A DNA stretch of 64,000 nucleotides from Acutalibacteraceae bacterium (GCA_045591525.1 JAZNTA010000191.1:31461-95460); one strand, 5' to 3'. Counted from the stretch's first letter, positions 1 to 64,000 are shown. The notes: generated by a model not told the origin, from the letters alone. A program made the numbers and translations.

Positions 1-2
1 CA

Positions 3-1274
3 TTGGCAGAAATCATCCTTATAGATGCAGATACAAATGCAGTTCTCGACCCAAACAATCTCGAAGTATCACAGAAAGTTACAGTACAGTATGTGTACAA
101 AAACAACACAGATACCAAGATTTTTGTTGAAGGCTTTAAGGATGACAAATCACAAATACCCGGTGTATTCGCTATACCTGCAAAATCACAGGCAAGAGTA
201 AATGCATATACCTTCAAAGTTGCAAATACCCGTAGCTTTAATATCTGGGGTGGTGTATATCTCGAAGGTATGGGCAGAGGAAACACAAAATATGAATCCA
301 ACGGTAATAACAATGAACAGACTTTAGTATGTAAGGTTAATCATCCGTTATCATTAATTCCTATTGCTCCCAATGCACCATATAGAGAAGGTACAGATGT
401 AATCACAAGTTATTGGCTCAACAACAGATGTGATATCAACTACACACCAAATAACAATATCACTCTTGAATTTAATATATACAAAGGTCAGACTCTTGTT
501 GATTCCATAAGTATATATGAGGCAATAGTACCTGCCGAAAACAAAAACTTAATATACTTCAAGTGGACTGTTCCCGAAGGTCTTAACGGTGCGAATATCT
601 CAATTCATGCCGAAGTGGTTGAAGATGGTTTGTCATATAACAAGAAGATAACATCATATGAAACCACACCTTACAACATATCAGCCACACCCGATACTGA
701 CTTTGAAAAGAAAGCTCCTCGTGGCTTCTCTATCCCTTCAAAGTTAGAAACAAAAACAGGTGCGGCATCATGGTGGGAATGGAAATATGAGAACGGCACA
801 TATACGAAGGTTGACTATGCTATCGGTATTTCAAATAACAGAGCTAACTTGACTCCTACTGCTGATTCAACAGCAGAGAAAAATGGTAGTGTATGGACAA
901 TGAAATCAGGTTATGGTCTTACAATGGCTCTCAACAATAATATGAGTGCTGTTACAAGCTACACCAAACCCGATGATACTGCATATACAACTGCACAGTA
1001 TTGCAAGGCTCTCTTACCCGAATACAAGTATTCAACTAATGAGAATGAATATAGAACACTCGGTAAAGATGGCTTGAAATGGGTATTCAGAACCAATGGC
1101 TCATATGGTAATGTTCACTTTACACCATTGTGGTATCCCGATGGCAAATACACTATCGGTGTAGTTCAGAGCGATTGCTGGACACCTGCAGGTATGATTA
1201 CAAGAAATGCAAACACCAACTCAATTGAGATATCTGAATCTGCATATGATGATTGGTATGTAGGTCGCAGATAA
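3..1274 (+). CDS. hypothetical protein, C-terminal 423 aa (5' end outside window)
   Basis: Open frame from window edge to a stop at 1272-1274; no motif recognised; heads the conjugation gene block. Confidence 0.5.
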   Translation: MAEIILIDADTNAVLDPNNLEVSQKVTVQYVYKNNTDTKIFVEGFKDDKSQIPGVFAIPAKSQARVNAYTFKVANTRSFNIWGGVYLEGMGRGNTKYESNGNNNEQTLVCKVNHPLSLIPIAPNAPYREGTDVITSYWLNNRCDINYTPNNNITLEFNIYKGQTLVDSISIYEAIVPAENKNLIYFKWTVPEGLNGANISIHAEVVEDGLSYNKKITSYETTPYNISATPDTDFEKKAPRGFSIPSKLETKTGAASWWEWKYENGTYTKVDYAIGISNNRANLTPTADSTAEKNGSVWTMKSGYGLTMALNNNMSAVTSYTKPDDTAYTTAQYCKALLPEYKYSTNENEYRTLGKDGLKWVFRTNGSYGNVHFTPLWYPDGKYTIGVVQSDCWTPAGMITRNANTNSIEISESAYDDWYVGRR

Positions 1275-1285
1275 GAGGTGGAACA

Positions 1286-1633
1286 ATGCTTAAAAAGGTT
1301 TATATCTGTTCTCCTCTTGGTGGTAACATTGCTGTAAACCTTGAAAAAGCAAAACTGTACGCTAAATATGCACTTAAGTGTGGTACTGCTCCGGTAGTGC
1401 CACACTTTTATGCACTCTGCCTTAATGATAATGATCCAAGAGAAAGAGAACTTGGAGTCACGGCAGGGTTAAGCCTTTTATGGTTTTGCGATGAATTATG
1501 GGTTTTGGGTGATGAAATCACAAGAGGTATGCAATCAGAAATTCGCTTCTGCGAGAATCTGAAAATACCGATAAAGTATATCAAAGAAAACAAAATATTT
1601 AATATGTTAGGAGATGTTAATGATGAAAAATAA
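1286..1633 (+). CDS. DUF4406-like (nucleoside 2-deoxyribosyltransferase-like) protein
   Basis: AGGTGG RBS then ATG 1286; 'VYICSPLGG...LWVLGD' resembles DUF4406 proteins common in Firmicutes conjugative elements (from memory). Confidence 0.5.
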   Translation: MLKKVYICSPLGGNIAVNLEKAKLYAKYALKCGTAPVVPHFYALCLNDNDPRERELGVTAGLSLLWFCDELWVLGDEITRGMQSEIRFCENLKIPIKYIKENKIFNMLGDVNDEK

Positions 1634-1958
1634 CATTAAAAAAATTCTTCTTTGTGTTGCAATAGTAACTGTAATTCTCTCTGTATTTACAGTAACAGCC
1701 TTTGCGGCGGGTGATGTTGCAGGTGCAATCGAAGGTACATGGACTGCAGCTCAGGGTCAGATTAAGGATGTTGTAAACAATGTTGTATTTCCTGCTGTCG
1801 ATTTAATCCTTGCTGTCCTCTTCTTTGTTAAGCTCGGTACTGCCTATTTCGATTACAGAAAGCACGGTCAGTTTGAGTTTACTGCTCCTGCAATTCTTTT
1901 CGCATGTTTGCTCTTTACACTTACAGCGCCTCTTTACATCTGGACAATTCTTTCATAA
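1620..1958 (+). CDS. TrbC/VirB2-like small membrane protein (putative T4SS pilin-like subunit)
   Basis: Signal peptide ending AFAAG plus two hydrophobic helices, about 110 aa, at the head of the T4SS genes; start 1614/1620/1623 ambiguous. Confidence 0.5.
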   Translation: MMKNNIKKILLCVAIVTVILSVFTVTAFAAGDVAGAIEGTWTAAQGQIKDVVNNVVFPAVDLILAVLFFVKLGTAYFDYRKHGQFEFTAPAILFACLLFTLTAPLYIWTILS

Positions 1959-1968
1959 GGAGTAAACT

Positions 1969-2376
1969 ATGGATTTTTTTGAAAAAGAAATGCGAACCTT
2001 ATTGGGAGATAACACAGTTATGTCAGACCTCAAGTTTACAGGCAAAACTATGCTCGGAAGACTTGACGAAAACAAACTGTGTAAGCTCCAGTTTATATCA
2101 ACATCAACAGCCGGAAAGTATAATGCAATTCAGTCAACCATAATTAATTCTAATGATGGTGTAATTGATAAACAGCTTTTCAAATTTTCTGATATTATCG
2201 GTTATTTCTGTAATTCACTTTCAGATAAAATTGAACCCTATATGTGGGATTATAATGAACCGGAGTGGTACACAAAAGTATCACAGACACAGAAAGCGGC
2301 AATTTCTGATGCTGTGCTCGATTATGTCGAAATGTTTCAAGATCCCAAGCAGTCTTTAAGTATGCAATTTAAATAA
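1969..2376 (+). CDS. hypothetical protein
   Basis: 135-aa ORF co-directional with the operon; no motif recognised. Confidence 0.5.
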   Translation: MDFFEKEMRTLLGDNTVMSDLKFTGKTMLGRLDENKLCKLQFISTSTAGKYNAIQSTIINSNDGVIDKQLFKFSDIIGYFCNSLSDKIEPYMWDYNEPEWYTKVSQTQKAAISDAVLDYVEMFQDPKQSLSMQFK

Positions 2377-2483
2377 AATTTTTTAAAAATCCAACTATTA
2401 CAAGAATAGTTCTGTTTTAGTTTGTCGTATTTGTAAAAATAATGTCGTATTATTAAGTTATACACTTGTTTGAGGAGTTTAAT

Positions 2484-2987
2484 ATGGGAAATACATGTTG
2501 TTTTACAGGTCACAGACCACAGAACTTACCATTTGGTTTTAATGAGGAAGAAGATGCATGCAAAAAATTAAAAGCATTACTGCTTAATTCAATTGTTTTG
2601 CTTATCACTAAATACGATGTTGACAAATTCATCTCAGGAATGGCATTAGGTGTAGATATGTATGCTGCCGAAATTGTATTGGAATTGAAGAAAACATATC
2701 CACACATTAAATTAGAAGCTGCTATTCCTTTTGAGGAACAATCTGTAAAGTGGTCAGAACCTTTTAGAGATAGATATTATGATATTTTAGCCAAATGTGA
2801 TAAAGAATCTATGTTACAGTACCACTACACTTCAGATTGTATGCAAAAAAGGAATAAATATATGGTTGACAATTCCGATTATATAATTGCAGTATGGGAT
2901 GGAAAACCAAGTGGAACAGGAAACACAGTAAAATACGCAAAACAGAAAAATAAAAAGATCTTAATAATAAATCCATCGGATTTATGA
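2484..2987 (+). CDS. SLOG-fold DUF1273-family protein
   Basis: GAGGAG RBS plus ATG 2484; N-terminal 'CCFTGHRP' and 'ISGMALGVD' motifs typical of DUF1273/YspA-like SLOG proteins. Confidence 0.6.
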   Translation: MGNTCCFTGHRPQNLPFGFNEEEDACKKLKALLLNSIVLLITKYDVDKFISGMALGVDMYAAEIVLELKKTYPHIKLEAAIPFEEQSVKWSEPFRDRYYDILAKCDKESMLQYHYTSDCMQKRNKYMVDNSDYIIAVWDGKPSGTGNTVKYAKQKNKKILIINPSDL

Positions 2988-3024
2988 GAGCAAGACGAGG
3001 TTTTCTCGTCTTGCTCTTTTTTTG
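2988..3024 (+). terminator. intrinsic terminator
   Basis: GAGCAAGACGAG-gtttt-CTCGTCTTGCTC followed by a T7 run. Confidence 0.75.
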
Positions 3025-3040
3025 ACAGGAGGTGCAGCCT

Positions 3041-3976
3041 TTGTTTGATTGGGTGACGGACATAGTTGAAGCTATAGGTGGTACTGTTTCCGAAACAGTT
3101 GCATCAATGGGTGAAGCTATTGCAGAATCAATATTCGAAGCATTTCTCCAATGGATATATGAAATAATATTCGGTGCAATAGCAGACTTTTTCACATACA
3201 TCACTTCAATGGGCGCTGAATTATTTGATTTGGATTGGGTGAAAGCCGTAATCCTTCTTTTTACAACCTTCGGATGGGCATTGTTTGTTGCCGGAGTTGT
3301 AGTAGCCGTATTCGATACGGCAATTGAATATCAAAATGGTAGGGCTAACATCAAAAGCACAGCAATAAACATTTTAAAGGGTTTCTTTGCTTGTTCTTTA
3401 ATTGGTGTTGTCCCAGTTGAGTTATATAAATTATGTATCACTTTACAAAACACTTTTGCACACGATTTAGCTTCGCTCGCAGGTGCAAATGCGGCTCGTG
3501 ATATTGGGCTGTTGTGTTCAGATGTAATGAAAATATACTTTGATATGAAGACAGGTTCATTACATGTAAGTTTGTTTAGCTTACTTGCTCTTATTGCCTT
3601 TGCATACTGCGTTGTTAAAGTGTTCTTCCAAAACATTAAACGAGGTGGAATATTGCTCATTCAGATGACTGTCGGTGCTTTATATATGTTCTCTGTACCA
3701 AGAGGATATACCGATGGTTTTAATCAATGGATGAAACAGATTGCTGCGTTATGTTTAACTGCATTTATGCAGACAACTTTGCTGTATCTTGGTTTAATGA
3801 CATTCAAAACAAGTATGTTATTAGGTCTCGGTATTATGTTAGCAGCTAATGAAGTTCCACGAATTGCACAACAGTTCGGTCTCGATAGTTCAGTAAGAGT
3901 TAATATGATGAGTGTATTCCATGCATCAACTACTGCTGTAAATTTGGGTCGAACAATTGTAAAAGCGTTTAAATAA
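3041..3976 (+). CDS. VirB6/TrbL-like polytopic T4SS membrane protein
   Basis: About 310 aa with at least 6 hydrophobic helices upstream of VirB3/VirB4 homologues; GGAGG then TTG 3041 (GTG 3032 alternative). Confidence 0.6.
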   Translation: MFDWVTDIVEAIGGTVSETVASMGEAIAESIFEAFLQWIYEIIFGAIADFFTYITSMGAELFDLDWVKAVILLFTTFGWALFVAGVVVAVFDTAIEYQNGRANIKSTAINILKGFFACSLIGVVPVELYKLCITLQNTFAHDLASLAGANAARDIGLLCSDVMKIYFDMKTGSLHVSLFSLLALIAFAYCVVKVFFQNIKRGGILLIQMTVGALYMFSVPRGYTDGFNQWMKQIAALCLTAFMQTTLLYLGLMTFKTSMLLGLGIMLAANEVPRIAQQFGLDSSVRVNMMSVFHASTTAVNLGRTIVKAFK

Positions 3977-3990
3977 TTTGGAGGTGTAAA

Positions 3991-4251
3991 ATGAAAACAT
4001 ATATTTATCCACAGAACTTAAAAGCTACGGCGAATATATGGCTTTGGGGATTGAAAGAATTCTGCATTTTAGGAATCGCAGGTCTCATATCTATAGTTTT
4101 CTTGGTGCGATTTACATTCGTAATTCCATTTGCCTTAACATTATGCTATGGCTTTCTTACAATAAGAATTGACGATATAACAATTCTTGATTTTATAAAA
4201 TACGCTGGTAGATACCTTATATCTACACAGCAAAACTTTGAATGGAGGTAA
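3991..4251 (+). CDS. PrgI/VirB3-like small membrane protein
   Basis: 86 aa, two TM helices, directly upstream of VirB4 as in Gram-positive T4SS loci. Confidence 0.6.
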   Translation: MKTYIYPQNLKATANIWLWGLKEFCILGIAGLISIVFLVRFTFVIPFALTLCYGFLTIRIDDITILDFIKYAGRYLISTQQNFEWR

Positions 4252-4257
4252 CAGCCG

Positions 4258-4875
4258 ATGAAATTAAAAAGAAAAGATGTATCGGTTCAGGAACTTTTGG
4301 GAATAAGGAGTTTTACAAAGTATGGGCTTTCCACTAAAAATGGAGAGCTTTTATTTTTTAACATTACTCCCACAAATATATCAGTTCTTTCAAAAGCAAG
4401 TATTGAAACAAAGATATATCACTTAATGATGGTTTTATCGTCAGTTCCCGATATTGAAATTGTGTGTGCCGATGCAAGTGAATGCTTTGATGAGAACAAA
4501 AGATATCTGCAAGAAAGAAAACTTGCAGAGGAATCAAATAAGGTCAGAAGAATTATTGAAAAGGACATTGTGTTCCTTGATAAAATCCAAACTGAAATGG
4601 CAACGGCTCGTCAGTTTATGTTAATCGGCAGATGTAAAAATGCAAAACCCGAACAGGTATTTACTGTGCTTAATAACATAGAAAAAGTAATTTCCGAACA
4701 GGGATTCGAGGTTCAGAGAATGGGCAAGGATGATATAAAAAGATTTATTGCCCTTTACTTTGATTCATCATTTAACGGTGAAAGACTTCCCGATGTTGAC
4801 GGTCAGCAACATTTTGATTTAAGTGACGTTTTTTCAGGTTTTGACAGAGAGGAGTTTTTTAATGAAAAGAAATAA
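4258..4875 (+). CDS. VirB4 N-terminal-domain-like protein (possibly the detached N-terminus of VirB4)
   Basis: 205 aa; overlaps the next ORF by 14 nt in another frame; combined length of about 816 aa matches single-chain Firmicutes VirB4 (from memory). Confidence 0.5.
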   Translation: MKLKRKDVSVQELLGIRSFTKYGLSTKNGELLFFNITPTNISVLSKASIETKIYHLMMVLSSVPDIEIVCADASECFDENKRYLQERKLAEESNKVRRIIEKDIVFLDKIQTEMATARQFMLIGRCKNAKPEQVFTVLNNIEKVISEQGFEVQRMGKDDIKRFIALYFDSSFNGERLPDVDGQQHFDLSDVFSGFDREEFFNEKK

Positions 4876-6697
4876 GAAAGAAGTAATATTAACAGAGGAA
4901 CAGAAAGAAGAAATTCGCACCAAAGATTTCTTCGACTGTGTCTGTCCAAGTACAATAAAGTTTCTTTCCGACCACTATATTGTTGGTGACAGTTTTCGTT
5001 GTGTATGGGCGATAAGAGAATACCCACCTACAACAGAGGAACAGGCTATTCTCGCTCAGCTTGCAGACAGAAATGGTGTAACCCTTCGCATATATCATCG
5101 CTTGGTTGACCATACGGAGCAGCGAAAAATCATTCAGAATGCAACAAGAAGAAACACTCTCAAAAGCACAGGTAATGATGTTAATGAAACTGTTGAAGCT
5201 GAAGGCAACTTACAGGATGTGGTTGACCTTCTCGCAAATATGAGAAAGAACAAGGAAGTCCTTCTCCATTGTGCCGTATACATTGAACTTAAAGCAAAAA
5301 GTATTGAAGCACTCAAAGAACTTCAGAGTGATATATCAATGGAGCTGACCCGTTCAAAAATTCTTGTTGAGCGTCTTACATTAAGGCAGAAGGAAGGTTT
5401 CTTGTCGGTAATGCCTATGGGCTCAAATATGTTCGGTACACAGTTTGAAAGAGTATTACCAGTCTCAAGTGTAGCCAATCTCTATCCCTTTAACTTCTCA
5501 GGTAAAACCGATCCTCACGGAATATATATCGGACGAGATAAATACGGCACAAATATCCTTGTTGACTTCGACCACAGAGCTGAAGACAAAACCAATGCCA
5601 ATGCCCTTATTCTCGGTAACTCAGGTCAGGGCAAAAGTTTCCTTATGAAACTTATGCTTACCAATATACGTGAGTCAGGAAAAAGAATTGTATGTCTTGA
5701 CCCCGAATCTGAATATGAGGAATTGACAGAAACTCTTGGTGGTTGCTATATTGACCTTATGTCCGGTGAATACATCATCAACATACTTGAACCGAAGGAA
5801 TGGTCTGATAATGAAAACGATTATAACAAGGAAGATCCCGAAGCGTTCAGACGAGTTACAAGACTCAGTCAGCACATTGCTTTCTTGAAAGACTTTTTCA
5901 GAAGCTATAAAGATTTCACGGATGCACAGATTGATACTCTTGAAATTCTCCTCGGAAAGCTTTACGGTAACTTTGGTATTACCGATACAACCGATTTTTC
6001 AAGACTCAAGGCAACCGACTATCCTATTATGACTGACTTGTACAATCTCTGCGATGCTGAATTCAAGGCATATAACAAAGAAGAAAAAAATCTTTATACA
6101 GAAGAAATACTTCAGGAAATCTGTCTTGGTATCAACTCAATGTGTGTAGGTGCTGAATCAAAATATTTTAATGGTTACACCAACATTACAGATGATGCCT
6201 TCTTGTGCTTCGGTGTTAAAGGTTTGCTTGATACCAACAAGCGATTAAAGGATGCTATGTTGTTTAACATCCTCTCATATATGAGCAATCAGCTTTTAGG
6301 TGTGGGTAATACAGTTGCATCAATTGATGAGCTTTACCTCTTCTTAACCAATATGACTGCTATTGAATATATCCGAAATGCAATGAAACGAGTTCGTAAA
6401 AAGGACTCTGCAATTATCATTGCGAGTCAGAATATTGAGGATTTCTTAATTCCTACAATCCGTGAATTTACAAAACCGATGTTCAGTATTCCTACACATC
6501 AGTTCTTATTTAACCCTGGTAGTATCAATCCCAAAGAATATATGGAAGTTCTCCAGATAGAGCCGAGCGAATTTGAATTGATTAAGTATCCTGAACGTGG
6601 TACTTGCTTATATAGATGTGGTAACGAAAGATACCTTCTCCAAGTTATTGCACCCGAATACAAGTCAAAACTCTTTGGAAAATCAGGTGGTAGATAA
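4862..6697 (+). CDS. virB4: VirB4-family T4SS ATPase
   Basis: Walker A 'GNSGQGKSF', Walker B-like 'SIDELYLF'; GAGAGGAG RBS plus ATG 4862. Confidence 0.85.
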   Translation: MKRNKKEVILTEEQKEEIRTKDFFDCVCPSTIKFLSDHYIVGDSFRCVWAIREYPPTTEEQAILAQLADRNGVTLRIYHRLVDHTEQRKIIQNATRRNTLKSTGNDVNETVEAEGNLQDVVDLLANMRKNKEVLLHCAVYIELKAKSIEALKELQSDISMELTRSKILVERLTLRQKEGFLSVMPMGSNMFGTQFERVLPVSSVANLYPFNFSGKTDPHGIYIGRDKYGTNILVDFDHRAEDKTNANALILGNSGQGKSFLMKLMLTNIRESGKRIVCLDPESEYEELTETLGGCYIDLMSGEYIINILEPKEWSDNENDYNKEDPEAFRRVTRLSQHIAFLKDFFRSYKDFTDAQIDTLEILLGKLYGNFGITDTTDFSRLKATDYPIMTDLYNLCDAEFKAYNKEEKNLYTEEILQEICLGINSMCVGAESKYFNGYTNITDDAFLCFGVKGLLDTNKRLKDAMLFNILSYMSNQLLGVGNTVASIDELYLFLTNMTAIEYIRNAMKRVRKKDSAIIIASQNIEDFLIPTIREFTKPMFSIPTHQFLFNPGSINPKEYMEVLQIEPSEFELIKYPERGTCLYRCGNERYLLQVIAPEYKSKLFGKSGGR

Positions 6698-6754
6698 CGC
6701 AAGTTGTTGAAAAAAATCAATCTCTGCGATATAATTGTCGTGAGGTGATTTTTT

Positions 6755-7840
6755 ATGAGTTTGATTGATAATTTTGACTGGAATACCATATTAACATCTG
6801 GTGTTATTGCTGCAGTGGTTGCTGCATTTATAGAAATATTTAAAACCAATAATAGCAATAAAGCTAGTTTTGTAATAAAGCAACGTGAAGATTGGCGTGA
6901 GAAAATAAGAGAAATTTCAGAAGAAATAAACACTTCTAACATGACCAATATTCATATACCTCTGACAAAACTACAAATGAGGATTAATCCTTATGGTAAA
7001 AAAATGATTGATACAAACGACACTGCTTCCAACAACCCAAAAGAGTTTTTTCTAAATGATGGGCATATTCATAGTGTGATGCAGAAAATAGAAAAAACTA
7101 AAGAAAAACAAAAATTCGAACAAGAAAAGCAAAAATTAATAGATTATCTTTCTTGTCTCGTAAAATTTGATTGGGAAAGAGCAAAAACTGAAAGTACCAT
7201 TAATGGTTTTTTTCTTTCTGCGCTAGTTATTGAAGCGATTTCAACGTTTTTATTATTTTTTTATGCTAATCAATACAATTTACGTATAGATGACGCTATT
7301 GTTTATTTGGTTTTATGCTTTGCGTCTCCAGTTCTAATACACTTAATGTTAAAGGATTGTAGAAGTACAGAGAAAATTATCCGAAATGCAAAAAACATCT
7401 TTATATTTATATTATGTGTTTTAATCATTGTAGCAATAAGTATGGTTATCAAATATAATGATTTAATGATACCTATGCTCTTAATGATTCTTGCCTATAT
7501 GGTATTAATAGTATCTATTTCCAATAGAGAGAGATACATAAAAGATTATCTTAATGCAATTGCTATATACAGTATTGTCGATTTTGATGAGCAAAGACCA
7601 AAAAATTCTGACAATGTTAATTCCAAAAAGTCGCAACAATATGCAGAGAATACTAATAATATTGTTGATGATACCTCAGAGGTATTATCGAAGAAAAGTA
7701 AAGTTTATAAAAAAATAAAACATCTACTTGCTCCAATAAGATTACTTTTTCATACTGTTACACTATTGCTTTCGGCTTTGTGGTCATTGTTTGATAAAAT
7801 AATCGATAAAGAAATCAAAATAAAAAAATTTTTAAAGTAA
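6755..7840 (+). CDS. hypothetical polytopic membrane protein (cargo inside the T4SS operon)
   Basis: 361 aa, N-terminal TM, charged coiled segment, 4-5 further TM helices; TATAAT at 6731-6736 upstream and its own terminator downstream. Confidence 0.6.
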   Translation: MSLIDNFDWNTILTSGVIAAVVAAFIEIFKTNNSNKASFVIKQREDWREKIREISEEINTSNMTNIHIPLTKLQMRINPYGKKMIDTNDTASNNPKEFFLNDGHIHSVMQKIEKTKEKQKFEQEKQKLIDYLSCLVKFDWERAKTESTINGFFLSALVIEAISTFLLFFYANQYNLRIDDAIVYLVLCFASPVLIHLMLKDCRSTEKIIRNAKNIFIFILCVLIIVAISMVIKYNDLMIPMLLMILAYMVLIVSISNRERYIKDYLNAIAIYSIVDFDEQRPKNSDNVNSKKSQQYAENTNNIVDDTSEVLSKKSKVYKKIKHLLAPIRLLFHTVTLLLSALWSLFDKIIDKEIKIKKFLK

Positions 7841-7850
7841 AATTTTAGAA

Positions 7851-7884
7851 AAAAGGTGTTCAATTAGTGAACACCTTTTTTATT
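7851..7884 (+). terminator. intrinsic terminator
   Basis: AAAAGGTGTTC-aattag-TGAACACCTTTT followed by a T run. Confidence 0.7.
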
Positions 7885-8954
7885 TGGAGGTGGAATTTAT
7901 AAGTGCAACTGTTGCCGCCGCTTTGAAAAAAATAGCGGTCTCTATACTTACGAATCCGAAAATTCTAAAAAAAGTATTGTGCATTGTTCTCGTCCTTGTC
8001 GTAGCACTTGCCACTCCCCTACTTGCTGTTTATGCTGCTCTTACTGGCAAAGTAGAAGTTAATATTGATGGAATTGCAGAGAACTATGTAGAGAACTTAA
8101 ATGATGCACAGGTCCGAGAATTACAAAAAATGAATGATACAATGTTAGCTGTTGAATCTGCATTGAACGATGCAGAACTCGGTGGACATTATCGAGAAAC
8201 TCAGGTGCTGTATGCACTTGGGCTTTTTGATTTTTCCGACAACGAAAACTTTGCAAGTGACTTGGCAAGTTGTTTTAAAGATGACTTGTCTGATGCAGAA
8301 CTGGTTGAGCTTGTGAATACAAAATTCAGTAGTGAAATTGATGCCGAAGAATACTCCACCGTAGTAAAAGATATTCGCAGTACCTATATTGACTCATCAG
8401 GATTTACCAATAACGGATACAAAAATAACATTGACCTTTGCGTATGGGCTGAAGAAGCAGTTGCAAATGGTTGGGGTTATGTATACGGAACATACGGAAC
8501 TGTTCTTACACAAAAAATTCTCGACATAAAGGCCAAACAATATCCCGATGAGGTTGGTGGTAAATACGACTTCATCAAAAGTAATTGGCTCGGTGGCAGA
8601 ACAGCTGACTGTATAGGTCTCATAAAGGGATACAGTTGGCTTGATGAAGCAACAGGTCAAATCAATTACGGAACGAATGGTATGCCTGATATTGGTGCTG
8701 ACGGAATGTACTCTGCAGCTACAGAGAAAGGCACAATAGGTACCATTCCCGAAATACCCGGAGTAGCAGTTTGGCATAACGGTCATATCGGAATATATAT
8801 CGGTGATGGTTATGTAATCCAAGCAGCCAATACAAAAAAAGGTGTTATAAAAACACCTTTGTCATACAACAGTTGGACTCACTGGTTGAAGATTCCATAT
8901 ATCACATATATCGAAGAAGAACAAACCAGTGAGCCGACAGCAGAAATTTTATAG
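7884..8954 (+). CDS. NlpC/P60-type cell-wall hydrolase (VirB1 functional analogue)
   Basis: N-terminal TM; C-terminal 'GRTADCIGLIKGY...VWHNGHIGIYIGDGYVIQA' Cys/His NlpC-P60 pattern; start codon uncertain. Confidence 0.75.
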   Translation: MEVEFISATVAAALKKIAVSILTNPKILKKVLCIVLVLVVALATPLLAVYAALTGKVEVNIDGIAENYVENLNDAQVRELQKMNDTMLAVESALNDAELGGHYRETQVLYALGLFDFSDNENFASDLASCFKDDLSDAELVELVNTKFSSEIDAEEYSTVVKDIRSTYIDSSGFTNNGYKNNIDLCVWAEEAVANGWGYVYGTYGTVLTQKILDIKAKQYPDEVGGKYDFIKSNWLGGRTADCIGLIKGYSWLDEATGQINYGTNGMPDIGADGMYSAATEKGTIGTIPEIPGVAVWHNGHIGIYIGDGYVIQAANTKKGVIKTPLSYNSWTHWLKIPYITYIEEEQTSEPTAEIL

Positions 8955-8969
8955 AAAGCGGTTGATAAT

Positions 8970-9527
8970 ATGAGTACACGAAGTTTAATTGCAATGCAAA
9001 TCGGTGCTGATAAATACAGAACGATTTATTGCCATAGTGATGGCTATCTCTCACATAACGGTGCCTTGCTTATAGACCACTACGATACACCCGAAAAAGT
9101 AAAAGAACTTATTGATATAGGTGGTATTTCATGCCTTGCTCCGAATCTTAATCCCGCTCCTTCGAAACCTCATGGCTTTGAGTATACAACAAGGCAAGAC
9201 GGTGTGGTTGTTGCATACGGCAGAGATCGTGGCGAAAAAGGTATGGAAGCTAAAGAGTATACGTTCAATGAGCTTGACGATCCCAACTCATGGGCAGATT
9301 ACATCTATGTTTATACCGAAGAAAATCGTTGGAAATTCTTCAGGCACGGTTATTCACAGGAAGGTTTAAAAGAAATTGAACCTGTTCTTAAATTCCAGTA
9401 TGAGCAGTTTGGTGTTGAAAGACCCGAAGGTTATTATGGCTTCATTACCCAAGAAATAATAGATGAGCTTGATAAGGACGGGCGAATTACTTATCTTGAC
9501 TCGTCACCTAACATGGAGGTGAAATAA
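8970..9527 (+). CDS. hypothetical protein
   Basis: 185-aa ORF, tight spacing in the operon. Confidence 0.55.
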   Translation: MSTRSLIAMQIGADKYRTIYCHSDGYLSHNGALLIDHYDTPEKVKELIDIGGISCLAPNLNPAPSKPHGFEYTTRQDGVVVAYGRDRGEKGMEAKEYTFNELDDPNSWADYIYVYTEENRWKFFRHGYSQEGLKEIEPVLKFQYEQFGVERPEGYYGFITQEIIDELDKDGRITYLDSSPNMEVK

Positions 9528-9528
9528 T

Positions 9529-10596
9529 ATGTTTTTTCAAACTTCATTTGATAGAAATGAGCAACAGGCCACAACTCAGTATTGTTCTATCGTGAAAGTT
9601 GTTGAGTTATCTGAAAATGCTTTTAATCTTTTGAAAAACAATACCATGAAAAATTTTGACTTCATTGCTGAACACGCAAATCTGATGCATAAGGACGAAA
9701 CAGGAACTAACAGATGTGTCCTCTATCTTCGTGAGAATTATGATGAAGGTATTATTGTAAATTCAGAAGGAACTGAGTTTGCTAAAAACTTTGCGTATCT
9801 TCCGAAAGCAAGAACTTTATACCTTACTGACGAGTCTTTTACTCTGCAACAGTTTATGAAGTCGATGTTACATATCAGAAATGATATCGTTGATAAAGCG
9901 GTAAAAGATCAGGATGATGGTGTATTTAAAATTGATTTGGATGAGATACATAAGTTCTATAAACCCGAAATCTTTTCTTCTACACTTCTTTATGAAATGC
10001 TTCGTGACAGAATTGAATTTGATACAGTAGAATTTGATGACGAAGAATTCGGTATGCGACTTTCTTCTGAATATGCTATGTTTGAAGATGAATCTGTATA
10101 CAGGGAATTGGAAAAAGAGGAAATCGACATAATGGTTGCAAAGCATGTGCTATGGCTTTATGACGAACCCGGTGGATTACAGGCAAACTTTTCAGGTTGT
10201 CTTGTTTCTAACTACGACTTTTCTGATAGGCCGTTAAACAGTTCTATTTTGAACAACGCAAAGTTCGTCAATTGCAATTTCACTAATGCTGAGTTGTGCT
10301 TCTCAATTGCTGACCACACTAAATTCGTCGATTGCAGTATGATTCGAATTACCGGTGAGGAAATGTCTTGCAGAAGTACAAAGTTTAAAGGTTGCAATCT
10401 CTTTATGGCAATGCTTACACATTCGAATTTTGCTGATGCGTTATTTTCACGAACTTCAGTTAGCAATGCTAATTTTACTAATTGTTGCATTGATAATACC
10501 GAGTGGATACATACCGATGAAAATGAGGCTAACCTGCGTAACATTAGTATGGATGAACAGGCTTGGTCAGATGAAGATATGAATATGACAATGTGA
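9529..10596 (+). CDS. pentapeptide-repeat protein
   Basis: C-terminal approx 150 aa of A(D/N)LxX-type repeats ('NAKFVNCNFTNAELCFSIADHTKFVDCSM...'). Confidence 0.7.
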   Translation: MFFQTSFDRNEQQATTQYCSIVKVVELSENAFNLLKNNTMKNFDFIAEHANLMHKDETGTNRCVLYLRENYDEGIIVNSEGTEFAKNFAYLPKARTLYLTDESFTLQQFMKSMLHIRNDIVDKAVKDQDDGVFKIDLDEIHKFYKPEIFSSTLLYEMLRDRIEFDTVEFDDEEFGMRLSSEYAMFEDESVYRELEKEEIDIMVAKHVLWLYDEPGGLQANFSGCLVSNYDFSDRPLNSSILNNAKFVNCNFTNAELCFSIADHTKFVDCSMIRITGEEMSCRSTKFKGCNLFMAMLTHSNFADALFSRTSVSNANFTNCCIDNTEWIHTDENEANLRNISMDEQAWSDEDMNMTM

Positions 10597-10606
10597 GGTG
10601 TTGCAT

Positions 10607-10813
10607 ATGAAAAAGGTTTCAATAAGCATTGAATATGATGAAACTAAAATGAAGGCTTTAAAATACTTCCTCGAACAAAAAAGTAATAAAAGTGTTTCAG
10701 AAAAATTGGTTGAAACATTAGATTCATTATATAAAAAGAATGTACCGTTAAATGTCAGAGATTACATTGAATCAAGTTCAGATAATTCTAATTCAAACAC
10801 GGGTAATAAATGA
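10607..10813 (+). CDS. small hypothetical protein
   Basis: GTGAGGTG RBS plus ATG 10607; 68 aa. Confidence 0.5.
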   Translation: MKKVSISIEYDETKMKALKYFLEQKSNKSVSEKLVETLDSLYKKNVPLNVRDYIESSSDNSNSNTGNK

Positions 10814-10972
10814 CACTTAAATGCTGTTTGTTGACGTTTGTTTGCCCTAAATTGACGAGTTGTACGAAAAATGGTTAAAGTACCCGAACACACAATAAAA
10901 AGCCGATAAAAACGGACGTTCAGGCTCTTGTGTATAACGAATTATTTCGTCCGATTTTTATTGCAGGAATAA

Positions 10973-11001
10973 GCACAGGGGTTGCAAAAGCATCCCTGTG
11001 C
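10973..11001 (+). promoter_or_regulatory. candidate oriT hairpin
   Basis: GC-rich inverted repeat GCACAGGGgttgc-aaaa-gcatCCCTGTGC in the 346-bp gap just upstream of the RHH and relaxase genes. Confidence 0.35.
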
Positions 11002-11162
11002 GATTACAGCAGACGGCGATGCCGACTGCATAAAGGGTTTCAAGGCTTTCAAAAAGTGGACTCCTATATTTTGCGATTTTCCTCCAATTATGAGAATTAG
11101 CCGATAAATCCCATTGTTTCAAGGATTTCATAAAGACTCCTATAAATTCTAAGAAGGAAGTG

Positions 11163-11579
11163 ATGCTTGTGGCAGTTGATCCAAACAAAAAGAAATTTCA
11201 TTTGTGGGCATATCCCGATGTGTTAAACAAGGTAAAAGAAATGTATCAAGATGATGGTTGCAAAAGCCAATCAGAGTTTATTGAGAAAGCAATAAGATTT
11301 TATTGCGGATATCTTTCGACACAAAATACTGATGAATATCTACCTGAATTAATTGATAATTCACTCAAAAGCAGAGTGCAAAATTTGGAAGATAAAATGT
11401 GTAATCAAATCTTTAAAAATACTGTAGAGTTATCAATGCTACTCCATGTCTTTTCTGCTTTGAACAACATATCAGAAGCTCAATTAGATGACCTTCGTGC
11501 TACTTGTGTCAAAGAGGTTCGCTCTCTAAATGGTTCAATTTCTTTTAAAAATGCATTAAGATATCAAAGACATAGGTAA
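11163..11579 (+). CDS. ribbon-helix-helix relaxosome accessory protein (MobC-like)
   Basis: Small protein immediately upstream of the relaxase; 'KKKFHLWAYPDVLNKVKE...SQSEFIEKAIRFY' RHH-like N-terminus. Confidence 0.55.
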   Translation: MLVAVDPNKKKFHLWAYPDVLNKVKEMYQDDGCKSQSEFIEKAIRFYCGYLSTQNTDEYLPELIDNSLKSRVQNLEDKMCNQIFKNTVELSMLLHVFSALNNISEAQLDDLRATCVKEVRSLNGSISFKNALRYQRHR

Positions 11580-11584
11580 ATTAT

Positions 11585-12961
11585 ATGGCAAGATTTGTCT
11601 TGAAATGGAGATATTTTAAATCATCTCCTAAAAGAAATTCTCAATATCTAAAGTACATTGCAACTCGAGATGGAGTAGAAAAGTGTGATGAAAGTTGGAG
11701 ATATCAGCCTGCAACAATTGAACAGAAAAGAATCATTGATAGTTTAATAAAGGACTTTCCAGATTCAATACACACACCAATGTATGAGGATTATTTATCA
11801 AACAAAACGAAAGAATTAGCTAGTGGATTCATTGATGATACGCTGGAAGAATACTTTGATTTAATAGATAAAAAAGAAAACTATATTGGGTATATTGCAA
11901 AGCGACCACGAGTTGAAAAGCAAGGAACACATGGTTTATTTTCACTTCATGATGAAGAAATAAACCTTGAAAGTGTTGCAAAAAATATTGCTAATCACGA
12001 TGGTTTAGTCTTTACTACAATAATGTCTTTGAAACGAAATGATGCTGAAGCCTTAGACTACGCTCGTTCAATAAGATGGAAAGAATTATTAAAAAGAAAC
12101 ACAATTGCTATAGCAAAATCTATGAACATTCCTCCCTCAGATTTAAGATGGTATGCAGCATTTCATAATGAAACATATCATCCACACATACATTTGGTTG
12201 CTTATTCTGTAGGTAGAGAACCATACATAACTGAGAAACGTTTAGATGATCTTAAAAGAACTTTTGCAAAAGATATTTTTTCTTCTGAGATGCACAATAT
12301 ATATGTTGAACAAACAGATAGACGAAATGAATTGCGAAAAGAAGCTAAAAACAAGATTGAAGAAGTGGTTTCTTTAATAAATGAAGGTCACTATTCTAAT
12401 CCCATTGTCGCAGACTTATTAAAACAATTAGCAAGCGAATTAGATAATTATTCAGGAAGAATGATGTATGGTTATCTTCCTAAAAAAGCGAAAAATCTAA
12501 TTGATGGCATAGTTGATGAGATGGCATCAGATGAGAAAATAAAAGAACTATATGAGCTTTGGTATGAAAAAAGGGAAATAATAGTTAAAATCTATCGTGA
12601 AGAAATGCCACCTCGTGTACCATTATCTTCGAACAAAGAATTTAAAAGTATTCGAAATGCAGTTCTGCAAGAAGCACTTAGACTCAAAGACATATCTGAA
12701 TATCCTTTTACAGATGAAAATGTAGAGAAGATATATTTACCCGAAAAAGCTAAAGTCCCAGCTATTCCTGCTTCATTTCAACCATCTAAAAAGTATCATT
12801 GGAAAACTGATATAGCACTTTCTTCTGCAAGATTATTTGCAAGGTTAACTCAAGCAATACAAGATAATTTCGAAGAAGATAATCAGACTGATCAGCAAGT
12901 TGACAAAAAGGTGCTTAAAAGGATTCAAGAAAAGAAACATGCACAGGGATTAAAAATGTAA
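11585..12961 (+). CDS. conjugative relaxase (MobL-like)
   Basis: N-terminal 'YLKYIATRDGVEK' and His-cluster 'HNETYHPHIHLV' typical of Firmicutes Mob relaxases. Confidence 0.75.
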   Translation: MARFVLKWRYFKSSPKRNSQYLKYIATRDGVEKCDESWRYQPATIEQKRIIDSLIKDFPDSIHTPMYEDYLSNKTKELASGFIDDTLEEYFDLIDKKENYIGYIAKRPRVEKQGTHGLFSLHDEEINLESVAKNIANHDGLVFTTIMSLKRNDAEALDYARSIRWKELLKRNTIAIAKSMNIPPSDLRWYAAFHNETYHPHIHLVAYSVGREPYITEKRLDDLKRTFAKDIFSSEMHNIYVEQTDRRNELRKEAKNKIEEVVSLINEGHYSNPIVADLLKQLASELDNYSGRMMYGYLPKKAKNLIDGIVDEMASDEKIKELYELWYEKREIIVKIYREEMPPRVPLSSNKEFKSIRNAVLQEALRLKDISEYPFTDENVEKIYLPEKAKVPAIPASFQPSKKYHWKTDIALSSARLFARLTQAIQDNFEEDNQTDQQVDKKVLKRIQEKKHAQGLKM

Positions 12962-13053
12962 GTTTTATTTTAGTTTGTATATTTGAAATTAGTGTGTGCA
13001 TAGTATATAATAGTGATAACTAAAAAACATTAAGGTTTATCACTCATACATTA

Positions 13054-13082
13054 TTGACACTATACTACTTTTGTGGTACAAT
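13054..13082 (+). promoter_or_regulatory. near-consensus sigma-A promoter
   Basis: TTGACA (13054-13059), 17-nt spacer, TGg-TACAAT extended -10 (13074-13082). Confidence 0.7.
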
Positions 13083-13088
13083 AATGAT

Positions 13089-13191
13089 GCAAAAGGGATA
13101 CGCAGTATCCGAAATGCATTGGCTTGGGTGTAAACTCTGGGGCCATCGCAGGCGGGGAGTATATTCCTCGCCATTTTTTATTTATAAAAGG
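13089..13191 (+). ncRNA. structured 5' leader of the DUF3800 gene (possible cis-regulatory RNA)
   Basis: GGATACgcaGTATCC hairpin, then GGCGGGGAGtatattCCTCGCC plus a T run immediately before the RBS. Confidence 0.4.
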
Positions 13192-13884
13192 ATGTTTATC
13201 TTGAAGGAACTAAGTATATTTATTGATGAGTCAGGCGATTTTGGAGATGCGGTAAATCAATCTCCTTTTTATATTGTGACACTTGTCTTTCACAATCAAG
13301 CTGACGACATCACTAACAATATAACGCGACTAAAGTCTTGGCTTGCTGAATGTGACATATAGGATGAATACGTACATACGCATCCTATTATCCGGAAAGA
13401 ATCCCCGTATAACAATTTGAATATTGATGAACGCAGAAGAATTTTAAATAAAATGTTGCGTTTTACTATCAGTTGTCCGATAAGATACTTCAATATCATT
13501 GTTAATAAACGAGAATGCAAAGATCGACATGCTTTATCGGCAAGTATATCTAAGCAACTATCGAGATTCATAGAAGATAACCAAGAATACTTCTTTTCGT
13601 TTGATAGGATCGTTGTATATTATGACAATGGTCAAAACGAATTGAGTTATATTCTTAATGTGATTATGCACGCTAAATTAACAGCTATTGAGTTTAAAAA
13701 TGCCTCTCCGAAGCAATATCAGTTGTTGCAATCTGCTGATTTTATTTGTTCAATAGAATTGCTCAAACAAAAAAGAGAAAGCAATTTACTCACAAAATCT
13801 GAAACTAACTTTTTCTACAAACCGCAAGAATTATATAAAAATTATATTAAGTCTGTAGAAAAAAAGAAATTCATAAAAAAATAA
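13192..13884 (+). pseudogene. DUF3800-family gene interrupted by one in-frame TAG (13360-13362)
   Basis: 'IFIDESGDFG' DUF3800 N-terminus; ORFs 13054-13362 and 13417-13884 are in the same frame, separated only by a TAG. Confidence 0.65.
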
Positions 13885-13897
13885 GTAGTTTTTATTA

Positions 13898-13937
13898 AAC
13901 AGGTTGATTGAATCTACAATCAACCTGTTATTTTTTT
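13898..13937 (+). terminator. intrinsic terminator
   Basis: 13-bp stem AACAGGTTGATTG/CAATCAACCTGTT plus a T7 run. Confidence 0.8.
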
Positions 13938-13953
13938 GAAAGAAGGTTCTACA

Positions 13954-14868
13954 ATGTCAAATTATATACACTTTTCTCCAGAACAAAAAGACAAAGCATA
14001 TCATATGGATATTGCAGAACTCTTACGTAAACAAGGTGAGAAGTTAAATCGGTGTGGGAATGAATATATATGGGAAAGTCCTACTGGAAAGGTATCTATT
14101 AGAAACAATGTTTGGTATCACCATTACGAGCAAGAAGGCGGTAATGTGGTTAGTTTTCTTCAAAAGTTTTTTAATAAAACATACAGTGAAGCAATGAAGT
14201 ATTTACTTAATGAAAATGGTACTGTTATATCATATTCCTCCCCTACTCAAAACCGAACGCAAGAATTAATAATGCCCCAAACAAACTCCAACATGAGAAG
14301 ACTATATGAATATCTTATGAAAGACAGAGGAATTAGTCGAGAAATAATTACTGCATTTGTTCATGCTAAAATGCTTCGAGAATCAGCAGATTATCATAAT
14401 GTATTGTTCATCGGATATGATTCCGATGGTGTTCCAAGACATATTCACAAACGAGGAACAGCTAAAGAAAGTGCCTATAAAAGAAATGTTACAGGTAGTG
14501 ATAACAAATTTAGTTTTCATTGGCATGGAACAGGAAAAGAAATTTATTTATTTGAAGCACCAATAGATATGCTTTCATTTATATCAATGCATCCCATTGA
14601 ATGGAGAAATAACAGCTATGCAGCGGCATGTTCTGTTGCAGATAATGTTTTGTTTCAATGTCTTGAAGATAATAAACATATTGAACATGTTTATATTTGT
14701 TTTGATAATGATAATGCAGGTCAAACAGCCGCACAAAGACTTTCGGATAAACTATTTATAAAAGGCATAAAATCAGAAATCCTCATTCCAACACTAAAAG
14801 ATTGGAATGAGGATTTATTATTTTCTAAACAGGAGGTTGATAAAAAGTGGATGGTCCAATTATCTTAA
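13954..14868 (+). CDS. DUF3991/Toprim-domain protein (TraC-like primase)
   Basis: Toprim-like 'ICFDNDNAGQTAA' and 'LFEAPIDMLS'; typical neighbour of VirD4 in Firmicutes ICEs. Confidence 0.65.
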   Translation: MSNYIHFSPEQKDKAYHMDIAELLRKQGEKLNRCGNEYIWESPTGKVSIRNNVWYHHYEQEGGNVVSFLQKFFNKTYSEAMKYLLNENGTVISYSSPTQNRTQELIMPQTNSNMRRLYEYLMKDRGISREIITAFVHAKMLRESADYHNVLFIGYDSDGVPRHIHKRGTAKESAYKRNVTGSDNKFSFHWHGTGKEIYLFEAPIDMLSFISMHPIEWRNNSYAAACSVADNVLFQCLEDNKHIEHVYICFDNDNAGQTAAQRLSDKLFIKGIKSEILIPTLKDWNEDLLFSKQEVDKKWMVQLS

Positions 14869-16724
14869 TTGTTGTGAGTGTAATAATGTTTGCTCTGATA
14901 GGTGGAATTACAATTGTTTCTCATATATACAATCTTAACAGCATCAAAAGTAAAACTGTTGGAGATGGTCAGCATGGTACGGCAAGATTTTTATCTAAAC
15001 TTGAGCAAAAGAAAGTGTATAAGCATGTTCCGTTTACTCCGGATTTATGGAGAAAAAACAAAAATAAAAATGAATTACCACAAGGGGTTATTGTTGGATG
15101 CAGGACAATAGGTGGTCATGATTATGCAATGGTTGATACTTCAGATGTACATACTATGATGATAGGCGCAGCCGGATGTGGTAAAACAGCATATTGGTTA
15201 TATCCAAACCTTGAGTATGCTTGTGCATCAGGAATGTCATTTTTAACTACAGATACAAAGGGTGATTTGTATAGAAATTACGGTAACATTTCAAAAGAAT
15301 ATTATGGTTACGATGTTGCCATAATAGACCTTCGAAATCCAACAAAATCGGATGGTAACAATTTGCTTCATCTTGTTAACAAATATATGGATTTATACAA
15401 GAATGAACCAAGCAATTTAACATATAAAGCTAAAGCCGAAAAATATGCAAAAATCATTGGTAAGACAATTATATTTAGCGAAGGAGATGCGGCTTCATTT
15501 GGTCAAAATGCGTTTTTCTATGATGCAGCAGAAGGCTTGCTTACCTCGTCAATCCTATTAGTTTCTGAATTTGCTCCACCCGAACAACGTCATATAGTTT
15601 CTGTATATAAACTTATTCAAGAGCTACTTGCTCCTGCACCTAATATGGGTAAAGGTAAAACTCAATTTCATAAAATCATGGAGAAGCTTCCACCCGAACA
15701 TAAAACCAAATGGTTTGCAGGTGCCGCACTTAACACAAGTGACCAGGCCATGCAGTCGGTTATGTCAACAGCTATGTCTCGTCTTAATGCGTTTCTGGAT
15801 TCAGAACTTGAACAAATACTCTGCTTCGATACTGCAATTGATGCTGAAAAGTTTTGTTCTAAAAAGAGTGCCATCTTTATTGTATTACCCGAAGAAAATC
15901 CAACAACATATTTTATGGTATCCCTTCTTTTGCAACAGTTATATCGTGAAATACTTATGGTTGCATATGAACAAGGTGGTGCATTAAAAGACAGAGTTAT
16001 GTTTTATATGGATGAGTTCGGTACTCTTCCTGCAATTAATTCTGCAGAAATGATGTACTCTGCTTCTCGTTCAAGACGTCTGTCATTAGTAAGTATTATT
16101 CAGTCATTTCAACAGCTTGAAAAGAACTATGGCAGAGAAGGTGCTGCTATTATTCAGGACAACTGTCAGATAACTATTGCTGGTGGTTTTGCTCCTACTT
16201 CTGAAACGGCAGATATAATATCCAAATCGCTTGGTTCAAGAACTGTAATGTCCGGTTCAGTGTCAAGAAGTAAAAACGATCCGTCTCAAAGTCTTCAGAT
16301 GATAGAAAGACCATTGATGACTGCTGATGAGCTTAAATCGATGGATAAGGGTAATTTTATCGTTATGAAAACAGGTACTCATCCCTTTATATCTAAACTG
16401 AAACTGTTCTTTAAATGGGGAATAAAGTTTGATACAGAACCATATGTACCTAAAGATAAAGGTTCAAGAACTGTTAAATATACAAGTCGAAAGATTATTG
16501 AAGATGCGATAAACGAGCTGTATCCATCCGAAGGAAAGATAAATGACAGGGAAGAAAAATTCCCTACAAATAAACCTTTTGGCACATCAGGTCAAGTATT
16601 AACTGAATATGAAGTTGAAGCAATACCTGAAGATGTTATGCAAGAACAGTCCGAATATATGGCTGAGCAAAAAGCACCACACACAGTCTTAAGAACTGAA
16701 AAAGGAGATATCAACAATGGATAA
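14847..16724 (+). CDS. virD4: VirD4/TraG-type IV coupling protein
   Basis: N-terminal TM, Walker A 'GAAGCGKTA', Walker B 'VMFYMDEFGTL'. Confidence 0.85.
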   Translation: MDGPIILIVVSVIMFALIGGITIVSHIYNLNSIKSKTVGDGQHGTARFLSKLEQKKVYKHVPFTPDLWRKNKNKNELPQGVIVGCRTIGGHDYAMVDTSDVHTMMIGAAGCGKTAYWLYPNLEYACASGMSFLTTDTKGDLYRNYGNISKEYYGYDVAIIDLRNPTKSDGNNLLHLVNKYMDLYKNEPSNLTYKAKAEKYAKIIGKTIIFSEGDAASFGQNAFFYDAAEGLLTSSILLVSEFAPPEQRHIVSVYKLIQELLAPAPNMGKGKTQFHKIMEKLPPEHKTKWFAGAALNTSDQAMQSVMSTAMSRLNAFLDSELEQILCFDTAIDAEKFCSKKSAIFIVLPEENPTTYFMVSLLLQQLYREILMVAYEQGGALKDRVMFYMDEFGTLPAINSAEMMYSASRSRRLSLVSIIQSFQQLEKNYGREGAAIIQDNCQITIAGGFAPTSETADIISKSLGSRTVMSGSVSRSKNDPSQSLQMIERPLMTADELKSMDKGNFIVMKTGTHPFISKLKLFFKWGIKFDTEPYVPKDKGSRTVKYTSRKIIEDAINELYPSEGKINDREEKFPTNKPFGTSGQVLTEYEVEAIPEDVMQEQSEYMAEQKAPHTVLRTEKGDINNG

Positions 16725-16974
16725 CTATAGAAGAAAAGTTTATGAGGTTGAGTTATCTTCACGTGCTAAGCTAGTATATTTATATCTTGTAGACAGAGCC
16801 GACCAGGAAAACAAGTGTTTTCCTGGTATTAGAACTATAGCAAGACATCTATCTCTTTCAGAAAGCACCGTCCGTAGAGCATTATCTGACTTAGAAAAAG
16901 AAAAGTTAATTCGTAAAGAAATACGAAAACGAGGCAACGGCTCTTTTTCAAGCAACACATATTATTTGTTGTAA
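16717..16974 (+). CDS. winged-helix DNA-binding protein
   Basis: 85 aa, 'IRTIARHLSLSESTVRRALSDLEKEKLI' wHTH. Confidence 0.6.
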   Translation: MDNYRRKVYEVELSSRAKLVYLYLVDRADQENKCFPGIRTIARHLSLSESTVRRALSDLEKEKLIRKEIRKRGNGSFSSNTYYLL

Positions 16975-16994
16975 AAAAGCCTCTAACAACTAAC

Positions 16995-17080
16995 AAGGGA
17001 CTACTGCGCCTATATGGTGACAGTAGTCCCTTTCAGTGTGGATGGGCTAATTAAGTATACAGTGAAGAAGATAATAACAG
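16995..17080 (+). repeat. 85-bp imperfect direct repeat, copy A (includes a bidirectional terminator hairpin at 17004-17031)
   Basis: Aligns with 27734-27818; perfect blocks CCTATATGGTGACAGTAGTCC and TAATTAAGTATACA. Confidence 0.8.
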
Positions 17081-17110
17081 AAGATGAATAACTAAAGATT
17101 TCAACAATAT

Positions 17111-18127
17111 TTATCTACTATTAGAATTTAGATACTCAAAAAGTTTGGTATCAATTTTATTATTGATCTTACAATTTGGATTGGCCAATGAATATGAGCG
17201 CAAAGAATTAATTAACTTAATTGAATCAAGAGAAGATATTCTAAAGTCTTTACTTAAAGTATTACAAATATATCCCTCTTCAAATGTATAATACTCTTCT
17301 TTCGAAAAAGCCGCTGTTAAACGTTGAAAGATTTTTTGCTTTAATTCTTTATCAAAAGGTAAATTATCTATAACACGTTTAAAGTCTTCCTCTTCAATTT
17401 CAATATACTTACTATTCATTTTTAAATTAGCAATCAAGATATCCTGCAATTCATCAGGAATTTTTTTTCTTGAAAGCACGAATTTTGACATAACAGGCAT
17501 TCTAATTAAATCTCCGCTAGAAACAGAAAGCATGGCCCCATGTAAGATTTCAGTTTTTACATTATTCCCGTTTATTACTGGATCATGAAATGAAAGATAT
17601 ACCATCTCCCCAAAATCAATATTCTTTAAAGTTATATATCCTATATCATAAGTTTTTGATAGAATCAGTTTTCCTATGTATTCTTTTCTTTCTTCTTCAC
17701 TAGTTATAATTGTTAACTTCACTTTAAAAAAAGAGTCGAACTCTATCGATAATTTTGCACTATGAATTTTGGAAGGTGAGCTTGATACCGTGGGATAAAA
17801 GTAGAAATTATAATCGTTATAAATGTATTTTTCGTATCGTTTATCAGAATAGTTATAATCAAATCCTTTGTTATATAATTCACTATCATTTAAACCTAAT
17901 AAACAATCTGATGAAACCCCCAGTGCTTTACATAAAGCGATCATAAAATTAATGTTTGGTAATCTTTGAATATAGATAGATAGATTATTACGTGTTATTT
18001 GATATCCAATATCTTCATTTAAAGTATTATGTAGTTTTTCAAGTGTTATGTTTTTCTGTTCCATAACACACAAAACTCTTTCGTAGAAATCATTGGGATC
18101 GATAAATTTTTTATTGTCCTCTATCAT
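17111..18127 (-). CDS. XRE-type HTH regulator with a large C-terminal domain
   Basis: N-terminal HTH 'ITRNNLSIYIQRLPNINFMIALCKALGVSSDCLLG'; start taken at MIEDNKK. Confidence 0.6.
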   Translation of the reverse strand: MIEDNKKFIDPNDFYERVLCVMEQKNITLEKLHNTLNEDIGYQITRNNLSIYIQRLPNINFMIALCKALGVSSDCLLGLNDSELYNKGFDYNYSDKRYEKYIYNDYNFYFYPTVSSSPSKIHSAKLSIEFDSFFKVKLTIITSEEERKEYIGKLILSKTYDIGYITLKNIDFGEMVYLSFHDPVINGNNVKTEILHGAMLSVSSGDLIRMPVMSKFVLSRKKIPDELQDILIANLKMNSKYIEIEEEDFKRVIDNLPFDKELKQKIFQRLTAAFSKEEYYTFEEGYICNTLSKDFRISSLDSIKLINSLRSYSLANPNCKINNKIDTKLFEYLNSNSR

Positions 18128-18269
18128 ATTGCACACACATCCTTCATATTTGATTATTTTAAATCTAATTAAATTGAATGTCAATTGTGAACATTTTACA
18201 GTATTATTTGGCGATATTTGTAAGTAACGCTGAAACGTGTGAAAATTGAAAAATTATGGTAAAAAAATG

Positions 18270-18297
18270 TTGACTTTTCCTTCGAAAAAGATATAAT
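18270..18297 (+). promoter_or_regulatory. sigma-A promoter
   Basis: TTGACT, 16 nt, TATAAT upstream of the 18345 gene. Confidence 0.6.
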
Positions 18298-18344
18298 CAA
18301 ATCGTATTCGATACAAAAAAATCTTTTTTGAAGGAGCGAGTAAA

Positions 18345-18929
18345 ATGACCCCTTGTTTTATTAGGATCTATCTCTACATGTCAAAAGAATTTTTTAAAAA
18401 TATAGAAGATGTAGATTTAGAGAGCATAATCAAACAAATTAGTTTTATTTGTGACAACGATTCAGGAGAATATGTGATAAACGGAAATCCTGCATTAAGA
18501 AAAACAAAAAAAATGATACAGGAAAAAGCTTTAGCGTTTTGTGACCGATTAGACGAAGAATTATCAGACGAGACTTTAGGCTCTTTCATCTCAATTCGTC
18601 AAATTAATAGTTTGATACGAGCGCTCAATGAAAGAAAAGGAAAAATTTCGGGATACGCATTTATAATTCTTCATACAATGTATTGTTGTATTGCTTCCCA
18701 AGAAGCAAACTGCGAGCACTTGTATTTTGAACTTTTAAAATGTGTTAATTCAATAAACATGGCTGTTGAAGCATATTATGCAGAATATTTCGATGATACT
18801 GTGGCACATTTCTTAATAGAATCATACGATGTTGTGAAAAGAGAAATTGAAAGCCAAGGAGCATACATTGCACATATTTCTGATTTCCCTCCGATTCCCA
18901 AGAGAAATATCGATGACGTTGAGGAATAA
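18345..18929 (+). CDS. hypothetical protein
   Basis: GAAGGAG RBS plus ATG; 194 aa. Confidence 0.55.
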   Translation: MTPCFIRIYLYMSKEFFKNIEDVDLESIIKQISFICDNDSGEYVINGNPALRKTKKMIQEKALAFCDRLDEELSDETLGSFISIRQINSLIRALNERKGKISGYAFIILHTMYCCIASQEANCEHLYFELLKCVNSINMAVEAYYAEYFDDTVAHFLIESYDVVKREIESQGAYIAHISDFPPIPKRNIDDVEE

Positions 18930-18983
18930 AGGTTGTTATTTATCGGTATGATATAAGTGAATGAATATAGAGAGGGAGAATAT

Positions 18984-19625
18984 ATGGAAAAAACTCGTGT
19001 GGAAAAAAATTTATATAATGCATTGGCACCCGTCGTTTCAAGTATTCTAACCAATATATTATATGATATTATTTCAACTTCACATTTTGAAAAAAAGATA
19101 GTAAACGAAAAAGAGTTATTTCTTGAAATTGAAAAATATACTACACAAACTCAATTGGCAATAGTTATAATAAGCTATTTTCTAATTTGGTTTTTAATTG
19201 CAATCCTTTTACCAAGAGGAGTATATTTAATTAATTCAGTTAGATACAAACATAAACATGTATATCGTACTAAAGAAATAATAAAACGTTACAATAGGAT
19301 TAAAGAGACCATAAAAAGCATTTTACCAATAATACAAACATATAATCAAGATGCAGATTATATTATGATTTATTCCGATGATTTGGCTAAATGTATTAAT
19401 GAAATGCATTTGTTATTTTGCGAAAGAAACAATTCAAAAAATGTTTTCAGAAAATCCTCTGTTGTTTCAAAAGGCCACTACATTTCTTCGTATGAATATA
19501 CTGCATTAATTAAGAGTATGCAAAAACTACTTTTAATTACAATGTCAGATACACAAAATGAGGCTTGCCAGCACGATTATAAAGAATTAAATAAAAAGAT
19601 TGATGCATTATTATCAATACAATAA
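18984..19625 (+). CDS. hypothetical membrane protein
   Basis: GAGGGAG RBS plus ATG 18984; TM helices around 'LAIVIISYFLIWFLIAILL'. Confidence 0.55.
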   Translation: MEKTRVEKNLYNALAPVVSSILTNILYDIISTSHFEKKIVNEKELFLEIEKYTTQTQLAIVIISYFLIWFLIAILLPRGVYLINSVRYKHKHVYRTKEIIKRYNRIKETIKSILPIIQTYNQDADYIMIYSDDLAKCINEMHLLFCERNNSKNVFRKSSVVSKGHYISSYEYTALIKSMQKLLLITMSDTQNEACQHDYKELNKKIDALLSIQ

Positions 19626-19650
19626 AACTATATAAAAAACTATCTTCAAC

Positions 19651-19688
19651 AAACTAGCACAACTTCGGTTATGCTAGTTTATATTTAT
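19651..19688 (+). terminator. intrinsic terminator
   Basis: AAACTAGCA...TGCTAGTTT stem followed by a T-rich tail. Confidence 0.55.
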
Positions 19689-19744
19689 CATCGACAAAAC
19701 AAAACTTATCCGTCATAATTACATAAAAAACGGAGGTTTTGTCA

Positions 19745-20647
19745 GTGAGTTTACAATCTGAAATAAACAACTATATTGCAGTTTGCGAAAATCTTAAGGG
19801 TTTAAGCAAACTGACAATAAAGGCATATAAAATTGATTTGAAACAATATCAAGAATATGCCAATGATTTGGACTGGCTTTCTAAAGAATGTATGACAACA
19901 TATATCGACCATTTATATAAAGCTTACAGTCCTAAAAGCGCTAAAAGAAAAATAGCGTGTCTAAAAGCATTCTATAGATATATGGAAATGGAAGATATCA
20001 TAGAATATAATCCATTTCATAAAATTAAAATTAAATACAAAGAACCAATTGTATTACCCAAGACCATTTCATTAAACGATATAAAGAATATATTGATTTT
20101 TTCGTATAATCAAAAAGAAAACAGTAAAACAAGTATTCAGAAAGAAACAAGATTACGAGATGTACTAATTTTAGAAATGCTATTTTCAACGGGAATGCGT
20201 GTATCTGAGATTTCACACTTGTCTGTTAACGATATCAATTTAATAGATGGGACAATTCGTATATTGGGTAAAGGTTCAAAGGAAAGGATAATGTGTCTAA
20301 CAAATGAATCTGTTCTGAAACTCTTAACTGAATATATAAACACTCAAAATAACACATCAAGCTATATGTTTACCAACCGTTTAGGAAACAGGTTGTCCGA
20401 ACAGTCAATAAGAAATATGGTAAACACCCATGCCTGCGCAGCCGGTGTAACGCAACATATAACGCCTCATATGTTCCGTCACACCTTTGCTACGGCTCTG
20501 CATGATGAAGATGTAGATATTAGGTATATTCAACAACTGCTTGGCCACAGTTCAATTTCAACAACCCAAATCTATACTCACATCAGTACAAACAAGATAC
20601 ATAAGCTTCTTGAAGAAAAACATCCAAGAAACAAGATAATACTCTGA
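19745..20647 (+). CDS. tyrosine site-specific recombinase (XerC/D-like integrase)
   Basis: 'GMRVSEI', 'GKGSKER', 'HMFRHTFAT', 'LLGHSSISTTQIYTH' (R-K-H-R-H-Y catalytic pattern); start GTG 19745 or TTG 19739. Confidence 0.85.
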   Translation: MSLQSEINNYIAVCENLKGLSKLTIKAYKIDLKQYQEYANDLDWLSKECMTTYIDHLYKAYSPKSAKRKIACLKAFYRYMEMEDIIEYNPFHKIKIKYKEPIVLPKTISLNDIKNILIFSYNQKENSKTSIQKETRLRDVLILEMLFSTGMRVSEISHLSVNDINLIDGTIRILGKGSKERIMCLTNESVLKLLTEYINTQNNTSSYMFTNRLGNRLSEQSIRNMVNTHACAAGVTQHITPHMFRHTFATALHDEDVDIRYIQQLLGHSSISTTQIYTHISTNKIHKLLEEKHPRNKIIL

Positions 20648-20656
20648 TTACAAATA

Positions 20657-20689
20657 CCTTCTGCACAATTGTTGTGTGGAAGGTTTTTT
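20657..20689 (+). terminator. intrinsic terminator
   Basis: CCTTCtgCACAAttgTTGTGtgGAAGG plus a T6 run. Confidence 0.75.
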
Positions 20690-20694
20690 CTTTT

Positions 20695-20718
20695 AAAGGA
20701 TAATTCTCAATTATCTGA
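20695..20718 (+). promoter_or_regulatory. palindromic operator candidate, copy 1
   Basis: AAAGGATAATTCTCAATTATCTGA; the same 21 nt occur upstream of the convergent gene at 23421-23445. Confidence 0.5.
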
Positions 20719-20782
20719 TATTAAATGATTTGTGACTGTATTTATAAAAAACATTCTAGTGTTTTTACAAAGGATGGCTGTA

Positions 20783-21967
20783 ATGAGAAGATATGAGACA
20801 AGCATAAAGGAATTAATGATTGCGCGTAATAATTACGAAAAAACCTCAAAGGAAGCACCTGTCTTTTTATCCGATTGGGATTCTGATTTTGAAAGTATTA
20901 AAATGCCCAATTTAGCTTTTAATGATCTAACAAGCCGTGCAATTCAAAAATATTATTTTTGGACTGATGAAGAAAACTATAAAACAAATATAATCGAATA
21001 TTTCAAAAGGACATTTTCGGATGATATTTTGCCAGAAACTTTTACGATAGCATCTAATGGAACATCCAGCCTTATGGTAACGATGTCTGCATTAAAAGAA
21101 AAAGGGATTCAAAAAGTTCTTATATTTACACCAATGTACTTTTCTACACTTAATCTTCTTGATGAAATGGACTTTGATGTTATAGAATACAATCTCTCAT
21201 ATGAAAATTCATTTGAAATTGATTTTGAAAATTTGGAAAAAGTTATACAAACAAACAATATCGAAGCCATTATAATTAACAATCCAATATTTGGTACGGG
21301 GATAGAACTTAAGATTGATGAAATAAAAAATATATCTTCAATTAGTAATAAATATAACATATGGTTTCTTATGGATTATATTTATGGTGGGCTTATATGG
21401 AATATTGATAATAAACACAACTACATTTTTAATTATCCTGTATATGAAGCGGTTCGGTTAGCCAATAAACATATATTTATTGAATCAATTTCTAAAAGGA
21501 TTTTTTTCAACGGAATAAAAATTGCACTTATTTTTTCTCAGCCAGATTTTATGAGGCGTATATTAAGATTATCTATTTTTATGGTAGGCTCAATGGCACT
21601 ACAACAAGTTGAGATTACAAAAAAAATATATTCTGTAGATAATCAAGATCAGATAATACAAAAAATATACGAAACTGCTGAGGAGTCAAAACGAAATTTC
21701 GAATTAATTAAAAGTATTTTAAAGGATTCACCATGTATTTTATCTGAGTCGATGAGTGGTTATTTTTCACTCGTAACTATTCCAAAGGCAGAAAAAGAAG
21801 ACGATTTAATTTTTGCCCAGAATATTTTAAAAAGAGAAGGCGTTTTAACTATACCACATTCACGATATTTATTAAGAACTTCAGCATCGTATTCGTTCAG
21901 AATTAATTTACTCATTAACAAGAACGAACTATTAACTGGTATAACTAAAATAAAAAATTTAGAATAA
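20783..21967 (+). CDS. PLP-dependent aminotransferase-fold enzyme (class I/II-like)
   Basis: Approx 395 aa; 'IASNGTSSLMVTM', 'FLMDYIYGG', putative PLP-lysine in 'ESISKRIFFNGIK'. Confidence 0.55.
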   Translation: MRRYETSIKELMIARNNYEKTSKEAPVFLSDWDSDFESIKMPNLAFNDLTSRAIQKYYFWTDEENYKTNIIEYFKRTFSDDILPETFTIASNGTSSLMVTMSALKEKGIQKVLIFTPMYFSTLNLLDEMDFDVIEYNLSYENSFEIDFENLEKVIQTNNIEAIIINNPIFGTGIELKIDEIKNISSISNKYNIWFLMDYIYGGLIWNIDNKHNYIFNYPVYEAVRLANKHIFIESISKRIFFNGIKIALIFSQPDFMRRILRLSIFMVGSMALQQVEITKKIYSVDNQDQIIQKIYETAEESKRNFELIKSILKDSPCILSESMSGYFSLVTIPKAEKEDDLIFAQNILKREGVLTIPHSRYLLRTSASYSFRINLLINKNELLTGITKIKNLE

Positions 21968-23405
21968 TATCAATTATTTCACCTTTAGCAAAATCATCTG
22001 CCAAATCTTTTATTGCTTTAGAATCGTCTGGAGCATTAAGCCAATTGTTTTTTTCAGCTAGTTTACATATCTTTTTTATTTCTGTTAAATCGCCTCCTGA
22101 TTCAGCAATTTTTTTAATTATCTCTTTTTTTACACTTTGTTCAATTTGAATACTAAATACATTATGCATTGTTTTTTTGGCTATGTGAGATACAAGCAAT
22201 ACTAATAGCGAAGCAGAAACAATCGTAAATATTATTGAACCTTTTTCTTCTGACAAAACTTTAAAATACGGTTTTTTATAGTAACTATTACAGTATTGTT
22301 CATTAACTGTATCAAATATAGTTTCTAGATAATCAATCGCTTCTTCGCTTTTACTAAAATTCAAATGGATTTTTGAACAACAAACAGAATGTGGTGAAAC
22401 CGAATACAACATCTTTATATTTAAATCAAAATTTTCAAGGAGTTTGTTTATTTCGAATATTTTTGATCGATATATTATTTCTTCATCAAACGGAAATGAA
22501 TTCCATTCATAATTTGACAAAAAATCATAAACTTTTAAATAGTCTTCTAAAGGCATTTTTTCATAATTGTAATAGAATTTTATCATATCAAACACTTTTA
22601 ATAATGTTCTTTTTCTAATCAAAGGTCTTTGACGAATAATTAAAGAAAAAATCCTACTAAATTCCCCCCAAAACATGTTTATATGCAAATCACCACTAAT
22701 TATGAGTGTATTCAAATATTCAAAATATTGTTTTTTGTTAATTAATGATGATAAAAATAACTGTAAATCCCCATCCCAAATTTCAACAACTTCTCCCCGA
22801 CACTTAAATCCAAAATTGTATATGTCGGTATTTTTATATAAATACGAAGTCCAAAGATCGCTACATAAGTAAACATCTCTTAATGAACAAGAATCAAATT
22901 TAAGATTTTCAGCAACACATTCAGACATGTCTACTTTTATAAATTCACAGTTCGTGAAGGTGTTACAGTCAAGAGAAGATTTTTTAAAGGTACAGTTAAT
23001 AAATGTACATTCCACAAATTCGCATTGATACATATTTATAATGACATCTTCATCTCTAAAAATACATTTTTTAAAATTAGAGTATTGTATTGCTACTCCT
23101 CTATAATTATTTTTATAAAAATGTGTTTTTTCAAAGAATGAATTTTTTATAAGGCAAGAACCAAAATTCACATTATTAAATTCGGTATTTAAAAAATATG
23201 TATCGATAAAATCTGCTCTGCCAAACTCATTCCTATTAAAAGTACAACTTTGAAAAGTACTGCGATTAAATTCACTTCTAAAAAAAGAAATTGAATTATC
23301 AATTATCGTGTAATCGATATCTTTAAAAATATAGTCAGATAAATCACATTTTTCGTGATTCTCACCATTTTCAACATAATAACGAATGTTTTGTAAGTCT
23401 TTCAT
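21945..23405 (-). CDS. pentapeptide-repeat protein with C-terminal TM-containing domain
   Basis: N-terminal approx 200 aa of pentapeptide repeats; TM 'IIFTIVSASLLVLLVSHI'; GAGAGAGGA RBS plus ATG 23405. Confidence 0.65.
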   Translation of the reverse strand: MKDLQNIRYYVENGENHEKCDLSDYIFKDIDYTIIDNSISFFRSEFNRSTFQSCTFNRNEFGRADFIDTYFLNTEFNNVNFGSCLIKNSFFEKTHFYKNNYRGVAIQYSNFKKCIFRDEDVIINMYQCEFVECTFINCTFKKSSLDCNTFTNCEFIKVDMSECVAENLKFDSCSLRDVYLCSDLWTSYLYKNTDIYNFGFKCRGEVVEIWDGDLQLFLSSLINKKQYFEYLNTLIISGDLHINMFWGEFSRIFSLIIRQRPLIRKRTLLKVFDMIKFYYNYEKMPLEDYLKVYDFLSNYEWNSFPFDEEIIYRSKIFEINKLLENFDLNIKMLYSVSPHSVCCSKIHLNFSKSEEAIDYLETIFDTVNEQYCNSYYKKPYFKVLSEEKGSIIFTIVSASLLVLLVSHIAKKTMHNVFSIQIEQSVKKEIIKKIAESGGDLTEIKKICKLAEKNNWLNAPDDSKAIKDLADDFAKGEIIDIILNFLF

Positions 23406-23420
23406 ATTATCCTCTCTCTT

Positions 23421-23445
23421 AAAGGATAATTGAGAATTATCCTTT
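23421..23445 (-). promoter_or_regulatory. palindromic operator or 5'-UTR hairpin, copy 2
   Basis: Perfect 11-bp arms AAAGGATAATT-gag-AATTATCCTTT, 16 nt upstream of the start codon. Confidence 0.5.
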
Positions 23446-23540
23446 ATTTGTAAACAATTTCTATTTATATATGACAAATTTCGCGGAACACTTCAAAAAA
23501 ATTTTTTATTTTTTATCCTTTCTGCTTTTTGCACAACGTG

Positions 23541-23570
23541 ATGTTGTGATATTTGTCGAAATTTGCCATA
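23541..23570 (-). promoter_or_regulatory. degenerate copy of the 31-bp double-repeat box
   Basis: 'TGTTGTGATatttgtcgaaatTTGCCATA' about 136 nt upstream of the 23405 start, the same distance as the good copies. Confidence 0.3.
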
Positions 23571-23576
23571 CAAAAG

Positions 23577-24923
23577 TTAAACTAAAGCTGGTTCGGTGTC
23601 TTTTGGTGTAAAATCTACGATTCTTTTTGTTGACTGTGGTTGTGTTACATTATTCAAATAACTAACAGCATTGAACATGTTAACGATACCGTGTTTGACC
23701 GGAATATCTGCCTTTTCACAAGAGTTATACAAAACCTGCTTTATTTGTTCATTGTTTAAGTTGGGGTGTTGAGTTTTTATCATTGCACAAACCGAAGTTA
23801 CAAACGGTGCAGCACAAGAGGTTCCTGTAAACTCAACATAATCTCCATCTGCATAAGTAGATGGTAATTTTAAAATCTCTCCTGGTGCTGCTACTTTTAC
23901 CCAATCACCAAATGCTGCCTTTTTGTATAATTCATCTGATTGATTAATTGCAGTAACAGATACAACGCCATCACAAGCAGCAGGATACTGTGGTTGTTCA
24001 CTTCTGACATTGCCGACAGATGCAATGTGTAAGGGCTTTGATATCCCACTATTGAATTTAGCAAACATACCATAACTACTGTTAATAAAATCCACACCAT
24101 CAAGTTCCGCTTGCATTTCAGCTAAATGCAAAATGGATAATGTTGTTTCATTAGCACTGAAAATTTTATATGATACAAACTTTACATTTGGGAGTGTGTT
24201 TTCCATCAGAACGCTACAAACCCTTGCTCCGTGTCCTGTAGTGGAAGCAAACGGGTTTTCTGGTTCTTCTGTGAAACAATGTGCAGCCACAAGTCGATAT
24301 GCAAAGTCATCATTTCCCATTTCAACACCATCGTCGATTATACCTACTATAACATCAGGTAAATTATTGAGGTGTTTATTTTTCAATATGTATTCAAATG
24401 CTTCTTTACTTTTGATGCGTTCATATCCCCAAGAGTGCTGAATTTCAGCTCTGTGAAGCGAAAGTTTAGATGTGTCAGATGAGTGTGTCTTTTCCAGTTC
24501 AATTACGATATCAGGAACAACAAGTTTTATATTTGGGTTTTTGTTGTATTTTGTGAAAGCTGAGAAGGCATCAAGAGGAGTAGCATATTGTAATATATGC
24601 ATATCACCATAGCCTGAAATATGATCTATTGCTCCGTATTTATCAAAAGCTACATCAGCGTAAACAATTAGTCGTTTTGATGTAAAATGCTTTTTTGTGT
24701 AATCTTTCCCTACATCATTGTTATTTAAATTATAGTGGTTTACAAATCGCAAAACCTCTTTTGAAAAATCTTTCAATTTAACAGATTGTATTCTTTGTAT
24801 GGAATTATTCTTTGCGTTCAAATTGTTAGTGGAGTTATCATTCATTGTTATATTTACCGTCTTTATAAATATATTTTTAATGTTATTTAAGAATACACAT
24901 ATAATCATACTCTTAAATAACAC
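23577..24923 (-). CDS. subtilisin-like S8 serine peptidase without signal peptide
   Basis: Catalytic 'GIIDDGV' (D), 'TTGHGARV' (H), 'GTSCAAPFV' (S); start uncertain (24923, 24908 or 24845). Confidence 0.75.
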   Translation of the reverse strand: MLFKSMIICVFLNNIKNIFIKTVNITMNDNSTNNLNAKNNSIQRIQSVKLKDFSKEVLRFVNHYNLNNNDVGKDYTKKHFTSKRLIVYADVAFDKYGAIDHISGYGDMHILQYATPLDAFSAFTKYNKNPNIKLVVPDIVIELEKTHSSDTSKLSLHRAEIQHSWGYERIKSKEAFEYILKNKHLNNLPDVIVGIIDDGVEMGNDDFAYRLVAAHCFTEEPENPFASTTGHGARVCSVLMENTLPNVKFVSYKIFSANETTLSILHLAEMQAELDGVDFINSSYGMFAKFNSGISKPLHIASVGNVRSEQPQYPAACDGVVSVTAINQSDELYKKAAFGDWVKVAAPGEILKLPSTYADGDYVEFTGTSCAAPFVTSVCAMIKTQHPNLNNEQIKQVLYNSCEKADIPVKHGIVNMFNAVSYLNNVTQPQSTKRIVDFTPKDTEPALV

Positions 24924-25162
24924 CCCATTTATATATGCTGTTTCTCATATAAACATTTCAGCATTTTTGTGGAGTTTTTGTTTTATACATTTCCAATGTA
25001 ATTTTAGTTATAAATTTGTATTATTTGACTTAAATCATCACTTTTATGGAAATCATTTGCGCACAATGAAACTGATATTATGATATCAGTTTTTATTAGA
25101 TATGGGGATTATATGTAAAATATAACATTAATATTATCCGTATATTAGAGTTTTTGACAAAA

Positions 25163-25192
25163 TGCAAGAAATAAATGTAGAAACGCAAGAAA
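25163..25192 (-). promoter_or_regulatory. double-repeat box a (candidate LytTR site)
   Basis: + strand TGCAAGAAAtaaatgtagaaaCGCAAGAAA, 21-bp period; upstream of the S8 peptidase gene. Confidence 0.55.
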
Positions 25193-25218
25193 ATATGTTG
25201 AACAAACCAAAACAATAA

Positions 25219-25251
25219 AAGACGATACACCAAACCCAAGTGTATCGTCTT
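25219..25251 (-). terminator. intrinsic terminator of the 27531-25275 operon
   Basis: AAGACGATACAC...GTGTATCGTCTT 12-bp stem. Confidence 0.65.
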
Positions 25252-25274
25252 ATTTAAATGGTTAGATATAAGCG

Positions 25275-25463
25275 TTAATCTAAATCTCTTAACTTATCTT
25301 TAATTAATGCAACGTAATTACGTCTTTGAGTATCATTTTTGATACATTCTGCACTTGATAAAGCCTGATTCAACAATTCTCTTTTTCTGTTTTTATTTGA
25401 AACAGAATCAGCAGCCTCTATCAATGTTTCAACATTTGAAACCCAACCATCTTCCCATGCCAT
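25275..25463 (-). CDS. small hydrophilic hypothetical protein
   Basis: 62 aa, last gene of a four-gene minus-strand operon. Confidence 0.45.
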   Translation of the reverse strand: MAWEDGWVSNVETLIEAADSVSNKNRKRELLNQALSSAECIKNDTQRRNYVALIKDKLRDLD

Positions 25464-25498
25464 AACGCCACCCCCTATATATATTTAAATAGTAAATG

Positions 25499-26029
25499 TT
25501 ATTTATCGATTGAATCATCTAAAGAAGTTTTTTCTTTTTGAGGGAGTGAAGAAACATCACTCCATTCTCCATTTGTTAACTGGTCTAGCCGTTCTTCAAG
25601 TAATTCAATTTCATATGGTAAAATAAAAATTGTATATATATTTCTATAATGTTTTAAAAACTTTTTGTTATAAAACCAGAGAACGCCCATAATCAAAACA
25701 AAAGCTATAAAACAAAGAAACAGTATATAAATTATTGTGTTACATAAATTGAAACATTTTAAATTCTTTATAGATTCAAAGACAATATTATCTAAAATGC
25801 AACCAATTAAATAACCAACAAGTCCTACTGCAATGCTTAACGATACTTCGTTTTTAGCAAAGCTCCGTTGTTTTGCTTCCACCAAAAGGTTTGTTACAAG
25901 GTTTTTATCGTTTATTTGAAAATATGTATTTTTAAATTCCTGTCTGATTTCATTAACAGTCGAGAAATCAACTTTATTTTTCTTTTTTATTTGTTTGTAC
26001 AAATCATAGCCATATAAATTTTTGTCCAT
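25499..26029 (-). CDS. two-TM membrane protein, 'LPYE' family (paralogue of 35110-35637)
   Basis: Same size and topology as 35110-35637, shared 'F(I/V)LPYE..L..E(R/K)L' motif after TM2. Confidence 0.6.
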   Translation of the reverse strand: MDKNLYGYDLYKQIKKKNKVDFSTVNEIRQEFKNTYFQINDKNLVTNLLVEAKQRSFAKNEVSLSIAVGLVGYLIGCILDNIVFESIKNLKCFNLCNTIIYILFLCFIAFVLIMGVLWFYNKKFLKHYRNIYTIFILPYEIELLEERLDQLTNGEWSDVSSLPQKEKTSLDDSIDK

Positions 26030-26167
26030 ATGTTATTTCTCCTCCGAACCATTTTAAACCACAAGTTAAACAAAACCACTGGTGTGCGGTATAGTATTTT
26101 ATTTTCAAACAAAATTATTGCAAAGTATGTTTATAAATTACTTGAAAGAATTATTTAGAAGTTTTTA

Positions 26168-26962
26168 TCATTCTGATTTGTTCAAATCCGCTAATGCCTT
26201 TTGGCAACGTGTTTCTATTTCTATCAAATTCTTATCAAGATCCATTAACTGTTTTGCCAAACATTCTTCAAGTTCTTCAGTATATGTGTTTATAATATAA
26301 TTTGATTCATTTAAAGAAAATTCACTCGAAAGTGTGGTGTATAATTGTTTCATAATATGATACGCATTATATAATCTAAACACATCAACTCCGGTTGTAT
26401 TCGTTTTAATATTTAGTGTTCTTTCTCGTACATAATTATCAGTAATTTGAATTGTTTTCGTCATAGCGATTCGCAAATAATATAAAGCTTCATGAAAATA
26501 ATATGTTCTTAAATTTATATCACTATTTGACTTCATACCTTTAATAAAATTTTCAGATATAATTAAATTATCAAAGGCAATATTATCAAAATCTGCAATT
26601 ATTTCATCTATTTTTTTCTGAGAAACATCAACTGAATGGCTTCTTTTGTTGAAAATAAGATTATTCACTTTTCTTGTAATAAACGAATATATAGTTTTTG
26701 TTACTATAAAAAGGATACAATACAAAACCACTGCAACAATAAAAAATATAACAATCGATTTAATCGTTGATGGCGTCATATCTTTGATTATATATTTTTC
26801 TGTAAGAAAAGCGATAAATAGCGATAACGCAGAGGAGAAAACAACTTCAATAAGATTTACGACATTATCATTCTTTTTTTCAGACGTTTCTTCCATAAGT
26901 GAGGCTGTTTTTTTTATCATTTGATGATTGGTTAATTCTAAACATTTTATTTTCTCATACAT
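26168..26962 (-). CDS. hypothetical two-TM membrane protein
   Basis: 264 aa, two N-proximal TM helices, helical C-terminal domain. Confidence 0.55.
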   Translation of the reverse strand: MYEKIKCLELTNHQMIKKTASLMEETSEKKNDNVVNLIEVVFSSALSLFIAFLTEKYIIKDMTPSTIKSIVIFFIVAVVLYCILFIVTKTIYSFITRKVNNLIFNKRSHSVDVSQKKIDEIIADFDNIAFDNLIISENFIKGMKSNSDINLRTYYFHEALYYLRIAMTKTIQITDNYVRERTLNIKTNTTGVDVFRLYNAYHIMKQLYTTLSSEFSLNESNYIINTYTEELEECLAKQLMDLDKNLIEIETRCQKALADLNKSE

Positions 26963-26976
26963 AGCCTAAACTCCTT

Positions 26977-27531
26977 TCACTTAAAAATTTTATTTAATGG
27001 ACTTGTATGATTCTCTAAATCATCTTTTATATGATTAGCAGCGTGTTGTTCACCATTTATACCATTATTCCTACGAAAAATATTATATGCATTTGCTTGC
27101 ATTTCATAAAAGGCTTCTTTATAAGTTTTCCCAACTAGTTTTTTTAATTCTTCAGGTATATCGTTTCCTTCTTTTTCTATATCTTCTACCAGTTCACATA
27201 CTGCTTGAAAAATATACCAAAGTTTATAAGGGATTTTTATACAATTATGTGTATTACCGTCTATACTTATGTATATCTTTCTTAACGACGCAACTTCTCG
27301 CTTTGATGTTTTTAAATAATAATACCTTTTACCTAATCCCAGAATTTCATCAGTGCGTTTTCTTATAGCGAAATAACCATTACCCTTGTCCGTTTGACGA
27401 CCATAATTTCTGTTTCTACCTATAAACTCTAAAAGTTTATCAAAATCATCTCCGCTAAAACTTTCTTTGTCTACAACATCAACATTGAAATATTTGTAAT
27501 ACCCCTGATTAATAATGTGTTTCTTGTTCAT
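26977..27531 (-). CDS. hypothetical protein
   Basis: 184 aa, first gene of the operon. Confidence 0.55.
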   Translation of the reverse strand: MNKKHIINQGYYKYFNVDVVDKESFSGDDFDKLLEFIGRNRNYGRQTDKGNGYFAIRKRTDEILGLGKRYYYLKTSKREVASLRKIYISIDGNTHNCIKIPYKLWYIFQAVCELVEDIEKEGNDIPEELKKLVGKTYKEAFYEMQANAYNIFRRNNGINGEQHAANHIKDDLENHTSPLNKIFK

Positions 27532-27661
27532 ATATATGTTCCTTTCTCATTTCAAAGAATTCTAATCACACTGCTCTATATTTTCTGAAATCAGAGCGTA
27601 TTATAGAATGTTATTTAAATTGTAATATAAAATCCATATAAACACCTACATTTTTACAAAA

Positions 27662-27691
27662 CGCAAGAAATAATTGTCGAATTGCAAGGAT
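27662..27691 (-). promoter_or_regulatory. double-repeat box b
   Basis: CGCAAGAAAtaattgtcgaatTGCAAGGA, 131 nt upstream of the start at 27531. Confidence 0.6.
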
Positions 27692-27733
27692 TTTGGGAGA
27701 AATTTGTCGAAACAAGATATTGTTTGAACATAA

Positions 27734-27818
27734 AAAGGACTACTGTACCTATATGGTGACAGTAGTCCTTTGCTTTGTGAATAGGTTAATTAAGTATACA
27801 ATAAATAATTAATAACAG
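27734..27818 (+). repeat. 85-bp imperfect direct repeat, copy B
   Basis: Aligns with 16995-17080 including the hairpin GGACTACTG...CAGTAGTCC. Confidence 0.8.
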
Positions 27819-28058
27819 TTATTTAACACTAAATATTCACACCTTATTATATTTCATATTTAAAGTATAATACAAAAACAGTTGAAATATATTAGCATAA
27901 CGATACGAATAATTTAAAGCGCCTAAATGAAGTTGTTCTAACAACTTTTGGCCTTTAAATAAACAAAAAATGTTTGTAAATACTTGATTATGATATTACA
28001 TATTGTTCCTTTAGTTTTCATTTGAAATTTGATAATCTCTGCTTAATGAATACATATA

Positions 28059-28691
28059 TTAACTGTTAATATATAATTTGATAATATCTTTTACATTTTC
28101 AGGCAAATCTCCGGAAATAATATGGCTAAAACCTATGTCGTTATTATCTTTTTTATATATACTTCCACTTTCATTTAACTGAAAAACTCCTCCTATCTCA
28201 CTAGACACTGCAAAAAACACTATTGAGTCCTTGTTTATCTTATCCACAGAAACCTCAAAAGATGACAAAGCATTTAAAATATCATTAATGTGATCGTTAT
28301 TTGTAATTGTTATATGTTTATCTCCCCCACCTAAACTCATAATCAGTTTATCAGTCATATCTGATGTAGGAAACTCTGGTAGTTTATAGTCATTTTTTAT
28401 ATAAACTTCATTCCCTAAAATTTCCTCTCGATAAATAATATTTCTATCTTTATCAGTTTTTAAAACAGACATTCCGAATAAATTATAATAACCAATATCA
28501 GTCCGATACCAACTGTTATCCGAACCAAAAGGTATAAAATTACCATTAAGATAATCGAATACTGTATATTTTTCATTTAGGAATTTGATTTCGTTTTTCC
28601 CTCTTGTGTAACTTCTAAATGCAACTGAAACAGAAAAATATAAAATAATTATAGACAAAACAACTAGAATTGTTTTTTTTATTATTTTCAT
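28059..28691 (-). CDS. putative immunity protein for RHS toxin 1 (membrane-anchored, extracytoplasmic)
   Basis: Begins 19 nt after the RHS stop; N-terminal anchor 'ILVVLSIIILYFSVSVAF'. Confidence 0.5.
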   Translation of the reverse strand: MKIIKKTILVVLSIIILYFSVSVAFRSYTRGKNEIKFLNEKYTVFDYLNGNFIPFGSDNSWYRTDIGYYNLFGMSVLKTDKDRNIIYREEILGNEVYIKNDYKLPEFPTSDMTDKLIMSLGGGDKHITITNNDHINDILNALSSFEVSVDKINKDSIVFFAVSSEIGGVFQLNESGSIYKKDNNDIGFSHIISGDLPENVKDIIKLYINS

Positions 28692-28710
28692 CTAAAAACA
28701 CCTTTTTTAA

Positions 28711-31700
28711 TTATGAAGTAATTTTTTGCCATCCTAATTTTGCCAAAGTTGGAATTAATTTTTTCAAAGCAGAATTCAATTTACCTTTTTTTACTAGTTT
28801 TTCTACATCACTAAATTTAGACCTATCCTCCTCAAATATGTATGCATTATAATCAAAACCCAGTTCCCCCGACCTTGCGCCACAATCAGTAACCTCAGAT
28901 TTGGATGTGTATATACCTTTTTTATACCAGACATAATGAGCAATCAATTCATAAGCAATACCGTTAATCGTTCTCTTTTTTAATGCATTTTCGTTTATTT
29001 TTCTCGCTAATTTTCTCAGTACGTATGCGAATGTTTTAGTTTTTCCTGTTCCAAATATTTCATCAATATTATCCTGCTCATTCCACACCTGTATTACACC
29101 ATTTTTATAATCTGCGAAAACACTTACCTTACCTATAGAACAAAATAATCTATATGAGTAATATAAAGCTCTGTAGTATCCTGAATAACTATTTTTATAT
29201 TTTTTTCCTGAAATAGAATTCTTAGCATACCCACTCTCATCAACATAATTCACCGGATCATTTTCACAATAAGCAAATGGATTATAACTTATTTCAAATT
29301 GAGTAATACCTATGTAATTTACATCATCACAATTTATAAATCTGCAAATTTCAGGGTCATAATAACGGCTTTGAAGATAATACATACCTATTTCAGAATC
29401 GTAATAATATGAACGGTATCTGAACGGATTAAGGTTACCAATTTCGGTATTTGAACCTGTAACAGAAATAACTGAACCCCAAGGGTCGTAAGCGTATTCA
29501 GAAACAATATCCCCCGAACTGTCAGCAATAGCTATGATATCATCTTGTACATTTTTAATGTAGAAATACTGATTATCATTATATGTAAAACCGATTATTT
29601 CACCTGTATTATCATAATAGAAATGCAAAGTATTTGTTCCGTCTGTTTGCTCAATTATGTCTGTTCCATTAAGATAATATTTTGTTGTTACGCCGTTAAC
29701 GGTTTTACTTGTTCTTATGCCATCTTCATTATATTTATATGTATTTGAACCGTAAGAAGCAAGCTGCCTGCCCATTGTCCATGTAAGTGTGTTTCCTTTA
29801 TATGATATGGGATTACCAATGGCATCATAAGATATATTTTGTCCGCTAAACTTTGCAAGTTTATCTTTCCAAACATCGTCCCTAGTCCAACTATCATAAT
29901 CCTTATAACTATATACTTTTTCTCCGTTGTTGTCTACTGAAACAACATATTCTCTCCGAGTAAGAATGTTGCCTCTTTCATCATAAGTATATTCCCATTT
30001 TGTTGTACCGTTTTCGGCAGAAACAAGCTGATGCTTATTATCATAAGTATACACCGTTGTTTCAGAATTTGTAATAGTTTCCCCTTGATTACCCTCGCTT
30101 TCTCTTGTTAAAGTTTCTGCTACAATATTACCGTTAGAATCATAAGAATAATTATAAGAAAAGGTCAGGTCGTCTACCGTATTTTTTAACACGGTAACCC
30201 TTGAGTTTGCACCGTAACCATATTCGGTTGAAATATTACTGTTAACAGTTTCTTTTGTTAAATTTCCTGATAAATCCTCTGCAGATGTCTTTGAGAATAG
30301 CAACGTATCATTTTTACTGAAAGTATCTTCATTATTATTTGATACTAACTTATATTCATTTGTACCTATATTAACTATTTCTCCGTCAAAACTATTTTCG
30401 TCAGTTTCATCCTTTTCACATTTTCTTACAGAATATAATGTCATATTTTCTGAATCCGAAACAACAACCCTATTTCCTTCAGTTATTTTATTAAGATTGT
30501 TAACTAAATCTTTGGTTGTGGTTGTTATGCTTCCGTCTTCATTATGAACATTACAACTTTCGTACAAAACATAATCATTCAAACAGATAATTTCCCAATC
30601 ATCATCTGTATATAAATATGTTACCAGCTGTTCGTTTGCATAATCAGCAGAAGTAACATCTTGTTTTGTATCTTCAGTATATTCATATTCAACGATTTGT
30701 TGAGTGCCTACATTAGCAGTTGAAATGTTTCCGAAAGTGTTATATGTAAAATTATATTCCTTGTATGAATGACTCTCAAGGTTACCGAAATCATCATACC
30801 CGTATGTTCCAACAAAACCGTAAGTATCAACCCGTTCTGTTAACAAGTTATTAATATATGTATAGTCCGTATCCCCTTCAGGTGCATCGACTTTAATTAT
30901 ATTACCCTCGTTATCGTATGTATATGTTGTAGTTTGGTCGTCATAAGTTTCTTCTATTACTCTACCCAATAAGTCGTATGTTGTTGAAACAGAAAACTCA
31001 GTTTCTTCACCTTCGTCATATACAGTTTCAATAAGCTGATTCCATTCATTAAACACATAACTTGTAGTGTTCACCGTAGTTATTGTTTGAATTTCAGTGT
31101 CATCTTCGTTTTGCGTTTGTTCATTTTCAGTAATAATTTCTTTGGTGACATTACCAAAATTATCGTACTCATATTCTTCAATATACGTTTCAATCCAACC
31201 AACACCAAAACTGCTACTGTCTGAATATCTTGTAACACTACCTCTTGAATTATATGAATATAATGTTCTTTCAGAGTTAACAAGTGTTCCGTCGGTATTT
31301 CTTACTAAAATAGTCTCTTCAATAACATTGTCACTTATTTCATCAGCATAAATTGTAACCGTTTTAGTTTTTGCTACTGCCTCTGCGTCAGCAAATGTTG
31401 TTGTGTTTGTTACAGTAAAAGTACCTGCTGCAACTTCAAGTGTAGTAATAACTCTGCCATTTTCATCATATTTATAAAAAATATAACTTCCGTCATCATA
31501 TTTATCATAGAGATCAGAAAGTTCTTCCTCTTCCATGTACTCGTTATCTGTATATTCATCTAGTGCAGTATCATTATCCGTATCAGTATTATCGTCATCA
31601 GCTCTTTCAATTACATAAGCAACATTAGAAAATATATCAGCTGTCAACGAATTATTGATATATGAGGGATAATAGCCAGCTTTATCTGTATAATTAAATC

Positions 31701-34700
31701 CACTTTCGCTGGTAATAATATTATCCGAATAGTAAAAAGTGTCTGCAACACCTTTACTATCTTCAATAGCGACACAACCTATATTATCGGGGAGTGTACT
31801 ATCTTGGCTGGCTTTAGTATCATTATATGTATATTTTACAAACGCTCCGCTTTTTTGTGTTATACGTTTTATTCTACCGTTTAAATAATCAACTATTACT
31901 CCATCATCATTTGTAAGTACGCCGTCTGTATAAACATAGTTATGAGCAATGCCTAATGCATCTACAAATTGTGTTAAGTTATTATCGTCCCAATAATAGC
32001 AAACTGTTTTGGTTTCCGTTGATGAGGCTATAGTTATTGTTATATCATCCGGCTTATTATCTGTTAAATTAATTGTTGCTGTAGCAGTATCTGTATAAAT
32101 GTTTGAATCTTCGGTTTTCACCTTATTTGTAATAGTGAGAATTGTATCTGTCCATGCATATACTGCTATATTATATTCATCTTCTATGGCAGCAAGTTTT
32201 TTGGATGAATCAAAATATAAAGTTAATGAATCGTATTCAAGACAATAAGCATAACTATTTCCCGCTATTGTTCCGCTTTCAACTTTTAATTCATCACCAT
32301 CAACCGAAAAATATTGACCGTTTTCATCCGAAATAAAATGATGTTTTTCCCCATAAAAGTCCGTAAAAACATAGCCATTTCTATAGTCAGCAAGATTTGA
32401 ATTAAAAGTGAAGAACCAACCATCATTACTTGAATATACTCTTTCGAAATCTACCGGAAACACGCCATCTCCGAACACTATATCATTATAGGAATTACGA
32501 TATTCACCAAGTTTGCTATCAACATCGATAGATACTCGTTCTCCTATATTACCTGCGACATCATGTGCCCATGCTTCTATAGTTGTGTCATATGTGTTAA
32601 CAAGGTCGAACGATATGCTAGAACTATTATATCCACCATAGGTACGACCACCTACAGAATATGATATAAACTCGTTCGTATCCACATCTTCCGAAAAGTC
32701 AAATGAACGTGAATTTATATACACTTTACCATTTTCTTCAAAAATATCGGGTGCTTCCGGTTCGCTTGTATCATCAGGGTAAGGGTAAGCCACACCATAG
32801 TTTTTAGACAATTTATTTCCTGCTGTATCTGTAACAGTAAGACTATATGTAACACCCGGTTCACAAGTCTTTGCGATAACCTTTTTTGTGCCGCTAATTG
32901 AAACGGCACTACCACCATTTAAGGAATAGTTTTTCAAACTACAATTATCTGTTAATGTGATCGTAACATCTACCGGTGTGTAATTGTCCGTAGCCTCACC
33001 ATATGTGAATGCAGCAGACGGTTTTGTTTTGTCTATTTTGGAAATAGAAACAGATTTTACAGCAGAAATATTTCCTGCGTAGTCTTTAACTTTGATTTTT
33101 ACAGTTTGATTGGAAGAAAATGTTTTTGAGTTACTTGATTGCCAAGTTGACCCATTATCAAAACTATATCTATAAATACCATAAGTTTCATCTGTTGCAG
33201 TAACTTTTAAGGTAACATCGCCATTAGTATACGATGTGGGATTACCGGAAACAGAACTGATTACAGGAGCAGTTGTGTCATTAGTGTAACTAATAACTGC
33301 ATATGGTCTGTAAGATGAGGTTGTATGTTCTTTGGTTGCAAATGCTCTCCAAAGATAATCGTCACTGTTAGAATCACATTCTGCAATAAACACAAGACCA
33401 CGATTGGATGTTCCGCTTTTCCAAGCTCTTACTGCATAAGTTATGTTAAAAGCATACCAATAATTACTATCGCTTACATCTGTTGATGTACTATTGATAT
33501 TTCTTCTTGGTAATGCAAGATCTTCTTTTCCGGGATAAGATATTTTGGTTGTATATGATGGTCTGGTACTCCAAGTAACAGAATTATCCCAAGTATCTTT
33601 TATTAAATATGGTCTTACATACATTGTATCTGTGCGACCGGTTGTCTCTCTTAAATATAACTTGGCAGAAGATATCTTAGCATATTTTTCTATAGCTGAG
33701 GGTATTTTGAAATAGAACATTGCTCTGCCTCTGCCATACTCGCTAGATGTAGTTCTACCGAAACAAGCAGTAATATTAGAACTGTGTGAATCCGTACTAA
33801 GGGCGGAATACACAGAAGTATCATATGTCATAGATATATTTGATGTGGTGGGGTCTATGATAATAGGATACTGTGTGGTTTCAGCAGAAAGGTACTCTGC
33901 AGGAATATTAACGGTTAATCTATATTGAACTTCAGAAATTTTTTCAAGACCATATTCACAATCAGCATAATGTTCAGATGTTTGGTCAAAACCTTCAGAC
34001 GAATCATAAACAAAAGGCGCTTTAAATGTATCAACTATTTCTCGGTTGCCCTTATCTATGATTTCAATATCACCATAAGAGTTGATAGCAGCTACTGCAT
34101 TTTCTGTATAAAGAGTAAATTCATATGTTGTTTTTCCGGTATAAGAATCAACTATAATTTCCTCTTTTATTCCGTTAAGCTGCGGTGCATAACGAAGTGA
34201 TGTATTAGAATCGTAAACTCCGTTATATAAAAATGCATCAAATTCCTTTCCATCATCTTCAAGAGTTACAATTTGACCTGCCGCTATTATAGAACTATTA
34301 GGAACAATTCTTACTCTGTTTCCGTTGGGATTAACCAACATAATACCGTTGTCAGAATTCGCTCCAAAATATGTTTTATAATCGTTTGCTCCATTTTCAT
34401 AACTATAACCGAGAGAATTTAACTCCGCATTGGACAAAGGTTGAATATTAATATCTTTATATACTAATTCACCATTATCATCAATAAAGCTAACCGGTTC
34501 AGAAAACATATACGCTGTCTCACTGCCATCATCAAGTTCAAGAGTAAGTTTTGTGTGGTCAATATCTGTTTCGCTTTCTGTAGTGTTATTTGTTGCATCA
34601 GAAGAATATGTTTGAACAGTACTGGTTCTTGCATTTGCATTCGCTGTCACAATGCCAGCTTCTTCTGTTGGTTCAGCTTTCTGTGTTTCTTCAACTTCTG

Positions 34701-34887
34701 TAATTTTCACCGCATTATCAGCATTGATTATATTTTTTAAATAACCCGATAAATTCTCGTTAAAATATGCTTTTCTTGCTTGTGCTTCTGAGAAATCTGC
34801 TGCAATTACTGTTGTAGCAGAAGAAAACACTCCCATCATTGTTAATACTGTTAATATAATCGCTATGATTTTCTTGATTTTATTCAT
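28711..34887 (-). CDS. RHS/YD-repeat polymorphic toxin 1 (Sec signal, DNRLRE-like and Ig-like domains, RHS shell, unknown C-terminal toxin)
   Basis: Signal peptide ...VIAADF; many YD repeats (YTYDNEGN, YGYDDFGN, YTYDERGN); core end 'NDPVNYVDESGY' followed by about 190 aa. Confidence 0.9.
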   Translation of the reverse strand: MNKIKKIIAIILTVLTMMGVFSSATTVIAADFSEAQARKAYFNENLSGYLKNIINADNAVKITEVEETQKAEPTEEAGIVTANANARTSTVQTYSSDATNNTTESETDIDHTKLTLELDDGSETAYMFSEPVSFIDDNGELVYKDINIQPLSNAELNSLGYSYENGANDYKTYFGANSDNGIMLVNPNGNRVRIVPNSSIIAAGQIVTLEDDGKEFDAFLYNGVYDSNTSLRYAPQLNGIKEEIIVDSYTGKTTYEFTLYTENAVAAINSYGDIEIIDKGNREIVDTFKAPFVYDSSEGFDQTSEHYADCEYGLEKISEVQYRLTVNIPAEYLSAETTQYPIIIDPTTSNISMTYDTSVYSALSTDSHSSNITACFGRTTSSEYGRGRAMFYFKIPSAIEKYAKISSAKLYLRETTGRTDTMYVRPYLIKDTWDNSVTWSTRPSYTTKISYPGKEDLALPRRNINSTSTDVSDSNYWYAFNITYAVRAWKSGTSNRGLVFIAECDSNSDDYLWRAFATKEHTTSSYRPYAVISYTNDTTAPVISSVSGNPTSYTNGDVTLKVTATDETYGIYRYSFDNGSTWQSSNSKTFSSNQTVKIKVKDYAGNISAVKSVSISKIDKTKPSAAFTYGEATDNYTPVDVTITLTDNCSLKNYSLNGGSAVSISGTKKVIAKTCEPGVTYSLTVTDTAGNKLSKNYGVAYPYPDDTSEPEAPDIFEENGKVYINSRSFDFSEDVDTNEFISYSVGGRTYGGYNSSSISFDLVNTYDTTIEAWAHDVAGNIGERVSIDVDSKLGEYRNSYNDIVFGDGVFPVDFERVYSSNDGWFFTFNSNLADYRNGYVFTDFYGEKHHFISDENGQYFSVDGDELKVESGTIAGNSYAYCLEYDSLTLYFDSSKKLAAIEDEYNIAVYAWTDTILTITNKVKTEDSNIYTDTATATINLTDNKPDDITITIASSTETKTVCYYWDDNNLTQFVDALGIAHNYVYTDGVLTNDDGVIVDYLNGRIKRITQKSGAFVKYTYNDTKASQDSTLPDNIGCVAIEDSKGVADTFYYSDNIITSESGFNYTDKAGYYPSYINNSLTADIFSNVAYVIERADDDNTDTDNDTALDEYTDNEYMEEEELSDLYDKYDDGSYIFYKYDENGRVITTLEVAAGTFTVTNTTTFADAEAVAKTKTVTIYADEISDNVIEETILVRNTDGTLVNSERTLYSYNSRGSVTRYSDSSSFGVGWIETYIEEYEYDNFGNVTKEIITENEQTQNEDDTEIQTITTVNTTSYVFNEWNQLIETVYDEGEETEFSVSTTYDLLGRVIEETYDDQTTTYTYDNEGNIIKVDAPEGDTDYTYINNLLTERVDTYGFVGTYGYDDFGNLESHSYKEYNFTYNTFGNISTANVGTQQIVEYEYTEDTKQDVTSADYANEQLVTYLYTDDDWEIICLNDYVLYESCNVHNEDGSITTTTKDLVNNLNKITEGNRVVVSDSENMTLYSVRKCEKDETDENSFDGEIVNIGTNEYKLVSNNNEDTFSKNDTLLFSKTSAEDLSGNLTKETVNSNISTEYGYGANSRVTVLKNTVDDLTFSYNYSYDSNGNIVAETLTRESEGNQGETITNSETTVYTYDNKHQLVSAENGTTKWEYTYDERGNILTRREYVVSVDNNGEKVYSYKDYDSWTRDDVWKDKLAKFSGQNISYDAIGNPISYKGNTLTWTMGRQLASYGSNTYKYNEDGIRTSKTVNGVTTKYYLNGTDIIEQTDGTNTLHFYYDNTGEIIGFTYNDNQYFYIKNVQDDIIAIADSSGDIVSEYAYDPWGSVISVTGSNTEIGNLNPFRYRSYYYDSEIGMYYLQSRYYDPEICRFINCDDVNYIGITQFEISYNPFAYCENDPVNYVDESGYAKNSISGKKYKNSYSGYYRALYYSYRLFCSIGKVSVFADYKNGVIQVWNEQDNIDEIFGTGKTKTFAYVLRKLARKINENALKKRTINGIAYELIAHYVWYKKGIYTSKSEVTDCGARSGELGFDYNAYIFEEDRSKFSDVEKLVKKGKLNSALKKLIPTLAKLGWQKITS

Positions 34888-35015
34888 ATTTTACCTCCTA
34901 CGTTTTATTTATTAGCATTCAAAAAAAACCAAATTCCACCCCCACGCATTTAAATACTATATTTCATTTCAATATTAGCATTAACACCATTAACTTGTCC
35001 GTTCTCATTACAAAC

Positions 35016-35046
35016 TGCAAGAAAATATTGTCAAATTGCAAGAAAA
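35016..35046 (-). promoter_or_regulatory. double-repeat box c
   Basis: TGCAAGAAAAtattgtcaaatTGCAAGAAAA, 129 nt upstream of the RHS1 ATG. Confidence 0.65.
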
Positions 35047-35054
35047 CATAAAAA

Positions 35055-35086
35055 GCAACAGACACAAAAAATTCGTGTACTGTTGC
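35055..35086 (-). terminator. intrinsic terminator
   Basis: GCAACAGACAC...GTGTACTGTTGC then a T run on the minus strand. Confidence 0.65.
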
Positions 35087-35109
35087 TAATTATTATATAA
35101 ATATTTGAC

Positions 35110-35637
35110 TCAAGTGTCTTTTTCACTTTGCTCTAACATGCGCCTAAACGTATCATCACTTTCTTTTAGCTTTTCTACTACCAAATGTTTCTCATATGGT
35201 AAAACAAATGCTATGTAATCATTATTTAATAAATGCAAAACATCCGTTGTTAACCATTTAAAAAAGAAAAAGAAAATACCAAAAAGAATAGAAAACAACA
35301 TAACAAGAACCAAGACTGCTATAAAAAAATTAAATTCTTTTATACTTAAGAAAATTTCTTCAATTTTATCAATATTGGTAATTATATGCTCTACATAAAA
35401 TGTTACAGCGAAAGAGAGATATGCCAATGCAATTGAAGACACAACTTGATTATTAAAGAATTCATACATTTTCATATATTTTAAACTATTAATCAATTTA
35501 TCTGGTTTGCAATTTTCTGACGTATAGTAATTATCAATTTGTTCTATTGTCTCTTTCAGAATAATATCTAGTGATTTTTTCTTCGCTCCTTTTGTCTTTT
35601 TGAATAAGCTCAACCCTTGTATCTTTGATTTTTTCAT
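35110..35637 (-). CDS. two-TM membrane protein, 'LPYE' family
   Basis: Paralogue of 25499-26029. Confidence 0.6.
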   Translation of the reverse strand: MKKSKIQGLSLFKKTKGAKKKSLDIILKETIEQIDNYYTSENCKPDKLINSLKYMKMYEFFNNQVVSSIALAYLSFAVTFYVEHIITNIDKIEEIFLSIKEFNFFIAVLVLVMLFSILFGIFFFFFKWLTTDVLHLLNNDYIAFVLPYEKHLVVEKLKESDDTFRRMLEQSEKDT

Positions 35638-35692
35638 TATTAATATCTCCCCATAAACGAATCTAAAATTTTAACATTACCTACAACATGAC

Positions 35693-36337
35693 TCATTTTT
35701 TCTTTTTATGAGATGAGTTACGATAAGGACAATAAATGCATCTTCTTTGCTCTTCAATTAAACTTTTTTCTGTTTCGTGCCATTTTTTACTTTTGGTCTT
35801 TATCAGTCTTTCATAATCGTAACAATATAAAGTGAGAATAATTTCTGTTAATAAAACAATAACTTGTATTGCTAATGTAAACCAAAACATTGGAGGTTCT
35901 ATGTTTTTTTCATTCCAATAAACCAGCAACCAAAACAAAACACTTGAAGATACTGCAATTAATATAAAATCACACTTAGAAGCAAAATAAATAAAATTCT
36001 CTCTAAAATATTTATGTTCTCTATATTTATGCAATCGACTTTCCCATTTGTAGTCTATATTCGGTTCAATGAAAACCTGTATATATGAAGAAATTCTTGC
36101 TATAGACTGCCTGCTGTCGAATACCCTCAACGATGTTACAAACATTATAACTAAGGGGATAATTGTAATCCACGGGCTTTTCGTATCTATTGCAACGCCC
36201 CATAGTGTAACAGCTGTTGTATACGAAAAAACTGTGAATGTGTTTTGCCTTTTTTTATGATGCATTATTTCATCTCTTAACATCTTGTACTCTTCTTTAA
36301 TTGTTGGCAAATCAACATGCAAATCCTTTTTAGACAT
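35693..36337 (-). CDS. hypothetical four-TM membrane protein with C-terminal CxxC
   Basis: Start taken at MSKKDL; four hydrophobic helices; 'RRCIYCPYR' tail. Confidence 0.55.
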   Translation of the reverse strand: MSKKDLHVDLPTIKEEYKMLRDEIMHHKKRQNTFTVFSYTTAVTLWGVAIDTKSPWITIIPLVIMFVTSLRVFDSRQSIARISSYIQVFIEPNIDYKWESRLHKYREHKYFRENFIYFASKCDFILIAVSSSVLFWLLVYWNEKNIEPPMFWFTLAIQVIVLLTEIILTLYCYDYERLIKTKSKKWHETEKSLIEEQRRCIYCPYRNSSHKKKK

Positions 36338-36444
36338 TAATAAATCACCCACTTCAATCAACAAAAACATTAAGTTACATAGACAAAAAACTACGTCATT
36401 ATGTTATAAAAATATAAAATCTAAAACAACCCTCCAAAACGAAC

Positions 36445-36475
36445 TGCAAGAAAATTTTGTCAAAATGCAAGTTTT
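36445..36475 (-). promoter_or_regulatory. double-repeat box d
   Basis: TGCAAGAAAAttttgtcaaaaTGCAAGTTTT, 108 nt upstream of the start. Confidence 0.6.
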
Positions 36476-36516
36476 TTGGTCGAGATTTGTCGAATTATGA
36501 AATTGATTTAAAAAGA

Positions 36517-36550
36517 ACACCGACATTGACACAAAAGCCAATATCGGTGT
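36517..36550 (-). terminator. intrinsic (bidirectional) terminator
   Basis: ACACCGA...TCGGTGT with T runs on both sides. Confidence 0.6.
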
Positions 36551-36636
36551 TTTTTGTATAAGAATAATTTAAAGAGTTTATAAAAAAGGTTCTTTAAAAG
36601 CCCCAAAAATTATCGAGGGTTGTATTGCTTAAACTC

Positions 36637-37773
36637 TCATATTTTCAGTGGTCTCGAACCCTTCCTGGATTGAACTTTTTCTGATTGAGCTTCTAAAATT
36701 TCCATTAAAGCATCCATTTCCAAAGCAAATTCGCTCTTACCATTTCCGAAAACAATAAACTTGTCATTTGCTACATACATACTATTAATAGGTTGGCTTT
36801 TATTTGTGAAACTAAAATCTTTTTTATTCGCCAAATTTATTGTGATTGGTTCAGTATTTGGAAAATACTTTCTTATATCAATATCGAAACCATTAAAAGC
36901 AATTCCAGCTATTACACTTTTACTTTCAATATCACCAACATAATAATTGTCTATATCTTTTAATTTGAACAAGAACAAATTATTTTTGGGCAACCAATTA
37001 ATAAATTCAAAAGTTTTACCTTTCCAAACTGCCCCCTCATTTGAAATCACTCTTTTATTTTTATAGTCAAAAAAGCAACAATTTTTATAATGAATCCCGA
37101 AAACACCTGGCATTTTTATCCCATAAAAATATCTATCAGAGAAATCAAATATAGAAGGAGATAGATTTTTTAAATACCACCTGTCTACACCATATTGCTT
37201 TGCCGATTCAAAATTCAGAACAGTAATCTTTGCAGGAATCTCAAACTTAATGAATCCGTATTGTTGCTTTGGCTTTCGCATAATTAAAAATAATGTGAAT
37301 TTATTACTCTTTTTCTCAACAGATAAAAAACAACTATTTTCAATTTTTAACGCGATTTCACTTTTCTTGTTTTGTAAATCTGTAACAACTACACATTGAA
37401 ATTCTTCCCTGGGCTTGTATTGTTCAAAATAAATAAAAGTTACAATTTTATTTAAATCATCCAGAAAAAACATTGCTCTGGGCATAGCCTCTTCGGCAAG
37501 ACTAAACTCAGAAAAAATGTTTGTGATTTTTTCTGTTTTCAAACTTTTGGTATCTGTCAAATAAATATTTCCTCTATCATCAATATTCGCGATTTCATCT
37601 CCATTTTTGGAAATTGCACAAGCAGCTATTGCTTTCGGCAAATGAATTTTATTTTCTTCATTGTTTTTCATATTAATCAAGGTTGCTAACCCTGAACTAT
37701 ACAAATTGTATCTTAAGCAATAACCACCATCATCACTAAAGACAGTCGGTTTTATTGAACCTAACTTTATCAT
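36637..37773 (-). CDS. putative immunity protein for RHS toxin 2 (cytoplasmic, repeat-rich)
   Basis: Starts 14 nt after the RHS2 stop, its RBS lies inside the RHS2 3' end; no signal peptide. Confidence 0.5.
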   Translation of the reverse strand: MIKLGSIKPTVFSDDGGYCLRYNLYSSGLATLINMKNNEENKIHLPKAIAACAISKNGDEIANIDDRGNIYLTDTKSLKTEKITNIFSEFSLAEEAMPRAMFFLDDLNKIVTFIYFEQYKPREEFQCVVVTDLQNKKSEIALKIENSCFLSVEKKSNKFTLFLIMRKPKQQYGFIKFEIPAKITVLNFESAKQYGVDRWYLKNLSPSIFDFSDRYFYGIKMPGVFGIHYKNCCFFDYKNKRVISNEGAVWKGKTFEFINWLPKNNLFLFKLKDIDNYYVGDIESKSVIAGIAFNGFDIDIRKYFPNTEPITINLANKKDFSFTNKSQPINSMYVANDKFIVFGNGKSEFALEMDALMEILEAQSEKVQSRKGSRPLKI

Positions 37774-37786
37774 AACGCCTCCATTA

Positions 37787-40700
37787 TTAATATAACGTGT
37801 TCAATCCGGAAAGTAAAATTTTGTAAAAGAGTAGTATACTGTACACACCATAATATCCACCTTTTTCATAAGCAGATTCAGTTGATTTATGAATGAGTGA
37901 ATAGTAAATATTAGTATTTAAGGCTCTATGAAAAGCAGCATCCAACATAACTAAATTTACTGGATCATTTATTGAAATGTAGCTCTTATCCAAATATTCA
38001 CTGCAATAAACCAATTCACCCTTTATACTAAAATAGACATTTCTTGGTGCAATATGATGTTTTTGTTGGCTGGAATCCGGCTTATTATTTCTAGCTCTAG
38101 TCAATATATCATCAATCACATCAGAAAGTTCTGCTTCTACTTCAGTATATGTACGCCGTATTAACTCAACAAAACCATCAACACCGGTTAACACACTATT
38201 ACCGAAATTATAAACAGCGCCACTTATTGCATCTAAAACATACGGATTACATAGCATGATTATTACTACGCATAAAATTAACATAACAAATGCATATTGT
38301 AAAAATGTGGTTATAGCTATCGTCATTCCACCTAAAACTATAAAACCTGCTAAATCCCCCCCGTAATCCACCATATTCACCGGATTATTATTACAATAAG
38401 CGAACAGGTTAGCTCCAAGAGGTGTGCCTTGGGTTGCTTCCAAGATTTCGATTGTATCCGCATTCAAGAACCTACCATAAGTCGGGTTATAATATCTTGA
38501 CTGCAGGTAATAAAGCCCTGTATGCGGGTCATACATGTATCCCCTGTAAGTTATCGGTGTGAAAATCACCGCAAGAACGGATTGAGCTAAAATATCGCTA
38601 TTTTCTTTATTATAAGTAGGCGAAACATTACCCCAGGAATCATACCAATAGGTAAGAACCTTTTCACCTTCTTCGTTATACACCCCGATTATATCTCCCT
38701 GTAAATTCTTTTCAAAGAAAAATCTTATATATTCATTATCTTCAACAAGGTGAATTTCATACCCTATTTGCTCACCTGAATTATCAAAGAAATTCTTTAA
38801 TACTGCAGCTACGTTTCCATCTGCATCAGTTGTGCAATATCCTGTCATTTTGCCATTTTCCCAGAAATAATTGAATACTGAATTTATTTCATTAGTTTCT
38901 GAATCTCGAAAAACGGCTTTTGTTCTCAAACCATCTGAATTATATGAATATTCATATCGTTCTCCTCCGACTGTTACTGCGGAAAGCTGTCTTCCATTCC
39001 ATTCAAGGATTCCTGAAATCTCATTGCTTATACCAATTGTAAAATAATTCAGCGGATTGCCCATCGCATCAGTATCAATCTGGAAATCTTCAAAGGCAGT
39101 CAATTTATCTTTCCATGTGCTATCATAAGTGTAGTCCCAAGTATCGTCGGGTTCTTCAGGAAGATCGCCTGTTGAATACTCATAAAATTTCCTTTGAACA
39201 AGGTTACCACCTTTATCATATACATAAACAGAAGTTACACCAGCAATTGCATCATTTTCTCTAACAAGCTGACCAACCTCATCATAAACATAACTGCAAA
39301 TTTCGGTTGCAATGGGCAAAACACCTGATGCATAATCATCACAACTTATTCTTGTAATGTTACCATTGCCGTCATACTCATAATAATACTGTTTACCATT
39401 TAAAACAGTTTCGGTAATAGTTGAATCATCACCTGAACCAACTATTTCAGAAAACGAAGTCTTATATGATGTTACCTGAGATGTGGTAAAGATTTTCCCC
39501 GGTTCTTCTTCGTTCTCATAATCTCTGTAGGTATATTCAACATTGTTTTTTATTGAATGGTTAACTCCGCTTTCCTGAGATAAAATATAGGAAAAGCTTT
39601 TATTGTCTGTTCGACCAAAATAATCTGTAACAGAAGAAAGGTTGTATTTCCTATCAGACGGAGTTCCGAATGAACTTATAGTTGTGGTAGTTCCCTCTAC
39701 ACTATCAGAATCAACTGTACCTTTATTTTCAGTGTATCTCAATCCACCTAAAATTTCAACAGGAATTTCATCTCCGTTTTCATCAGTTTCAAAACCTTTG
39801 AAATATATCGGTGTTCCCGTAGCATTCTGAGAATTATAATATTCCCATCCGTTATCAGTATATTTCACGGTACAATTATCTGTAACGCTTGTAATTGTCT
39901 GAACCTGACCATCAACATAACCATATACATAATCAGCAACCAGTGTTCCATCTGCAGAATAAGACTCTATAGATGTGATATTACCATCAGCATCATCATA
40001 GGTATAGACTGTATAATCTCCGTTACCGTAGGTTATTCGGTTCAATCGGTCGCGGGTTTTATCTGCTGAATCATAGGTATAGGAAACCAATTCCTGTTCC
40101 CCTACTTTAACCGCAGTCGGATTGCCCCAAGCATTATACTCATAATTATATGAAAAACCGTTATGGGTGATGCTCTTTATTCTGTCATTCTCATAGCTGT
40201 ATGAGGTTTCCATTTTGTTTCCACTTATAAGTCCGTTAACATCATTAGAAACTTTTTTAAGACGGCTCATAGCATCATAAGAAAAAGTTGTTACCTCATC
40301 TTTTCCGTCAGACATTGATAATAACTGACCATTCATCGGGTCATAGTTATATCCGTTATAAATTCCGTTTAAATCTGTTTGACTGCCGTAATAGTTACCG
40401 CTGACATTCTGCTCCATAGCCATTGTTTTTTCGCCATCGGTCATAGAGAAAGATTTTTTCTGAGAAGTATTTTCAAAGCTATAACCTCTGTTGCAATAAG
40501 GCAAAATACAGTTGTCAGAATGTTCGGTACAAGGGCAATTCGGTGTAGTGCAACCATTACATTCACATCCTGATGTTGCTTCTGATGTTCCTGAACTTGT
40601 ATTATTATTTCCAGCATTTTGTGATGCAGTTGCCTTATAGGTATTAACAAGGCTAACATCATCAAAACGCACTGTACCATATTGGAAATAATATGCAAGA

Positions 40701-43700
40701 GTTATTTGTATTTCATTATATTCAAAATCAATATCAAAGGCATAACTATATTTCTGCCAACTTGTATTATACGGATTAGCATCAACATAGGCAACTGTTT
40801 CCCATGTTTCATCACCATTGACATTATTTCGTGCTTCAATAATAACCGTATTCCAATATAATAATTCAAGTACCATATGGGAGTGAGTTGTATTTTTGGT
40901 AAAATAATCGAGACGATATTCATCACCTGATATGCCATTCTCTACATCTATTATTTGGCTTGCATAGCGAATACCGCTTTGAGTGCCACTCATCTGTAAT
41001 GAACCAGGAGTTGCGTTATCTGTTACGCAATCATAATTGACATTTCTCTTAACTTTTGACGTATTTGAAATTGTCCAACCGCTAACATCTGTTGAAAAGC
41101 TACCATTTGTAACAAGATTGGTTTCTTCAGATGTTGAATTCTGTTCAACTGTGTTATACATACTGTATGATACGTAACCTTGTGACTTGTAATTGTCGCT
41201 GTATATACGTGCAATTATACTGCCATCCGGATTTGTTGTGTTTATAACACGACCATACATATCAAACTGCTTGATTATTTCAACGTTACTTTTATCTGAA
41301 AATGTTTTTTCATATGCATTGACATCTGTAACTGTTAAAACTCCGCCTTCGGTTAGGCTTGTTCCACTTTGGTTATAGACTTTCTCAGAAATAACAGTAC
41401 TAGTATCAAGATAATTAAATTCAATAGAATAACCGTCAATATTTTTCAAAGATATGAGATTATCGTTTGCAGTATAATATACTGTTTCTCCATCCGGATA
41501 AGTTGCGGATGCTAATATTGGGAGCCCGTTTGTACCGCAATAATTTGAGAATTCATAAGTATATGTCATTTTATACGGCACATTGGTACCACTATCATTA
41601 GTTACTGTAATTGCTGAACCGCTTGGCGAAAATGCCTGAATAGAAGTAAGTAATGGTAATAACCAATCTTCGTATTCTGTGTATGTAAAACGATATTCTC
41701 TACCTACACCATCTGTTATTTTATCTATTCTGAGATTATCTGATGCATAAGAAATATTTATACAATTTTCAGAGTTTTCTTCTGAAGTGATTATTTTTGT
41801 AAGCAAACCATACGAATTGAATTCATATACCTGTCCACTTGAATCTTTAATCGTAGCATACTGCAACTTATTGGCAACATTACCATCATGTGTTGATGGT
41901 AAATATAAGGTATAACCATCAGTATTTGAAAATGTATCAGCTACTTCTTTCCAGGTTCTTATGCCTTCTGATACTGTATCTGTTTTTTCAAAATATGTCG
42001 TTTGTCCATCACCATTACAGTAAAGTATATATTCTTTACCATCAATTTCATCATGATACTCAATCATTTGATTATAGTTGGTTCGCCAACCGAAACCATA
42101 CGGAGAAGCAAATCCGGATAAAGCATAATAATTTATTGAATTTGTACCGCCAAAACCACTATTAAAATAGCGCTTTATCTGAACGGGCATATTTATTCCA
42201 GATAAACCTAGTTCATCGCGTTCAATATAAATTTGCTCTGTAAAATCGTTAAAATATGCTGTACCCGCTCTGCCTACATCAAAAGCGTGATAATCGAACT
42301 GTTCTTCAACACCTTGGGACTCATAATATTCGATCGTAAAATACGGCTGTTGAGAAGCTGTTGGATGTTCTGATGAAGCAAACATTGTCAACACTTCACT
42401 CTCCACGGCATCTCGTTGTCTGATACATACTCCATAGGTGTCTTCATTTATTGTGTATGCTTTCGTTACATCAAAAGTTATGTATCTTGCAGCATCGCCT
42501 TCACTTACAGGTCTTCTATCTATAAGACTGTTTATTGTTGTTGGTTTTGTATTATATGTTACTGTTGATTCGCTCCAATCACTTGTTACTGTATATGCAG
42601 CAATAGTTGTATCATTATCAACAAATAGTCCGCCTGCATAATAAAGACTTAAAAGTACAGATTTTATTTTTGCACCATTTTTCAAAATATAATAACTTGA
42701 TAAATCAATATAAGAAAGATAATCCCCAGAATCAGATTTACAAGTATATAGGAACTCGATGTCTCCATAGTTTGTAGTAGGTTCTCCTTCACATACTACT
42801 GCATCCTTTATACCCAAATCTTCGTTAGCTGAGTTTATGACAGGGTCTATTACTACAGGATATTCAACATCACCTGACAACCATTCGTACGATGGTTTAT
42901 ATATTAATGTGTATTTACCATTCTTGCCAGTTAAATTCACATCAATATCGTCTGATATTATGTTATTTGCATCATACATAATAGGAGCTGGAATTTCGAA
43001 AATGATTTGTCCGTCAGGATTTTTAAATACTATCGACTTATCCTTATTAAGCGTTGCATTCAATTTTTTTGCATTAATTATATACTTATAAGTTACTTCA
43101 GATGCCGGCTTTTTATTAAGAATAATATTTTCTTTTAGGCCTGTTGAAGTTACTGCGTATTCTACTGAAGTGTTTTCACCTACATTTTCAAAAGAAATAG
43201 CGGAAGTTTTATCTAAAAAATCAGTTTCTACACCATTTTCAAGAACCTGATGTTTTTTGTTTTTAGATTTTTTATTTCCCTTGATTTTTTTATTCTTTGA
43301 AAAAACATCTGTACCGACAAGTTCAAACGAAAGTGAATAACCCTCTTTTTCTATTTGAACTTTTTTATTAGATGATAATTCCTTAGGAATAGTTGTGGTG
43401 AAGTCATTATTTTTATTTTTATAAACTTTACCTGTAATTTCATTGAATTCTATTAATGTATTATCAATATTTTCCCATCCGTTTTCTGTTTCATAATGAA
43501 TTGGTGTTGCTGATACTACAGCAGTTTTTGTGCCTGAAACATTTTGAAACACCTTTGTATATTTATCTCGTTCGCTTATGATTTCAACTGCAAAATCGTT
43601 TGCATCTGTTCGATTTGCAAATTGTTCTATTGTTTGAGTCAAATGTTCATTATTTTGAATTTCAGCTGCAAAAACCGGGTTTGATACAGAAAAAATGCCC

Positions 43701-43753
43701 ATAATCATCAAAAAACTCAAAACAACTGATAAAAACTTACTGATCTTTTTCAT
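37787..43753 (-). CDS. RHS/YD-repeat polymorphic toxin 2 (Sec signal, DNRLRE-like and CBM-like domains, RHS shell, TM segment plus AHH/HNH-like C-terminal nuclease)
   Basis: Signal peptide ...PVFAAE; YD repeats; core end 'NNPVNMVDYGGD'; C-terminal 'QQKHHIAPRN...NLVMLDAAFHRALN'. Confidence 0.9.
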   Translation of the reverse strand: MKKISKFLSVVLSFLMIMGIFSVSNPVFAAEIQNNEHLTQTIEQFANRTDANDFAVEIISERDKYTKVFQNVSGTKTAVVSATPIHYETENGWENIDNTLIEFNEITGKVYKNKNNDFTTTIPKELSSNKKVQIEKEGYSLSFELVGTDVFSKNKKIKGNKKSKNKKHQVLENGVETDFLDKTSAISFENVGENTSVEYAVTSTGLKENIILNKKPASEVTYKYIINAKKLNATLNKDKSIVFKNPDGQIIFEIPAPIMYDANNIISDDIDVNLTGKNGKYTLIYKPSYEWLSGDVEYPVVIDPVINSANEDLGIKDAVVCEGEPTTNYGDIEFLYTCKSDSGDYLSYIDLSSYYILKNGAKIKSVLLSLYYAGGLFVDNDTTIAAYTVTSDWSESTVTYNTKPTTINSLIDRRPVSEGDAARYITFDVTKAYTINEDTYGVCIRQRDAVESEVLTMFASSEHPTASQQPYFTIEYYESQGVEEQFDYHAFDVGRAGTAYFNDFTEQIYIERDELGLSGINMPVQIKRYFNSGFGGTNSINYYALSGFASPYGFGWRTNYNQMIEYHDEIDGKEYILYCNGDGQTTYFEKTDTVSEGIRTWKEVADTFSNTDGYTLYLPSTHDGNVANKLQYATIKDSSGQVYEFNSYGLLTKIITSEENSENCINISYASDNLRIDKITDGVGREYRFTYTEYEDWLLPLLTSIQAFSPSGSAITVTNDSGTNVPYKMTYTYEFSNYCGTNGLPILASATYPDGETVYYTANDNLISLKNIDGYSIEFNYLDTSTVISEKVYNQSGTSLTEGGVLTVTDVNAYEKTFSDKSNVEIIKQFDMYGRVINTTNPDGSIIARIYSDNYKSQGYVSYSMYNTVEQNSTSEETNLVTNGSFSTDVSGWTISNTSKVKRNVNYDCVTDNATPGSLQMSGTQSGIRYASQIIDVENGISGDEYRLDYFTKNTTHSHMVLELLYWNTVIIEARNNVNGDETWETVAYVDANPYNTSWQKYSYAFDIDFEYNEIQITLAYYFQYGTVRFDDVSLVNTYKATASQNAGNNNTSSGTSEATSGCECNGCTTPNCPCTEHSDNCILPYCNRGYSFENTSQKKSFSMTDGEKTMAMEQNVSGNYYGSQTDLNGIYNGYNYDPMNGQLLSMSDGKDEVTTFSYDAMSRLKKVSNDVNGLISGNKMETSYSYENDRIKSITHNGFSYNYEYNAWGNPTAVKVGEQELVSYTYDSADKTRDRLNRITYGNGDYTVYTYDDADGNITSIESYSADGTLVADYVYGYVDGQVQTITSVTDNCTVKYTDNGWEYYNSQNATGTPIYFKGFETDENGDEIPVEILGGLRYTENKGTVDSDSVEGTTTTISSFGTPSDRKYNLSSVTDYFGRTDNKSFSYILSQESGVNHSIKNNVEYTYRDYENEEEPGKIFTTSQVTSYKTSFSEIVGSGDDSTITETVLNGKQYYYEYDGNGNITRISCDDYASGVLPIATEICSYVYDEVGQLVRENDAIAGVTSVYVYDKGGNLVQRKFYEYSTGDLPEEPDDTWDYTYDSTWKDKLTAFEDFQIDTDAMGNPLNYFTIGISNEISGILEWNGRQLSAVTVGGERYEYSYNSDGLRTKAVFRDSETNEINSVFNYFWENGKMTGYCTTDADGNVAAVLKNFFDNSGEQIGYEIHLVEDNEYIRFFFEKNLQGDIIGVYNEEGEKVLTYWYDSWGNVSPTYNKENSDILAQSVLAVIFTPITYRGYMYDPHTGLYYLQSRYYNPTYGRFLNADTIEILEATQGTPLGANLFAYCNNNPVNMVDYGGDLAGFIVLGGMTIAITTFLQYAFVMLILCVVIIMLCNPYVLDAISGAVYNFGNSVLTGVDGFVELIRRTYTEVEAELSDVIDDILTRARNNKPDSSQQKHHIAPRNVYFSIKGELVYCSEYLDKSYISINDPVNLVMLDAAFHRALNTNIYYSLIHKSTESAYEKGGYYGVYSILLFYKILLSGLNTLY

Positions 43754-43881
43754 AATATACCTCCTATTTTTGTTTTGTATTTATTGCTAACAAAAACAAC
43801 GTTCACCTCCATATATTTAAATACTATATCCCAATTCAATTTTAACACTTACACTATCACTTGTCAGTTAACCATTCAAAC

Positions 43882-43912
43882 TGCAAGAAAATATTGTCAA
43901 ATTGCAAGAAAA
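43882..43912 (-). promoter_or_regulatory. double-repeat box e
   Basis: Identical to box c; 129 nt upstream of the RHS2 ATG. Confidence 0.65.
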
Positions 43913-43932
43913 AGCAATTCATAAATAACAAA

Positions 43933-43963
43933 AACGACACACAAAACAAAGTTGTGTATCGTT
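43933..43963 (-). terminator. intrinsic terminator
   Basis: AACGACACAC...GTGTATCGTT then a T run on the minus strand. Confidence 0.6.
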
Positions 43964-43983
43964 TCTGCAGACAAGAGTTTATA

Positions 43984-46900
43984 CTATTGTAGATAAGCTA
44001 CAATTTGGCTATACTGAGGTTCTTTAAAAGACGGGTAGTTATATCGGTGCTTTATATTCTCACAAATACAAATACAGGAAAGTGCTATTATCATAGCAAG
44101 TCTAAGCACTATATTTTGTACAACAAAAGTATATGTTGTAAACAAAACTAAACTAGCACATAATGACAAAGCAATGGTAAAATAACTGTAATCAATAACT
44201 TTCATTAATTTGTAAACAATAAAACATATAAAAAATATACTGGCTAAAAACAACAAGTACATAGAGTTAAATGGCAGTATTGAAACTTCACTTATAGCAC
44301 TGTTTTTAACTTCCCATCCCTTGTATACTAAATTATAAATTTGAATCCTATAAAAAAGATATATTACTGTTTGTGATATAAATAGGAGAAAAACTATTGC
44401 AATAATAACTTTATTTAATATTGGAGCATTTATTGCTCCGTTATATACGAATAGATCATTAAATTTGTTTTGTTTACACCTGTTCCAATGATAGGAAAAC
44501 TCAACTGAAGAAATCATCTTAAAATCAGGTATATTAATTAAATCACTATGAATCTCACCCGACTCATCACTTAAAATATAACTAATTAAAAATTTCACAC
44601 GATTATCAATCAGTGATATATTTGGATTAAAGCCATCTTTAATTAATTCTTTAACAAGATATATTAGTGTATATAAAACTTCAATTTCAGAATAATCTAA
44701 TTTTTCTATCCAACCATACTTTCCTTGCAGAACATTAACACTCTTTTTTACTTTATAATCTAATGTATTTACAAACCTTTTTAATTTTAAAAAACTAAGC
44801 AATTCGTTATCTTCAGCCATAAACAACAATCCCATTATTGCTAAATCTTTATTATATTTAGAAGCGTTATAAAGATATATATTATATATTGCATCAAAAC
44901 GATACTCTTTTGCAAGGCATTCAATAAAATCTCTTTTCTCATCAAGTCTATTGATTATGTCTATTATTAAATTCGAATAGTCTTTTATCTCTTCTCCTGA
45001 AAATCTTACCAAATCATCTATTTTTATACGATTTATGTTAGAATTTAGAGCACTCTTTATTTGTTCATCTGGACCTAAAGACATTAACCCAACAATAATA
45101 TTTACACTTGTTTGTTTACTTTTGCAATAATCCAATTTTGCTATTAATTCTTGTAGAACTAAGCTTCTAACGGCTCTGTATTGCTGCGCTATATAACCAA
45201 TTGCTTGTAAATTTATTATTTCATCGTAATCTATTGATGGTAAAATATTTTTTAATATATTAACAACATTCTTTTCATCGGATAGCGTTCTTTCAACAAG
45301 AACATCCAACACTGTTTTTGTATCATACAAATATTTAGATAAAAAATCCAATACTATTTCATCATTTTCTACTAAGGATAAATAGAAAAATATTATATTT
45401 TCTTTACCTTTAGTATATTGAAAAGAGCTAGGTGGTGTGCAAGTGTTTTTAACAAAATATAAAGCAACAAAATACTCATAAAAAGAACGATGTCTAAACC
45501 GTAATAAATTAGTGTCTGTTTTCTCTAAAAGGCCGCTTTGGTTTATTATGTTGTCTAAAACCTCTTGCGTTCTACCGTGATAGTATATTTTTTCCGTTTC
45601 GTGAGAACTCCACAATTTAAGAGCTGTTGATTCGGATATATTATTTCCATTACCTGAATATATTTCGTACGCTAATTGTGACAACAACTCAACTTTTATT
45701 TGAACATTTGGTAGTAATGTAAATCTTTTAAAACGTTTTAATCTTGATTTTTGCTCCTCCCAGTTTTCTAATAAACATTTACAGCATTGTTCGTATAAAT
45801 GTGTTTTACTTTGGGAAAACACAAAATCTGATTTACAATATGTGTGAGTTACCATTGTAAGCAGCAATGGGTTTGAAACTACATTTTCTAATTGAACAGT
45901 ATTAATTAGTCTGTGAAAAAATTGTGTATCGGATTTATCTTTTGGGAAAGACCATTTAGACAAGAACTCGCGTATTTGTTCCTTTGAAAGAGGAGAAAGA
46001 TACACTGTATTTTCAATTCTAATATTTTCGAAGCGTTCCGATTCATAAACTTGTGTTCTAGATGTTATAATATAGTTACATTCACTATAAGTGTTTATGA
46101 ACTCTAATAAAAGTTTCGAAAATTCAAGTCTATCATCTATGTTAACAATCTCGTCGTAACCATCGAACATTAACACAAATTTTCCTGTACTTAAAAAACG
46201 TTTTAAAACTTTTGCAGTTTTTTCTTTTTTTTCACTAAACAACCACCCCCGCTTTACACCCGAAATTTCAGAAATTTTTTTATAAATAAACTCAATAATA
46301 TCTTCTTCACTACTACACTTATAAACATCAGAAAAATTAATGATAATTGGAATAAGTCTATTATTAGACGCCTTTCTCTGTGACGAATTTAACGTTCTTT
46401 TTAAAAATTTTTTATTATTAGGGCGTGCTGTATCATATACACCATCCAATATGTCCAAAGCTAATTTATATAAAGAAAAAGTTTTGCCTTCGCCTGCATT
46501 ACCAAGTATTGCATAAACAGAAGGGCTACCACTAAGTTTTTTAGTAAAATAATTTTGCAACTTATATTCTTTAACTCCGTCTTTTTGGTGTACTTTTATT
46601 GAAACGTAAATATCGTTAGGTAAATTATTTGAAAACCATGAATGTTCTTGGCTTGGAAATAAGGTATATCTTAGATTTCTTGTGTATTTGTATTTTATTA
46701 AACGAGAGGTTTTATTAAATATTATCAAAAAAGAAAAAAATGCAAGTAATCCACTCGATACTATACTTATTATCTCTGGCGTAATATATTCCTTGATAAA
46801 GGAATCATTCCCAGTATTCAAAACACCAGTATCGCTTTCGCTATATATAACAGTATTTTGATTTCTATCACTATCAGATGATTCCACACTTTGAACTAAT

Positions 46901-47436
46901 TCCTCTAATTTGTTTTGAGAGTAGTCAGCGTTATTATGCGTGTGTAAAAATTCACACTTAAAAGAGGCTATTCTAAATGTTTCATCAATAAATTTGATAG
47001 TTCTATCGTTATATATAACATCATATGTTTTAATTTTATTTTCCAGTGGAAAACATATAACGCATGAATTATCACTTGTGAATATTATAATAACATCTGT
47101 TTTACTACCAGGCGTTTGTTCACTTTGAGTCCTATTCCACATAAAATCAGGGTTACTTTTAACTACATGTGAAACAAGTTCTAGAGCTTGATCTGTTATC
47201 GGTTGGCGCTGATATTCCCCTTCTATATCCATTTTTAAACTTGCATATTTATTTTTTATTGTTAAAAGCATTTTTTCGCTTATATTTTCGGGGATTTTAT
47301 CAATGCTACCTTCATATTCATTCTGTGTTCTTAATTGTTCATAATCAATTGATAAGTCTGTGCCATTTTCAAACAACATAGAAAAACTAATAAAACAATA
47401 GGCAATGATAATTATAATCAGTACAATTCTCTTCAA
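43984..47436 (-). CDS. membrane-embedded NACHT/STAND P-loop NTPase
   Basis: Walker A 'GNAGEGKTF', Walker B 'FVLMFDGYDEI', 'IITSRT'; TM helices at the N-terminus, near residue 250 and about four at the C-terminus; start TTG 47436 after GAGGGA (ATG 47508 alternative). Confidence 0.8.
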   Translation of the reverse strand: MKRIVLIIIIIAYCFISFSMLFENGTDLSIDYEQLRTQNEYEGSIDKIPENISEKMLLTIKNKYASLKMDIEGEYQRQPITDQALELVSHVVKSNPDFMWNRTQSEQTPGSKTDVIIIFTSDNSCVICFPLENKIKTYDVIYNDRTIKFIDETFRIASFKCEFLHTHNNADYSQNKLEELVQSVESSDSDRNQNTVIYSESDTGVLNTGNDSFIKEYITPEIISIVSSGLLAFFSFLIIFNKTSRLIKYKYTRNLRYTLFPSQEHSWFSNNLPNDIYVSIKVHQKDGVKEYKLQNYFTKKLSGSPSVYAILGNAGEGKTFSLYKLALDILDGVYDTARPNNKKFLKRTLNSSQRKASNNRLIPIIINFSDVYKCSSEEDIIEFIYKKISEISGVKRGWLFSEKKEKTAKVLKRFLSTGKFVLMFDGYDEIVNIDDRLEFSKLLLEFINTYSECNYIITSRTQVYESERFENIRIENTVYLSPLSKEQIREFLSKWSFPKDKSDTQFFHRLINTVQLENVVSNPLLLTMVTHTYCKSDFVFSQSKTHLYEQCCKCLLENWEEQKSRLKRFKRFTLLPNVQIKVELLSQLAYEIYSGNGNNISESTALKLWSSHETEKIYYHGRTQEVLDNIINQSGLLEKTDTNLLRFRHRSFYEYFVALYFVKNTCTPPSSFQYTKGKENIIFFYLSLVENDEIVLDFLSKYLYDTKTVLDVLVERTLSDEKNVVNILKNILPSIDYDEIINLQAIGYIAQQYRAVRSLVLQELIAKLDYCKSKQTSVNIIVGLMSLGPDEQIKSALNSNINRIKIDDLVRFSGEEIKDYSNLIIDIINRLDEKRDFIECLAKEYRFDAIYNIYLYNASKYNKDLAIMGLLFMAEDNELLSFLKLKRFVNTLDYKVKKSVNVLQGKYGWIEKLDYSEIEVLYTLIYLVKELIKDGFNPNISLIDNRVKFLISYILSDESGEIHSDLINIPDFKMISSVEFSYHWNRCKQNKFNDLFVYNGAINAPILNKVIIAIVFLLFISQTVIYLFYRIQIYNLVYKGWEVKNSAISEVSILPFNSMYLLFLASIFFICFIVYKLMKVIDYSYFTIALSLCASLVLFTTYTFVVQNIVLRLAMIIALSCICICENIKHRYNYPSFKEPQYSQIVAYLQ

Positions 47437-47575
47437 TACTATTCCCTCATTAAATATTAATTTTATACTAAACTCACTGTTTACTGAAAAAACTAATAAG
47501 CAAAACATATATAAAAATTAGTTTAATAAATATTTATATCATAATTGATGATATAAAAAAGTGTTTTTTACAAAC

Positions 47576-47606
47576 TGCAAGAAAATATTGTCGAAATGCA
47601 AGATTT
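47576..47606 (-). promoter_or_regulatory. double-repeat box f
   Basis: TGCAAGAAAAtattgtcgaaaTGCAAGATTT upstream of the NACHT gene. Confidence 0.6.
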
Positions 47607-47644
47607 TGAAGCGAAATCTAACGAAATATTTTTATATAGATATA

Positions 47645-47688
47645 AAAGAGTTACTGACACTAGCCAAAACTAATGCCAGTAACTCTTT
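47645..47688 (-). terminator. intrinsic terminator
   Basis: AAAGAGTTACTG...CAGTAACTCTTT 12-bp stem. Confidence 0.65.
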
Positions 47689-47731
47689 CAAAATTCATAT
47701 TAATGTTATTCTTCTTATTTGAACATTTGTT

Positions 47732-48292
47732 TTAAATTTTACAACTAATTTTAAGAACATCTACAGCATCTTGTATTGTAATTATTCCATCTTGATTTGC
47801 ATCTGCGAGATATTTCTCCGTTTCCGTACTTATTTGTGTCTGACCTGCTGCATCCCTTAATATTGTACGTGCATCATCAGTCGTGATTTTACCATCTTGA
47901 TCTATATCACCTAAATAAGAGTTATTGGGCGTCATATAATAATCTTTGAAAGCTTTTTCCACATAATTATCTTTAGAAAGGGCTTCGAAAATACTATTAA
48001 ATTTATCTTCATCCAATTCCTGTAAGTTTAAAACTAAAATCAAATAGTTTTCACTAGAAACATTTCCATCTTCAGAAGTGATTTCTACTTTTTCAATTGG
48101 ATAAGTGCTTTGCAAGTGATTAATAATAATTTCGGCTTCTTGACTATATTCGTCTTTTATAATTACAATAATCTTGCGAAAAGAATATTTTCCATTCTCA
48201 TCAACACCCCAACAATTAGTTGCATAAGCATTACTTATAAACAAACCAATTAATAACACTATTAGCACTACAATACTTATGAATTTATTCAT
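47732..48292 (-). CDS. secreted dockerin-containing protein
   Basis: Signal peptide ...SNAYA; C-terminal type-I dockerin repeats 'GDIDQDGKITTDDAR' and 'ADANQDGIITIQDAV'. Confidence 0.75.
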   Translation of the reverse strand: MNKFISIVVLIVLLIGLFISNAYATNCWGVDENGKYSFRKIIVIIKDEYSQEAEIIINHLQSTYPIEKVEITSEDGNVSSENYLILVLNLQELDEDKFNSIFEALSKDNYVEKAFKDYYMTPNNSYLGDIDQDGKITTDDARTILRDAAGQTQISTETEKYLADANQDGIITIQDAVDVLKISCKI

Positions 48293-48305
48293 CGCTATTA
48301 CCTTT

Positions 48306-49095
48306 TTACTGATAAAGCGAGAATTCTAGCTGTTGGCCACTCGCTACACGTAAAATTTCTCTCGCATCATCTTGTGAAATATTTGCATCTCCGTTAACAT
48401 CCGCTAATACAAATTGTACAACTGTAACACTGCTTGCATTATTGGAAGCTGTAAGTGCTAAGGATGCATCAGCTGTAGTTATTGTACCATCACTGTTTAC
48501 ATCACCCATAATATAACTATCAGTTGAACTTGTTTCTATATAATATCCTATAGCGGAATTAAAAAATGTTGAGGCATCCTTCACGGTATCATATGAAATC
48601 CAGCCATAACCTCCAAGTCCCCAATCTGTGCCCCAAGAATTTATAAATTTGAATGCACCACTATCCCCCATATTGTCATCATAACCAATTAAGCATATGG
48701 TATGGTTAGCCTGTTTAGAGCCTGAAACAGTATCATATATACTATTGTTTGAGTTTAAATTAGTGAAGTCTGGGTATATTTCAATACCTATTACAACACC
48801 GTAATTCTGATAAATTTTTTCTTTTATATTCTTAATACCCGCTATTGTATGGGTAGTGCATTTATATAAGTTGGCATTTGCTATTTGTCTTGCTTTGGAA
48901 AGTTTGAGGTTTTATCGACAGACGCTGGTAATGTTAATCTTGTTTCTGCTGTTGGTTCCATACGTTCTAATATTTCTGCGTATGAATCTGGTATCAACCC
49001 CGTTTTATAGGTGAAATTTTCACTAGCCGAGCCTGGTACCTGTAAATATATCAGTATTAGAGATAAAGATATTATTACTGAAAAAACTTTTTCAT
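48306..49095 (-). pseudogene. degraded papain-like (C1) peptidase-dockerin gene
   Basis: Intact C-terminal half ('ANHTICLIGYDD', 'NSWGTDWGLGGYGWISY', dockerin). The signal peptide and 'LPASVD' lie in another frame, after a frameshift in the A6 run at 49081-49086. The catalytic-Cys region is absent. Confidence 0.65.
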
Positions 49096-49233
49096 ACTAT
49101 TTCTTCCTTTCATTTTTTGTATTAAGTTTATCATTGTGTACACATCGTCTAAAGTAGTATCCTCCTTTTCAAATGGTCTTCTTTATTTTAAATTTATCAG
49201 TATTCTCTATATCTGTCACTATAAATAACAAAC

Positions 49234-49264
49234 TGCAAGAAAATCTTGTCAAATTGCAAGAAAT
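49234..49264 (-). promoter_or_regulatory. double-repeat box g
   Basis: TGCAAGAAAAtcttgtcaaatTGCAAGAAAT, 139 nt upstream of the pseudogene ATG. Confidence 0.6.
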
Positions 49265-49271
49265 ATAAAAT

Positions 49272-49298
49272 AACGGTACGACAATTTGCCGTACCGTT
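49272..49298 (-). terminator. intrinsic terminator
   Basis: AACGGTACG...CGTACCGTT then a T-rich tail on the minus strand. Confidence 0.65.
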
Positions 49299-49303
49299 AA
49301 ACT

Positions 49304-50590
49304 CTATCTGTTTTTCAATATCATTATAGTTGTGATGAATTCTCTATTGTGTTCATCATATTCCCAAGTATAATCGCCATTATATTTTTTCAATGTGTTT
49401 TTTAGACTTTTCAATCCAAAGCCATGAAATCTTTTATTGTTTTTAGTTGTTTTTAAAATTAAATTATCAGAAATCGGTTTTTCATCACAACTATTTCTTA
49501 CAACAACTATATCATATGTGTTCCTATGATCTGTAAAGAAATCAACATATTTATCTTTTGATTTTTCTGCCGCTTCGACTGCATTATCTAATACATTACC
49601 CAAAATTGCAACTAAATCATACATCTCTACACCCAGAAGATTTGAGAGCCTAACATCATAAGTAAAATTTATTCCTTTCAATTCACACTCTGTAATGTAT
49701 TTATTTATGATAACATCAAGATAATGATTGCCACTATGAGCTGTTTGGCTATATTTTCTCAACTCTACTTGCATTTTGGTAAGATATTTATCAATTTCTT
49801 CATTAGAACTTAACTCTTTAATTGCAGCAAGATGTTTTTGTGTATCGTGAGCATATATAGCTAAATTCTCATTCTGTTGTTCAAGTATCTGATAATATGT
49901 TTTATCATTTTCCAATTTAGTTAGTTCACTTTCCAACCGCAATAATTTTGTTTCTTTGTCAACACTGCGTCTATAAGAAACAAAAATCAAAATAGTTGAC
50001 AACAAAAGCGAAAAACTTATTATTGAAATTATATACTTATAAGTTTGCGACAAATGAAAATCACTATTTATACTCCACAAAAACAACAATACAACAATTA
50101 CAACAATAGGATAAAAATAATATGTTTTTGGTATCGGAGTTGAGGTATCTTTTGTTTTAATAAATTTAATTAACAAAAGGCAACAAAAGAAATAAATAGT
50201 CTTACTTATAACAACATTTAACAAATATTGCGACACATCATGTGAGTTTGCAATTACATCTCTGTTTAACACTATGGATATAATAAAAATTGTTATGTAT
50301 TCAGTACAAGTTGACATGATATCAAGAATAATTGATAAAAAAATGGATTGCTTTAAATTAATATTAAAACAACAAAAAGCAAAAACCATGTTTATTATAA
50401 GGAAACAAACAAGATTCAACCATATGGTTGAAAAGAAAAGATATACTGTTGCACCTAATCCAAATGTTATTAACCCTATAGCACAGCAAAAAAGATGGCT
50501 CTTTTTTCTATTGCTAACTTGGCTGAAAAAATAATATGAAATAAACAGTTCAAGTAAATATACTGCTGATACAGACAAAATTTCTGACAT
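49304..50590 (-). CDS. AgrC-like (HPK10-type) sensor histidine kinase
   Basis: 6-7 N-terminal TM helices, H-box 'YAHDTQKHL', GHKL ATPase 'LGNVLDNAVEA...HGFGLKS'. Confidence 0.8.
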   Translation of the reverse strand: MSEILSVSAVYLLELFISYYFFSQVSNRKKSHLFCCAIGLITFGLGATVYLFFSTIWLNLVCFLIINMVFAFCCFNINLKQSIFLSIILDIMSTCTEYITIFIISIVLNRDVIANSHDVSQYLLNVVISKTIYFFCCLLLIKFIKTKDTSTPIPKTYYFYPIVVIVVLLFLWSINSDFHLSQTYKYIISIISFSLLLSTILIFVSYRRSVDKETKLLRLESELTKLENDKTYYQILEQQNENLAIYAHDTQKHLAAIKELSSNEEIDKYLTKMQVELRKYSQTAHSGNHYLDVIINKYITECELKGINFTYDVRLSNLLGVEMYDLVAILGNVLDNAVEAAEKSKDKYVDFFTDHRNTYDIVVVRNSCDEKPISDNLILKTTKNNKRFHGFGLKSLKNTLKKYNGDYTWEYDEHNREFITTIMILKNR

Positions 50591-50591
50591 G

Positions 50592-51290
50592 TCATTTACC
50601 TCTTAAATACATAAACCAATATTTATGGAAATCTGCTTGTTTTCTCGTTGCAACGGATATTCTGATATCTTCGTTAATAAAAACTTCTGTATAAGAGTAC
50701 TTTGTAACATAATGCAGATTAATTAGAAAACTTTTATGAACTTGATAAAAAAATGTATTAGGTAATTTTTCTTTCCAATATTCCAAAGTCTGAGTTATTT
50801 TATATTCACCGTTTTTTGTGACAACAATAATCTCTCTGTTTTCTCGCTTAATATAATAGATATCGTCTACCAATACCTTTAAATGTGTTCCTCCTTGAGC
50901 AAGATAAACATCAACATATGTTTCGTCTAAATACTCTAATGCTTTATCTAATCCAGAATATAATCTATTAACATCAAAAGGTTTCTCAAAGAACCTAAAA
51001 ACTCGCAAATCCATAGCGTCATCCTGAAATTCGGGATAATTGGTTACGAAAAAAACCACTACTTTACTGTTTCTTCGTTTTAATTCTTTTGCAACAGTTA
51101 AACCATCAATATTACCCAATTGGATATCTAAGAAAGCCAAGTCAAAAACATCTTTACCTGTGATAATCTCTTGGGCAGATGTTGAAACGACATATTCTGG
51201 TTTAATAAAGTGATTTTTCATATATTCTTCAACATGCAATCTCAATTCATCCAAGTAATTGGATTGATCATCACATAAAAGTATTTTCAC
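50592..51290 (-). CDS. LytTR-family response regulator (AgrA-like)
   Basis: Receiver 'ILLCDDQ...FLDIQL'; C-terminal LytTR 'FYQVHKSFLINLHYV'; AGAGGAGG RBS plus GTG 51290. Confidence 0.85.
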   Translation of the reverse strand: MKILLCDDQSNYLDELRLHVEEYMKNHFIKPEYVVSTSAQEIITGKDVFDLAFLDIQLGNIDGLTVAKELKRRNSKVVVFFVTNYPEFQDDAMDLRVFRFFEKPFDVNRLYSGLDKALEYLDETYVDVYLAQGGTHLKVLVDDIYYIKRENREIIVVTKNGEYKITQTLEYWKEKLPNTFFYQVHKSFLINLHYVTKYSYTEVFINEDIRISVATRKQADFHKYWFMYLRGK

Positions 51291-51310
51291 ACAAAGACCT
51301 CCTCTTATAA

Positions 51311-51335
51311 ACAAAAACTACCACGATTGTGGTAG
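51311..51335 (-). terminator. hairpin between the XRE gene and the response regulator (terminator or attenuator)
   Basis: CTACCACaatcGTGGTAG followed by TTTTTGTT on the minus strand. Confidence 0.5.
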
Positions 51336-51362
51336 CAAGTTTAGCACAAATATTATTTTTAG

Positions 51363-51680
51363 TCAAATACTGCCAATATACAGTTCAATAAAAGATTTAA
51401 GAAATTTTTGATTGTCTGGTGGACACTTTGACAACAAACAAATTATATCATTTTCTGTTTTCGTATCAATTCTACCAATAAGATAGTAATCAGGTGTACC
51501 GCCTAAAACTTCACACAAATCTAATATAGTAGATGTTGTAGGTAGACATTTCCCTCTTTCCATGCTTGATATATGGTTTTTGGAAAGAGAAAGTTTTTCA
51601 GCCAATTCTTCTTGTGTTATTGATTTTTCCTTGCGTTTTTGCATTATCCGTATACCAATAAGTCTATTATCAAATTGCAT
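51363..51680 (-). CDS. XRE-family HTH regulator
   Basis: 'ITQEELAEKLSLSKNHISSMERGK' HTH_3 pattern. Confidence 0.8.
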   Translation of the reverse strand: MQFDNRLIGIRIMQKRKEKSITQEELAEKLSLSKNHISSMERGKCLPTTSTILDLCEVLGGTPDYYLIGRIDTKTENDIICLLSKCPPDNQKFLKSFIELYIGSI

Positions 51681-51782
51681 AAAATCACCATTTTTTATTT
51701 ATGGTATCATTTAAAACTAAATGCATAAACAAATTTTGATAGAACTATTCTGTAATATAATTATTTTTACGCATAAAATTTG

Positions 51783-51812
51783 TTTTTTTGTGTAATATTG
51801 TGATTTCTTGCA
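51783..51812 (+). promoter_or_regulatory. partial double-repeat box in + orientation upstream of the agrD-like/agrB genes
   Basis: ATTTCTTGCA (51803-51812) matches the box repeat; the partner about 20 nt upstream (TTTTTTGTG) is degenerate. Confidence 0.35.
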
Positions 51813-51896
51813 AAAAAACACAAATTTATAGCAATTTAAAAAATTCATTGAAGGAGCTTTATTTTTTATGATATCATTCTTTCGGAGGTGTTATAA

Positions 51897-52049
51897 ATGA
51901 AAAATTATAAAATCAAATTTAACCAAATTATGAAAAACAGTATTGAAACTGCATTAAAACTTAATGCAAACAACACATCATCAACTGTTCTTCATCAACC
52001 CAAGGCCCCAGCAAAATTGAAAAAATTCAGTAAAATCAGTTCTAAATGA
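51897..52049 (+). CDS. agrD: AgrD-like autoinducing-peptide precursor (50 aa)
   Basis: GGAGGTG RBS; amphipathic N-terminus; 'SSTVL-HQPKAPAKL' resembles the clostridial AgrD ring plus QPxxPxxL tail; stop overlaps the agrB ATG (ATGA). Confidence 0.6.
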   Translation: MKNYKIKFNQIMKNSIETALKLNANNTSSTVLHQPKAPAKLKKFSKISSK

Positions 52050-52642
52050 TTGGTCGATTATCTGAAAAGATAGTTTCGTACCTAATCGCTTTTGAAACTA
52101 TACCCGAAGCAGAGCGTGAATTATATCAATACGGAGTATTTTTATTAATTTCTCAAATACTATATTTCACCGTAACACTGATATTTGGATTTGCATTGGG
52201 TATAGTCTTTGAAAGCATTGTTTTTTTTATTGCATTTCAAAGTATTCGTCAGATCGCAGGTGGTTATCATGCCACTACTGAAACAAGGTGTGAAATTCTA
52301 TCTGCTGGAGCTATTTTATTAAGTCTTATTTTTATCAAACTAGTTAACGAAAATGCGCTGTTCACATATACATTAGCTATAGCTTTAGTATGTGCTAGTG
52401 TAATTTTTTTATTGGCACCATTAGATACTGTTCAAAGACTGTTGTCAGATGATGAGTATATTGCATTTCGTAAAAAAACACGCGTTATTCTCATAGTTAT
52501 CATAACAGTAATAGCAGTTTCTTATATTATGAAAATAAATATTGTTTTTACTTCCTGTTGCACAAGTCTAATCCTAGAGGGATTTTTACTTTTGGTAGGG
52601 AAAATAAATAGAGAAAGTATAAATTCAAACACCTGTGAATAA
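52046..52642 (+). CDS. agrB: AgrB-family peptide-processing membrane protease
   Basis: 'RQIAGGYHATTETRCEILS' (conserved R..GG.H......C), multiple TM helices, 198 aa. Confidence 0.85.
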   Translation: MIGRLSEKIVSYLIAFETIPEAERELYQYGVFLLISQILYFTVTLIFGFALGIVFESIVFFIAFQSIRQIAGGYHATTETRCEILSAGAILLSLIFIKLVNENALFTYTLAIALVCASVIFLLAPLDTVQRLLSDDEYIAFRKKTRVILIVIITVIAVSYIMKINIVFTSCCTSLILEGFLLLVGKINRESINSNTCE

Positions 52643-52799
52643 ATTTGGGGTGCTTTATACTCTTGATATTTCATATTTCAAAATTTAAATTTGATATTTT
52701 GAAATAAAGATATAATTTTTTTACCTACAATAGATAACAGATTTTATTTCACTTATTAGTCAGCAAAACAATATTTGAACCATATATAGTATGTATAAA

Positions 52800-52835
52800 A
52801 AGAAGCTAGATGAATTTATTCATCTAGCTTCTTTT
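52800..52835 (+). terminator. intrinsic terminator
   Basis: AAGAAGCTAGATGA-atttat-TCATCTAGCTTCTT then a T-rich tail. Confidence 0.7.
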
Positions 52836-52955
52836 CCTTTGTCATTAAATGATTTAAAGAAATTTTTGATTAACATATGGGAAGAATACATAGCTAAATA
52901 CCCATAATCTCCGGTTTTTGAGACTGAAATTCAAAAATAAAGGAGATTATATAAA

Positions 52956-53411
52956 ATGTATAAAAATAAAAGTTTTGATTACGATTTATGGACAACCAAT
53001 GATAATGGCGTTAAGCGTTACTGGGCAAGAATCCGTGCAACACAGGAAGTTGTTGAGGTTGACTTGAAAACATTGCGTTTTTTAAGAGCTGAAGAAAAAA
53101 AGATATACAGGGCTATAGAAGATGCCCGTAACAACGCAGGTACAGTTTTGTCATATGAAATTTTTGAAGATGAAGAAGCTTCAGGTGAATGGTTGATTGA
53201 TGAAAAAGACTTAGAAACTCAAGTACTTACGCAATCAGAAATTGATGCTGTTGTAAAAACACTCACACCGAAACAGTTTTTGATTTATAAAAACTGCATC
53301 TTAGAAGGAATGGAGTTGCGAGAATTTGCAAGAAAAAACAACTTGTCTTACTCAACAGTTAAAGACATAAGAGATGCTATCAGAAAAAAATTTCATAAAA
53401 ATTTTAATTGA
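52956..53411 (+). CDS. sigma-70 region-4-like DNA-binding protein
   Basis: C-terminal 'LTPKQFLIYKNCILEGMELREFARKNNLSYSTVKDIRD' HTH; usual partner of serine recombinases in clostridial elements (from memory). Confidence 0.55.
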   Translation: MYKNKSFDYDLWTTNDNGVKRYWARIRATQEVVEVDLKTLRFLRAEEKKIYRAIEDARNNAGTVLSYEIFEDEEASGEWLIDEKDLETQVLTQSEIDAVVKTLTPKQFLIYKNCILEGMELREFARKNNLSYSTVKDIRDAIRKKFHKNFN

Positions 53412-53435
53412 TACCCGCTCAAAGGCTAAAAAAAT

Positions 53436-53800
53436 GTCCGTTGTCAAGTAGAGGGGGTTAAAACCTCGATTGCACTTTGACAACAGAATAGATATTTTAT
53501 CAAGTACGTTGCTATTATTCTTGCAGAGGCAAGAGCCACAATAGCGCTGCGCCAGGATCCGACAGAACAGATGTTGTTTTTTATTAACAACATCTTGTTC
53601 TGTTGTGGGAGCGATAAACAGTTGCTATAGATATCAAATAGCTTTTGATATGGCGATAACCGGTAATAGTGATAATGATACTCCTGTTTAGTCACAGGTC
53701 GAGCGTGATAAAACCGTCGCAACCAATGAGGGCAGTTGGCAGAGAACCTGCTGAGGGTGAGATTCCCGTGGAGCTGAGTAGCTATCAGCCGCTTGATAAG
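53436..53800. ncRNA. GC-rich, hairpin-dense non-coding segment (candidate structured RNA or recombination-control region)
   Basis: Visibly GC-richer than the flanks. Nested stems: TTGTCAA/TTGACAA, a 17-bp hairpin at 53561-53605 extended by CCACAA/TTGTGG, ATATCAAA/TTTGATAT, CCTGT/ACAGG, GCTGA/TCAGC. Confidence 0.4.
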
Positions 53801-53836
53801 ATTCACAAGTATTTCTTCAAAACATGGAGGTTAGCT

Positions 53837-53986
53837 ATGGATTTACATAAGGTACAAGAAAACACTTATACAACCATGATTGATGGTTCTATTATTACAT
53901 TGAAATTCTCAAAGGAACCGAATGAAGTTTTAGTAAAAAATATCAAAGAATGTTTGTTGAATTCTATTGTAAAATTATCAAAATAA
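53837..53986 (+). CDS. small protein upstream of the recombinase
   Basis: GGAGG RBS plus ATG 53837; 49 aa. Confidence 0.5.
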   Translation: MDLHKVQENTYTTMIDGSIITLKFSKEPNEVLVKNIKECLLNSIVKLSK

Positions 53987-54049
53987 TGCTGGATATATAA
54001 ATGTTGTTGTGATAGTGTTGTGTCGAAATCAAGTAAAGGTGGTGCAATA

Positions 54050-55642
54050 ATGGCCGGCGAAAGAGTATATTGTTTATATCGTGTATCAACTTCAAAGCAA
54101 GTTGATATGGATGAACATAATTTAGCGGATATACCTATGCAACGAAAAGCTTGCAGAGAGTTCGCTAAAAAAATGGATTGGGACATTATTCGTGAGGAAC
54201 AAGAAAACGGAGTATCCGGATTCAAGAAAAGTGCTGCTGAAAGAGATAAGATACAACTTATTAAAGAGCATGCTGCAAAAGGTTTGTTTGACATATTACT
54301 CGTTTTTATGTTTGACAGATTGGGAAGAAAATCAGATGAGACACCATTTATTGTAGAATGGCTTTGCTCACAAGGAATTAAGGTTTGGAGTGTCAATGAA
54401 GGTGAACAACGCTTTGACTCTCATACAGATAGACTTACCAACTACATAAGATATTGGCAAGCTGATGGTGAAAGCCAAAAAACTGCAATTAGAACAAGAA
54501 CTGCCATGGAGCAAATGGTTATGGATGGCAGATGGCGTGGTGGTATACCACCATTTGGATATAGAGCAGTAAAAAGCGGTATAGTTAACAAAAGAAAACA
54601 TGAAGTATATAAATTAGAGATAAACGAAGAAGAAGCTGTTATAGTAAGACTTATATTCGACCTATCTGCAAACAGCGGATACGGAAGATGGAAGATTGCT
54701 ACCACATTAAATGAACGTGGTTATAAAACTCGTAGTGGTGGTACATGGGTAGATTCAAGTGTAGGACATATACTTCATAACAATATATACATAGGTATGT
54801 TAAAGAATGGTTCAGCAATATCTGGACCGTATGAAGAATTAAGAATTATTGATGATGCTACTTTCTATAAAGTACAAAAACAAACAAATTTACGAACTAA
54901 TGAAAAAAACAATGAAAGGACAATCCCTTTAAATATATCAGGTCAATCACTGTTATCCGGTAATGTGTTCTGTGGACATTGTAAAGGCAGACTCACATTA
55001 ACAACCAACGGTGAAACCCGAAAACATGCAGACGGTACATCTGTACACAGAAGAAAAGTCAGATACGTTTGCTATAATAAGACAAGAAAAAAATTAAACT
55101 GCGATGGCCAAACAGGATACACTATGCGTATCTTGGATGAAAAGGTCATCGCAGTTTTACATATGATTTTTGATAAAATGAAAGATATGACACCACAGGA
55201 AATGGCAAGTCATATTCATGACAAACAGATGTCAAATCTAAAAATTGAGTTATCAGCAGCAAAATCAAAATTGAATAAGGCAGAGAAAGAATACAATGCC
55301 TTGAAAAGTGAAGTTGTAAAATCAATACAAGGTGAAAGTAAGTACAATGCAGATATACTATCAGAACTTTTGATATCAGCTCAAGAAACGTTAGAAATTG
55401 CAAAGAAAAGTTATTTAGAAACTCAAAACAACTATACTCAAGGTGAATTACAAATACAGGAATTAACGAACAACTATACTCGAATACTCAGATGGTCAGA
55501 GATTTTTGATGAGAGTCCTATTGAAACTAAAAAGCAAATAGCCAGTATGATAATAAACAGAGTGTATGTTTATGAAGGTTATCGGTTGGAGTTTGAGTTT
55601 AATATTAATTTTGAGAACATTTACAAAAACAAAATGCAATGA
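54050..55642 (+). CDS. large serine recombinase
   Basis: N-terminal resolvase domain 'VYCLYRVSTSKQ', recombinase and zinc-ribbon (CGHCKG...CYNK) domains, coiled coil; 530 aa. Confidence 0.85.
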   Translation: MAGERVYCLYRVSTSKQVDMDEHNLADIPMQRKACREFAKKMDWDIIREEQENGVSGFKKSAAERDKIQLIKEHAAKGLFDILLVFMFDRLGRKSDETPFIVEWLCSQGIKVWSVNEGEQRFDSHTDRLTNYIRYWQADGESQKTAIRTRTAMEQMVMDGRWRGGIPPFGYRAVKSGIVNKRKHEVYKLEINEEEAVIVRLIFDLSANSGYGRWKIATTLNERGYKTRSGGTWVDSSVGHILHNNIYIGMLKNGSAISGPYEELRIIDDATFYKVQKQTNLRTNEKNNERTIPLNISGQSLLSGNVFCGHCKGRLTLTTNGETRKHADGTSVHRRKVRYVCYNKTRKKLNCDGQTGYTMRILDEKVIAVLHMIFDKMKDMTPQEMASHIHDKQMSNLKIELSAAKSKLNKAEKEYNALKSEVVKSIQGESKYNADILSELLISAQETLEIAKKSYLETQNNYTQGELQIQELTNNYTRILRWSEIFDESPIETKKQIASMIINRVYVYEGYRLEFEFNINFENIYKNKMQ

Positions 55643-55815
55643 ATATTTATATTTCTTGAATTGATCTTTTGCCCAAAAACAAGACCTGCTTTTTGTGGAA
55701 AAAGTCGAATTTTGTAAAAACCGAAAATTTTTTTGAAGTATTTGCAAAATTTTGTCATATATATTTAGATGCATTTTACATATGAATATTAATACTTTGT
55801 GTGAGGTATACTATC

Positions 55816-56595
55816 ATGAGTACAGAAAAAGAACAAGCTCCTCCCAAAAGAAGCAAACTTACACCTGATAACAAGTTAGATATAATGTCTATTCTAATAT
55901 CAATAGTATCAATTGTAATTTCTGTAACATTGTTGCTACATCAGATAACCCTAGAGAGATTACCAAATGTTGTATGTTTAAATTCCGATGTAGCAATACA
56001 TATTTTTAAAGATGAATCTGAATATGAATTATTTACTTATTCAGAACAAATTATAAGTATACCAATACATAACATCGGAGTAGGAACAGCCCAAAATTGC
56101 GAAATAACCTGGGTTTATGAAAGTGTGGAAAAGGCTTACTATTCCTTGATGGACATGTTAAAACCATATGTTAGTTTTCATGAATTTAACGGTAATACCC
56201 TTTTACATGGAAAACCTTACTTGTATAATTATAGTTTTCAATATAGAAATAGCAAACTAGATAGCATATGGGTATTAAATACATATCCTGAAAAAACTAC
56301 GGACTATTCCGTTGATTTGGACTCCATGTATTGTCCATATATATTACCTGTAACCGAAAACAATACAAAAATTTTTTTCTATCTTCCAAACCCCATTGCA
56401 CCAATGTTAGTTGATTTGGCTAAATATGAAATAAACGAACCCTTATCTTTAGACTTGGAAATTTCTTTTCAAGATATTGCTGGAAAAGCATATAGTGAAA
56501 TATTTCGTTTAACGTTTACTTTTGATGAATTTACGGAAGATATTGAAAACAATAAGAACTACTGTATATACAAAATAGTTTCTCAAAAATTATAA
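55816..56595 (+). CDS. hypothetical single-TM protein
   Basis: GAGG RBS plus ATG 55816; TM 'IMSILISIVSIVISVTLLL'. Confidence 0.55.
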   Translation: MSTEKEQAPPKRSKLTPDNKLDIMSILISIVSIVISVTLLLHQITLERLPNVVCLNSDVAIHIFKDESEYELFTYSEQIISIPIHNIGVGTAQNCEITWVYESVEKAYYSLMDMLKPYVSFHEFNGNTLLHGKPYLYNYSFQYRNSKLDSIWVLNTYPEKTTDYSVDLDSMYCPYILPVTENNTKIFFYLPNPIAPMLVDLAKYEINEPLSLDLEISFQDIAGKAYSEIFRLTFTFDEFTEDIENNKNYCIYKIVSQKL

Positions 56596-56639
56596 TAATC
56601 GTACACACGCTGCTAAATAAATGTCTAATAGGTTATTGC

Positions 56640-56668
56640 TTGACAACTAATATTATTGAGTACATAAT
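56640..56668 (+). promoter_or_regulatory. sigma-A promoter of the CBASS operon
   Basis: TTGACA, 17 nt, CATAAT. Confidence 0.6.
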
Positions 56669-56731
56669 TATATATGGATATTATTTAGCAAGATCACAAA
56701 AATAAAAACTTTAATAAGTGGGTGTTTTATA

Positions 56732-57790
56732 ATGAGTTTACAAAAATATTTTATTGAGTTTAATGACACAATAAAAATGGATTTTGACGTTAAAAGTGAA
56801 TTAAAAGAGAAAAGAGATATATTATTAGGCATATTAAGAAACTCTGATGATTTGCCTTCATTTTCAGAATACAATCAAGGTAGTTATAAAATGAATTTGG
56901 GTGTAGAACCTTTAGATAAAGAATATGATATTGATGTTGGTCTTAGATTCAATGCTAATAGTAAAGATTACACCCCCATGGAGTTAAAAAATATTATTTA
57001 CGAATTATTGAAAAACCATACTGATTATGGAGCGACAATAAAAAAGCCATGTGTAACCGTTACATATAAGAAAGATGGTGAAGCGGCGTACCATGTTGAT
57101 TTAGTAGTATACACATATGAAGACAAGGACGATACTAGTAGTCAACTTTTTCTTGCTCGGGGTAAAAGTAGTGAATCAGACGAAACTTGTTGGGAAAAGT
57201 CTGATCCTGTTGGATTGGTTGATTATGTAAGTGAAAAGTATTATGGTGATGACCATAAAGATGATAGAGAACAATTTAGACGTATTATAAGATACTTAAA
57301 AAGGTGGAAAAACAAGAGATTTAGTAATACAGGAAATGCTGAACCACCTAGTATTGGTATTACATTAATAGCTGTTGAGATGTTTGAGGTTTCTAAAACA
57401 TATGATGTTTTAACAAAAAAAGATTCATACAATGATTTTGATGCATTACTAAAGTTTTTGAAGGAATTAAAAACTTTGTTTGTCTATGTTGGTACATCTG
57501 ATACTGGTAGAAAACTTTACAAAATAGAATATAATTTACCAAGCACACTGAAGTTTGAAAATAATGTTAATATTTTTAGGAAGATGACTAATAATTATAT
57601 GACAGATTTCAAGGAAAAAGTAGATTCATTAATAGCGGATTTAGAAAGTGTTGAAGCCGAAGTTGATGAAGTAGAGCAGTGTGTTCAGTTGCGTAAAATT
57701 TTCGGTGACTCTTTCCCGGTACCTGAAAAAGAAACTGCATCAAAAAAACAAGTTGAATATATTTCTAGAACCAGTGCATCGGGAGTCTAA
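56732..57790 (+). CDS. CD-NTase (cGAS/DncV-like nucleotidyltransferase, SMODS)
   Basis: 'QGSYKMNLGVEPLDKEYDIDVGL' (GS...DxD) plus downstream 'HVDLV'; followed by Cap2 and Cap3. Confidence 0.8.
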   Translation: MSLQKYFIEFNDTIKMDFDVKSELKEKRDILLGILRNSDDLPSFSEYNQGSYKMNLGVEPLDKEYDIDVGLRFNANSKDYTPMELKNIIYELLKNHTDYGATIKKPCVTVTYKKDGEAAYHVDLVVYTYEDKDDTSSQLFLARGKSSESDETCWEKSDPVGLVDYVSEKYYGDDHKDDREQFRRIIRYLKRWKNKRFSNTGNAEPPSIGITLIAVEMFEVSKTYDVLTKKDSYNDFDALLKFLKELKTLFVYVGTSDTGRKLYKIEYNLPSTLKFENNVNIFRKMTNNYMTDFKEKVDSLIADLESVEAEVDEVEQCVQLRKIFGDSFPVPEKETASKKQVEYISRTSASGV

Positions 57791-57796
57791 ACGATT

Positions 57797-59515
57797 ATGC
57801 CTTTAAAAGATGTAGAATTAATGTTATCAACTCTTGCAGAAATACAAAATTTACACATTAATACATGTAAACAGTTTAATAATCATGATTATTGGGGTAT
57901 TTTTGAGTGTGATTTAATCATAAAAGAAGTTTGCAGCACTCCAATATTGATATGTATACCAAATAATTGGACAACCGAATTAATTGATATATATATCAAG
58001 AATTATAATAATTTTAATTTCATCCCCCATGTGGATGTTTTTGGCAAAATTTGTTTGTTTAAAACAGAAGGTTTGTTGATTGAACACAACTTAGTAGGTT
58101 TAGTAGAACAATCTATAGAGAGAGCTAAGAAGATTTTACTTGATGGATTAACAGATTCAAACAAAAAAGATTTTATTGACGAATTTGAATCATACTGGAT
58201 TCAACTACCACAAGAAAAATCATGTTATTTTGTTTTACCCAAAGACGAAAAAAACGCTGTTATTAAATTTACTTTTGGAAAAAATAAAACGAAAAACAGC
58301 TCCATATTATTTGTTTGTGAAACTCAAGAAAGATTAAACCAATGGAATATTGATTCAGGAACTTTTTTTAACGCTGCATATTTTGTTTTAGATGCAAAAG
58401 ATTATATTTATCCACCTGATATACGCAATAAAGTTTCTGTAGATTTTTTAAATAAATTATTGAAGTTAGTACCATACAATGTAGCTGCATCAATTTTAAG
58501 AAAACTTAGCAGAGAAAAACTTATTGTTTTTTTATTAAAACAACCTGATGGAACCAAGAATTATGTGGGTTTTTATTTAACTGGTAATATAATAGATAAT
58601 AAAATTTCTTTCTCATTTGAAAAAACGAATGAAGTTCAACCGGTTTATATAAACATACTAAACAAAACTTTTCTTATGACTAGAACTAATTTCAGTAAAT
58701 TTAATTTGCATGAAAAGAGAATATTAGTTATAGGCTGTGGTTCTGTTGGTGGATATCTTGTTAACGAATTGGCAAAATCTGGATATGAAAAAATAACTAT
58801 TGTTGATAATGATAAACTTCGCCAAGAAAATATATTCAGGCACATTCTTGGCCTAAAATATTTAACACAATACAAGAGTGTTGCTTTAAAAGATTTAATA
58901 GAGAAAAATATTCCCGAAACTTCCTTAATAACCTCAGTAGAAAAAATAGAAAATGCGATATCTAATAACGAAATAAATCTACTAGACTATGATTTAATAA
59001 TTTCTGCAACAGGTAATCATAATGTTAATAGATGGTTGAATTCATATATTTATAAACATCAAATTTCCGTGCCTATTATATATGCATGGAATGAAGTTTT
59101 AGGTATAGGTAATCATGTTGCACATTTTAAATATGGTAATGCTGGATGTTATAATTGTCTTTTTAAAAAAGACGATAATCTAAAACCACTGTATGACAGA
59201 ACCGCCTATTGTGAACCTAACCAAGATATTACCCAAAGTATTGGTGGTTGTGCAGATACGTATATTCCATATGGTAACTCAGTGTCATTACGTACGGTAT
59301 GTATGTGTTTAGATTTAATACAAGATATATTTTCTGGAAAAACATCCGAAAATCTTATAATATCATCAAAAGGTAATCCTCAATATTTTATTGAACAAGG
59401 GTATAAAGTTTCTAATAGATATTTAAAGCAAACAGAAACTGTCGAGATTATTAATGGTAGTGATTTTATAAACAACGAATGTGGTGTGTGTTGCAGTGAT
59501 CTTAGAAACCAATAA
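57797..59515 (+). CDS. cap2: Cap2 (E2-like N-terminus fused to a ThiF/E1-like adenylyltransferase)
   Basis: Rossmann 'ILVIGCGSVGGYLVNELAKSG...IVDNDKL' and paired Cys 'CYNC'; 572 aa. Confidence 0.8.
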   Translation: MPLKDVELMLSTLAEIQNLHINTCKQFNNHDYWGIFECDLIIKEVCSTPILICIPNNWTTELIDIYIKNYNNFNFIPHVDVFGKICLFKTEGLLIEHNLVGLVEQSIERAKKILLDGLTDSNKKDFIDEFESYWIQLPQEKSCYFVLPKDEKNAVIKFTFGKNKTKNSSILFVCETQERLNQWNIDSGTFFNAAYFVLDAKDYIYPPDIRNKVSVDFLNKLLKLVPYNVAASILRKLSREKLIVFLLKQPDGTKNYVGFYLTGNIIDNKISFSFEKTNEVQPVYINILNKTFLMTRTNFSKFNLHEKRILVIGCGSVGGYLVNELAKSGYEKITIVDNDKLRQENIFRHILGLKYLTQYKSVALKDLIEKNIPETSLITSVEKIENAISNNEINLLDYDLIISATGNHNVNRWLNSYIYKHQISVPIIYAWNEVLGIGNHVAHFKYGNAGCYNCLFKKDDNLKPLYDRTAYCEPNQDITQSIGGCADTYIPYGNSVSLRTVCMCLDLIQDIFSGKTSENLIISSKGNPQYFIEQGYKVSNRYLKQTETVEIINGSDFINNECGVCCSDLRNQ

Positions 59516-59999
59516 ACGAAAAATAAAAGTAAATAATACACTTTTACAAATAATGCGACAATATATACAATTCACCCATAGTGACACCGAAGCTGGTGGA
59601 ATATTAGTAGGTCGGGAAAATATTAGTGATTCAAATTTAATTATAGAACACATTAGCACACCTTTGCCAAATGATATTAGAACCCGATGCAGATATATTA
59701 GGAAAGATGAAGGTCATATAGATTTTTATAATCAATTATATAGAGATACTAATGGTATATATGCATACGTAGGTGAATGGCATACTCATCCGGAAGATGT
59801 TCCACGGTATTCGATTATTGATTTGAAAAACTGGAAAAGAATTGCTAAAGAGCATCCAATGGATAAACAATATCATTTTATTATTGGCAGACAACAGATT
59901 GCGATTTGGGAAATGAATAAAAAGCAAATTAAACCTATATTGATTGGAATGGTTGATTGGAATGAAAAATTTTTGCAAGAAAATAGTAGTGAATGCTAG
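59496..59999 (+). CDS. cap3: Cap3 (JAB/JAMM isopeptidase)
   Basis: 'EAGGILVG' and 'GEWHTHPEDVPRYSIID' JAMM motif; start uncertain (GTG 59481, 59484 or 59496). Confidence 0.8.
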   Translation: MILETNKRKIKVNNTLLQIMRQYIQFTHSDTEAGGILVGRENISDSNLIIEHISTPLPNDIRTRCRYIRKDEGHIDFYNQLYRDTNGIYAYVGEWHTHPEDVPRYSIIDLKNWKRIAKEHPMDKQYHFIIGRQQIAIWEMNKKQIKPILIGMVDWNEKFLQENSSEC

Positions 60000-60786
60000 A
60001 CCAATATCACAGATTATAATCATAGTAATAGCTTTTCTACTACCAATAATATTGGACTTTACCGGACTATTTACACCACCTGATGATACTGTAAGTGTAG
60101 ATATAAAGCATAATCTACTTGTGATATTATGGTCTTATGGTAATATTGCGATCGGTTTTGCTTTTTCTATCACAGTATTGTTTTTAATGAGGAAATTTAA
60201 TAAGGATGTTTCTTTTAATCATGGAAATACTTATAAGGATTATCCTTTCTTTTGGTATTGGTTTTGTTCTAAAGTTTTAGGATATGAAAAATGCAATTTG
60301 GTATTAGTCCCTATACACCTTCAGTTTAAACTTGTCTTAAATGATACATTTAAAGAATATTTTTGGGAAAACATTGAAACTCATGAAGATATAAAATTCA
60401 CCAAGGATAAGCGAAATATGACGGTAGTATCAAATGAAATTAATATAGTCATTGCAGACACGTATCCTATTGAAAAAAAGCAATTACCACAAAATAAAAA
60501 AGGTAATCCAACAATATGGATTTCAAGAGATAAAGAATTAGTTAACTGTAGATATTATAGTAATAAATTCGTTGATGCTGTTATTAATGCAGTCAAAGAA
60601 AATGAAAATACATACAAAACTATAAATATTTTTGCAACAACAAATCCCGAAAGTACTTTTAATGTTTGTCGAAAAGCAATAAAATCTGGAGATAGAAGTA
60701 GTTTTGACAAAGTTATAGTTTTTCAACAAGATAGCGATGGCATAAGGAAATTTAAACCCAAGGGAAAAACTGTTTACAAACGCTAA
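59962..60786 (+). CDS. putative CBASS effector: two N-terminal TM helices plus an unassigned C-terminal domain
   Basis: Overlaps the cap3 3' end; TM 'IIIIVIAFLLPIILDF' and 'ILWSYGNIAIGFAFSITVLFL'. Confidence 0.6.
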   Translation: MKNFCKKIVVNARPISQIIIIVIAFLLPIILDFTGLFTPPDDTVSVDIKHNLLVILWSYGNIAIGFAFSITVLFLMRKFNKDVSFNHGNTYKDYPFFWYWFCSKVLGYEKCNLVLVPIHLQFKLVLNDTFKEYFWENIETHEDIKFTKDKRNMTVVSNEINIVIADTYPIEKKQLPQNKKGNPTIWISRDKELVNCRYYSNKFVDAVINAVKENENTYKTINIFATTNPESTFNVCRKAIKSGDRSSFDKVIVFQQDSDGIRKFKPKGKTVYKR

Positions 60787-60795
60787 AGCTCTTTT

Positions 60796-60876
60796 GGGGG
60801 TGTTTACCTGTTAATTCGGGAGAGCGTTTGACTGGCAGTCAAGAGGTCATGGGTTCGATCCCCACCGTCTCCACCA
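60796..60876 (+). tRNA. tRNA-Ala(GGC)-like element, probable pseudogene or att remnant
   Basis: Canonical from the D-arm to CCA: D-loop A..GG.A, anticodon loop CU-GGC-AG, AGGTC variable loop, GGGTTCGATCCC T-arm. Acceptor GGGGGTG/CGTCTCC keeps G3:U70, but 5 extra nt lie between the acceptor and the D-stem. Confidence 0.5.
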
Positions 60877-60917
60877 AAGAAAAAGAGTAGCTTTTGAGTC
60901 GTACTCTAAAGGACAAA

Positions 60918-60959
60918 AAGAGTTAATGTAGCAAAAACTGCATTAACTCTTACTTTTTT
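60918..60959 (+). terminator. intrinsic terminator
   Basis: AGAGTTAATG...CATTAACTCT plus a T6 run. Confidence 0.7.
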
Positions 60960-61001
60960 GCACTGTCACTAAAAGTGGTGAGTAAGTGCGCTTTTAACTT
61001 T

Positions 61002-61170
61002 AAGTGATATTCTTTCCTTCGGAAAGAGTGATATTATGCACTTTTCGGCATAGTGATATTGAAATCTTCGATTTCAGTGTTATTTTATTCGCATAAAACT
61101 GTCCGAAGGACAATATCACAATGCGTAGCATTATATAACTGCGAAGCAATATCACTCGCCGCAAGGCGAA
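61002..61170 (+). repeat. array of GTGATATT words alternating with tetraloop mini-hairpins
   Basis: GTGATATT at 61003, 61028 and 61053 and GTGTTATT at 61077 (25-nt period). Inverted AATATCAC at 61112 and 61148. Spacers are small TTCG/GAAG/GCAA-loop hairpins. Confidence 0.7.
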
Positions 61171-61177
61171 TAAAACT

Positions 61178-61220
61178 GCGTGAGTGTCCTCAGGACACCC
61201 ACGCTTTTGCTACTCTTTTT
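61178..61220 (+). terminator. intrinsic terminator
   Basis: GCGTGaGTGTCCtcaGGACACcCACGC followed by a T-rich tract. Confidence 0.65.
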
Positions 61221-61339
61221 CTTTTGATTAAATAAAACGGGGAGCGAACCCATCGTCCATCTCGTGCGGTTCGCCTTGGCGGAGCACGAGGGACATATAA
61301 TCGGGGTAATTTGCGTAGCAAATGCGAGGGGCTTGCCCC

Positions 61340-61361
61340 TCGATCCCCACCGTCTACACCA
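61340..61361 (+). repeat. 22-bp direct repeat of the tRNA-like 3' end (att-like)
   Basis: TCGATCCCCACCGTCTACACCA versus 60855-60876 TCGATCCCCACCGTCTCCACCA (21/22). Confidence 0.75.
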
Positions 61362-61388
61362 TAGTACATCGAACAATTATTTTTTTCC

Positions 61389-61420
61389 ACTTTCAGAGTG
61401 GGTGTTTTTGTTTTTATGCG
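61389..61420 (+). terminator. intrinsic terminator
   Basis: CCACTttcagAGTGG followed by GTGTTTTTGTTTTT. Confidence 0.6.
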
Positions 61421-61434
61421 TTATTTTCAATTTA

Positions 61435-61463
61435 TTGAAACATTGATTAATTTGTGATATAAT
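61435..61463 (+). promoter_or_regulatory. sigma-A promoter
   Basis: TTGAAA, 17 nt, TATAAT. Confidence 0.65.
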
Positions 61464-61498
61464 TAATCAGATTCAAAAATTATCAAGGTGGAGTGCAT

Positions 61499-62650
61499 AT
61501 GAAAAAACAAATCTTTAAAACTGTTCTTAAAGTGTTTATTACTGCTTTCCTTAGTCTTGCAATGTTACTCCTTGTGCTTTTTGTGTCTTCTGTTATAGCA
61601 GGCTTCGTGCAGATTGACAAAAATACCGAATACCAAGACGAGCACCTTGAATACCTGAAAAATGAATATTATACCGAATCTTATGTTCCTTGTGACGAAC
61701 AAAAGCTTGCGAATTTTGACATTGAAAAAGCTTTTTCTGAAGGCGTGAAGCTTAACGAAATTGCAGTTATGGGAACTCACAACAGCTATCAGTTGCTCGG
61801 AACACTCCCGAAGCGAGGGCTGATGAAGACTCTTGAGATTTTTTCTTTCGGTGTGGTGGAAAATAAGGCTGTTTTTGAAATGGATACATTTACCGAGCAG
61901 TTGGAATATGGAATAAGAAACCTTGAAATTGATATTGAAACCGTAGATAATGAGGGTGACACCAGTTTTATTGTTACCCACAGTGCTATAATTGACAATG
62001 TATCAAGTGCTTATAACTTTGCCAAGGGACTTGAAGAAATTGCAATGTGGTCAGATAACAATCCGGGTCATTTACCGATATACTTGCTTATTGAGCCTAA
62101 AGATGGTGTTCCTTCAATAAATAACATGAAGAACTTCTCTCTTGAATATGCACTGGAGTTTGACAAGGTACTAAGGCAGGTGCTTGGCGATAGGTTGCTC
62201 ACGCCGGCGCAAGCAATGGGAGAATATGAAAGCTTTGAAGAAATGCGAAAATCTGACGATTGGCCTGCTCTAACACAGGTTGCAGGCAAGATTATTGTAT
62301 TGATGCACCCCTGCAGTGTTACACAGGAATATATCGACACTGACACATCAATCAAAACTCAGGCGATGTTCCCAATGCTCAGATTCGGGGATATTGACAA
62401 AACCTATGCATCATTTATTCTTGATAACGATCCTGTAAGTGCAGCTGAAAACAACAAAAAGACAGTTGATGAAAATAATCTTATGGTAAGAACCAGGGCA
62501 GATGATTACCCTGATTTTAGTGATGAAAGGTATAACTTTGCAGATAACTGCGGTTCACACATTATCACAACGGATTATCCTCCCCGTTCTGTAAGAAAAG
62601 ACGATCACACCTACACATTTGGTGGCTATACGATAAAACTGCTTAAGTGA
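61499..62650 (+). CDS. PI-PLC-like phosphodiesterase (membrane-anchored or secreted)
   Basis: AAGGTGGAG RBS plus ATG 61499; N-terminal TM; 'VMGTHNSYQ' motif of the Ca-dependent PI-PLC-like family. Confidence 0.6.
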   Translation: MKKQIFKTVLKVFITAFLSLAMLLLVLFVSSVIAGFVQIDKNTEYQDEHLEYLKNEYYTESYVPCDEQKLANFDIEKAFSEGVKLNEIAVMGTHNSYQLLGTLPKRGLMKTLEIFSFGVVENKAVFEMDTFTEQLEYGIRNLEIDIETVDNEGDTSFIVTHSAIIDNVSSAYNFAKGLEEIAMWSDNNPGHLPIYLLIEPKDGVPSINNMKNFSLEYALEFDKVLRQVLGDRLLTPAQAMGEYESFEEMRKSDDWPALTQVAGKIIVLMHPCSVTQEYIDTDTSIKTQAMFPMLRFGDIDKTYASFILDNDPVSAAENNKKTVDENNLMVRTRADDYPDFSDERYNFADNCGSHIITTDYPPRSVRKDDHTYTFGGYTIKLLK

Positions 62651-62673
62651 AAAATTAGAATATACAACTTACA

Positions 62674-62710
62674 AAAAACGAGTAGAGCTTTAAAACTCTA
62701 TTCGTTTTTT
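62674..62710. terminator. bidirectional terminator between convergent genes
   Basis: AACGAGTAGAG...CTCTATTCGTT flanked by A and T runs. Confidence 0.65.
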
Positions 62711-62711
62711 C

Positions 62712-63503
62712 TTATTCATCATAAATAACACTTGCATTAGTAAACGAGTCATTAATATCTATCAATACATCAAGAACAAATTCATCTTCTATTTGTTTCG
62801 TGCATTTAACACCACGGTAATAATATCTATATTCTGTGTCTGTCATACCGTAGCCAAAGAAAACATTAATTGTAACACCGTCCATGCCGCAACAATATTG
62901 GGCGATTTCATTGGGTTCAGAACACTCTATGCCACCCCAAAGCTTAATTCTGTTATCAAAAAGCTCATCTTTTTCAAACATTCTTAATGACACTTTATTT
63001 TCATCGCTCAAGAGATAGAAGAAATAGTCTCCTTTTTTTACGGTTTTAATAATTTTCATATTTTCGGACTCGCCCAAACTTTCTTTTTTACTTATTTGGT
63101 TTAAAATTGCGATTTCATTATCCGTTGGCACGCTGTTGAAAAAATGATATACAGGATAAGACAAGGCAGAAGCTGAAATCAGCAAAACTATTATAATTAC
63201 AGCAAATAAAACCGCTCGTTTAAGCCTTTTATTATCGTTTTTCATTGTTCTTACAACCACTTCATCACTAACCGCAGGGAGTTTTTCCGTTTCAATTTTT
63301 TCTCCTTGTAATATTTCTATAACTGTAACTCCGAGAATTTCTGACAAAGCAGTCAGAAGAGCTATATCAGGAGCACTTCTGCCCGTTTCCCACTTTGAAA
63401 CCGCTTTATCTGTTACATTTAATTTTTCGGCTAACTCTTTTTGAGTTAGTCCTTTTTCTTTTCTCAGTTCAGAAATAAATTTACCAATTTGAAAAGCGTT
63501 CAT
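62712..63503 (-). CDS. XRE-HTH regulator with TM helix and extracytoplasmic domain
   Basis: 'LTQKELAEKLNVTDKAVSKWETGRSAPD' HTH, TM 'VLFAVIIIVLLISASAL'. Confidence 0.75.
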   Translation of the reverse strand: MNAFQIGKFISELRKEKGLTQKELAEKLNVTDKAVSKWETGRSAPDIALLTALSEILGVTVIEILQGEKIETEKLPAVSDEVVVRTMKNDNKRLKRAVLFAVIIIVLLISASALSYPVYHFFNSVPTDNEIAILNQISKKESLGESENMKIIKTVKKGDYFFYLLSDENKVSLRMFEKDELFDNRIKLWGGIECSEPNEIAQYCCGMDGVTINVFFGYGMTDTEYRYYYRGVKCTKQIEDEFVLDVLIDINDSFTNASVIYDE

Positions 63504-63695
63504 AACTGTGCGCCTCCTTATGTTTCTGATAAAATTATATATTAATCCGCAGAAATAGTCACTCTACCGATGGTAGAATAATACTAAACTCACAAAAAAC
63601 AAATCAATTTATCTATTTTGATGTTAATTGAAATGTTTAAACACTTATGCTACAATTAATTTAATTAATACCAAACCACTCTGCGAGGGATTATT

Positions 63696-64000
63696 ATGAA
63701 AAATTATGATATTGCTGCATTTATTTGGCCGTCTTATACAGGTGATGAACCAAGAACGCGTATTTTCTGGCCTGATGGCATTGGTGAATGGCAGACTGTT
63801 AAAGCTATGACCGATAAAGGCTACAAGGGTTGCCGTTGGCCTCGCATACCCACCTGGGGTTATATAAACGAGGCTGACAGCTCTGTTATGGAAATGCAGA
63901 TAGATTGTGCCGTTTCTCATGGAGTGAATGTTTTTATTTACGACTGGTATTGGTATGACAACAGACCATTTCTTGAAAACTGCCTCAATGATGGTTTCCT
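63696..64000 (+). CDS. glycoside-hydrolase-99-like/WbsX-like protein, N-terminal part (3' end outside window)
   Basis: GAGGGA RBS plus ATG 63696; my translation is open to the window end; 'VFIYDWYWYDNRPFLE' resembles the WbsX/GH99-like family (from memory); not in the supplied ORF track. Confidence 0.5.
   Translation, partial: MKNYDIAAFIWPSYTGDEPRTRIFWPDGIGEWQTVKAMTDKGYKGCRWPRIPTWGYINEADSSVMEMQIDCAVSHGVNVFIYDWYWYDNRPFLENCLNDGF

Follow-up and report, generated by a model that had tools for sequence, protein, structure and literature searches.

A cysteine-free AgrD precursor with a probable serine nucleophile in an agr-type quorum-sensing locus of a gut Clostridia-like bacterium

The window, meaning the whole 64,000-nucleotide stretch of DNA that was analysed, carries a small gene, agrD, on the plus strand (51897-52049), followed by agrB (52046-52642, +); the agrD stop codon overlaps the agrB start codon in the sequence ATGA (52046-52049). 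Sequence translation of agrD gives a 50-residue product, MKNYKIKFNQIMKNSIETALKLNANNTSSTVLHQPKAPAKLKKFSKISSK, with zero cysteines, and this confirmed a cysteine-free ORF of that length and position described in an earlier, sequence-only reading of this DNA. The product can be divided into a leader (approximately residues 1-27), a core (approximately residues 28-33) and a follower (Q34-K50). The agrD gene has its own Shine-Dalgarno sequence, GGAGGTG (51884-51890, +), which lies 6 nt before the agrD ATG and within an upstream 10-codon ORF; this spacing is within the modal range of the genome. A terminator-like hairpin with a 17-bp stem followed by a T-rich tail (52798-52835, +) ends the agrDB unit. 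Divergently encoded on the minus strand are an XRE-family helix-turn-helix regulator (51363-51680; PF01381, E = 2.5e-13), an AgrA-like response regulator with receiver and LytTR domains (50592-51314; PF04397, E = 4e-19, and PF00072, E = 6e-13) and an AgrC-like membrane histidine kinase of the HATPase_c_5 type (49304-50590; PF14501, E = 6e-22), the last of which matched staphylococcal AgrC (NF046015) weakly over the full length. Because the kinase and the LytTR regulator scored far below the cut-off of the staphylococcal equivalog models, they are homologues of AgrC and AgrA and not orthologues.

The agrD product belongs to the AgrD family. The NCBIfam model TIGR04223, whose name, 'AgrD family cyclic lactone autoinducer peptide', already contains the word lactone, matched residues 19-43 on model positions 14-38 with 27.9 bits against a cut-off of 19 (E = 1.8e-6), and eight relatives, Cys-type and Ser-type alike, also passed the cut-off. 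This HMM check, together with the catalytically intact AgrB that adjoins the gene, bore out the earlier assignment of the ORF as an AgrD-family precursor. Pfam gave no match for the 50-residue AgrD, and neither AgrB nor AgrD had a sequence match among PDB chains. The earlier reading had described the AgrD N-terminus as amphipathic; its hydrophobic moment was 0.41 (residues 7-24), a value that 15% of shuffled sequences also reached. A scan of the whole genome (2.84 Mb in 212 contigs, 37.5% GC) found no agrB or agrD above cut-off besides this pair. An alternative agrD located 3' of agrB was considered and rejected: the sole ORF at that place (38 aa; 52791-52907) shows none of the features of an AgrD, and the rest of the genome-wide TIGR04223 scan was empty above cut-off. 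Judged by its sequence, the 50-codon gene truly encodes the precursor of a predicted cyclic peptide for quorum sensing, with serine where a cysteine would be usual; the lack of any cysteine in AgrD implies a serine nucleophile. The annotation of a small gene of a kind that gene callers often miss is thereby fixed, and the agr system is completed.

The agrB gene encodes a membrane cysteine peptidase/cyclase that matched PF04647 over model positions 1-180 (E = 1.5e-34). In an alignment of homologues, G72, G73, H75, C82 and P125 were invariant in all 51 of 51 sequences. His75 (52268-52270, +) and Cys82 (52289-52291, +) are the catalytic residues; seven residues apart, they correspond to the catalytic His77 and Cys84 of Staphylococcus aureus AgrB. 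When the AgrB protein was searched in 200 other genomes of the same family, matches were obtained in 33. The AgrBs more similar to the window protein (L007, L011-L019, L021-L023, L026, L029 and L030; 16 loci) have an AgrD-like ORF directly 5' that ends at or overlaps the agrB start, while among the more distant AgrBs agrD lies downstream, which is the textbook order. The closest metagenome relatives, with AgrB identities of 98%, 89% and 75%, keep the kinase-regulator-XRE-agrD-agrB arrangement whole, and synteny of the XRE gene is retained in L040-L043 and L047. The earlier reading had allowed that a different agrD-like ORF might lie downstream of agrB in relatives; no such case occurred among the orthologues, all of which kept the overlapping agrD-agrB order. 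The one other same-genus genome that was searched had no agrB, so the locus is accessory.

Divergence within the locus was compared between the window and L040. The flanking genes are similar (92% protein identity for a 151-aa gene and 97% for a serine recombinase), in contrast to the agr genes: identity was 57.5% for the kinase, with 37-50% in the first two of eleven alignment blocks, 65% for the XRE regulator, 68.5% for the LytTR regulator, 74% for AgrD and 75% for AgrB, where it dropped from 95% to 52% along the length of the protein. The cores of the two AgrDs read STVLH in the window and SSVIY in L040. The agr genes are thus far more diverged than their flanks, a pattern that, as far as sequences go, resembles the divergence of agr specificity groups.

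The frequency of serine among related AgrD peptides was examined by a census. A word-index search with AgrD found three close relatives only, and an exhaustive search was used instead, in which a profile of five AgrDs was run against 1.84 billion representative proteins; 181 matches were obtained at E ≤ 0.001 and the best 150 of the 181 were used. Approximately 143 short peptides among these 150 matches listed share the pattern A-N-S-T-[T/S]-[C/S]-x-x-x-[Y/H/F]-Q-P-K-A-P-x-x-L-K-K-F. With positions counted backwards from the first proline, cysteine was found at -6 in about 99 of about 140 subfamily representatives among the matches listed, position -7 of these being mostly threonine or serine, and at -7 in a handful (P0162, P0181, P0235 and P0263). 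Thirty-nine representatives among the matches listed had no cysteine in the ring window, and of these 37 had serine and two had threonine at -6. At position -7 the same 39 were more mixed (19 serine, 17 threonine, two alanine and one asparagine). The -6 column corresponds to Ser29 of the window peptide and not to Ser28, and in the Cys-bearing homologues closest to the window peptide (L007, L011, L012, P0123 and P0124) the cysteine is at -6 and aligns with Ser29 without gaps. Cysteine-free peptides were also detected in the family-sample loci L013, L014, L017, L025, L034 and L037, and the relative with 75% identity likewise has a Cys-free peptide, NNTSSSVIYQPKAP.

Serine at -6 in 37 of the 39 Cys-less representatives (among the matches listed) greatly exceeds the approximately 25% expected from a random single-base change of a cysteine codon. 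Because such a change gives serine only about a quarter of the time, serine at -6 appears to be selected and not a sign of decay. When the ring was masked, a Cys-type peptide was the nearest neighbour of 21 of the 39 Ser-type peptides among the matches listed. This scattering of Ser types among Cys types suggests that cysteine and serine have switched repeatedly, although the shortness of the sequences calls for caution. About a quarter of the clusters in this gut and rumen AgrD subfamily are therefore Ser-type and are mixed among Cys-type clusters, whereas the literature terms such cases rare. To judge from these sequences, the serine variant, which was known already, is common in this subfamily of gut Clostridia.

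The follower, or AgrB-recognition peptide, QPKAPAKLKKFSKISSK (51996-52046, +), carries a conserved motif: Q34, P35, K36, A37, P38, L41, K42, K43, F44, S45 and K46 were invariant in alignment A1, and the motif recurs throughout the subfamily. The earlier reading had likened the 'HQPKAP' tail to the clostridial follower motif, and the likeness holds, as Clostridioides difficile AgrD1 reads ...ANSTCPWIIHQPK (PMC8534292). A text search of the literature for YQPK and HQPK found the C. difficile peptide as the sole example. That reading had also placed a five-residue ring at S-S-T-V-L, from an alignment with C. perfringens [CLWFT]-HQP. Its serine nucleophile stood, but the register is probably one residue off, the nucleophile column being that of Ser29 and not of Ser28, and S-S-T-V-L is retained as a minority reading. 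The best-supported core is Ser29-Thr30-Val31-Leu32-His33 (51981-51995, +), in which Ser29 occupies the nucleophile column of the subfamily; the alternative ring is Ser28-Leu32 (51978-51992, +). The window peptide has serine at both -6 and -7 and threonine at -8 and -5, so the nucleophile is not fixed by the sequence itself. The alignment coordinates of TIGR04223 do not single out the cysteine column of the model; -6 and -7 types both align without gaps and with similar scores. The nucleophile is most probably Ser29, which would give the ring S-T-V-L-H if the usual five-residue ring holds.

The size of the ring depends on where the follower is cut. A cut before the conserved [Y/H/F]-Q-P, the site shown in drawings of the C. 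difficile, C. perfringens and C. thermocellum peptides, would leave four residues in the ring with Ser29 as nucleophile and five with Ser28. A ring that instead ends with the aromatic residue or histidine would, from Ser29, have the customary five residues (S-T-V-L-H); staphylococcal AIPs, too, have a conserved residue at the end of the ring, a hydrophobic one. The characterised clostridial AIPs are drawn as cut before the H or Y of [HY][QE]P ([CPWII] followed by HQPK; [CLWFT]), which favours either S-S-T-V-L or a four-residue ring from Ser29; the ring of C. perfringens is [CLWFT] (PMC12312760, Table 1). Weighing these points by judgement, we place STVLH first, at somewhat under an even chance, then SSTVL as a possible but weaker candidate, then STVL, which seems unlikely, and finally SSTVLH, which seems more unlikely still. 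Because the nucleophile of the subfamily lies one residue nearer the follower than in the clostridial peptides studied so far, ring size and cleavage site are not simply transferable from the peptides of C. perfringens or C. difficile, a matter of concern to anyone who wishes to synthesise the signal.

Three other accounts of the peptide have to be weighed against the preferred ring S-T-V-L-H closed by Ser29. The most credible of them, which we hold to be possible but the less probable choice, is that Ser28 is the nucleophile, that AgrB cuts between Leu32 and His33 and that the signal is the five-residue lactone S-S-T-V-L, whose positions correspond exactly to those of ANST[CPWII]-HQPK in C. 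difficile and [CLWFT]-HQPEEP in C. perfringens. In this register ANNT-SSTVL-HQPK falls residue for residue on ANST-CPWII-HQPK of C. difficile AgrD1, whose cysteine is at -7 (PMC8534292; PMC12312760, Table 1), and the minority of the subfamily with cysteine at -7 (the four representatives named above) shows the same placement. The ring of C. thermocellum is likewise given as S25-F29 with Y30 following (PMC5322536), and position -2 is nearly invariant, 95 of the 98 Cys-type members among the matches listed having Y, H or F there, which fits a conserved follower and not a variable ring. Against these points, the 39 Cys-less representatives (among the matches listed) have serine at -7 in just 19 cases and at -6 in 37, and the closest Cys-bearing homologues all place cysteine at -6. 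A more speculative proposal, which we consider rather doubtful, would extend to the whole ANST[TS][C/S]xxx[YHF]QPKAP subfamily: its members may make a non-canonical product, either a four-residue (13-membered) ring cut before the conserved aromatic residue or a tail-less serine lactone that undergoes an O-to-N acyl shift to a head-to-tail cyclic peptide, with Cys/Ser switching in about a quarter of clusters as an additional axis of pherotype diversification in gut Clostridia. Very unlikely, in our view, is the account that takes the Cys-free agrD for an allele in decay or unable to cyclise, with a product that is not made or is released in linear form, such that the locus no longer signals by a cyclic AIP. 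Loss of the canonical cysteine is the usual first sign of agrD decay, and the autoinduction box ahead of agrD is degenerate in its distal repeat. Decay is however at odds with the serine that fills the cysteine column in nearly all Cys-less clusters (37 of 39 among the matches listed) and with the intact state of the follower motif, the Shine-Dalgarno sequence, the AgrB catalytic residues and the overlapping gene layout. The peptide is moreover 92-98% conserved in three other strains and still Ser-type in the 75% relative, and serine rings have been established experimentally elsewhere (PMC5322536; PMC12312760). Ring closure by Ser29 remains the preferred reading.

Upstream of agrD, the 10-codon ORF ATGATATCATTCTTTCGGAGGTGTTATAAATGA (MISFFRRCYK; 51868-51900, +) ends in a TGA (51898-51900) that overlaps the agrD ATG (51897-51899), and AAGGAG (51851-51856, +) lies 11 nt ahead of its ATG. 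The ORF, the AAGGAG and the TGA/ATG overlap had all been noted in the sequence-only reading and are present in the DNA; the accompanying proposal, that the ORF is translationally coupled, failed when conservation was checked. Of the 608 ATGA-start genes in the genome with no long frame upstream, 50 (8%) are preceded by a short ORF that starts with ATG and ends at the overlapping TGA, and in none of those 50 was an SD-like motif found 5-17 nt upstream of the short ORF. A Shine-Dalgarno sequence combined with an overlapping short ORF is thus uncommon and not trivially produced by chance. The spacing of 11 nt is used by 6.7% of the AGGAG genes of this genome and is at the far edge of the distribution, whose mode is 8 nt. 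The 10-codon ORF is absent from the orthologue with 75% identity (four contigs, L040-L043, where the sequence reads ...CTAACAAGGAGGTGTTTTTATG), and no equivalent was found in 16 other agrD-agrB loci. L014 has an unrelated 12-codon ORF with no SD, and its close relative L013 does not have that ORF. Across four near-identical lineages the peptide, the SD-like bases and a -10-like hexamer all vary: MISFFRRCYK, AAGGAG and TATCAT in the window lineage; MIPFFRRCYK, AAGGAG and TACCAT in L046; MLIFFWRCYK, AAGGAA and TAATAT in L044; and MITFFWRCYK, AAGAAA and TAACAT in L047. The differences among these ORFs comprise five non-synonymous and zero synonymous changes, and codon 3 is S, P, T or I. The agrD Shine-Dalgarno sequence GGAGGTG does not vary among the four close lineages; in the 75% relative, AGGAGGTG is found.

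A consensus promoter scan identified a promoter-like site at 51848-51877 (+), with TTGAAG at 51848-51853, an 18-nt spacer, TG at 51869-51870 and TATCAT at 51872-51877, which overlaps both the supposed AAGGAG ribosome binding site and the ATG of the short ORF. TTGAAG, the TG, hexamer positions T1, A2, A5 and T6, and the agrD Shine-Dalgarno sequence with its spacer are invariant in the four lineages, whereas changes occur in the SD-like bases and at the third and fourth positions of the hexamer. The simplest reading of these sequences is that the apparent ribosome binding site overlaps a -35-like hexamer and that the ATG supplies the TG of an extended -10. Transcription would then start about 7 nt past the hexamer, and the short ORF would be absent from the mRNA. 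With TATCAT as the -10, the mRNA leader would be just 12-13 nt or so, beginning at the Shine-Dalgarno sequence, which is unusually short. A palindrome, ATGATATCAT, was considered as a repeated operator in this region and set aside: its second copy (51699-51711) is imperfect, 13-mer matches numbered 14 in the window compared with 10.9 ± 3.6 in shuffled sequences, and the agrD-proximal copy is no longer palindromic in L044 or L047.

The short ORF could alternatively be a translated leader, in which ribosomes would load at AAGGAG, read MISFFRRCYK across the agrD Shine-Dalgarno sequence, stop at the UGA over the agrD AUG and re-initiate, thereby coupling or tuning agrD translation in this lineage only. 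The placement of AAGGAG is within the range of spacings in the genome, the ATGA overlap is real, no comparable SD with a short ORF occurs in the 608 other ATGA-start genes, and the ATG and open frame are retained in all four close lineages. The bases that are retained (TTGAAG, TG and TA..AT) are however of promoter type and would also account for the ATG having been kept, while the SD decays from AAGGAG through AAGGAA to AAGAAA, all five substitutions in the ORF change the peptide, and the ORF is missing from the 75% orthologue and the 16 other agrD-agrB loci. In addition, agrD has its own near-optimal Shine-Dalgarno sequence, and folding of the leader RNA predicted no significant structure (z = -0.48). 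We regard a translated leader as quite improbable. A related idea, ermC-style attenuation in which translation of the leader unmasks the agrD Shine-Dalgarno sequence, was dropped when the fold of 51840-51915 proved not significant (z as given above). The 10-codon ORF is judged no conserved coding element; most likely it instead overlaps a promoter. The case is a caution for small-ORF calls in general, as what looks like a ribosome binding site with a small ORF overlapping the next gene can in truth be a promoter.

A candidate LytTR-type box in agrD orientation was detected further upstream at 51784-51812 (+). The proximal repeat is an exact TTTCTTGCA (51804-51812) and the distal repeat (51784-51792) has three mismatches. 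Pairs of TTTCTTGCA 21 nt apart also precede seven other operons in the window, where a -10-like hexamer starts at offset 37 after the proximal repeat (offsets were read from printed sequences). The extended -10 hexamer nearest to the agrD box lies at offset 59, which is 22 nt, or about two helical turns, further away; the 75% relative has a TGATAATAT element near the canonical offset. Autoinduction of agrD through the LytTR regulator is plausible from this arrangement and would be weaker than, or differently spaced from, the control of the other operons. The agr system probably controls the neighbouring box-driven operons, which encode RHS toxins, proteases and a NACHT protein.

Taken together, the locus very probably encodes a complete agr-type quorum-sensing system of an uncultured gut Clostridia-like bacterium, with Ser29 the most probable nucleophile and with a 10-codon ORF that is no conserved gene. 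In the mechanism we propose, agrD would be translated from its own GGAGGTG, and the 50-residue precursor would be bound by the co-translated AgrB through the follower QPKAPAKLKKF. Cys82 of AgrB, helped by His75, would cut off the follower and hold the peptide as a thioester, which the serine hydroxyl would attack to close the ring as a lactone; attack by a cysteine would yield a thiolactone instead. The AgrD leader would be removed upon export, and the AgrC-like kinase encoded on the opposite strand would sense the cyclic peptide. In turn, the LytTR regulator would activate promoters with the double TTTCTTGCA repeat, including the weaker copy ahead of agrD (autoinduction).

Serine-lactone AIPs have been documented before, Clostridia included (PMC5322536; PMC12312760, Table 1). 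Known serine rings include RIPT[STGFF] of Staphylococcus pseudintermedius, GBAP of Enterococcus faecalis and NSA[SSWVA] of C. difficile agr2 (PMC12312760, Table 1 and text). Serine cyclisation has nevertheless been termed rare; the clostridial AIPs detected so far have no exocyclic tail, and the fate of a tail-less serine lactone was left open (PMC8251862). C. difficile AgrD1, ANST[CPWII], is similar to the window peptide in its A-N-x-T-(ring)-H-Q-P-K frame and in its type of follower (PMC8534292; PMC12312760, Table 1), and its locus is written agrD1B1 in the cited Primer, which we count as a likeness to the agrD-agrB order found here. The two differ in that the cysteine of AgrD1 lies seven residues before the proline, whereas the window peptide has no cysteine and the nucleophile column of its subfamily lies six residues before, and in that C. 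difficile agr1 has no adjacent kinase or regulator, whereas a full divergent set is present here. The C. difficile agr2 peptide is a clostridial AgrD with a Ser-Ser ring start and a serine macrocycle, likened here by its table listing (PMC12312760, Table 1), and its gene order, agrB2D2C2A2, is unlike the agrD-agrB order of the window.

Clo1313_2818 of Clostridium (Acetivibrio) thermocellum is also an AgrD-type peptide, Ser-cyclised and from a cellulosome-bearing clostridial organism, and targeted LC-MS/MS, with a synthetic standard for comparison, confirmed its lactone pentapeptide (PMC5322536). As in the window peptide, an aromatic residue and a conserved proline follow the ring. Clo1313_2818 is an orphan that lacks agrB, agrC and agrA neighbours, whereas all four functions are adjacent here, and its ring has been assigned (S25-F29, then Y30), whereas the register of the window peptide is uncertain. 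S. pseudintermedius/intermedius RIPT[STGFF] and E. faecalis GBAP, QN[SPNIFGQWM], also have serine in place of the ring cysteine and form a lactone by an AgrB/FsrB-type enzyme (PMC12312760). Their genes form single agrBDCA or fsrBDCA operons, whereas here agrD precedes and overlaps agrB and the kinase and regulator are divergent; their follower motifs are unrelated in sequence to that of the window peptide, and the GBAP ring has nine residues. The tail-less clostridial cAIPs of Ruminiclostridium cellulolyticum (cyclo-CWFWSY) and C. acetobutylicum ([CVLVTL]) indicate that five or six ring residues are possible (PMC8251862), but these peptides derive from cysteine and undergo a rearrangement by S-to-N acyl shift, whereas the window peptide is Cys-free. 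Set against these systems, what is new here is the approximately 25% frequency of Ser types in the subfamily and the shifted register of the nucleophile, both of which are modest points.

The agr genes of the window (49304-52642) shared 57-75% identity with those of the closest orthologous locus (L040, positions 749-4085), while the 151-aa gene and the serine recombinase that flank agr were 92-97% identical between the window and L040. The proposed AgrD cores also differed, being STVLH in the window and SSVIY in L040. From these alignments, the agr locus is predicted to be a pherotype-like hypervariable island. The locus is also accessory, because G074, a 98% complete genome and the one further member of the genus covered by the search, gave no AgrB match. 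Accessory status is consistent with the location of the locus beside the serine recombinase.

A 64-aa ORF resembling a zinc ribbon (CxxC...CxxC; MDNSDSYRIAMKVTETVIFKK...) was detected just downstream of agrB in L013 and L014, two Ser-type loci (AgrD without Cys) from genomes of the same family, and the ORF is conserved between them. The AgrD profile also matched three long proteins, P0137 (436 aa), P0125 (540 aa) and P0234 (1423 aa). The C-terminal 38 residues of P0137 were AgrD-like, which points to a fusion or else to a gene call that extends too far. In P0125 and P0234, 6-9 repeated profile matches were confined to the leader part of AgrD.

Copies of a 21-nt direct repeat (TTTTTTATTTATGGTATCATT / TTTATTTTTTATGATATCATT) were present near the start of the XRE gene (51699-51711) and at the start of the 10-codon ORF that precedes agrD (51866-51878). 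Within the latter copy lies a palindrome of 10 bp without mismatch (ATGATATCAT). The copy near XRE was kept in the relative with 75% AgrB identity and may be the extended -10 of the XRE promoter.

Seven strong TTTCTTGCA double-repeat boxes were detected on the minus strand (49263, 47605, 43911, 36474, 35045, 27691 and 25192). A -10-like hexamer began exactly 37 nt past the proximal repeat in all seven, and TG occurred at offset 34-35 in most of them. Judged by this spacing, the seven boxes probably represent a rigid promoter architecture. The LytTR-type box before agrD was +22 nt off this spacing and was spanned by a 20-nt inverted repeat (AAATTTGTTTTTTTGTGTAA / TTGCAAAAAAACACAAATTT; 85% complementary) at 51776-51827, a candidate site that could serve a second regulator such as the XRE protein. 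The motif TTTCTTGCAA was also found about 70 nt upstream of agrD in L018, a locus from a different genus of the same family, and therefore the box may be a common feature of this agr clade.
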